Shown piece by piece: positions 1-32,000 of a DNA stretch of 32,000 nucleotides. Within the stretch, counting starts at the first letter, position 1. Each line of letters opens with the position of its first letter. Both the position numbers and the translations under genes were made by a program. Source of the DNA: Candidatus Saccharimonadota bacterium (GTDB taxonomy: Bacteria; Patescibacteriota; Saccharimonadia; Saccharimonadales; UBA4665); assembly GCA_963718045.1 (NCBI GenBank), contig OY970350.1:732077-764076 (forward strand), in the 5' to 3' direction. The notes beneath the pieces were generated by a model. The model was not told the DNA's origin and made no database searches. It worked only from the letters and a program-made list of their open reading frames with translations.

Positions 1-1252
1 TTCTTTCCGGTCCAATAGCGACACGTTCAAAGGCCTCAGTAACGTCTGTTTGTAAAATTTGCGAATGCCCGTTTCTGGCAGCAATAATGGCTGATTCGTT
101 AGCAATGTTAGCTAGATCAGCACCAGATGAGCCGGCCGTTTTGGCAGCCAGAGCGTCAAGATCGACATCTTTGTTTAGTGGCTTTTTAGCAAAATGAACT
201 TTAAGAATTGCTTCACGGTCTTTACGGTCTGGCAGACCTATATTTACCCGGCGGTCGAATCGGCCTGGTCTTAAGAGGGCCGGGTCAAGAACGTCGGCTC
301 GGTTAGTAGCCGCCAGAACAATAACATTTTGGCCTTGCTCAAAACCGTCCATCTCGACCAGTATTTGATTTAAGGTCTGCTCTCTTTCATCATGGCCGCC
401 GCCCATACCGCTGCCGCGTCTTCGGCCAACGGCATCAATCTCATCAATAAAGATTATGCAGGGAGCATTCTTCTTAGCTTTGGCAAAAAGATCTCTAACA
501 CGGCTGGCACCGACACCAACAAACATTTCCACAAATTCTGATCCGGAAATACTAAAGAATGGCACGTTAGCTTCACCGGCTACAGCTCTAGCTAACATTG
601 TTTTACCCGTACCGGGCGGACCAATTAAAAGGACGCCTTTGGGAATGCGGGCACCGACACTGGCAAACTTTTTGGGATACTTCAAGAATTCAACGACTTC
701 TTGAAGGTCTTGTTTTGCTTCGTCTGAACCGGCAACATCTGTAAAGTTAATCTTGTCTTTCTCGTTGCCGTATAGACGGGCCCTGCTTTTGCCAAAACTT
801 AAAGCCTGGTTGCCTTGGCCCTGGGCACTTTTCATCATAATGTACAGAATTACGCCAATAGCAACTACGGGGCCAACAGTTTCCAGAATGCCTAGCCAAG
901 TTGAAGAGCTACTGCTTTCAGCATTGGCAGAAATAGTAACTTTTGAATAATTAAGACCTTCAGTCTTTAAGTTAGCATTAGGTTCTTCATAAGTTTTAAG
1001 GGTTGCTTTTGATTTCCCCTTGGGAGTTATCTGTATTTCATTACCGCTAATTTGAAACTTATTATAGTCACCGGCATTGGCATTTTTAATGGCTGTCGTA
1101 ATTGGGATTGTCTTTAATGTGCTTGGCTGATTAAAGGCGGAATAAACAACTAAAAGCAGTAAAACTATTAAGGCTATAAAGCCGGCATTTCTCATCCCAT
1201 AACGACTGTTAGGGTTCTTCTGTTTATTCGGTTGCAAGCTGTTCCTATCCAT
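1..1252 (-). CDS. ftsH: ATP-dependent zinc metalloprotease FtsH, N-terminal ~417 codons (runs off the left edge, so absent from the ORF track)
   Basis: Reverse translation from ATG at 1252..1250 gives [11 protein letters not shown] and a TM segment. It then reads [13 protein letters not shown] (Walker A, ~610-660), [16 protein letters not shown] (Walker B, ~425-470) and [25 protein letters not shown] (second region of homology, ~245-320). It lies directly downstream of tilS, a classic arrangement. Confidence 0.95.
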
Positions 1253-1287
1253 AACGGAATTATTATACCGCCTTATATATTTTTTAC

Positions 1288-2181
1288 CTAGCGCTCTAGA
1301 TGCTCGAGTGCCAAATTGTCTTTTGAAGAAGTTATTACCCAGGAATTATAGACATCCACTTTATGTTTTGGACCAATAGTTTTAAGCTGCACGTTAAGTC
1401 TTTCAATGGTCATACGGTCAAACTCGCTTAAGCCATTTTGCCGCAGCCAACTAGCTAGAAGTTCTTTGCCTAGTGAATAATCTAGGCTGTTTAAAAATAG
1501 TCTGGGCAGCTGGTTGTGACTTAAATTAGCTTTTAAAATTTCAGCTAAATCCTTATCGATTTGCTCATTTAAGGCTTGCTGTTTGTTAATAATATCTAGC
1601 AGTCTAGTCCGGCTTTTATTATCTAATTTAGGAACAATTTGGCGGCGGATATAATTCCTTAAATACTTGACGTCTTGGTTGGTGGGATCTTCATGCCAAG
1701 TTAAATTATGTTTTAAAGCATAGTTTGTAATATCCTTTTTAGAATAAACGAGAAGTGGCCGAAGAATTGTTTTGTTTGAAGAAAGTGAGCTTAAACCTTT
1801 CCTGCCCGTCCCGCGGATAATATTAATGATGGCTGTTTCAATTTGGTCATCCTGGTGGTGAGCAGTTATTAAACCGTCTGCTTTTTCTTTTTTAACTACT
1901 TCGTTTAAAAAGGCATACCGGGCATTTCTGGCTTCTTCTTCACTAGCCTTTTGACCTAAATGGCCTTCGCCGTAGTAGAACTTAAAACCATAGTTTTTGG
2001 CTAATTGTTCGACAAACAACCGATCTTTTTTAGAATCGTTTCTAATACCGTGGTCGAAGTGGGCAACAACCAACTCTAAATTGTCTTTTGGCAGATCAGT
2101 TAACAAACTTAGCAGAACGACAGAATCAACCCCGCCGCTAACTGCAACAACGTATTTACCTTTTATCTTCTCAAGCCTCAT
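1288..2181 (-). CDS. tilS: tRNA(Ile)-lysidine synthetase TilS (short form, 297 aa)
   Basis: N-terminal PP-loop motif [16 protein letters not shown], plus HFDHGIR and [21 protein letters not shown], typical of TilS. Position upstream of ftsH. Confidence 0.9.
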
Positions 2182-2248
2182 AATATAAGTGTACTAGAAC
2201 TGTTACGGTTTTGGATTAATCTATTACTTTAATATAATCATGTTGCAA

Positions 2249-2325
2249 GGCGGCGTAGCTCAGCTGGTTAGAGCACAGGACTCATAAGCCTGGGGTCAGT
2301 GGTTCAAGTCCACTCGCCGCTACCA
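2249..2325 (+). tRNA. tRNA-Met(CAU), elongator-like, CCA encoded
   Basis: Cloverleaf read by eye: acceptor GGCGGCG/CGCCGCT (G1-U72), D arm GCTC-AGCTGGTTA-GAGC, anticodon arm CAGGA-CTCATAA-GCCTG (A31/G39 mismatch), variable GGGTC, T arm AGTGG-TTCAAGT-CCACT, then ACCA. The GAGCACA..ACTCATAA....GGGGTCA pattern resembles elongator tRNA-Met as I recall it. A TATAAT box lies at 2233..2238. Confidence 0.85.
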
Positions 2326-2344
2326 TGACGGTTGGTTATTTGTA

Positions 2345-2373
2345 TTGACATTAATTAACACTGGATATACAAT
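2345..2373 (+). promoter_or_regulatory. sigma70-type promoter of the mazEF-like operon (TTGACA-17-TACAAT); start codon 9 nt after the -10 box
   Basis: TTGACA at 2345..2350, a 17-nt spacer, TACAAT at 2368..2373, ATG at 2383. There is no Shine-Dalgarno in the 9 intervening nt. Confidence 0.55.
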
Positions 2374-2382
2374 GTAATTACT

Positions 2383-2619
2383 ATGAATACTACCATTATT
2401 AGCATAGGTAATTCACGAGGTGTGCGTATCCCAAAGCCTCTCTTAGAGGAAAGTGAGTTGGATAATAACGTTGTTATTACGGCTAAAAGAGGCGAGATAC
2501 GTATAACTGCTGCTAAAAAACCGAGGGTTATTTCTGAAACTATGCTGTTATCTGAAGAGGCATTAGCAAAAGATTGGTTAAGGCCTGAGGAAGATAAAGC
2601 ATGGGCACATTTACAGTAG
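2383..2619 (+). CDS. AbrB/MazE/SpoVT-family antitoxin
   Basis: N-terminal swapped-hairpin motif IISIGNSRGVRIPKPLLEE. It is small (78 aa) with an acidic C-terminus and overlaps the downstream toxin gene by 19 nt. Confidence 0.8.
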   Translation: MNTTIISIGNSRGVRIPKPLLEESELDNNVVITAKRGEIRITAAKKPRVISETMLLSEEALAKDWLRPEEDKAWAHLQ

Positions 2620-2930
2620 GACGGGTTGTATCTAGTAGCTTCCCCTTCTCTGATTTATCAACATCCAAAAGACGTCCGGCAATTATTGTTGCGTTGGTCG
2701 ATTTTGATAATTTAATCTTATGCCAAATTACATCAAAACCTTATTCTAGCACTCGAGCGATAGCTTTAAGTACAACGGATTTCGAGTCAGGTAGTTTGTC
2801 TCGAGATAGTTTTATTAGACCTGATAAATTGTTTACAGCTGATGAAACCGTAGTTAATAACGTTCACGGGATACTTAAGGAAGAAAAAACTCAAGAGATT
2901 TTAGAGGCTTTGCGCGGTCTTTTCAGTTAG
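2601..2930 (+). CDS. MazF/PemK-family endoribonuclease toxin
   Basis: GRVVSSSFPFSDLSTSKRRPAIIVA followed by ILCQITSK matches the PemK/MazF pattern (FPFxD...KxRPxxVV...xITS). Translationally coupled to the upstream antitoxin. Confidence 0.8.
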   Translation: MGTFTVGRVVSSSFPFSDLSTSKRRPAIIVALVDFDNLILCQITSKPYSSTRAIALSTTDFESGSLSRDSFIRPDKLFTADETVVNNVHGILKEEKTQEILEALRGLFS

Positions 2931-3115
2931 CATACTGTATGGGTTCAATAACTCACGCTTAGACTGCAACAGCAGTCTCTCCCCTAAGGTTTTAACTATA
3001 TTCCATATCTCTATCAATTCATGTTTAACTTGGTTCCATTTCGTCCATGTCATGCCTACTAATACTTCTATGGTTAGCAGTTTACCCTGATTCAATATAA
3101 AATAATGAATAATCT

Positions 3116-3346
3116 ATGAAAGTAGTTTTATCTCGCGCTAACATTATTATGGCCATAGTTGTTATCGTTGCTTTAATAATAGGTTTTGCAGTTGGATTCC
3201 TCTATAAGGACAAGTGGTTAAATGATTCTTCTAATAAGAGTCCCATCACAGGAAGTTATATGCTATGCAACTGTCCTAATGAGCCAGTAGGCGGTACGGT
3301 GACGGGTTACGGTCCTGGTCCGTGTCATTGTCCGACATATAAATAA
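3116..3346 (+). CDS. small membrane-anchored protein with Cys-rich C-terminus (CNC...CHC)
   Basis: 76-aa ORF with one N-terminal TM helix (IIMAIVVIVALIIGFAVGFLY). The C-terminal part reads CNCPNEPVGGTVTGYGPGPCHCP. No family recognised. Confidence 0.45.
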   Translation: MKVVLSRANIIMAIVVIVALIIGFAVGFLYKDKWLNDSSNKSPITGSYMLCNCPNEPVGGTVTGYGPGPCHCPTYK

Positions 3347-3373
3347 TAGGGTCTTAAGTTATAATCCATAAAA

Positions 3374-3913
3374 ATGAATGCTGTATTTAAAGAGTTTTTG
3401 GATGCTGGATACGAATATAATTTTGGCAATGGGCCTGACGTTATTAGAACAGAGTCTCAAGCAAAACAATTGGGGCTTAACTGTGTTACCCTTACGCATT
3501 TATTAATACCACGCCTTTTTGATATTGAACTGCCTGGCAACATGAGGGGTTGGGAAATGTACTGCATTAATCCCTTTTTTGGCGATGTAGCTAGAGCAGA
3601 AGATATGGATCTGGGGGATGTTTTGTTTTTTGGCAGACCTACTCTACCTGAATATGCCTTGCAGTATTCTCCCGTATATGACGAGTACAAAGAGCTGACA
3701 AACGAAGAGATTGGCAACAATCTAATTGGCCAAAAATATTCTGGAGTTCATTTAGCAATGAATACTGGAGAAGCAGATGATACAGAAAATCCTTTACTAA
3801 TCCATGCCAGTAAGATGGAGGGGACTGTAGTTATATGGTCGCTTGCCAAGTTCCTTGACTTAAAACAGTACTCAACAATCCATGCAATCAAGAGAACAAT
3901 AAGGCAAGTTTAG
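3374..3913 (+). CDS. NlpC/P60-superfamily (papain-like) cysteine hydrolase, no signal peptide
   Basis: The ordered motifs GLNCVTLTH (candidate catalytic Cys), GDVLFFG, GVHLAM (His) and LLIHAS match the NlpC/P60 pattern C...GDxxFF...HVxI...xHA. Confidence 0.55.
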   Translation: MNAVFKEFLDAGYEYNFGNGPDVIRTESQAKQLGLNCVTLTHLLIPRLFDIELPGNMRGWEMYCINPFFGDVARAEDMDLGDVLFFGRPTLPEYALQYSPVYDEYKELTNEEIGNNLIGQKYSGVHLAMNTGEADDTENPLLIHASKMEGTVVIWSLAKFLDLKQYSTIHAIKRTIRQV

Positions 3914-3984
3914 ATTGTAATAGTAGTTTCTCCCTAATCTGTTAGGCTTATTTATCTATCCGTATATTGATATACTTTTTGCGT

Positions 3985-4530
3985 ATGAAAAGGCTGTATT
4001 TCGTAAGACATGGCGAGACTGAGATGAATGTCGGCGGGTATTATTCAGGACGAATCGAAACACCGTTAACATCTACGGGGGTTTCGCAAGCCAAAGCAAC
4101 AGGTAAAAATCTCAAGCAAAAAAACTTAAGAATCGACTTAATTGTCAGCTCGCCACTTTCTAGAGCACACCACACAGCAGAGCTAATTGCAAAAGAGCTA
4201 GGTTATCCAAAAGATAAAATCCAGTTTAACAAACTGTTTGTTGAAAGGTCATTTGGAGACATGGAGGGGGTATCTTGGGCAAAATTCATGGAGAAAGATA
4301 TGGATAATGTAAAAAACGTTGAAACTGTTGCCGAACTTCATAATAGAGCAATGAATGCTCTTAAGTATCTAAATTCATTAAAAGAAGACAATGTACTTGT
4401 AGTCAGTCATGGAAGTTTCGGTAGAGCTTTATATCGAGTAGTAAATAAACTGCCACACCACCTGGAACATGACGATAAACACAGAAATAGTTTTAGAATT
4501 GGCAATGCTGAGATAGTCGAACTTATATAG
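3985..4530 (+). CDS. histidine phosphatase family protein (phosphoglycerate-mutase-like)
   Basis: LYFVRHGETEMN (RHGxT motif), SSPLSRAHHTA and VVSHGSF (second catalytic His). I prefer the ATG at 3985 over the TTG at 3967 used by the ORF track. Confidence 0.85.
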   Translation: MKRLYFVRHGETEMNVGGYYSGRIETPLTSTGVSQAKATGKNLKQKNLRIDLIVSSPLSRAHHTAELIAKELGYPKDKIQFNKLFVERSFGDMEGVSWAKFMEKDMDNVKNVETVAELHNRAMNALKYLNSLKEDNVLVVSHGSFGRALYRVVNKLPHHLEHDDKHRNSFRIGNAEIVELI

Positions 4531-4796
4531 TCCTAATTAATGCATGGCCCGTATGCTACGAATAATTTATGCCTCAATTACTTTCCGGACAACTCAATAC
4601 TTGAGCTGCTTGGTCTTCCTCTTAAAGCTTAGTGAGTATCTTGTCTATGTCTCGTATGCCTTGGTCAGTACTAGTTACTAACTCAAAACCTATTTGTGAT
4701 TGGGTTTTCATATCTTTCCCTTTTTTTGTTTTTTGTTGATTAGATTTAATCTAATTAGCAATCATAGGGCTTATGATTAGCTTTGGCAAGAGTTTT

Positions 4797-5111
4797 TTAA
4801 AGATTTTTGGAAGATTTTTTAGAAGAGATAAAAATATAGACGGATACAAAGATAGCAACGAGTACTAAAATGGCTATCGGAATGAAGGCAGAGACGTTAT
4901 ATTGGGCAGTAGTTTTGCTTTCTGGCAAGTTTAGGGATGATGTTTTAAGTGAAGTAGTCGAGCTTAGTGGTATAGGTGAACCGGAAGACTGGGTATTTAT
5001 TGAGCTTAAACCGGTAGAGCTTTGAGGGTTTTGTTGGTTACCTGTTGAAAGTGAATTAGAGCCCGTACTTTGAGGGTTGCTTGTAGTTATACCGATGTTA
5101 TTATCCATCAC
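4797..5111 (-). CDS. Ser/Thr/Gln-rich protein with C-terminal TM anchor, hypothetical
   Basis: 104-aa ORF with a low-complexity S/T/Q-rich N-terminal part. The C-terminus has a hydrophobic helix IPIAILVLVAIFVSVYIFI plus the basic tail SSKKSSKNL. Confidence 0.45.
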   Translation of the reverse strand: MMDNNIGITTSNPQSTGSNSLSTGNQQNPQSSTGLSSINTQSSGSPIPLSSTTSLKTSSLNLPESKTTAQYNVSAFIPIAILVLVAIFVSVYIFISSKKSSKNL

Positions 5112-5184
5112 TCTATTGTAGGCTATAGGTTAAGTATTTTATATATAAAGCAGTCTCTTATATGAAAATGATGCATGCTATAAA

Positions 5185-5210
5185 CAAAAACTCTGCATTA
5201 ATAACAGAGG
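5185..5210 (-). terminator. possible weak rho-independent terminator after tRNA-fMet
   Basis: The minus strand reads CTCTG-TTATTAATG-CAGAG followed by TTTTTGTTT. The stem is only 5 bp (5191..5195 with 5205..5209). Confidence 0.35.
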
Positions 5211-5221
5211 TGAAAGTCTTA

Positions 5222-5296
5222 TGGTTGCGGGGGCAGGACTCGAACCTGCGACCTATTGGTTATGAGCCAATCGAGCTGCCGCTGCTCCACCCCGCG
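5222..5296 (-). tRNA. initiator tRNA-fMet(CAU), CCA encoded
   Basis: The minus strand reads CGCGGGG-TG-GAGC-AGCGGCA-GCTC-G-ATTGG-CTCATAA-CCAAT-AGGTC-GCAGG-TTCGAGT-CCTGC-CCCCGCA-A-CCA. It has the C1xA72 mismatch and the A11:U24 pair, both initiator hallmarks. Only two of the usual three G-C pairs are present at the base of the anticodon stem. Confidence 0.9.
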
Positions 5297-5356
5297 ATAT
5301 ACTTATTTGACATGTTATTCTAGCATAATATCTTGATCTGGCCAAGAGGTGGAGGT

Positions 5357-5803
5357 TCAGGACTGAGTGTTTCTGTGAAGGAAAAAGTTAATCCAAGCTT
5401 CGTAGTTTAGTTCATTGCTGTTATTAGTTGTCGCTGCTGATGAACTTGATGGCACATTCTTGGTATAGCTTAGAGCTACACTTGATGGCACTATAAGCTC
5501 AGTTTCACCAGGTGCAGCAAGTCCAAAGTTTTGGCGGGCAGATAATTCTAAGTATTGGTTAGATTTATAGTAGTTATTTTGGAGTGCAATAGTTGAATTT
5601 TGTAACTCGGAAACCTGGTTTTGTTGTTTAAGCTCAGTGACTTGCTTTTGAAGGCCGTAGTTAGACTGAATTGCTTTTGCTCCACTCCAGAATATTAGAA
5701 GTACTATGGCCATAAAGATTAATTGACCAGTAAATCTAATGTCACCAAATTTGGTTAGTTGGTGGGTTAGTTTTTGGGGGTAGTCTTTAAATTTTGATTT
5801 CAT
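5357..5803 (-). CDS. septum formation initiator FtsB/DivIC-like protein
   Basis: One TM helix, then a Q/N-rich coiled coil (LQKQVTELKQQNQVSELQN), then YLELSARQNFGLAAPGETELIV, which matches the conserved FtsB/DivIC C-terminal motif. The start is uncertain: ATG at 5803 or GTG at 5815. Confidence 0.7.
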   Translation of the reverse strand: MKSKFKDYPQKLTHQLTKFGDIRFTGQLIFMAIVLLIFWSGAKAIQSNYGLQKQVTELKQQNQVSELQNSTIALQNNYYKSNQYLELSARQNFGLAAPGETELIVPSSVALSYTKNVPSSSSAATTNNSNELNYEAWINFFLHRNTQS

Positions 5804-5877
5804 AGCAATTAACACTTTATATTATATAACTTTAGCTAAGTTCTGTTATACTTTTTATCTGTTAGGTAGCTAACAAT

Positions 5878-6156
5878 GGGGGCGTAGCTCATCGGTTAGA
5901 GCAGGCGGCTCAATAGGGCTGCTTACATGGGTAACCAGTAAGTATATCCTGCCAAATTCGGGGAAACCTTATACTTTCAAGTATTGGTAATCCCGAGCCA
6001 AGTCCTGTGTTAAACGGGAAAGGTGTAGAGACTGTACGGTAGGCATCCTTATGGATGAAGAGACAGTCCGGACCACAAACTCTTTACGAGGCAACGAAAG
6101 TTGTAGTGGCGTGCATAACCGCTTGGTGGTAGGTTCGATTCCTACCGCCCCCACCA
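5878..6156 (+). tRNA. intron-containing tRNA(CAU), Ile2-like; exons 5878..5910 and 6114..6156 give a 76-nt tRNA with encoded CCA
   Basis: The joined exons are GGGGGCG-TA-GCTC-ATCGGTTA-GAGC-A-GGCGG-CT|CATAA-CCGCT-TGGTG-GTAGG-TTCGATT-CCTAC-CGCCCCC-A-CCA, a perfect cloverleaf. The anticodon arm and variable loop (GAGCAGGCGxCTCATAAxCGCTTGGT) resemble ileX-type tRNA-Ile2 as I recall it. Confidence 0.85.
5911..6113 (+). ncRNA. group I intron (IC3-like, no ORF) inserted between U33 and C34 of the tRNA
   Basis: Helices found by eye in canonical order: P1 is exon CGGCU(5906..5910) with GGCTG(5917..5921), with a U.G pair at the splice site. P2 is CTTAC(5922..5926)/GTAAG(5938..5942). P3 is CCTGCC(5948..5953)/GGTAGG(6038..6043). 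P4 is TTCGGGG/CCCGAG. P7 is GACTGT(6030..6035)/ACAGTC(6063..6068). P8 is CATCC-TTAT-GGATG(6044..6057). There is a long P9 and a terminal G at 6113. The core strings AAATTCGGGGAAACC, CCCGAGCCAAG and AAGGTGTAGAGACT closely match the Azoarcus tRNA-Ile intron core as I recall it. Confidence 0.8.
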
Positions 6157-6208
6157 TTTCAATAAAATATGTCGTAACCTCTTTAAATTTCAGTTCTGAC
6201 ATCCATCA

Positions 6209-7201
6209 TTAAGCTACAACTCTTAATGCCTGCCTGCCAATATGCCTATCTCTATTTTTTTGAGTTAACTCAGTTGCTATTTGGTCCAGTTCGGGGACAG
6301 GAAAGGGCGGTGTGTTTCCGTCTCTAACGGCAGTGTCATTTAAGTGATTGAGTAGATCGTCATCTCGACGAAGAGGCGAGACGAAACCACCATAAGGGTT
6401 TAAACGCAATGATCCATGGCCAGTAGGTATGGTAGAAAATTCAGTGACTCCGAATAAGCTGTCTGGGATGTCTTCTTGAGGTTCATCAGGATTTTTACTG
6501 TCAGGTTCTAATTCAGATTTTGGCGGTCTTTGCTTTTGATTTCTATATATCCACGGTATGCCTTGTCTTAGTGCGTCTTTGGCAACCAAGTGATTGGCGG
6601 TAACCATCATCATCTGAACACTATATGGTGCTATATTTGTAGGAGGAGCTTTTAGACTGGCACCAATGTGCGGGCCAAGAAGTTTAGCAACTGTTGCAAT
6701 TCTAACGGCACGATCGTCTTCACTACGTATTAAGTTGTCAAATTCACTGTAGTCAGTAGTTAAGTAATCGGTCAACCTTGTACGCTGTAGACTATAGTTA
6801 AAGATTCCATCATTTTCTGGATCGAAGTCAAAACCGACTGTTACCGTTGGAATACCTGGACCATAAGGGTCAGCACCTAAGTTTAATAGCCCTCTATATA
6901 AACTTTGGGGTAACATAGCACCATTATCTTCGCTACGACTTTGAGCCGTTTTACTATATCTGCTCCAACCTCTTCGTCGGGCATTTTGAACTGCTAAAGA
7001 TTCTGGATCGATTATTCCACAGTCGACGATGTGAATTCCAACTTCCCAGAATCCATCATAATTCCAGTCTGCTCTTATAAAATCATCAATTTCTTGGGGT
7101 TTAGGTGAGTCAATCGCAATACCGGTTTCTGGAGGGCGATCTAATAGTTCTTTCTGAGAAAAATGCCAAGTGCCTTCGATGCATTCAGCTGAGACCGACA
7201 T
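6209..7201 (-). CDS. stand-alone RNB-domain (RNase II/R catalytic domain-like) protein
   Basis: The ordered motifs resemble RNB motifs I-IV: GIAIDSPKPQEIDDFI (cf. IDxxxxxDxDDA), GIHIVDCG (cf. HIADV), PTVTVGFDFDPENDGIFNYSLQRTRL, and GFVSPLRRDDDLLNHL (cf. TSPIRRYxDLxxH). At 330 aa there is no room for cold-shock or S1 domains. Confidence 0.55.
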   Translation of the reverse strand: MSVSAECIEGTWHFSQKELLDRPPETGIAIDSPKPQEIDDFIRADWNYDGFWEVGIHIVDCGIIDPESLAVQNARRRGWSRYSKTAQSRSEDNGAMLPQSLYRGLLNLGADPYGPGIPTVTVGFDFDPENDGIFNYSLQRTRLTDYLTTDYSEFDNLIRSEDDRAVRIATVAKLLGPHIGASLKAPPTNIAPYSVQMMMVTANHLVAKDALRQGIPWIYRNQKQRPPKSELEPDSKNPDEPQEDIPDSLFGVTEFSTIPTGHGSLRLNPYGGFVSPLRRDDDLLNHLNDTAVRDGNTPPFPVPELDQIATELTQKNRDRHIGRQALRVVA

Positions 7202-7326
7202 GGATCCTTCTCAGTATCATAGCTTTATATAAGCATAAGTTTATTAATATGTTAATACTAAAACTTGGGGATTAAACTGTTAATGTTTGGAGAGCCATCA
7301 GGGGCTTGAACTTTCTGGGTATCAAA

Positions 7327-7348
7327 ATGGTTCTAGTTTGGTTCGGTG
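7327..7348. repeat. direct repeat copy 1 (ATGGTTCTAGTTTGGTTCGGTG), 14 nt downstream of the HD gene stop
   Basis: Matches 7997..8018 at 19 of 22 positions. On the minus strand it reads ..ACCGAACCAAACTAG, echoing the dus 3' end. Confidence 0.7.
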
Positions 7349-7361
7349 CGCCATATCAGAT

Positions 7362-7988
7362 CTAAGGTTGAGGGAAAAGGTGTAGATTTTTCTCCAAAAT
7401 ACTGTATAGCTCATGATAATACTCTGCTATTTCAGGTGACGTTGGGATTTTCTTCTCTTTTTCTTCTGTAAATTTAGCAAATGTAATACCCAGCTTATGC
7501 CAAATACGTCCTTCATTAAGATAGTCCATGATTGCTGGCTGTAATTTATCTAAAGCATAAACAAACTTAGCTTCCTCACTCTGGCCTTTTTCGTACTCCG
7601 TAATAGCATCAGTCAAGTCCGGGAAATCTGCCCAGTTTCTTTTTAGCTTGACTATGGCCTTTCGTTCTCGATCTTTTTGGTCTCTAATAGCCTCTTTATC
7701 ATAGGAAAAAGTATCACCCGCATAGATTTCAACTATATCGTGAGCTAGACTAAGCTTAATCAACTTGCCGACATCTAGGTGGGGAAAAGAGGGTGCCAAA
7801 AACCACGCAATTATCGCCAGCGAGAAGCTATGGTCTATATCGTTCTCTGCTGTATCGACTGTAGGCGGTATACAGACCTTACGTTCTATTGAACCAAAAA
7901 CCAATAACATACTCTGTAAATCAATAATCCGTTTAACGGTAGGCTTGCTGATGGGTGCTGACTTGTCCATTAGTTTAAAATTATACAT
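7362..7988 (-). CDS. HD-domain phosphohydrolase (YfbR/HD_3-like)
   Basis: ENDIDHSFSLAIIAWFLA (first His) and LSLAHDIVEIYAGDT (HD...D motif) fit the YfbR-type HD hydrolase pattern. Confidence 0.8.
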   Translation of the reverse strand: MYNFKLMDKSAPISKPTVKRIIDLQSMLLVFGSIERKVCIPPTVDTAENDIDHSFSLAIIAWFLAPSFPHLDVGKLIKLSLAHDIVEIYAGDTFSYDKEAIRDQKDRERKAIVKLKRNWADFPDLTDAITEYEKGQSEEAKFVYALDKLQPAIMDYLNEGRIWHKLGITFAKFTEEKEKKIPTSPEIAEYYHELYSILEKNLHLFPQP

Positions 7989-7996
7989 CTACTAAG

Positions 7997-8018
7997 ATGG
8001 TTCTAACTTGGTTCGGTA
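7997..8018. repeat. direct repeat copy 2 (ATGGTTCTAACTTGGTTCGGTA), spanning the dus stop codon and the dus-HD junction
   Basis: Matches 7327..7348. It contains the last codons of dus (ACC GAA CCA AGT TAG = TEPS*). Confidence 0.7.
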
Positions 8019-8986
8019 TACTTCACCGCTTGTTCGTCTATTAGACTTAGAAGTTCATCAAAATCTTTAGCGGCCATTAACTTTTCTCGTATTTCACTTG
8101 CCCCTTCAAAGTTATTTATGTAAACCTTACAAAACTTATTAAGTATCTTGACTGGCCTGGTTGATCCCCATGTCTTATGAAACAACTCTACATGATACTT
8201 AAACAGTCCTAGTTTTTGTTCTTTGGTCATATCTTGCCAAGGACTATTTTTAGAAAAAATATACGGGTCATTAAATATCCCCCGGCCAATCATGATACCG
8301 TCTAATTTATACTCTTTAGCTAATTTTTCAGCCTGTTCTCTGCTTAATACATCGCCGTTACCAACGATTAGAGTATTAGGAGATACTTTGTCTCTAAGCT
8401 TCCCGATTTCACCTATAACCTGCCAGTTGGCTGGTACTTTGCTCATTTCTGTCCGTGTTCGTCCGTGAATAATCAGCATGTCTAGGTCTTGATTTAATAA
8501 GAACTCATGCCAGCTTAGGTCAATTTCATAAAAGCCTAGTCTTGTTTTAACGCTAATGGGCAGTTTGCCTTTTGCGCCTTTCTTGGTAGCCTGGATAATT
8601 TCTTGTGCTAAAGGCCGGTTATTCATCAGGCCGCTGCAGGCCCCATTAGAAACGACATCTTTAACAGGACAGCCCATGTTTACGTCTATGCCAGCAAAAT
8701 CACCATATACTCCAGCAACTATTTCTTTAGCGCACAACATATAATTCTCAGGTTTTAAGCCCCATACTTGGGCTATCAGAGGTTGATCAATATCTGTATG
8801 GTTTAGCTTAATCCTTACTTTATCTCTACCTTTACTCTGAAGACCATCGACGTTAACAAATTCACTGAAAAATAGATCTGGTTTAGCACATTTGGCTACT
8901 ATCTGTCTAAAAACAGTGTCAGTGACTTCGTCCATTGGCGCAAGTATAAAGAAGGGTTTTGCTAAACTGCTCAGTTTATTACTCAT
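8003..8986 (-). CDS. dus: tRNA-dihydrouridine synthase
   Basis: ILAPMDEVTDTVFRQIV, GIDVNMGCPVKDV (catalytic Cys loop) and IIHGRTR are Dus-family hallmarks. Confidence 0.9.
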   Translation of the reverse strand: MSNKLSSLAKPFFILAPMDEVTDTVFRQIVAKCAKPDLFFSEFVNVDGLQSKGRDKVRIKLNHTDIDQPLIAQVWGLKPENYMLCAKEIVAGVYGDFAGIDVNMGCPVKDVVSNGACSGLMNNRPLAQEIIQATKKGAKGKLPISVKTRLGFYEIDLSWHEFLLNQDLDMLIIHGRTRTEMSKVPANWQVIGEIGKLRDKVSPNTLIVGNGDVLSREQAEKLAKEYKLDGIMIGRGIFNDPYIFSKNSPWQDMTKEQKLGLFKYHVELFHKTWGSTRPVKILNKFCKVYINNFEGASEIREKLMAAKDFDELLSLIDEQAVKYTEPS

Positions 8987-8995
8987 CTACGTATA

Positions 8996-10321
8996 CTAGC
9001 TTGTAACATCTAGTCCAAGAATACTTATCGAGGCATCGCTAGATGCTCTCAGTTCTCGCCTTAGTTTAGCAGGAGTGCCGGCTGGGAGAACAGCAAATTT
9101 TGACAAGATTAGCCTTAGATAACTTTCTCTTCGCATCTGGTCTTGGACAGCGAGGTTAATAACCTTTCGAGCGTCACCAACGTTTAGATTTTTAACAGCT
9201 TCAGTGATACGATCTGCAACATCAGGGGTTGTAAAGTGAGGATTATATATATCGCCTACCATCTTACGCTTAAGATTGTTCGTAACAGGTTTTTCACTAT
9301 CCAAGCGGTCAGTTTTTGTAGCTAGGGGATTTGCCATTACTACACCACTACCGGTCTTAAGAAAAGTCTGAATATCTAGGTAACGAATAAGAGCTGGATA
9401 ACCTGGGTGATCAAGACTTATAACATCAGTTTCTTCGCCAAGCGTTATTCTTTGGTTTACACATTCTTGGAGTAATATTTCTAAGTCTTGAAGGGCTTCT
9501 CTAGATCTTACTGCATCCTCATAATAATCTCCTGTCTCATAGACAATACTAACTGGGCCACGCTTAGGATTAAGCTGGCTGTTACCAGGAAGACGCCTGA
9601 TAGATTGGCTGAAGTTATAGACTCCAATGAAATGATTGGTTAATCTTAGCGGATACTTAGGATTATCTAAATAATCTAGGTAGGTAATGAGCTGATTTTT
9701 CTCTTGATTTGTAGTTGGGGAGAAACCAGCTCGTGGATCATCGAGTAATGCCTGGAGCCTAGCTGGGGTATCCAGTGTCTCGGTAACCTCAGCTACGCCT
9801 TGTTCTTTATGATCAGATGTTTTATGTGGTCTAAGATTATGCATCCTGTTAGACTCAGACTGTAACAACATCATCTGATCAATCTGGGCAATTAGGTCTA
9901 GCATATATTCTTGGGGACTCTTTGTTTGATGACTTCGCGAGAAGTATTCTTTCCAAAAAGATGTGAAAAGCTGTTGTCCTGTAGCACCTACTGTTCGCAT
10001 TTCTCTAAGACTAAAATCCTCGCTCACCTCCAGTCTATCTGAACCACTAGACTGTATGAACATCGTCTGGGCATCATATTTAAGTCGCCCTGCTTTGGCT
10101 CTAGAATTTCGTACAATAGGTGATAGACCAGCAACTCTATCCAGAAACTGAGCTTGTTGCAGATTAGCAATTGTATTCTGTAGAAGAATGGAGCGCTCAA
10201 CAATATTAACTTTTACGCCATCAACAGATTCTTGTGTATCAAACCGTGAGTCTGGGCTAGTTTGCCCTGTGATTGATGATATTACAAAAAATTCAGCTTG
10301 TTCTGGTTTAGTTGGCTTCAT
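8996..10321 (-). CDS. hypothetical cytoplasmic protein, 441 aa, no recognisable domain
   Basis: Long uninterrupted ORF in the same orientation as its neighbours, tightly packed (9 nt from the dus start). No TM helix or signal peptide. I recognise no motif. Confidence 0.6.
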   Translation of the reverse strand: MKPTKPEQAEFFVISSITGQTSPDSRFDTQESVDGVKVNIVERSILLQNTIANLQQAQFLDRVAGLSPIVRNSRAKAGRLKYDAQTMFIQSSGSDRLEVSEDFSLREMRTVGATGQQLFTSFWKEYFSRSHQTKSPQEYMLDLIAQIDQMMLLQSESNRMHNLRPHKTSDHKEQGVAEVTETLDTPARLQALLDDPRAGFSPTTNQEKNQLITYLDYLDNPKYPLRLTNHFIGVYNFSQSIRRLPGNSQLNPKRGPVSIVYETGDYYEDAVRSREALQDLEILLQECVNQRITLGEETDVISLDHPGYPALIRYLDIQTFLKTGSGVVMANPLATKTDRLDSEKPVTNNLKRKMVGDIYNPHFTTPDVADRITEAVKNLNVGDARKVINLAVQDQMRRESYLRLILSKFAVLPAGTPAKLRRELRASSDASISILGLDVTS

Positions 10322-10398
10322 ATAAAATAACTCTAGTCATAACCTTCCCGCTAAAACCAAATAGCTTAATCTAAATCAGGACTAATTTCCCCGATTAT

Positions 10399-10728
10399 TT
10401 AACCAAGTATATCTTTTCGATTATTCAAATAGCGACGAGTGGCACCTTTATATGGATTATACGGGTCATGTGGCACTCTAGGTAATCGTTTTCGCAGGTC
10501 AGCACGAATCTGTTCGACATCGACCTCTTCGGCATCTATTCCCTTAGTATCGGCTGGAGTTTGCGTGCCCGTTTCGGTATCAGTTACTGGGAATTCAGGA
10601 TGTGTTTCTTCAAGTTGTCGTAGATTCTCTGCTTGAGAATCATTAGAATAAACTGGGGCATTAGGTCCAGTATAAGAAGGTAGAACTTCACCTTCATGTT
10701 CTTTCCAATTGGGGCTAGCTTCTGTCAT
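10399..10728 (-). CDS. hypothetical acidic, probably disordered protein, 109 aa
   Basis: ORF between the ABC permease and the 441-aa orphan. The middle is rich in E/D/T/P and the C-terminus is basic (RKRLPRVPHDPYNPYKGATRRYLNNRKD). Confidence 0.45.
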   Translation of the reverse strand: MTEASPNWKEHEGEVLPSYTGPNAPVYSNDSQAENLRQLEETHPEFPVTDTETGTQTPADTKGIDAEEVDVEQIRADLRKRLPRVPHDPYNPYKGATRRYLNNRKDILG

Positions 10729-10761
10729 AGTATATACTATATCACACTTACGCTTAGTTGT

Positions 10762-12003
10762 CTATTCCCACTTGAAGACTCTAAAGGCTATAACGTAGAT
10801 AACTACTAGCCAGAGAGCAACAAGGCCTAATTGAGGCCCTATTTGAACTAGGCTCTTGCCTTCTGTTGTCAGCATTCTAAGACCATCAATAACTGGAGTG
10901 AGGGGCAGATAATTAGTTATTTTTTGCAGCCAACCGGGCATTAGGTATCTAGGGAAGAAAGTACCGGATAGAAATAGCATTGGGAAGACAATAATATTAG
11001 ATAGTGGAGCCGCCTGTCTTTCGTTCTTGGCCCAGCCACCAATTGCTAGTCCGATACCTAAGATCATAAAGATTGACAGAATTACGAATAATAATATTTC
11101 AAAATAGTTACCATCTATCTTTAGGTGAAAGACTGCAATAGCAACCATAAATTGGACGAGGACGGCTACAGAGCCGGTTATGGCCTGACTAAACATAGTT
11201 GCCATGAAATACTGCCAAACTCTTATAGGGGTAGTGTGGAGACGCCTTAAAATGCCTTGTTTCTTAAGTTCCGGGAAGACATTAACCGGCCCGAATATGC
11301 CTATACCGGCAATAGTGAAACCGAGAAGTCCTGAAAAGGTATAGTCAAAATTGGTTAAACTCTTTTGACTTAACTGGTCGCCGATCGCCTTAAAAGGAAT
11401 GACAACGGGTACAAAATGGGCGTTAAATGGTTCTAGATTTGACTGTAACAGCGAAGTTAATGTTTGGCCGGCAGACTGTTCATTTTCAGTATAAACAACC
11501 TGTAGAGTTCCAGTTGGTTGGCCGTTCTTATTTGTCTGGCCAAAGCTGGATGGAATAACAATGGCTCCGTCTAGTTGGTTTTTATCCATGGTTGATTCTG
11601 CTACAGATATACTATTTATGCTGTGGTTAATCTTATAGGTTTTATTTAACTCGATACTCTTGATTAGTTCATCAGCATAGCTGGTCTTAGATTGGTTAAT
11701 GATGGCAATAGAAAATGAGACTTTATTGTTGCTAGCTGTTAGAGAACCGAAAACAAATAGGAAGATTAAGGGGAATAATATGCCAAAGAATAGAGCTAAG
11801 CGGTCCCTGAAGAATCTTTTAGTTGAAAGTTTAGTGAATACTCCTACGGTATACAGTTTCTGCTTCCACCCGGTTAGAGGAGGTTTATTTTGACTAGGCC
11901 CGTTTGCCTTTACCTGCTTAGTCTTATTCTTAAACCGTTTGTTATATACCCTAATACTAAAGACAATGACTGCAGCCGCGATTAATATGTAGTCAACTGT
12001 CAT
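10762..12003 (-). CDS. ABC-2 type transporter permease
   Basis: An N-terminal TM helix, a large extracytoplasmic loop and then five or so C-terminal TM helices, the usual ABC-2 topology. Its start overlaps the ATPase stop (TAATG at 12003). Confidence 0.85.
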   Translation of the reverse strand: MTVDYILIAAAVIVFSIRVYNKRFKNKTKQVKANGPSQNKPPLTGWKQKLYTVGVFTKLSTKRFFRDRLALFFGILFPLIFLFVFGSLTASNNKVSFSIAIINQSKTSYADELIKSIELNKTYKINHSINSISVAESTMDKNQLDGAIVIPSSFGQTNKNGQPTGTLQVVYTENEQSAGQTLTSLLQSNLEPFNAHFVPVVIPFKAIGDQLSQKSLTNFDYTFSGLLGFTIAGIGIFGPVNVFPELKKQGILRRLHTTPIRVWQYFMATMFSQAITGSVAVLVQFMVAIAVFHLKIDGNYFEILLFVILSIFMILGIGLAIGGWAKNERQAAPLSNIIVFPMLFLSGTFFPRYLMPGWLQKITNYLPLTPVIDGLRMLTTEGKSLVQIGPQLGLVALWLVVIYVIAFRVFKWE

Positions 12004-12761
12004 TAGTCTCTCAGCGCCTTTCCAGTTAGATCTATAAAGACATCATCAAGGTTAGCCTGTTCAACCCGCTGGGTTTTTTTAAAGCCTCGGCTAAGTAGCT
12101 GCTTTATTAGATTGCGCGGTGTGTCCAGGGCAATGATTTTACCATTGTCCATAATAGCTACCCGGTTACAAAGAAGTTCTGCTTCATCCAGATAATGGGT
12201 AGTTAAAATAACGGTCACTCCCCTGTCTCTGACCATCCTGACAAGGTCCCAAAGGTTACGTCTGGCTTGAGGATCCAGCCCGGTTGTTGGTTCGTCTAGG
12301 AAGAACACTTTAGGGCTATGAACCAGAGCGGCTGCTATGGACAACCTTTGTCTTTGACCGCCAGATAGCTGTTCAGCGTAACTATTGGCCTTTTCACCAA
12401 GCTGGACTTCGTCTAGGAAGGTCTGAACATTAGTTCTTTCACCGTAAGCGGCAGCGAACATTTCAATAATCTCAAACAGTTTTTGTTTGTCTTGGAAGGC
12501 CGGGCTTTGCGGCTGGACGCCGATTATCCTCTTAACTTCTTGCGGCTGAGTTGCCACATCTAGTCCGGTAATGGTTATTTTGCCCTTATCTATGGAGCGC
12601 ATGGTCTCAATCATCTCGAGAGTCGTAGTCTTACCAGCACCATTAGGCCCTAAGATGCCAAAAATCTCATCTTTAAAAACATCAAAAGAAATGTCATCGA
12701 CAGCAGGCTTGCCGTCATAACTTTTCGACAGGTTACGGACTTTAAGAATTATATCGGCCAT
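12003..12761 (-). CDS. ABC transporter ATP-binding protein (ABC-2/DrrA-like)
   Basis: Walker A GPNGAGKTT, signature LSGGQRQRL, Walker B VFFLDEPTTGLD and H-loop TTHYLDE. Confidence 0.95.
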   Translation of the reverse strand: MADIILKVRNLSKSYDGKPAVDDISFDVFKDEIFGILGPNGAGKTTTLEMIETMRSIDKGKITITGLDVATQPQEVKRIIGVQPQSPAFQDKQKLFEIIEMFAAAYGERTNVQTFLDEVQLGEKANSYAEQLSGGQRQRLSIAAALVHSPKVFFLDEPTTGLDPQARRNLWDLVRMVRDRGVTVILTTHYLDEAELLCNRVAIMDNGKIIALDTPRNLIKQLLSRGFKKTQRVEQANLDDVFIDLTGKALRD

Positions 12762-12784
12762 GGAGTTAGATTATATTAGGAAAC

Positions 12785-12815
12785 TAAAAAAGAGCCTAAA
12801 ATTTTAGGCTCTTTT
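12785..12815 (-). terminator. rho-independent terminator (symmetric; could act in both directions)
   Basis: Perfect 10-bp stem GAGCCTAAAA/TTTTAGGCTC (12791..12810), flanked by an A6 run on the left and a T5 run on the right. It follows the small gene ending at 12834. Confidence 0.65.
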
Positions 12816-12833
12816 TCATTCTATTTAAGCTTA

Positions 12834-13028
12834 TTATTTGCGCTTAACTGTTAGAAAACCGTTTCTCGGGTTTTCATTTACTTCGTAACCAGATGGTAAG
12901 CCAGTACCTTCAGGCCTTTCATCCTTAGAAAAGTAGTAAATTGTTTGTCTCTTGCCACCGCGCAATGTAACTTCCTTGGAATTCAAGAAGTAAGTTACCC
13001 CTTTAGAGTTAGTGTGCTGATAAGCCAT
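12834..13028 (-). CDS. small conserved-looking basic protein, 64 aa
   Basis: I prefer the ATG at 13028, preceded by AGGGGAG, over the upstream start used in the ORF track. The sequence MAYQHTNSKGVTYFLNSKEVTLRGGKRQTIYYFSKDERPEGTGLPSGYEVNENPRNGFLTVKRK resembles a widespread small-protein pattern that I cannot name. Confidence 0.55.
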   Translation of the reverse strand: MAYQHTNSKGVTYFLNSKEVTLRGGKRQTIYYFSKDERPEGTGLPSGYEVNENPRNGFLTVKRK

Positions 13029-13216
13029 TCTTTGCTCTCCCCTTATATTAAGTAGTATCAATAAAATACTCTGGCGAGTTTTCACTTGTCAACCCCTTTT
13101 CTTATAGAGTAGCTAAAAAGACCTCTTTTTTAGCCTTCTTTTTGGCTTGCTTACTCTACGCAGGTGTAATAAACTAGCAAAGTAAACATAATAATAAAGG
13201 GTGGAAGGTAATATCT

Positions 13217-13852
13217 ATGGATTTCTCTAACCGCGGACCTCAACTCAATATGAGTGGCCAGGGTAATAACCAAGACCAAGATGAGGTTAACCAAAGTCGA
13301 CCAGCGAGTCATTTAAATCAAACTAAAAATAAAAAACAGGGTGATTGGTCACGCAGTAAATTATCTAGAATAGTTCAGGCGTTATTAACTCTCTGTATCG
13401 TAGTAGTCATTGTTGGCTTACTTGTCTTTTTAGCTATTAGCAATAACACTAATAATTCTGAAAGCAGTTATGTCCAAACTAACAGACTGCAGGCTGTATT
13501 CTTAAGCACTGGCCAGGTATATTTCGGGACAGTTAAATCCCTTAATAACAACTTCCTAGTTTTAACAAATATCTTCTACCTGCAAACTAACGGTGGCAGT
13601 TCAACTAGTTCAGCAAGTACTAGCAACACCAAAGTTACTTTAGTCAAGTTAGGCTGTGAAATACATGCACCACTAGATCAGATGATCATTAACCGCTCAT
13701 CGGTTACCTTTTGGGAAAACCTGTCACCAAGCGGTCAAGTAGCTCAGGCTGTCAACACATGGGAGAAACAAAATCCAAATGGTCAAAAGTGTAGTGACCA
13801 AAGTACCGCCGGCACATCCGGTCAAACGACTCCTCAAAACACTACAAAGTAG
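13217..13852 (+). CDS. membrane-anchored hypothetical protein, 211 aa
   Basis: AAAGGGTGGAAGG Shine-Dalgarno upstream. Disordered N-terminus, one TM helix (ALLTLCIVVVIVGLLVFLAI) and an extracytoplasmic domain. Confidence 0.6.
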   Translation: MDFSNRGPQLNMSGQGNNQDQDEVNQSRPASHLNQTKNKKQGDWSRSKLSRIVQALLTLCIVVVIVGLLVFLAISNNTNNSESSYVQTNRLQAVFLSTGQVYFGTVKSLNNNFLVLTNIFYLQTNGGSSTSSASTSNTKVTLVKLGCEIHAPLDQMIINRSSVTFWENLSPSGQVAQAVNTWEKQNPNGQKCSDQSTAGTSGQTTPQNTTK

Positions 13853-13861
13853 GTCTTTTAA

Positions 13862-14086
13862 ATGGCCGAAGCAAATAAGCCTTGGTTCAAACCCCTAAGA
13901 CATAGCTACATAGCCTGCAGTTATAAAGGCGCCTTGACCTATATACCTTACGTTACCTACCTCGTCTTTAGTCTGCTAGTCCCCTTCAACTACTTAAGCC
14001 ATAAAGTTTTAGCCGTCTTGATTGTCATACCCAACTGGATCATCGCTAGTCAGGTAATGACTTGGCTAGCTAAAAGTAAGTCTTAA
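13862..14086 (+). CDS. small two-TM membrane protein, hypothetical
   Basis: 74-aa ORF starting 9 nt after the previous stop, with two hydrophobic segments. Confidence 0.4.
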   Translation: MAEANKPWFKPLRHSYIACSYKGALTYIPYVTYLVFSLLVPFNYLSHKVLAVLIVIPNWIIASQVMTWLAKSKS

Positions 14087-14111
14087 ATAGGGGGATAAGG
14101 AACATATCTTA

Positions 14112-14363
14112 ATGCAACCAGCCAAAGCCAATATTGATGGTGTAAACCGCACACCTCCCTTGCCGCTTAGTCCGGCTGTTGAAAGAAAACCGGTAGATAA
14201 CCAACCGCCGCCTCCGCCATCTGCCAGAAATATAAATAAAAGTTCGCCCAAAGTTAAAACTTCTGCTATGCAGACTAGCCATGTAGCTGTTATTGCACTC
14301 ACCCTGGTTATTATGGTTGTTCTAATAGCTTTGGCTTATTTAGCCTATACCAAGAGTAAGTAA
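14112..14363 (+). CDS. Pro-rich protein with C-terminal TM anchor, hypothetical
   Basis: 83-aa ORF with GGGGGATAAGGAAC upstream. It has a PPPPPP tract, then the helix VAVIALTLVIMVVLIALAYLAY, then TKSK. Confidence 0.4.
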   Translation: MQPAKANIDGVNRTPPLPLSPAVERKPVDNQPPPPPSARNINKSSPKVKTSAMQTSHVAVIALTLVIMVVLIALAYLAYTKSK

Positions 14364-14380
14364 GATATTTTTGTCTAAAA

Positions 14381-15676
14381 TTAAGAAGGCTTAAAGTTAT
14401 CTCTTAGCCATTCATCCAGACTGCCGCCGCCACCACCGGCCATAGCGACGACCATATTTCCTCTTCCTAATTGTTGCCTGATTACGTTTAGTAGCCCCTC
14501 GTCTCTTTGGGCTGGCTCAACAATTTCAGGACTAGTTAAGTGGCTAATAAGCTGCTCAGGGCTTAAGATCGGGTCTTTAGGATCTTCACGGGCCAAATAG
14601 CTTGGCAGCCAATAAACTTTAATAGCGCCATTAAAACAGTCTTTATAGTCGTCTATCATATGTATCTGCCGTCTGTTTGTCAGCGGTTCATAGATAACCA
14701 CTAGTTTCTGACCATTTTCCTCTGCCATTTCACTAGCCGCACTGATGGCTCCTTTGATCTTTTCTGGTGTATGGGCATAGTCGGTATATAAACCGGGGTA
14801 GATCTCTTCCATGCGCCTAGATAGACCTTTAAATTGGTTAATGTGTGAAATTAACTCAGTTATTGGGACATCAATTAGTTCATGAACAGCCGCTACCGCC
14901 AACCAGGCATCCCGCCGGTTATATAGCCCTTTAAGCTTAATGTCATTTATCTCGAGCGTATCATCATCCTGGACTATTAGGTTATCGCCGTCAGCATTTA
15001 AATATTCGGCATCGGACTGCCAGATAATTGTTTTCCGGCTTTGGTTAATAAAGTCGTTAAAGGCAGAGATATATTCTTCCCTGGTTGGGTATATTTCGTG
15101 GTGGTCCCAGGACACACCGCTAATTAGGCTTAAATATGGCTCAAAAGACAAAAACTTACGGTCATATTCATCAGCCTCATAGATAAAGTACTCGCTTGCT
15201 TTTGTTAACTGGCCCATTTCACCAAAATTAACCTTTGCTGGGATTAAATAGCTTTGTGGTTTGTTTAAAGCGACAAACAGCCAGGCAACCATGGCTGTGG
15301 TTGTTGTTTTACCGTGCGTACCGGCAACGGCTACCATCTTTAGGTTGCTCCGTTCCACTATTTCACGAACGAACTCATCGGTCCTGGTGACTTTAATGCC
15401 TAGGCTTTTAGCATATTCTAGCTGCTCCTTACCCAGACTTTCAGTTTCCAGAGCCGGGCTATATACCAGCCAATCGATTGGCTTATTGCTATGTGTCTTC
15501 TCTATTAAATCTGACGACTGACCAATTTCTATGTCGGTAATACCATGCGTTTTTAAGTAGTCAGTGTAGCTTGAGTTTTGCTTGTCTGAACCACTTACAT
15601 CGAAGCCTGCTTGAGCGGCAATTTCAGCCAGTGGTCCGGTGCCGGCGCCGCCAATTCCTAGAAAATATACATGCAT
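14381..15676 (-). CDS. murC: Mur ligase family, UDP-N-acetylmuramate--L-alanine ligase-like
   Basis: YFLGIGGAGTGPLA (Rossmann N-domain), VAGTHGKTTTTAM (P-loop), EADEYDRKFL, DHHEIY, FKGLSRRME and TDYAHTPEKI follow the MurC/Mpl motif order. Confidence 0.75.
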   Translation of the reverse strand: MHVYFLGIGGAGTGPLAEIAAQAGFDVSGSDKQNSSYTDYLKTHGITDIEIGQSSDLIEKTHSNKPIDWLVYSPALETESLGKEQLEYAKSLGIKVTRTDEFVREIVERSNLKMVAVAGTHGKTTTTAMVAWLFVALNKPQSYLIPAKVNFGEMGQLTKASEYFIYEADEYDRKFLSFEPYLSLISGVSWDHHEIYPTREEYISAFNDFINQSRKTIIWQSDAEYLNADGDNLIVQDDDTLEINDIKLKGLYNRRDAWLAVAAVHELIDVPITELISHINQFKGLSRRMEEIYPGLYTDYAHTPEKIKGAISAASEMAEENGQKLVVIYEPLTNRRQIHMIDDYKDCFNGAIKVYWLPSYLAREDPKDPILSPEQLISHLTSPEIVEPAQRDEGLLNVIRQQLGRGNMVVAMAGGGGGSLDEWLRDNFKPS

Positions 15677-15752
15677 TATCTTAAGTATTATTAACGATAC
15701 CGCTCATATAAGGCAATATGTAGTGTCGATCCGGTATATAATTCTATCTGTA

Positions 15753-16364
15753 ATGAAACTGTCACTAAAACAAATTAAATCAAGTTTTGGCAGTATTAAA
15801 CCCTGGTATTTGCTGGCGTTAACCGCTATTTCAGCAATTGTTTGTCTAAGCGCCCTAAGAGCTAATAACGACCATATGAATTACCTTAGAAACCAGGTTT
15901 ATGCGGCAGATAAAAGCGGTGTCAATATTGAACCGTCACTAGAAAATTTGGCCAGATATGTTACTTCCAACATGAATACGAATTTAAGTTCTGGGACAAA
16001 TAGTATCTATCCGCCCATCCAGCTAACGAATACCTATAACCGGGTAACTTCAAGCCAGACCGCTGCCATTGAACAGCAGAACTCATCCCTTTATACCGAA
16101 GCAGAAGACTATTGCCAGCAAGCAGTACCAGAAGGGTTTTCAGGAAGATACAGGATTCCCTGCATTGAGCAGTATGTGACCACTCATGGTCTTAAGGGTG
16201 CTAATATTCCTGTTTCTTTATATGAATTTGATTTTATTTCACCTACTTGGTCACCAGATCTGGCAGGCTGGAGCATGCTGGCGGCAATAGTTCTAGCAGT
16301 TCTGACAGTTATTAGCTCCGTCTTCCACTATAGACATAGACGAGACAATAAAAAGCCTTTATAA
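15753..16364 (+). CDS. hypothetical envelope protein with N-terminal signal/anchor and C-terminal TM plus basic tail
   Basis: I prefer the ATG at 15753, which sits 10 nt after TATAAT (15737..15742); the track's upstream extension overlaps murC. N-terminal helix WYLLALTAISAIVCLSALRA. C-terminus SPDLAGWSMLAAIVLAVLTVISSVFHYRHRRDNKKPL. Confidence 0.55.
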   Translation: MKLSLKQIKSSFGSIKPWYLLALTAISAIVCLSALRANNDHMNYLRNQVYAADKSGVNIEPSLENLARYVTSNMNTNLSSGTNSIYPPIQLTNTYNRVTSSQTAAIEQQNSSLYTEAEDYCQQAVPEGFSGRYRIPCIEQYVTTHGLKGANIPVSLYEFDFISPTWSPDLAGWSMLAAIVLAVLTVISSVFHYRHRRDNKKPL

Positions 16365-16366
16365 GG

Positions 16367-18214
16367 TTAAAATAAGTTGGCAACAAACTGTGGTGAGTTA
16401 GTTCCTGAGACTGGAGCTATATACATACTGCCGTCTTTGGTTAGCAGAATGTACTGACTGTTGTACCAGCCGTATGACGAGTAGGCTACCGGCAGGGATA
16501 TTCTCTTTTGATCCTGATCTGAACTGTTGGCAGTATACGTTTCATTGCTGCCGTTTTCATTGGCCGTCCAAAGATATTCACTGCCTGACGGAGATAGATA
16601 ATATGTTGGGTTGGTAGACGTAAAAGTGGCTGACGTAATCGTTGAACTAGTTAGGTTAGAGTTAGAAAAGGTGTAATAGCTAGTCTGATTGGTTGAACTG
16701 TCTGAGACAGATAGGTAAAGACTGGTAGGCTGGTAACGAGCAATGCTCATGGTGGTAGTTGTGGCAGCTGGGAAGGTTTGGTAGTCTTTCTTGCCAAGCC
16801 CGTTCGGGTTAACGCTTCTTAAGGTATCATTCGAGCTTGTCAAATCGTATGAGTTCGTGGGTGTCCAGCTAGTTGTATAGACAACTTGGTTAGGCAGCAG
16901 TTCATAATTTGCGAAACTTTGATAGGCATAGGACGGCGAACTGCCTTCAACCTGGTCTTCGTCTAAAACATTTAATTGGCCGCTTTGAGCGTTATAGCTC
17001 TTTAATTGTTCCAGGCCAACAGTGGTAGTAGGCTCAGAAGTATTAGTGGCATCGTAGATAAACATATCGCCGCTCCAGCCAATTAGATTAAAACTAGATG
17101 AACTGGAATCAAACTCGGTTAATGACTCGTTATTAGTGTCGATAACGTAGAGTTCTGGCTGACTGCCAGTTCGCCGAGCTTCAAAAACTAGATAGTTGTT
17201 ATCCGGTGAAGCCGTTAGAGTGGTTGAGGCGGTTTCATTACCAGTACCGGCTAGTACGGTAGTGGGATTACTGCCGTCAAGATTGGCTCGCATGACATTG
17301 ATAGTGCCGGTAACGTTGCTTAAATAATATATGTAGCCGGTTGGCACAAGCTTAATAAGGTTAGCATTCTCATCGGTGGTTACATTTATTGGCAAACTTA
17401 GATTATTAAAGCCTGAGACCGATATGCTGGCTTCATAGAAAGACTTTTTGGTAGGTAAAACTATCTGGGCCTTGCCGGAAGAGTTGGTAGTGGCATTGGT
17501 ATTTAAAACGCTAATTTTAGCGCCGCTTATTGGCTGGCCAGTTAGTTTATTAAGAATTTTTATTTCTACCTGTCTGCCAGTTGCACTTAGATAGACTATG
17601 TCACCAGTTGATTTTCTAAAACCAACAAATATCTGCCCCGAGCTTATCGCATAATATTGCTTGGCTATTCCAAATTGTCTTTTGCCTAAGTCAGCTTTAA
17701 CAACCGCCTGGCCATAAGCGTTGGTGTCGGCTTTATTTGCGCCAATAGTGACCACTGCTCCGCTGACCGGCTTATCTGTTACGCTGTCTATTACCGTAAA
17801 CTTGTAGGTGCTAGACATAAATTGTCCGAGGATAAAGTACCTGGTCAAAGGTACGCTAAAAATAATAACTATGACAGCGCAAATAGAGATGTAAAACCAC
17901 TTGTTTTTTACAAGCTTCTTTAGTTTATCCAGCTTAGTTTTTTTAGGAGCTAGGCCTGAAGCCCTATATGTATCTTCTACAGCCAGCAGTTCACTGCTGT
18001 CAGAAACAGCGATATCATCGACTGCCTTATTGATAACGGGATCGTCAAGAACCGGATCAGTTGGATCAGGCTCAGGTTCAGTTTCTTTAGCTGCCTCTTC
18101 TTTATCTTCTCTGCTGACTGGCGCTGCTGTTTTCCTGTTAACTTTAATATTAAAGCCGACTGAATCAGAGCTCAGCTTAATGTGTTTAGCAGGCCGGTCC
18201 TTTTCATCTTCCAT
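16367..18214 (-). CDS. large membrane-anchored protein with Ig-like/PEGA-like repeats and a TolB-like beta-propeller region, hypothetical
   Basis: AGAGGGG Shine-Dalgarno. Acidic cytoplasmic N-terminus and one TM helix (WFYISICAVIVIIFSVPL). Repeated segments of type D..T.KPVSGA.V.I, then SPDNNYLVFEARRTGSQPELYVIDTNN, which resembles PD40/TolB repeats. Confidence 0.65.
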   Translation of the reverse strand: MEDEKDRPAKHIKLSSDSVGFNIKVNRKTAAPVSREDKEEAAKETEPEPDPTDPVLDDPVINKAVDDIAVSDSSELLAVEDTYRASGLAPKKTKLDKLKKLVKNKWFYISICAVIVIIFSVPLTRYFILGQFMSSTYKFTVIDSVTDKPVSGAVVTIGANKADTNAYGQAVVKADLGKRQFGIAKQYYAISSGQIFVGFRKSTGDIVYLSATGRQVEIKILNKLTGQPISGAKISVLNTNATTNSSGKAQIVLPTKKSFYEASISVSGFNNLSLPINVTTDENANLIKLVPTGYIYYLSNVTGTINVMRANLDGSNPTTVLAGTGNETASTTLTASPDNNYLVFEARRTGSQPELYVIDTNNESLTEFDSSSSSFNLIGWSGDMFIYDATNTSEPTTTVGLEQLKSYNAQSGQLNVLDEDQVEGSSPSYAYQSFANYELLPNQVVYTTSWTPTNSYDLTSSNDTLRSVNPNGLGKKDYQTFPAATTTTMSIARYQPTSLYLSVSDSSTNQTSYYTFSNSNLTSSTITSATFTSTNPTYYLSPSGSEYLWTANENGSNETYTANSSDQDQKRISLPVAYSSYGWYNSQYILLTKDGSMYIAPVSGTNSPQFVANLF

Positions 18215-18480
18215 GACCCCTCTTTTTGAGATAAGTTTATTTTAAACCTTAAGACCATAAAGGCCTTACGATCCCTCAATCATATTTTAGCAAAAGTCTA
18301 AAGATAAATAGAGCTAGTAGCGTTTTTAAATTAGAGCCTAAAGAGATGCAGTGCCCAAACTTGAAGTAATTTTTTAGCGTGAATATGCATAGTTAGTCCT
18401 TAAGGGATATCGTAGTTTTTATTTTAAACCACTAGTATTATTCTCTCTCCGGTTAGCCTAATAAGTCAAATGAATTGCTT

Positions 18481-19287
18481 TCAAGAAAATTGGAATGATT
18501 TGATTATGTCTAAGATAGGCGTCTCAAAGGACGAACTTGACCACATATTTGACGATATGGTGAGCGGCAGCAGACTCGTGCAGGCGGTGGTTTGACACTG
18601 CATAAAGCTGACTATAACTAACGGGCTTACCTTATTAATATCCGATGGCGGGATAGTCTGACCCTTCAGGTAGCCGCTATTGCCGGATACATAGATAGCA
18701 TCAAGACCACCCTTAGTAACGGTTGCCGGGTACTGGACAAAACTAATGTAAGTCTGCGCTGCCTGGGAAGATGTTGGGCTGGTGAAAGTGATGTCTAAAG
18801 AATTTAAGACTGCTACAGAGGTGGTACCAAAGGCAGTTGGTATTTGGCCTTGGTTTAAGACCGTTAGGACTGTTTTGCCGCTGACTGTTTTGCCGCTGTC
18901 CGCTACCAGACTCATTATTGGTGATGTAATGGTCATAGAAGTATTTCCGTTACTGGCTACCGTCCAAGTTGTTGGATAGTTAACAGTCAAATTAAATGGC
19001 GTCGATGTGTAGCTGGTTAGCTGGGTAGCTGGTGCGGCCGGCTTTGAGACAGCTGCTTTTTGAGAGCTGGCAGTATGAGACGTCTTTACTGGTGACTTGG
19101 TTTTTGTATGCTGGCCATAGAAATAAGCACCAGCAGCGAGAATAATTAGAATAATCACCCCTGACACTATCAGCCATAGTTTATAATCTGTCTTCTTTGG
19201 CAATTTGTCTTTGGTATTAATATAGCTGAAGTCTTTAACCGGGATTTCTTTGTAGGGATCCTTTATCGGACGGTCTGGCAGCTCCAT
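18481..19287 (-). CDS. membrane-anchored hypothetical protein, 268 aa
   Basis: One TM helix (LWLIVSGVIILIILAAGAYFY), then an S/T-rich linker and an extracytoplasmic domain. No motif recognised. Confidence 0.55.
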   Translation of the reverse strand: MELPDRPIKDPYKEIPVKDFSYINTKDKLPKKTDYKLWLIVSGVIILIILAAGAYFYGQHTKTKSPVKTSHTASSQKAAVSKPAAPATQLTSYTSTPFNLTVNYPTTWTVASNGNTSMTITSPIMSLVADSGKTVSGKTVLTVLNQGQIPTAFGTTSVAVLNSLDITFTSPTSSQAAQTYISFVQYPATVTKGGLDAIYVSGNSGYLKGQTIPPSDINKVSPLVIVSFMQCQTTACTSLLPLTISSNMWSSSSFETPILDIIKSFQFS

Positions 19288-19326
19288 AATTCATATTTTA
19301 CGCTTACAGCTAAAAAATAGCTTAAG

Positions 19327-20640
19327 TTAAGGTGATAATCTGTTAATATCTCTTGGGAAAAGAGTAGCTTCCTTGACATTGTGCAGTCCAAGGAGCTTTT
19401 CGGTTAATCTTTCTAGTCCCATACCAAAGCCGCCGTGAGCAGGCATACCGGCCTGCATAGCCATTAATAGAGGTTTAAAGCCCGGATCATTAGGATCACC
19501 GTTAACTTTATCCTTAAGCTGTCCTAAAATCTTTTGGTAATCGTTCTCTCTTAGCGAACCGGTAACAATTTCTACTCCCCGGAACAAAAGGTCGATTCTG
19601 TCGGCCAGATCAGGATTATTGTCCTGTGTTTTATGGTAAAACTTCATTTCGCTGGCCGGCCAGTCGGTTACAAAAACCGCTTCTGAGTCGAAATGCTCTT
19701 TGGCATATTCACAGGCCCACTTTTCTTCGTCCGGTCTTAGATCCTTTTCAGTTTCGGTGTTCTGGCCGCTACTACTGGAATATCCTTTATGGATCTCGGC
19801 CATAGACATGCTTGGTATTGTCGCTGGCAGTTTTGGTTTTTCGGCCTTCAAAAGCTCAAGTTCTGGCCGGCATTTACTAAACACAAAGTCAACTACAAAG
19901 TGCATAACTTCACTTAAGACATTTTCAAGGTCCTTTATATTAATAAAGCCCATTTCGGCATCAATCGAGGTATATTCAGACATATGCCTGGTTGTAGCAC
20001 TCGGTTCTGCCCTATAGACAGGCGATATTTCAAATACTCTCTCAAATACTCCGACCATGATTTGTTTATAAAACTGGGGGCTTTGCGCTAGGGTTGCCTG
20101 CTTGCCAAAGTAATCAAACTTAAAGACCTCAGCACCGCCCTCGGTGGCTGCGGCCAAAATTTTAGGCGTTCTGATTTCTATAAAATCATGTTGGTAGAAA
20201 TACTCTCTTAAAGCCTGAAGGATAGCCGATTGCACTTTAAATATGGCTGCTTCTTGAGTGTTTCTAAGGCCTATGGATCGAAGCTCAAATAGGGTATCAA
20301 GGTTTGCCGAAGCATGGGACAGAGGCTTATCAATTTCAATTAATGGTTCTGCCGAGACAGGAACTAAGACCTCAAGAATTGGCTCGTGTATTTCGTAACC
20401 ACCCGGTGCCCTAGGTTCAACTGTAATTTTACCGGTAACTTTAAGCACGCTGCCAATCTGCATGCCTCTTAGTTTTTCTACCTGGTCCTTATTATTTATA
20501 ACTATCTGGACAATACCAGATCGGTCTCTCAAGTTAATAAAAGTCAGTCCGCCAAGTAAACGTTTTTTGTGTAACCAGCCGTAAACAGTTACAGTTTTGT
20601 CTTTACAACCTCCAAGATCCTTAACTAAAGTTCTGTCCAT
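19327..20640 (-). CDS. aspS: aspartate--tRNA ligase, archaeal/type-2 (short) form
   Basis: OB-fold N-terminus (GWLHKKRLLGGLTFINLRDRSG), QSPQFYKQ, class II motif 2 YRAEPSATTRHMSEYTSIDAEM and motif 3 GGFGMGLERL. The 437-aa length fits the type-2 AspRS. An AsnRS assignment is less likely but not excluded. Confidence 0.85.
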   Translation of the reverse strand: MDRTLVKDLGGCKDKTVTVYGWLHKKRLLGGLTFINLRDRSGIVQIVINNKDQVEKLRGMQIGSVLKVTGKITVEPRAPGGYEIHEPILEVLVPVSAEPLIEIDKPLSHASANLDTLFELRSIGLRNTQEAAIFKVQSAILQALREYFYQHDFIEIRTPKILAAATEGGAEVFKFDYFGKQATLAQSPQFYKQIMVGVFERVFEISPVYRAEPSATTRHMSEYTSIDAEMGFINIKDLENVLSEVMHFVVDFVFSKCRPELELLKAEKPKLPATIPSMSMAEIHKGYSSSSGQNTETEKDLRPDEEKWACEYAKEHFDSEAVFVTDWPASEMKFYHKTQDNNPDLADRIDLLFRGVEIVTGSLRENDYQKILGQLKDKVNGDPNDPGFKPLLMAMQAGMPAHGGFGMGLERLTEKLLGLHNVKEATLFPRDINRLSP

Positions 20641-20670
20641 GGGTTTATTTTAACACCTACTTAGTTTTCT

Positions 20671-21654
20671 TTATGAGTTACTTGTTTCTTCGTTCCCGGG
20701 TTTAATTATGTTTTCGTCATGAGTTGGTTTAAAGCTGTATAGCTCTTTAATTACATCCTTAATAGTGAGCATTCCGAATGGTCTTTGCTTTTTATCCAGC
20801 ACTATAAATACTGGATGACCAGTGGTAGATAGGGCATTTAAGGCATCATACAAGCTATCGTCTTCATTCAGGTAATAAAGGTTCTGGTTCATGAGATCAC
20901 GGGCGGTGCCGGCAGTCGAAAGATCTATCCGGCTAAGATCAATCATACCGACCAATTTCTTCGATTCATTGTCGGCTAAAACAGGCACGAAAAGCTGGCC
21001 GGATTTATGCATTTCATCTAGCATTACCGGACCGATTGAGTCACCGGCAAACATCTTCTCTGCTTTTGACCATGTTAAGCCGTACTCGCCAACTGTTTTG
21101 TCTTTAAACTTTAAAGCTTTTTTTATTAGTTCCAGGTCATTGGGATCTATCCGGTTGTCTAATTGTTTCTTTTGTTTAGATATGAGATTTTCTAAGTCTT
21201 TTTTATCGTAAAGACCACTGTGGGTCTCCGGGTTAAGTTTGCCCTTACGGTGATCTATTTTCTGTATGTACGGATGAATAAGATTTAAGACCCAAACTAC
21301 CATTGGCGTAATATAGCCAGTGAGTTTAAGAGAGAAATTATTAACCGCTAACCTTGGCAGCCAAGCGAAAACAAGCCAGATAAAAATAATGACCGTAATA
21401 ACATCCAGCCAAAGCGGAGCTACCCGGTTAAAGAGTATTAGACTGCCGGCTGTACATAGGACAATTACCGTCCACAAGAATATGTCCAGACTGCTTTCAA
21501 ATGATACTGCCCGATACAGTTTTTCAGCTAATTCGTCGCCTTCTCTAGCACGGCGTTTTAGTTCTATTTTAGGGACAAGGTAGTAGCTTTTCCTAAGCTC
21601 AATGGCTGTTAAGACTATTAGCAGCAAAATAAGAGAGTAAATATAGTCTGACAT
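20671..21654 (-). CDS. DUF21/CNNM-type transmembrane domain plus CBS-pair protein
   Basis: Four N-terminal hydrophobic helices, then a CBS-pair-like region (VPVLADNESKKLVGMIDLSRI ... HPVFIVLDKKQRPFGMLTIKDVIKEL). Confidence 0.75.
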   Translation of the reverse strand: MSDYIYSLILLLIVLTAIELRKSYYLVPKIELKRRAREGDELAEKLYRAVSFESSLDIFLWTVIVLCTAGSLILFNRVAPLWLDVITVIIFIWLVFAWLPRLAVNNFSLKLTGYITPMVVWVLNLIHPYIQKIDHRKGKLNPETHSGLYDKKDLENLISKQKKQLDNRIDPNDLELIKKALKFKDKTVGEYGLTWSKAEKMFAGDSIGPVMLDEMHKSGQLFVPVLADNESKKLVGMIDLSRIDLSTAGTARDLMNQNLYYLNEDDSLYDALNALSTTGHPVFIVLDKKQRPFGMLTIKDVIKELYSFKPTHDENIIKPGNEETSNS

Positions 21655-21764
21655 ATCTAATCTAAGCTTATACTCTAAGGCTTAATTTTTAAAGTTTAGT
21701 CGTAGGCAAAAATATGTTATTTCATGTATACTTACTAAACACAAATAAATGGAGCTGACGATAT

Positions 21765-22436
21765 ATGTCTAAGAAATTTTGGATAGCCGTTGCCGTAGTT
21801 GTGCTAGTACTAGTTGGAATATTTGCTTTTACTTCGGGCGGCTCAAACACCAACAATTCAAACAAACTTACCCCAACTGAAAACATTGAGGGTGAAGGAA
21901 AAGACGGTGTTAAATTGGTTGAATACGGTGATTTTCAGTGTCCTGCATGCGCTGAGTACTTCTCAACTGTTAAGCAAGTAGCATCTATGTATAACACTCA
22001 GATCACTTTCCAGTTTAGAAATTTCCCGCTGACCACTCTCCACCCTAACGCTTTTGCAGCGGCTAGAGCTGCTGAAGCAGCCGCATTGATGGGCAAATTC
22101 TGGCAAATGCATGATCTTTTGTATGAACAAAGCGTAGAATACTATGACTCAAATCAAACTATTGCTGCTTGGGACAGTGCTTCTAATCCAGAGTCATACT
22201 TCGTTGCCGATGCTAAGAGTTTAGGCCTTAATACCCAGAAGTTCCAGCAACTTTATGCCTCCGACCAGGTAGATAACTTGGTAGTTGCCGATGAAAATGC
22301 CGGTAATGCACTAGGCATCGATGCGACGCCCACCTTTTACTTGGATGGTAAGCAAATGAATATAAATAGTATTAGCGTTCAGGCTTTTGAGACCCAGATA
22401 AATGCGGCTATTGCTCAAAAGACCGGTAAGTCTTAA
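21765..22436 (+). CDS. DsbA-family thiol:disulfide oxidoreductase, membrane-anchored
   Basis: GGAG Shine-Dalgarno and an N-terminal TM helix. Thioredoxin-fold active site YGDFQCPACAEY (CPAC) and the cis-Pro region GIDATPTFYLDG. Confidence 0.85.
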   Translation: MSKKFWIAVAVVVLVLVGIFAFTSGGSNTNNSNKLTPTENIEGEGKDGVKLVEYGDFQCPACAEYFSTVKQVASMYNTQITFQFRNFPLTTLHPNAFAAARAAEAAALMGKFWQMHDLLYEQSVEYYDSNQTIAAWDSASNPESYFVADAKSLGLNTQKFQQLYASDQVDNLVVADENAGNALGIDATPTFYLDGKQMNINSISVQAFETQINAAIAQKTGKS

Positions 22437-22493
22437 TCAAACTAGACTTAGATTGACCCGTTGTACCATAATTAGATCTCACTACGTCGGTAT

Positions 22494-23117
22494 TTATTCC
22501 AAGGAAATATATAACCAGTTTTGTTTAATATAACTTGCTACACTCTTTAGTAAGCCGGTAGCTACTCCTCCATTTTGCAGTGACTGCCTTATTTTCGTTG
22601 AAACAACTGCTGGCCAGTAGCTACCTATTATGACTGGGGTTTTTGGCCAGTTTTTAGTTTGATCAAGTATTTGATTTACACTAGCCTCTTCTCTTAGACC
22701 AATAATTAGCCCACTAGATTTTAAGAGTTTATCTATATCCGACCAATTAGCCATAGAGGATATTTTATCCGAGCCAAATAGAAAAACCAGCTCGCTGTCA
22801 TTAAACTTTTTGTTAAGTTTAGGCAGGGTCCGTTTAACACTGAAGGTTCTGTCATCCAGTTCAAGTATGGCAAGTTTAGGGTGTGGTTTAATGGCCCGTT
22901 TAACCATGGCTACCCGATGGCCAAAGTGTTCATGGACATGTTTATCTCTCGGCATTCGTTCAGGCAAAAAGTAAACCTTGCTAAGACCGGCTTCATTTAT
23001 AGCTTGAAGAGCAAAAGTTATATGACCAATGTGAATCGGATCAAAACTGCCTGAGTATATGCCTATTTTTGTTTTATTCTTCAATTGGTATCCCTTCACA
23101 GCGACGAGTTTGTTCAT
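22494..23117 (-). CDS. nadD: nicotinate-nucleotide adenylyltransferase
   Basis: IGIYSGSFDPIHIGHITFA (the GxFxPxHxGH nucleotidyltransferase motif) and a C-terminal VSTKIRQ (ISSTxIR-like). Confidence 0.9.
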   Translation of the reverse strand: MNKLVAVKGYQLKNKTKIGIYSGSFDPIHIGHITFALQAINEAGLSKVYFLPERMPRDKHVHEHFGHRVAMVKRAIKPHPKLAILELDDRTFSVKRTLPKLNKKFNDSELVFLFGSDKISSMANWSDIDKLLKSSGLIIGLREEASVNQILDQTKNWPKTPVIIGSYWPAVVSTKIRQSLQNGGVATGLLKSVASYIKQNWLYISLE

Positions 23118-23212
23118 CTGTCATACTTTTATTTTACACTTGGACCTATAAATTCCCTTGTACCTAGTTCAAGATTTAATTTGCCGAGAACCAGCTTTTA
23201 TAAGATAAGCAT

Positions 23213-23238
23213 TATGCAATTTAGTATTAAATTGCATA
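23213..23238. promoter_or_regulatory. perfect 11-bp inverted repeat TATGCAATTTA-gtat-TAAATTGCATA abutting the -35 box; candidate operator
   Basis: Read directly. The arms are 23213..23223 and 23228..23238. Further ATGCAT cores occur at 23247..23252 and 23265..23270. Confidence 0.5.
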
Positions 23239-23266
23239 TTGACATTATGCATTTTAAGACTATAAT
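23239..23266 (+). promoter_or_regulatory. consensus sigma70-type promoter (TTGACA-16-TATAAT) for the AAA ATPase gene
   Basis: TTGACA at 23239..23244 and TATAAT at 23261..23266. The in-frame ATG at 23274 lies 7 nt after the -10 box. Confidence 0.6.
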
Positions 23267-23273
23267 GCATAGT

Positions 23274-24425
23274 ATGATAAACAGAACCGTTGAAAAACAG
23301 ATAGATCAATACTTAGCAGGTACTGATAATAAGATATTTTTTATATGGGGACCGAGACGTAGCGGTAAGACCACTTTACTTGAAAAGTTTTCTAGTAAAT
23401 TAGGGGTACCGATTTTTAACTTTGACCTATTATCTGATAGGGAGATATTTGCCCCAACCGAAGCTGCCCTATCAAAAATCGCTAGTGAACATAAAGTTAT
23501 CCTGATTGATGAAGTACAGAACTATCCTGACGGTACAGTCGCGCTGAAACTATTACATGATGTCTATAAGACAAAAATAATTGCTACTGGTAGCAGCGAG
23601 CTTAGACAAAAGTCGAAAGATTTTGATACGCTGGCAGGTCGTTACACAGAACACTATTGTCTTCCCCTATCTACTGAAGAAATTAGTAGTAATGCCGACG
23701 TTAAGGCTTACGGCCAGACTAACTTCGAGTCAGAGTTATTAAACCAGTTGCAAATCTATGGTGCCTATCCCGAAATATATGCTAATACGGAGCTCACTGA
23801 TAATGAGCGAGCAGATTTGCTCCAAAACATTCTCGACGCTTATGTCCTAAAGGACGTCATAAATATCTACGATCTTAAGAACGAAAAATTAGCTAAAGAT
23901 ATTCTGACTAAGATTGCCCTTCAAATTGGTTCCGAGGTAGCTATACGGGAAATCGCCAAAAGTCTAGGTGCTAACGACTCGACAGTAGCCAGCTATATCG
24001 AGATATTCGTTAAGAATTATATTCTTATCCCGTTACCAGCATTTAAGACAAATGCCAGAAGAGCCATATCGGAAAACCGTAAGTTATACTTTTATGATTT
24101 AGGTATCCGAAATATACTGGTTAAAGACTTCCGTGAGCTTGATTTACGCCCAGATAAAGGTGGTGTATTTGAGAACTTTATAGTTTCAGAGCTTGAAAAG
24201 AAACGCAGGAACAACAAAATTCAAGCGAGTATGTACTTTTATAGAGAATACTCTGGCCAAGAAGTAGATATAGTCTTAGAGGATTATCAAAAGAACTATA
24301 CTTGCCTGGAGGTTAAAACAAACCCTAAAGCTCGGAGTAAAGATATATTTCCCATTAAGCACTCATTTGAGACCATCAATAAAACCAATTATTTTGACTC
24401 GCTTAATAAAGTTCTTTTATCTTAG
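23274..24425 (+). CDS. AAA+ ATPase of the AAA_14/DUF4143 type
   Basis: Walker A FFIWGPRRSGKTTLL and Walker B VILIDEVQ. The C-terminal part has the DUF4143-like pattern (IYDLKNEKLAKDIL ... LYFYDLGIRN ... GGVFENFIVSEL). The start is chosen from the promoter geometry; the track's 23085 start would overlap nadD. Confidence 0.8.
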   Translation: MINRTVEKQIDQYLAGTDNKIFFIWGPRRSGKTTLLEKFSSKLGVPIFNFDLLSDREIFAPTEAALSKIASEHKVILIDEVQNYPDGTVALKLLHDVYKTKIIATGSSELRQKSKDFDTLAGRYTEHYCLPLSTEEISSNADVKAYGQTNFESELLNQLQIYGAYPEIYANTELTDNERADLLQNILDAYVLKDVINIYDLKNEKLAKDILTKIALQIGSEVAIREIAKSLGANDSTVASYIEIFVKNYILIPLPAFKTNARRAISENRKLYFYDLGIRNILVKDFRELDLRPDKGGVFENFIVSELEKKRRNNKIQASMYFYREYSGQEVDIVLEDYQKNYTCLEVKTNPKARSKDIFPIKHSFETINKTNYFDSLNKVLLS

Positions 24426-24451
24426 TTGGACTCATAAAACTTTCATTGACG

Positions 24452-25918
24452 TTATTTGCAGGCAACAACAGCGTTACACCCCTTATGTTGGCATTTAGGA
24501 ATAAGTTTATTATAGGGTCGGATGTTTAAGTGTCCGTTAGAACACTTAAACCACCGTTTACCATATTTGTCCTCTCCTTTTGATGGTTTTTCTGTTTCGT
24601 TGGGTTCTTCGCCGCTTGCCCCGACTCTAGCCGATGCACCGCCGCCGCAACCGGTAGCCACCGCTGTTTCATGGGCCTTGTTTTTAAGTAGATTAAGTTC
24701 AGGTAAGTCATTTGTGCCATGTTCTTCAATATGCTGCCTTATCTGCATAATATATTGAGCGGCCTCGCCACCAAAAACTCTGGGGTTAATGTGCGGATTG
24801 ACAAACGATGCTTCAACTGTGTATCTCTTTGATAATTGCCACATAAGCTTGATTGCATCTATCTGGTCAGTTAGACCCTGTCCTCGTAATAACAGCTCGT
24901 CTAGTACTTTTTGATTAGTTTCTTCAAGGCTAGCTTCACGCTTTTTGGATTGCTCAATTATATCTATATAGTCTTCTGGCTTCCTTTCAACAGTCTCACC
25001 CCTTATTTCATCTCTGGCTTCATCACACCACCGGAAAAAATCAACTAAACCGTTAGGCATTGATTCTTTGGGTATAAGTGGCCCATTTGCAAGAAGTTCT
25101 GGAGCAGTGGCAGGTGCTATCAGACCGAGTCGGGCGTAAACTTTAGCAATAATGCCAATGTCCAGCCTAGAGGCTAGGCGTTCTTCAAAACTTAGATCCT
25201 CGGCATCTTCTACACCGGCTCTGAAAGCTGATTCAATAGTTACTGCACTGTCAGCTTCTTCTGTGGTAGCTTGGATTGCAAAGGTCAAACTATCTAAGAA
25301 GTAGCCGTCACCATCTGGCCCAAGATCTTTCTCAGGGATATCACCCGGCACAATTGAGACTACGACGAAATAGTTGTCCTTCAGTTCTCCGGCTCTTAAT
25401 GCGTCCTCAATACGATGACCATTAAGTGCTTCGATACGAGTAATTTCCTGAAGTTTGGGATGTCTATTGGAGCGAATAATGGCGTTACGGTAAACACTCA
25501 TCATAGTTTGGCCAGACTGCATCAGTTGGCCATCTTCATTGACTAAAGTAGTTACTTTTCTAATATGTCTATCTTTAAAGCAGACCTCACTGTTAGCAGC
25601 GGCAACGTTTTGGCTAACCATTGACCTGGCTTCTACTGAACCAGCATTTGCCTGCTTTATCATGTCTAGCAGATTAGTTTCGGCAGTCTGTTCGTGAGTC
25701 TCGGGGATATCAGGCCTTTTAACGTCAGTAAGAGCTATAGAGCCATACCAACGATTAAATCGCTCTGTGGTAAAGGGTGCATACTCAGTATTGGTGATTA
25801 GCCGAGCAATTAACCTGTACTCTTGGTCAGGTAAGTCCTCAACCAATGCCAAAGATGGCACTTCAGTGGTTCCATATGTTTCAAAATTTATTTGTCTAAC
25901 AGTGGCTGCTTCGGCCAT
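24452..25918 (-). CDS. hypothetical 488-aa cytoplasmic protein with C-terminal Cys/His zinc-ribbon-like tail
   Basis: ATG at 25918 preceded by GGGAGTAGAGGG. No TM helix. The C-terminus reads GCGGG...KRWFKCSNGHLNIRPYNKLIPKCQHKGCNAVVACK (C-x3-H ... C-x4-C). The remainder is unrecognised. Confidence 0.6.
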   Translation of the reverse strand: MAEAATVRQINFETYGTTEVPSLALVEDLPDQEYRLIARLITNTEYAPFTTERFNRWYGSIALTDVKRPDIPETHEQTAETNLLDMIKQANAGSVEARSMVSQNVAAANSEVCFKDRHIRKVTTLVNEDGQLMQSGQTMMSVYRNAIIRSNRHPKLQEITRIEALNGHRIEDALRAGELKDNYFVVVSIVPGDIPEKDLGPDGDGYFLDSLTFAIQATTEEADSAVTIESAFRAGVEDAEDLSFEERLASRLDIGIIAKVYARLGLIAPATAPELLANGPLIPKESMPNGLVDFFRWCDEARDEIRGETVERKPEDYIDIIEQSKKREASLEETNQKVLDELLLRGQGLTDQIDAIKLMWQLSKRYTVEASFVNPHINPRVFGGEAAQYIMQIRQHIEEHGTNDLPELNLLKNKAHETAVATGCGGGASARVGASGEEPNETEKPSKGEDKYGKRWFKCSNGHLNIRPYNKLIPKCQHKGCNAVVACK

Positions 25919-26087
25919 AAAAATACCCTCTACTCCCAAGATAAGACGTTCGAGTAAAGGGTTCTGATGCTTTTGCTCGAAAGACTTTTTGTAGCTGTAT
26001 CGGACTTAGCATATTTAAATGCTTACCGTTGCGGCACAGTGAAGGATTCTAACCTTCTTCCAGCTTTTATTTGTTAAGGTATCTAAG

Positions 26088-26114
26088 AGTCTAGCATTAA
26101 AGTCTAAACACTAG
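26088..26114 (-). promoter_or_regulatory. candidate operator, site 2 (minus strand: CTAGTGT-TTAGACT-ttaatg-CTAGACT)
   Basis: It shares the 7-mers CTAGTGT and CTAGACT with the site at 26669..26687. It lies between the lexA-like stop and the 488-aa gene. Confidence 0.4.
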
Positions 26115-26129
26115 ATATAGTATTTTTAA

Positions 26130-26606
26130 CTATGACTGATCACCCTGGCGCTGTTTAAGAGCAGTCAGCCTGGGCATAAAACTTTGAGCGGCTCCGTCGA
26201 ATTGGAGGACTTTAAGAGCACCGACTAAAACATATAGATGATCGATACTTTCGTTCTTAATCTCATCACCCAGTCTTTCTAGATCAGAAAAGGCATGTTC
26301 AACTTTTTCAACCAGCCATTTTTCTTCAGATGGCGCTATGTAGTTTGACGTTATCTTAGTGTCTGATTTAGTGTCAATAACTTCAAGACTTCTGGCTGAG
26401 CGGTCTCTTTTTCTTAAGTGACCGCGTTTCATTAGATTATTAACGTGAAGAGCGACTGTGGCTACGGAGTTATAGTTAAGGCCGGCCATTATCTCTCTAT
26501 AGCTTGGGCTATAGCCATGTTCACTAATAAACTGCTCTATGTAGTTTAATAGCTCACGCTGTTTCTTAGTAGGGCGGATAGTTTCGTTCGTAGTTTGTTT
26601 ATCCAT
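26130..26606 (-). CDS. LexA-type winged-helix DNA-binding domain protein lacking the S24 peptidase domain
   Basis: The N-terminus KKQRELLNYIEQFISEHGYSPSYREIMAGLNYNSVATVALHVNNLMKRGHLRK matches the LexA DNA-binding domain pattern. The 80-aa C-terminus is helical-looking, with no Ser/Lys peptidase motifs. Confidence 0.75.
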   Translation of the reverse strand: MDKQTTNETIRPTKKQRELLNYIEQFISEHGYSPSYREIMAGLNYNSVATVALHVNNLMKRGHLRKRDRSARSLEVIDTKSDTKITSNYIAPSEEKWLVEKVEHAFSDLERLGDEIKNESIDHLYVLVGALKVLQFDGAAQSFMPRLTALKQRQGDQS

Positions 26607-26662
26607 AACTTTAGATTATGATACTTTTTATGCTTTATCGCTAGCCACCTGTGGACAACTTC

Positions 26663-26692
26663 TTGCTACTAGTGTCTTCTCTAGACTAGAAT
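26663..26692 (+). promoter_or_regulatory. promoter of the surface-protein/sortase operon (TTGCTA-18-TAGAAT) with candidate operator site 1 (CTAGTGT-cttct-CTAGACT) filling the spacer
   Basis: TTGCTA at 26663..26668, CTAGTGT at 26669..26675, CTAGACT at 26681..26687 and TAGAAT at 26687..26692. An AAAGGAAAA Shine-Dalgarno precedes the ATG at 26727. Confidence 0.45.
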
Positions 26693-26726
26693 AAAGGCAG
26701 ACCGCAAAAAATAAAAAGGAAAATAA

Positions 26727-27860
26727 ATGGTCTTAAAGAAAATAATTGCCTTGCCTGTTGCTGTATGTCTGGCATTATCGTCATTATTTGCCTTGGCCTT
26801 CATGGGTAACGCTCAGGCAATAGGTCCGCCTAGTTCGACTATTTATTGGTGTGGCACTACTGATGGTAATTTTAGTAATGCCAGTGACTGGAGTACAAGT
26901 GATGGCACCTGTATAGGCGGAATAACGCCAGCAAGCGGTGATTCCCTGGTTTTTGATACCGCTTACATAGACTCTACGGTTGATATAACTAACGACATGA
27001 GCTCTTTGTCACTGAATAATATTACTTTTGAGGGCACGGGCACTGGTTCTATAAATTACGAGCTAGATGGCAATGCTATTAGTTTAAGTGGCGGCATTAC
27101 TATAAATAGTAACTATACGTCAATAAACCTTCCCATAACGCTTACAAGCGATCAGCAATTAACAGGATCGGCTACCAGTCATGTAGGCTTTGGGAACAGT
27201 GCGAGTATAAATCTAAGCACATTTAATCTTACGGTCGCTTCTGACATAACGAACTTAAGACTCCCAACATTATCCGGCAGCGGTACATTAACTCTAAATA
27301 ATGGCACAAGCGCAATTTATTCTAGTGCATCCAGTTTCACTGGTGCAATAGTTATTAGTAGCGGAGCTACATTAGCCGTATATTCAGCGTCATATACCTA
27401 TACGCTACCGAACGATCTGACCATCGCTGGTAACGGGAGTTTAAACCAAGGAGCAATCCAGTCTTGTCTAGGTACGGTCACGACTTGCGAAGATAGTGGT
27501 GCAAATACAATTCTTACGCTATCTGGAAATGTTAGCTTAGCCGGCGATACAGAAGTAGCTAATGGTTTATATACTAGCGGCGGATCCGCACCCAGCAATA
27601 CTGCAACTTTTGATTTTACTGGTGACGTAACATATAACGGCTATACGCTAACTGCTGTTCCAAGCAGCTCAACCATCGTTAACCTACCCATCGTACCAGC
27701 GGTTAGTTCGGAAAAAACTCCTTCGTCACCTAATACTGGTACCGGCTTAAGCACTAATAAATCTGTCTATGCCGTTATAGGCGCAGCTATTATAGCTGGA
27801 ACGATATTTGTAAGCATCATAATTACCAAAAAGTACAAAGGTACAGTATCTAACAGATAA
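26727..27860 (+). CDS. secreted beta-helix-type surface protein with C-terminal cell-wall sorting-like signal
   Basis: Signal peptide ending in NAQA. Repeats of the autotransporter-associated beta-strand type (SGSGTLTLNNGTSAIYSSASSFTGAIVISSGATLAV). C-terminus SSPNTGTG...VYAVIGAAIIAGTIFVSIIITKKYKG (motif, then hydrophobic helix, then basic tail). Confidence 0.8.
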   Translation: MVLKKIIALPVAVCLALSSLFALAFMGNAQAIGPPSSTIYWCGTTDGNFSNASDWSTSDGTCIGGITPASGDSLVFDTAYIDSTVDITNDMSSLSLNNITFEGTGTGSINYELDGNAISLSGGITINSNYTSINLPITLTSDQQLTGSATSHVGFGNSASINLSTFNLTVASDITNLRLPTLSGSGTLTLNNGTSAIYSSASSFTGAIVISSGATLAVYSASYTYTLPNDLTIAGNGSLNQGAIQSCLGTVTTCEDSGANTILTLSGNVSLAGDTEVANGLYTSGGSAPSNTATFDFTGDVTYNGYTLTAVPSSSTIVNLPIVPAVSSEKTPSSPNTGTGLSTNKSVYAVIGAAIIAGTIFVSIIITKKYKGTVSNR

Positions 27861-27874
27861 AAGGGAATAAAGGC

Positions 27875-28768
27875 GTGGCTGATAGCATATTTGCTAACAT
27901 GGACAACCAGTCTGCAGGTAGCCGGCTAACTCAACCCGCCGGTCTCAGCCAACCTGTCTCAGAGATCCCTCTTAAGAAGCACAAATCTCATTACCCAATA
28001 ATGTCAGAGAGGTTTTTTCAAGCAGTACTGGAAGGAGCGTTTAGGTCTGAACCTGAGCCCCCAAAGAAGCACCGGCTAAATTTTAGCAAGCTTCAGTTTG
28101 CCATGTTATCTCTAGCAGTATTAACAATTTTAGTCGGGGGATACTTGAGCTTTATGGGCTGGCACTCAGCTAGCGTATCTCAAAAACAAGCAGTTAGCCT
28201 GACTAAGCTTGCTAACCAAGCTTATGCTAACGGATTAGGCGTATCATCTAAAAATGTAAATGCACCGAGTACTACGCCAATCTCTAGCTCTACCTTGGCA
28301 GCTTACAACGTAGCGCCTAATTTACCTAAGTACCTAATTATTCCCAAACTTAATGTTGATGCCAGAGTATTATCTGTTGGGGTTACTTCTTCGGGGGCAG
28401 TAGGTGCTCCTGAGGATATATACGATACTGCCTGGTATAACGAATCGGCTGAACCAGGTCAGCCTGGGGCTATGTTAATTGACGGGCACGTTTCAAGCTG
28501 GACAGCTCACGGTGTATTTTATGATCTTTCTAGCCTTAAGCCTGGCGATATAATCCGGGTTGAGAGAGGTGATAACACAATGTTTAGCTATAGCGTCATA
28601 AAAACAGTCATCTATCCAGTCAATAACGTAAACATGGAGGCAGCCCTGACTCCAGTTGTTGCTGGTCAGCCAGGCCTAAATCTTATCTCCTGCACTGGCG
28701 ATGTTATCCCGGGAACTAATTCATTCAGTGAACGGATAGTTGTTTTCGCTGTCCAAGTATCTTCCTAA
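27875..28768 (+). CDS. sortase family transpeptidase (class E/F-like), membrane-anchored
   Basis: TM helix LSLAVLTILVGGYLSFMGW. YLIIPKLNVDARVL, catalytic His in AMLIDGHVSSW, Cys in LNLISCTGD and Arg in SERIVVFAV. The start is GTG at 27875 or ATG at 27899. Confidence 0.85.
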   Translation: MADSIFANMDNQSAGSRLTQPAGLSQPVSEIPLKKHKSHYPIMSERFFQAVLEGAFRSEPEPPKKHRLNFSKLQFAMLSLAVLTILVGGYLSFMGWHSASVSQKQAVSLTKLANQAYANGLGVSSKNVNAPSTTPISSSTLAAYNVAPNLPKYLIIPKLNVDARVLSVGVTSSGAVGAPEDIYDTAWYNESAEPGQPGAMLIDGHVSSWTAHGVFYDLSSLKPGDIIRVERGDNTMFSYSVIKTVIYPVNNVNMEAALTPVVAGQPGLNLISCTGDVIPGTNSFSERIVVFAVQVSS

Positions 28769-28801
28769 AAATTGGGTAGCTTGAACTAAATTTAAAGACT
28801 A

Positions 28802-29194
28802 TTACTTCCTGGCATCAAGTAAACTTAAACCATTAACATGAGTATTAATAATGTTCTTGTCGGCAGTTACAAAGACACAGTTTTCCTTAAGGGCGACTGA
28901 TATAAGAGCGTTATCAAACGGGTCTTTATTGTTAGGATTGAAGATTTTATAATTTTCGAGCGTTTTTGCTTCAGGAAACGATATTGTAATATCCATCTCA
29001 GCTAAATCGTCAATTATCTCCGGATTAAAATCTAGCTTCCCAATTGCAGCTTTAATTGTAAGCTCAAATATTGAAAAGTAGCTTATATATAATTCGTTAG
29101 ATCTTTCTTCCAAGAGGTCAATGGTATTATCACCCAGCCGCTTATCCTGATTAACTAGCCAAAATAATATTTGCGTATCAATTAGCAATTTCAT
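28802..29194 (-). CDS. vapC: PIN-domain toxin VapC
   Basis: LLIDTQILFW (first acidic residue), FELTIK, DPFDNALIS and FVTADKN follow the PIN acidic-residue pattern. It starts 6 nt downstream of the antitoxin gene. Confidence 0.85.
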   Translation of the reverse strand: MKLLIDTQILFWLVNQDKRLGDNTIDLLEERSNELYISYFSIFELTIKAAIGKLDFNPEIIDDLAEMDITISFPEAKTLENYKIFNPNNKDPFDNALISVALKENCVFVTADKNIINTHVNGLSLLDARK

Positions 29195-29200
29195 TTAAGT

Positions 29201-29452
29201 TTACTCACCGTACATAAGTGAAGCGATTCTCTGGTCTGTCTGTTTAGAAAATGCTCCTGTTTTTTCTACAAGCTTGCCCTTAGCAATAGTGAAATTTCGG
29301 TGAGGAGTTAAGTGATTAAGGTCGCTGGGTATTTTATACAGAACTACCTCCGGCTGACCGAACCCGCCTATATAAACCTTATGGCCCTTTTTAGCAGCCG
29401 CGATATATTTACTCAAATTAGTTTTTGCATCGTGTATAGTAACTGTTTTCAT
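29201..29452 (-). CDS. Phd/YefM-family antitoxin
   Basis: MKTVTIHDAKTNLSKYIAAAKKGHKVYIGGFGQPEVVLYKI matches the prevent-host-death N-terminal fold pattern. Confidence 0.8.
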   Translation of the reverse strand: MKTVTIHDAKTNLSKYIAAAKKGHKVYIGGFGQPEVVLYKIPSDLNHLTPHRNFTIAKGKLVEKTGAFSKQTDQRIASLMYGE

Positions 29453-29458
29453 ATCTAC

Positions 29459-29487
29459 ATATTAGCTAAGTTAGCTAAGTTTGTCAA
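29459..29487 (-). promoter_or_regulatory. promoter of phd-vapC (TTGACA-17-TAATAT) with two tandem palindromic TTAGCTAA boxes in the spacer; ATG 6 nt after the -10 box
   Basis: Minus strand: TTGACA (29487..29482) and TAATAT (29464..29459). TTAGCTAA occurs at 29462..29469 and 29471..29478. The start codon is at 29452. The element sits in the last codons of the upstream O-antigen-ligase-like gene. Confidence 0.6.
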
Positions 29488-30787
29488 TACTTTTTGGTGG
29501 ACTGGCAATGGCTATTCCAGCCATCCCCCACCATAAGTAACATAAAGTGTCATCTGTCCAGGCTTCAAGCAGCATGTTAACAATAATAAGGCCTAAGAGG
29601 CTGGCCAGCAGTGCCAGGGCTAAAGTATCTTCTCTTCTCGCCCAGAGAGACATAATAACAAGGACGCTGATGGCTATATATACGATTAGGCCAATAACGC
29701 CAAGTTCCTGACCAATCTGAATATAGTAGTTCTCTGGGATACGGGTTATTTTCTTATTATAGACAGAAGCTGGGCCAGAAGTACCTGGTCCCTTGCCTAA
29801 CGGATCTTTGGCTATGTCCTTAACACCGTTTTTTATTGAGCTGCTATGACCTTGGTCTGATGTTGCCTTAATAGCCGAGTTCTTTTGGGTATGAAAAACT
29901 ATGTTTTGTACTCTCGTGTTATTACGCTCTAAAGTAAATATACCGGCTAGTAAGATAATTAGTGCCAGACCAATATATATAAGGTTTCTTTTAAGGACCT
30001 TGGACTTGACACCAAAATATATAGCAAAGATAACTGACACAAATAGACCTAGCCAAGCACTTCTTGAGTAGCTGAATATGAGTACGATTAAGCCGCCAGC
30101 GGTAAAAAGAGCTAATTGCCAAGCTTTCTTGCCTCTAACTAATAGTACGGCTGCAAGACTTAGCGGAACGAGCAGGTAGGCTCCCAGGGCGTCAGATCCT
30201 CTTAGAGTAGAGAGAATACGGATGTAATGAAGGTTATTGTTTATTGTTTGGTAAGGCCTGATTGTATTAGGCCCGTAGCCAAAATGGCTTAAGAAGCCTC
30301 TTGGCAGGACAAATACTTCAAGTAGCCCGAAAATGATGACAATTAGGGCTGGATATAAAATTAGTTTTATTGATTTATTCTTAAGTAAAGAGGTCTTTTT
30401 AGCAGCTATGAAGCTCACCACAAAGAAAAGTAGATACCGGCAATCACTTAACCAGCCGTATAAAAGAGCTTTAGTGTTATCGCCGCCATTTGAATGGGCA
30501 ATAAGGCCCCAAATTAGTTCGATAACAAAAAAGATTAGTATTAACCTGATAAGCCAGGAGTTTATTAATATCTTACGTAGTTTTTTGTCTGTTAAAACAA
30601 TAAAGGCTGAGCAAAGAAGAATAATAACCAGTAAAAATTCTTTCCAGAGTCTTAGAGCTGTGTAATGACCGATAAGAGAGCTCATCCAGACTGTTAAAAA
30701 GGCATGGAAAGGAATGAGCACTAAGATTATAATAATCAAAGCAGCTGACAAGGAAGTAGCAAGTTGTTTAGCCCGGGCATTATTCAT
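29471..30787 (-). CDS. O-antigen ligase/Wzy_C-like polytopic membrane protein
   Basis: About 10 or more TM helices. FSYSRSAWLGLFVSVIF resembles the Wzy_C core motif, and there is a periplasmic-type loop between helices. Confidence 0.7.
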   Translation of the reverse strand: MNNARAKQLATSLSAALIIIILVLIPFHAFLTVWMSSLIGHYTALRLWKEFLLVIILLCSAFIVLTDKKLRKILINSWLIRLILIFFVIELIWGLIAHSNGGDNTKALLYGWLSDCRYLLFFVVSFIAAKKTSLLKNKSIKLILYPALIVIIFGLLEVFVLPRGFLSHFGYGPNTIRPYQTINNNLHYIRILSTLRGSDALGAYLLVPLSLAAVLLVRGKKAWQLALFTAGGLIVLIFSYSRSAWLGLFVSVIFAIYFGVKSKVLKRNLIYIGLALIILLAGIFTLERNNTRVQNIVFHTQKNSAIKATSDQGHSSSIKNGVKDIAKDPLGKGPGTSGPASVYNKKITRIPENYYIQIGQELGVIGLIVYIAISVLVIMSLWARREDTLALALLASLLGLIIVNMLLEAWTDDTLCYLWWGMAGIAIASPPKSIDKLS

Positions 30788-30848
30788 AAGTGTTACTGAT
30801 TATTATACAGGGGCAAGATGAACGCGCTATACTAATGCATATTCAAGA

Positions 30849-32000
30849 ATGCGAAATAACACCTCAATAATCTATAACATATGCCTGCTAATTGGTGATG
30901 GTATTGCCTTAATTGGCGGGCTTAGTATTGCCTACATACTGCGTGTTTCCATATCCCACGTACCAATAACTGCCAGTGTATCGGCAAGCACTTATCTTAA
31001 GTTTTTGTTAATTCTAGCCCCCTTTTGGCTACTTACCTTCGCCATCTTAGGCTTATATACCGAAAGATATTATGAAAACAGATTTAAAGAGCTGGCAAGA
31101 CTTGCCGTTGGTACATTTGTTGGCATAATGTTTGCCATTTCCTACAGCTACATGATTAATCGCCCGATCTTCCCGGCAAGACTCGTGGTTATATACGGCT
31201 TTATCTTTTCACTTGTAGCCGTCTTTATCTTTAGAACGGTAGCTAGAGCTATCCAAAGAAAAACATTTAGTTACGGCATAGGCCTTAACAACGTCCTAAT
31301 CGTTGGTGATACTAAAATGACAAAAAATATTATTGATTCACTGCCTACTAAAATAACCGGCTATAAGATCATTGGTATTGTTGGCTGTAAGAAGAACGCT
31401 TTAGGTAAAGAGCTAAATATTAATACCTATGACAGTTTTAGTGAAGCTGTATCTAAAATACATAACAAACAAATGCATACCATAATCCAAACTGAACTGT
31501 ACCCGGCTGCAAAAGATAATGACGAGATATTAAACTACGCCCAGTCTAATCATATTGCCTACCGCTTCGTACCAGGAAACAGTGAGTTATTTGTTGGTAA
31601 TATTGAGGTTGATTTACTGCAGTCTATGCCAATTATTGCCGTGCATCAGACAGCATTAATAGGCTGGGGTAAAGTAGTTAAGAGGCTAACGGATCTTATT
31701 GTTGGTCTAATACTATTACTGATAAGTTTGCCATTTGCTTTGCTGGTAATTATTGCTCAAAAAGTTAGTTGTCCTACGGGACCGGTGTTTTACAAGGTTA
31801 ATCGCTATTCGAGATACGGTCAGATTGTCACTATATATAAATTTAGATCTTTAAAACCTGCTTATTCAAACATGAGCCCTGAAGAAGGTTTTAAGAAGAT
31901 GGGCCGTCCGGAACTAATAAAAGAGTACCGGGATAACGGCGATAAACTAGACAATGACCTAAGAATTAGCCGTCTTGGTAAATTCTTAAGACAAACTAGT
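30849..32000 (+). CDS. polyprenyl glycosylphosphotransferase (WbaP/exopolysaccharide-type sugar transferase), partial; runs off the right edge
   Basis: My translation from the ATG at 30849 gives MRNNTSIIYNICLLIGDGIALIGG... and four N-terminal TM helices. A Rossmann-like segment follows (VLIVGDTKMTKNII ... GYKIIGIVG). The Bac_transf domain then begins: KRLTDLIVGLILLLISLPFALLVIIAQKVSCPTGPVFYKVNRYSRYGQIVTIYKFRSL...RISRLGKFLRQTS. Confidence 0.85.
   Translation, partial: MRNNTSIIYNICLLIGDGIALIGGLSIAYILRVSISHVPITASVSASTYLKFLLILAPFWLLTFAILGLYTERYYENRFKELARLAVGTFVGIMFAISYSYMINRPIFPARLVVIYGFIFSLVAVFIFRTVARAIQRKTFSYGIGLNNVLIVGDTKMTKNIIDSLPTKITGYKIIGIVGCKKNALGKELNINTYDSFSEAVSKIHNKQMHTIIQTELYPAAKDNDEILNYAQSNHIAYRFVPGNSELFVGNIEVDLLQSMPIIAVHQTALIGWGKVVKRLTDLIVGLILLLISLPFALLVIIAQKVSCPTGPVFYKVNRYSRYGQIVTIYKFRSLKPAYSNMSPEEGFKKMGRPELIKEYRDNGDKLDNDLRISRLGKFLRQTS

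Follow-up and report, generated by a model that had tools for sequence, protein, structure and literature searches.

The locus at 5878-6156 of the 32-kb window (the whole stretch of 32,000 nucleotides that was analysed) raises the question of what divides a tRNA gene with a CAU anticodon in the middle of its anticodon loop, which tRNA is affected, and how the insert came to be there. We read it as a group I intron of type Ile2.2Ug, lying between U33 and C34 of a tRNA-Ile2 gene, and we give this reading as a whole, with the mechanism and history proposed below, a probability of about 0.9. ARAGORN with its intron option (-i) reports a 76-nt tRNA(cat) at 5878-6156 with a 203-nt intron ('Intron Insertion Position(33-34): cggct-Intron-cataa'), so that the coordinates proposed in the earlier note for the two tRNA halves and the insert hold. 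In its default mode ARAGORN misses the split gene and calls only the CAU tRNAs at 2249-2325 (+) and 5222-5296 (-) in the window; default tRNA finders would overlook the gene, and the genome would then seem to be without an AUA decoder. The gene is made up of the following parts.

5878-5910, plus strand: 5' exon of tRNA-Ile2(CAU), 33 nt, called by ARAGORN -i and present with the same sequence in the intronless allele of relative L127; it holds the acceptor 5' strand, the D arm, the anticodon-stem 5' strand, C32 and U33, with U5910 as U-1
5911-6113, plus strand: group I intron, 203 nt, IC3-like and ORF-less, on the evidence of RF00028, a custom model and the exact empty site in L127
6113, plus strand: omega G (terminal guanosine), preceding the 3' splice site, read from the sequence
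6114-6156, plus strand: 3' exon of tRNA-Ile2(CAU), 43 nt, called by ARAGORN -i; it holds the anticodon CAU (C34 = 6114), A37, A38, the anticodon-stem 3' strand, the variable loop, the T arm, the acceptor 3' strand, the discriminator A and an encoded CCA

The Rfam model Intron_gpI (RF00028), with which the earlier note had proposed to search, matches 5899-6090 on the plus strand over its full length (1-253) with 67.6 bits and an E-value of 2.6e-15, above the gathering score of 50 bits. The match ends before the 3' end of the intron because the model leaves out the last part of P9 and the terminal G; Williams (2020; bioRxiv 10.1101/2020.01.27.920355) likewise points out that the terminal G is not part of the Rfam search. 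With a custom covariance model of its own lineage the intron scores 202 bits. A natural empty site was found in L127, a close relative (TilS protein 93% identical, flanking DNA ~94-95% identical) with the same Dus-RNB-tRNA-DivIC gene order, in which the uninterrupted tRNA, at 4754-4829 of L127, is 100% identical to the joined exons of the window. The blast alignment of the two breaks at window positions 5912|6114, and the empty-site comparison alone leaves a 2-nt (CA) boundary ambiguity, within which the rule of U-1 and a terminal G selects 5910|5911 and 6113|6114. The intron is thereby fixed at 5911-6113.

The insert follows the full group I order P1-P2-P3-P4-P5-P6-P7-P3'-P8-P7'-P9, as had been proposed from the sequence by eye, and both RF00028 and covariation agree with it. 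The elements of the fold, all on the plus strand, are these.

5903-5924, plus strand: P1 hairpin, from sequence, Rfam alignment and centroid fold
5925-5939, plus strand: P2, 5 bp with A5927 bulged and a GNRA tetraloop, GUAA (5931-5934)
5948-5953, plus strand: P3 5' strand, CCUGCC, with its partner at 6038-6043
5954-5997, plus strand: J3/4 (AAA), P4, J4/5, P5, P5a and J5/4, from the Rfam alignment
5957-5962 with 5992-5997, plus strand: P4, from the Rfam alignment
5967-5968 with 5986-5987, plus strand: P5, from the Rfam alignment
5971-5974 with 5981-5984, plus strand: P5a hairpin, of variable length
5998-6023, plus strand: P6 (CC/GG) and the P6a hairpin (6003-6007 with 6015-6019)
6028-6034, plus strand: P7 5' strand, GAGACUG, with A6029 bulged
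6038-6043, plus strand: P3 3' strand, GGUAGG, forming a pseudoknot with P7
6044-6057, plus strand: P8 hairpin, CAUCC-UUAU-GGAUG
6058-6069, plus strand: J8/7 (AAGAGA) and P7 3' strand (CAGUCC), from the Rfam alignment and alignment A2
6072-6110, plus strand: P9 three-way domain, with P9 itself at 6073-6076 with 6106-6109
6080-6082 with 6088-6090, plus strand: P9a, with loop UUUAC
6091-6095 with 6100-6104, plus strand: P9b, with a GAAA loop at 6096-6099

P1 consists of 9 bp (5903-5911 with 5916-5924) in which exon bases 5903-5910 and the first intron base, C5911, pair with the internal guide sequence GGGCUGCUU, which is invariant across 56 relatives. The U5910•G5917 wobble marks the 5' splice site; this U•G pair and the terminal G at 6113 had both been noticed before, and the boundaries they imply match the empty site of L127. 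L1 is only 4 nt long (AAUA, 5912-5915), and the same loop houses an HNH ORF in relatives. Within P7 lies G6030-C6068, which homology to other group I introns points to as the guanosine-binding pair. For P9.0 we examined 6070-6072 against 6110-6112 and found no convincing pairing; the correlated changes seen near this position (CCAG...GGUAC versus CCGG...GGCGU) are not Watson-Crick compensatory. A P10 between the 3' exon CAUAA and the bases 5' of the guide likewise gave no convincing pairing, with at most 1 bp.

Covariation was assessed in two alignments. A1 comprises 50 distinct introns of the same sublineage, drawn from the metagenome scan described below and two Saccharibacteria genomes. Standard pairs fill 95.0% of its cells, a share that drops to 28-42% once the 3' partners are slid out of register by 1-3 columns; changes on both sides (compensatory) occur at 27 of 54 pairs, and none of 500 shuffles reached as high a value on any measure. 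A2 comprises 101 tRNA introns from many phyla, all of which the custom model scores at E <= 6e-7; since it was aligned with the covariance model built on A1, its counts (95.3% of cells paired versus 29-47% for slid controls, and 36 of 50 pairs compensatory) lean toward the structure for all helices but P7.

Support is spread over the individual helices. In A1, compensatory changes are found at four of the five pairs of P2 (98.4% paired), four of five in P8 (98.8%) and all five in P6a (96.8%), and they are also present in P9, P9a and P9b, which are 94-97% paired. P3 is paired in 99.7% of cells in A1 and 99.5% in A2, where four of its six pairs are compensatory; P8 likewise has four compensatory pairs there. 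P4 is without variation among close relatives and has three compensatory pairs across IC3 introns in A2. P7, although outside the custom model, is 99.8% paired in the 101 introns of A2, with one compensatory pair; its distal pair occurs as four types (AU 55, GC 21, UA 15, CG 8). P5a is only 64% paired in A1 because MAFFT misaligns this length-variable hairpin, and we do not count the low value against the P5a of the window, which the energy fold recovers. That pseudoknot-free fold also returns P1, P2, P4, P5, P6a, P7, P8, P9a and P9b, with z = -2.81 versus shuffles.

From sublineage columns that are at least 85% conserved the window departs at two places. In P3, two positions have changed with pairing kept (U•G to C-G and G-C to G•U). 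In L9a, 45 of 49 relatives have GAAA and the window has UUUAC, a replacement that could weaken a tertiary contact. To judge by these comparisons, the catalytic core of the window intron is intact and one peripheral tetraloop has been lost. An endonuclease-like ORF was not found in the insert, whose longest frames (77 aa antisense, 53 aa sense) both extend into the exons; the earlier statement that no homing-endonuclease ORF is carried is thus borne out. With its 4-nt L1 and no intron-encoded endonuclease, the intron is not an autonomous mobile one.

Which CAU tRNA is interrupted had been left at the anticodon, and a more precise identity can be given. Joining the exons yields a tRNA that is called as normal, although the cloverleaf is not quite 'flawless', as it had been described: pair 27-43 is G•U, a known feature of tRNA-Ile2. 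ARAGORN labels the gene tRNA-Met, an elongator tRNA-Met host is itself a type recognised by Williams ('Met.2Ug'), and the acceptor pairs 4-69 and 5-68, which are G-C in the window tRNA, differ from the C-G pairs that E. coli TilS recognises there. An elongator tRNA-Met is nevertheless an improbable host. The top E. coli matches of the spliced sequence are annotated as tRNA-Ile (83.6% over bases 8-62), and it combines G27•U43 with G1-C72; G27•U43 is characteristic of E. coli tRNA-Ile2, the E. coli tRNA-Met having C27-G43 (Ikeuchi et al. 2008, PMC2500205). It is the tRNA at 2249-2325 that has the features of tRNA-Met, namely C27-G43 and G44, and its top E. coli matches are tRNA-Met. The third CAU tRNA (5222-5296) begins with CGCGGGG and terminates in CCCCGCAA, which gives the C1 x A72 mismatch of an initiator, and is intronless. 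All three CAU types, Met, fMet and Ile2, are thus represented once in the window, which also contains tilS. On these features the interrupted gene is a tRNA-Ile2 (lysidine type), not a tRNA-Met, and the short-form TilS of this genome may recognise it differently from E. coli TilS.

Two further readings deny that the intron is real or that it is still in use. An inactive relic, in a pseudogene copy whose function is supplied by another tRNA-Ile2 gene, would suit the missing ORF and the lost L9a tetraloop, and yet we regard it as very improbable: no core element is damaged, and where paired positions depart from the family consensus the pairs are preserved. In L199, a syntenic but more distant relative (just 66% identity to the window in the RNB protein next to the tRNA), the tRNA exons are the same (100%) and the intron (204 nt) is 96.6% identical, all seven differences lying in loops or junctions or keeping the pairing (A-U to G•U). 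In reduced Saccharimonadia genomes, moreover, each tRNA is as a rule encoded by a single gene. An assembly artefact or chimera might be suspected from contig L005, which ends within the intron, and from L003, which diverges at the 3' end of the tRNA. It deserves practically no weight, as the 203-nt insert recurs with 0 mismatches in three independent assemblies from different samples (L001, L002 and L004), dozens of homologous copies exist elsewhere besides that of L199, and the natural empty site in L127 rules an artefact out.

The enzyme expected to act on the spliced tRNA-Ile2 is encoded nearby.

1288-2181, minus strand: tilS, tRNA-Ile lysidine synthetase, short form of 297 aa (TIGR02432, 8.7e-57; homologs named TilS)

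Homologs of this protein with 51-68% identity carry the name 'Candidatus Saccharimonadales bacterium', and genomes with the same intron lineage are titled Candidatus Saccharibacteria. On the strength of these names the host is a member of the Saccharimonadales, in keeping with the Patescibacteria-type genome suspected from the sequence. Two contigs with TilS homologs (P0002 and P0011) were too short or lacked conserved synteny and were excluded from the intron comparison.

We propose the following course of maturation for the intron-bearing tRNA-Ile2. The precursor would pair C32-U33 and the 5' anticodon-stem strand with the guide GGGCUGCUU as P1, in place of the anticodon stem; because P1 uses this strand, the intron fold and the tRNA fold would exclude each other before splicing. 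Free guanosine bound in P7 is predicted, by established group I chemistry, to attack after U5910. G6113 would next take the place of the guanosine in the P7 site, and the freed 3'-OH of U33 would attack after G6113, joining CU to CAUAA and giving a 76-nt tRNA with its encoded CCA. TilS, encoded 3.7 kb away, would then convert C34 to lysidine, so that the tRNA could be charged with isoleucine and read AUA. As the intron lies directly 5' of C34, lysidine formation by TilS would have to follow splicing. We infer both the catalytic activity and this order of steps from the analysis of the locus; if they hold, an essential tRNA of this reduced genome is matured only by way of a predicted ribozyme step that precedes the action of TilS on C34.

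Group I introns of this kind are well documented. Williams (2020) mapped 5292 tRNA genes split by group I introns and added 17 new types to the classical Leu.3Ug, Arg.5Ug, fMet.2Ug and Ile2.5Ug, the four of which are marked IC3 in a group I intron database; the types include 'Ile2.2Ug' and 'Met.2Ug' (seeds Gba28.Ile2.2Ug and Sba135.Met.2Ug), and 'Metagenomic assemblies from unnamed phyla' rank second, with 0.49 split genes per genome. In complete CPR genomes, too, group I introns of tRNA genes have been noted (Lui et al. 2021). The window intron is 74-83% identical over aligned columns to seven of the bacterial tRNA-intron seeds of Williams, including the four classical ones, and has no P2.1, no P5abc extension and a short P2 with a GNRA loop, which is IC3 architecture. 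By sequence and fold we place it in subgroup IC3, and with a tRNA-Ile2 host, an insertion after the second base of the anticodon loop, U-1 and a terminal G it is of Williams type Ile2.2Ug.

Individual seeds differ in what they share with the window. The Ile2.2Ug seed Gba28 has the same isotype (Ile2, CAU), site (33/34), U-1 and terminal G, and is likewise small and ORF-less; its core, however, is divergent (UAUAUCGGUAAAA..., GUAGAGACUAUAC), and at 61% of query positions it is the least identical of the seeds compared, fMet.2Ug, Met.2Ug and Arg.5Ug reaching 72-79%. This marks the Saccharimonadia introns as a different lineage at the same site. The cyanobacterial tRNA-fMet intron (fMet.2Ug; Synechocystis PCC 6803, the host of I-Ssp6803I) shares the site CU|CAUAA and the IC3 core (Tpc1.fMet.2Ug is 82% identical over aligned columns), and its ORF occupies the P1 loop, as in the ORF-bearing relatives of the window intron. 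It differs in having an initiator host and a sense-strand PD-(D/E)XK endonuclease where the relatives have an antisense HNH gene; the window host, with G1-C72 in place of C1 x A72 and with its Ile2 features, falls outside the cyanobacterial fMet lineage. The crystallised IC3 ribozyme of Azoarcus sp. BH72 tRNA-Ile(CAU) (Ile2.5Ug) is of the same isotype, ~205 nt long and without ORF. The likeness of the core strings to Azoarcus and cyanobacterial introns, pointed out in the earlier note, is confirmed in the seeds, Azoarcus (Aol6.Ile2.5Ug) and the window having in common AAAUUCGG(C/G)GAAACC, CCGAGCCAAG and AAGGUGUAGAGACU. The Azoarcus intron nevertheless lies at 36/37, after the anticodon, a different site, as the earlier note had supposed, so that its P1 and guide sequence are unlike those of the window; its P9 is a single hairpin and not a three-way junction, and 63% of query positions are identical. 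The cyanobacterial and plastid tRNA-Leu(UAA) intron (Leu.3Ug) shares the IC3 core and the three-way P9 architecture but sits in another tRNA, at 34/35.

A scan of GTDB, with a single genome for each species and AAGGTGYAGAGACTNNACGG as the core string, found an IC3 core in at least 120 stretches from many phyla, including at least four from Saccharibacteria. Among the matches listed, tRNA-Leu(UAA) is the majority host (ARAGORN -i), the others being Arg, Phe, Thr, Lys, Ser, Ile(UAU) and CAU tRNAs, and the host groups are Acidobacteria, Nitrospirae, Bacteroidetes, Chloroflexi, Gemmatimonadales, Eremiobacterota, Alpha-, Beta- and Gammaproteobacteria, Cyanobacteria and Saccharibacteria. CAU tRNAs among these listed matches are split at two positions, either after the anticodon (Azoarcus type), as in the Betaproteobacteria (L012, L053, L092, L103, L114, L119), or at 33/34, where the split tRNAs are initiators in Nitrospirae and in Saccharibacteria L088/L096 and of Ile2 type in Saccharibacteria L007/L058.

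These records bear on the novelty claimed for the locus. The suggestion that the intron extends the known range of bacterial tRNA introns does not survive the Ile2.2Ug type of Williams, the CPR introns of Lui et al. and the GTDB scan, and site 33/34, though not that of Azoarcus, is where the classical tRNA-fMet introns of cyanobacteria lie. Earlier records cover tRNA group I introns of the same type, site and radiation. Current understanding is therefore unchanged: the intron type and its occurrence in the radiation had been catalogued, and the window adds a well-documented example, not a discovery.

The wider lineage of the intron was followed in metagenomes with a sublineage-specific string, which gave 64 loci, 55 of them parsed. 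All 55 are split at 33/34 in an Ile2-like 76/77-nt tRNA with encoded CCA and have U-1 and a terminal G before CAUAA, and 33 distinct exon sequences occur among them. The introns of these relatives range from 191 to 686 nt. Most are ~600 nt long and carry in the P1 loop an intact antisense ORF of ~123-136 aa with an N-terminal zinc-ribbon and a C-terminal CHNCHxExHNP motif. Searched against Pfam at E <= 0.01, the HNH-like ORFs gave no match; at E <= 1, one of four intact antisense ORFs matched HNH (PF01844) with 24.7 bits against a cut-off of 21.4. The shorter introns (444, 338, 312 ... 206, 203, 191 nt) have ORF fragments or none. In L046 and L126, whose introns lie in initiator tRNAs, the ORF is on the sense strand and homologous to I-Ssp6803I (PF11645, 1.9e-50; PDB 2OST, 2.8e-66). 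The intron lineage thus appears to be widespread in Saccharimonadia tRNA-Ile2 genes and usually to carry an antisense HNH homing-endonuclease gene. Since most relatives carry this gene, we infer that the ORF-less window copy is a stripped-down derivative of an HNH-bearing lineage, its ORF having been lost down to the 4-nt loop.

How the intron came to be present in the window and L199 and missing from L127 can be read in two ways. As the window and the more distant L199 both carry it and the nearer L127 is without it, the simplest history suggested by the data is that the intron was present ancestrally and then precisely lost in L127. A recent horizontal gain in the window and L199 lineages, by homing with an HNH enzyme supplied in trans, would fit the observation that the intron is far more similar (96.6%) than the flanking proteins (66%), and HNH-bearing copies of the same lineage do occur in related tRNAs with near-identical exons, L190 for example. 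The exons, however, are conserved equally (100%), so that the high identity can reflect selection; the intron has no endonuclease gene of its own; and a co-conversion signature is missing, the exons being the same in intron-plus and intron-minus alleles. The window and L199 also share the clade-specific P3 and L9a states, which are partly present in L135 as well. We consider horizontal gain unlikely, though worth keeping in mind, and prefer ancestral presence with loss in L127, for which the window, L199 and L127 make a clean natural case suggesting precise intron loss.

More tentatively, and with somewhat less than even confidence, the tRNA-Ile2 gene of Saccharibacteria may serve, across the lineage, as a hot spot for a single IC3 family with an antisense HNH gene in its P1 loop. 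Were this so, every stage from invasion through decay and loss of the ORF to precise loss of the intron would be visible (from 686 to 191 nt and on to L127), with the window copy as the ORF-less end state, and the intron might persist by shielding the only AUA-decoder gene from circulating HNH enzymes. The wider lineage would then display the full life cycle of a homing endonuclease in an uncultivated phylum. Tsurumaki (2024) reported that group I introns and homing endonucleases are nearly missing from the rRNA genes of Saccharibacteria. In the searchable literature we found no description of a Saccharimonadia-wide tRNA-Ile2 lineage with antisense HNH, nor of its contrast with these near intron-free rRNA genes.

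Some minor observations concern the scans. Ten of the 64 metagenome relatives were called tRNA-Leu(CAA) with an intron after base 36 by ARAGORN -i, a mislabel that arises because those ten introns begin with CAA. An incomplete Planctomycetales contig (L055) from the GTDB scan, unparsed, has an initiator-like 5' half followed by the start of an intron. At the window locus, the promoter and terminator scan found no terminator and gave a weak sigma-70-like promoter match at 5794-5823.

The guide sequence of the intron, GGGCUGCUU (positions 5916-5924 of the window; the same element in loci L135 to L198), does not vary in any of 56 copies, despite variation among hosts in the exon base at position -6. 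In most hosts, whose exon reads GCAGUCGGCU, the P1 helix formed by the tRNA 5' exon and the guide sequence carries a U x C mismatch at -6. Unlike these, the window exon, GCAGGCGGCU, forms a perfect P1 helix. The window intron also lacks the GAAA tetraloop that closes P9a in 45 of 49 relatives, having UUUAC at 6083-6087. This loss is specific to the clade of the window intron, because the nearest relatives are likewise without GAAA: the syntenic relative L199 has UUUAC and the metagenome locus L135 has AUAAUUUU.

In relatives of the window intron (L138-L198, most of the ~600-nt introns, and the genome loci L007, in the region 4491-5100, L030 and L125), the P1 loop contains an HNH-like ORF on the antisense strand. 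It encodes about 123-136 aa, with a zinc ribbon and the motif CHNCHxExHNP. The frame of many copies crosses the 5' splice site and extends, still antisense, into the 5' exon of the tRNA, where the C-terminal residues read ...LAKLSIEPTALTTEL...; in L007 and L125 the frame is broken and only remnants of the ORF are found. A second type of endonuclease is encoded by introns at site 33/34 of the initiator tRNA in two GTDB metagenome-assembled genomes, a Rhodothermales bacterium and an 'uncultured bacterium' (L046, L126). The products are clearly homologous to the homing endonuclease I-Ssp6803I of Cyanobacteria (PDB 2OST, E 2.8e-66), here in hosts from outside that phylum. Only C-terminal fragments of such a homolog are left in the Nitrospirae introns L018 and L085.

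When scored with a covariance model built from 50 introns of the sublineage, the best matches after the Saccharibacteria copies were two Chloroflexi introns, from Anaerolineae (L052, 172 bits) and Chloroflexia (L094, 161 bits), a hint of either inter-phylum transfer or mis-binning.

ARAGORN -i labelled 10 of the 64 metagenome Ile2-intron loci (L135, L143, L146, L176 and L192 among them) as tRNA-Leu(CAA) with an intron after base 36, and did the same for the genome loci L030 and L125, because these introns start with CAA. Requiring a U before the 5' splice site and a G as the last intron base recovers CAU and site 33/34. This mislabelling is a likely origin of wrong annotation in public genomes.

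The three kinds of CAU tRNA that make up a bacterial set (elongator Met, initiator and the split Ile2) are all found inside one 4-kb stretch of the window, and their neighbourhood includes:

1288-2181, minus strand, tilS, short 297-aa form (TIGR02432 match)
2249-2325, plus strand, elongator tRNA-Met (CAU), adjoining tilS and divergent from it
5222-5296, minus strand, initiator tRNA (CAU), intronless
6209-7201, minus strand, gene for an RNB-like 330-aa protein, adjoining tRNA-Ile2

The match of the short TilS is limited to TIGR02432, which models the N-terminal catalytic domain, so the enzyme may recognise the acceptor stem differently from its E. coli counterpart. The 330-aa protein matches RNB (RNase II/R) only weakly and in part, and a search of 5.8 billion proteins gave just four homologs, so it is a truncated exoribonuclease-like protein restricted to the lineage. 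A metagenome contig, L003 (ena:ERZ25039509:contig_67750), matches window positions 13986 down to 6152 with 100% identity and parts from the window there, within the 3' end of the tRNA-Ile2 gene. Beyond the break, which lies 402 nt from the contig end, L003 carries an unrelated beta-CASP/RMMBL gene fragment (7836-8237); the break may stem from chimeric assembly, or from a rearrangement or an integration event at this end of the tRNA gene.
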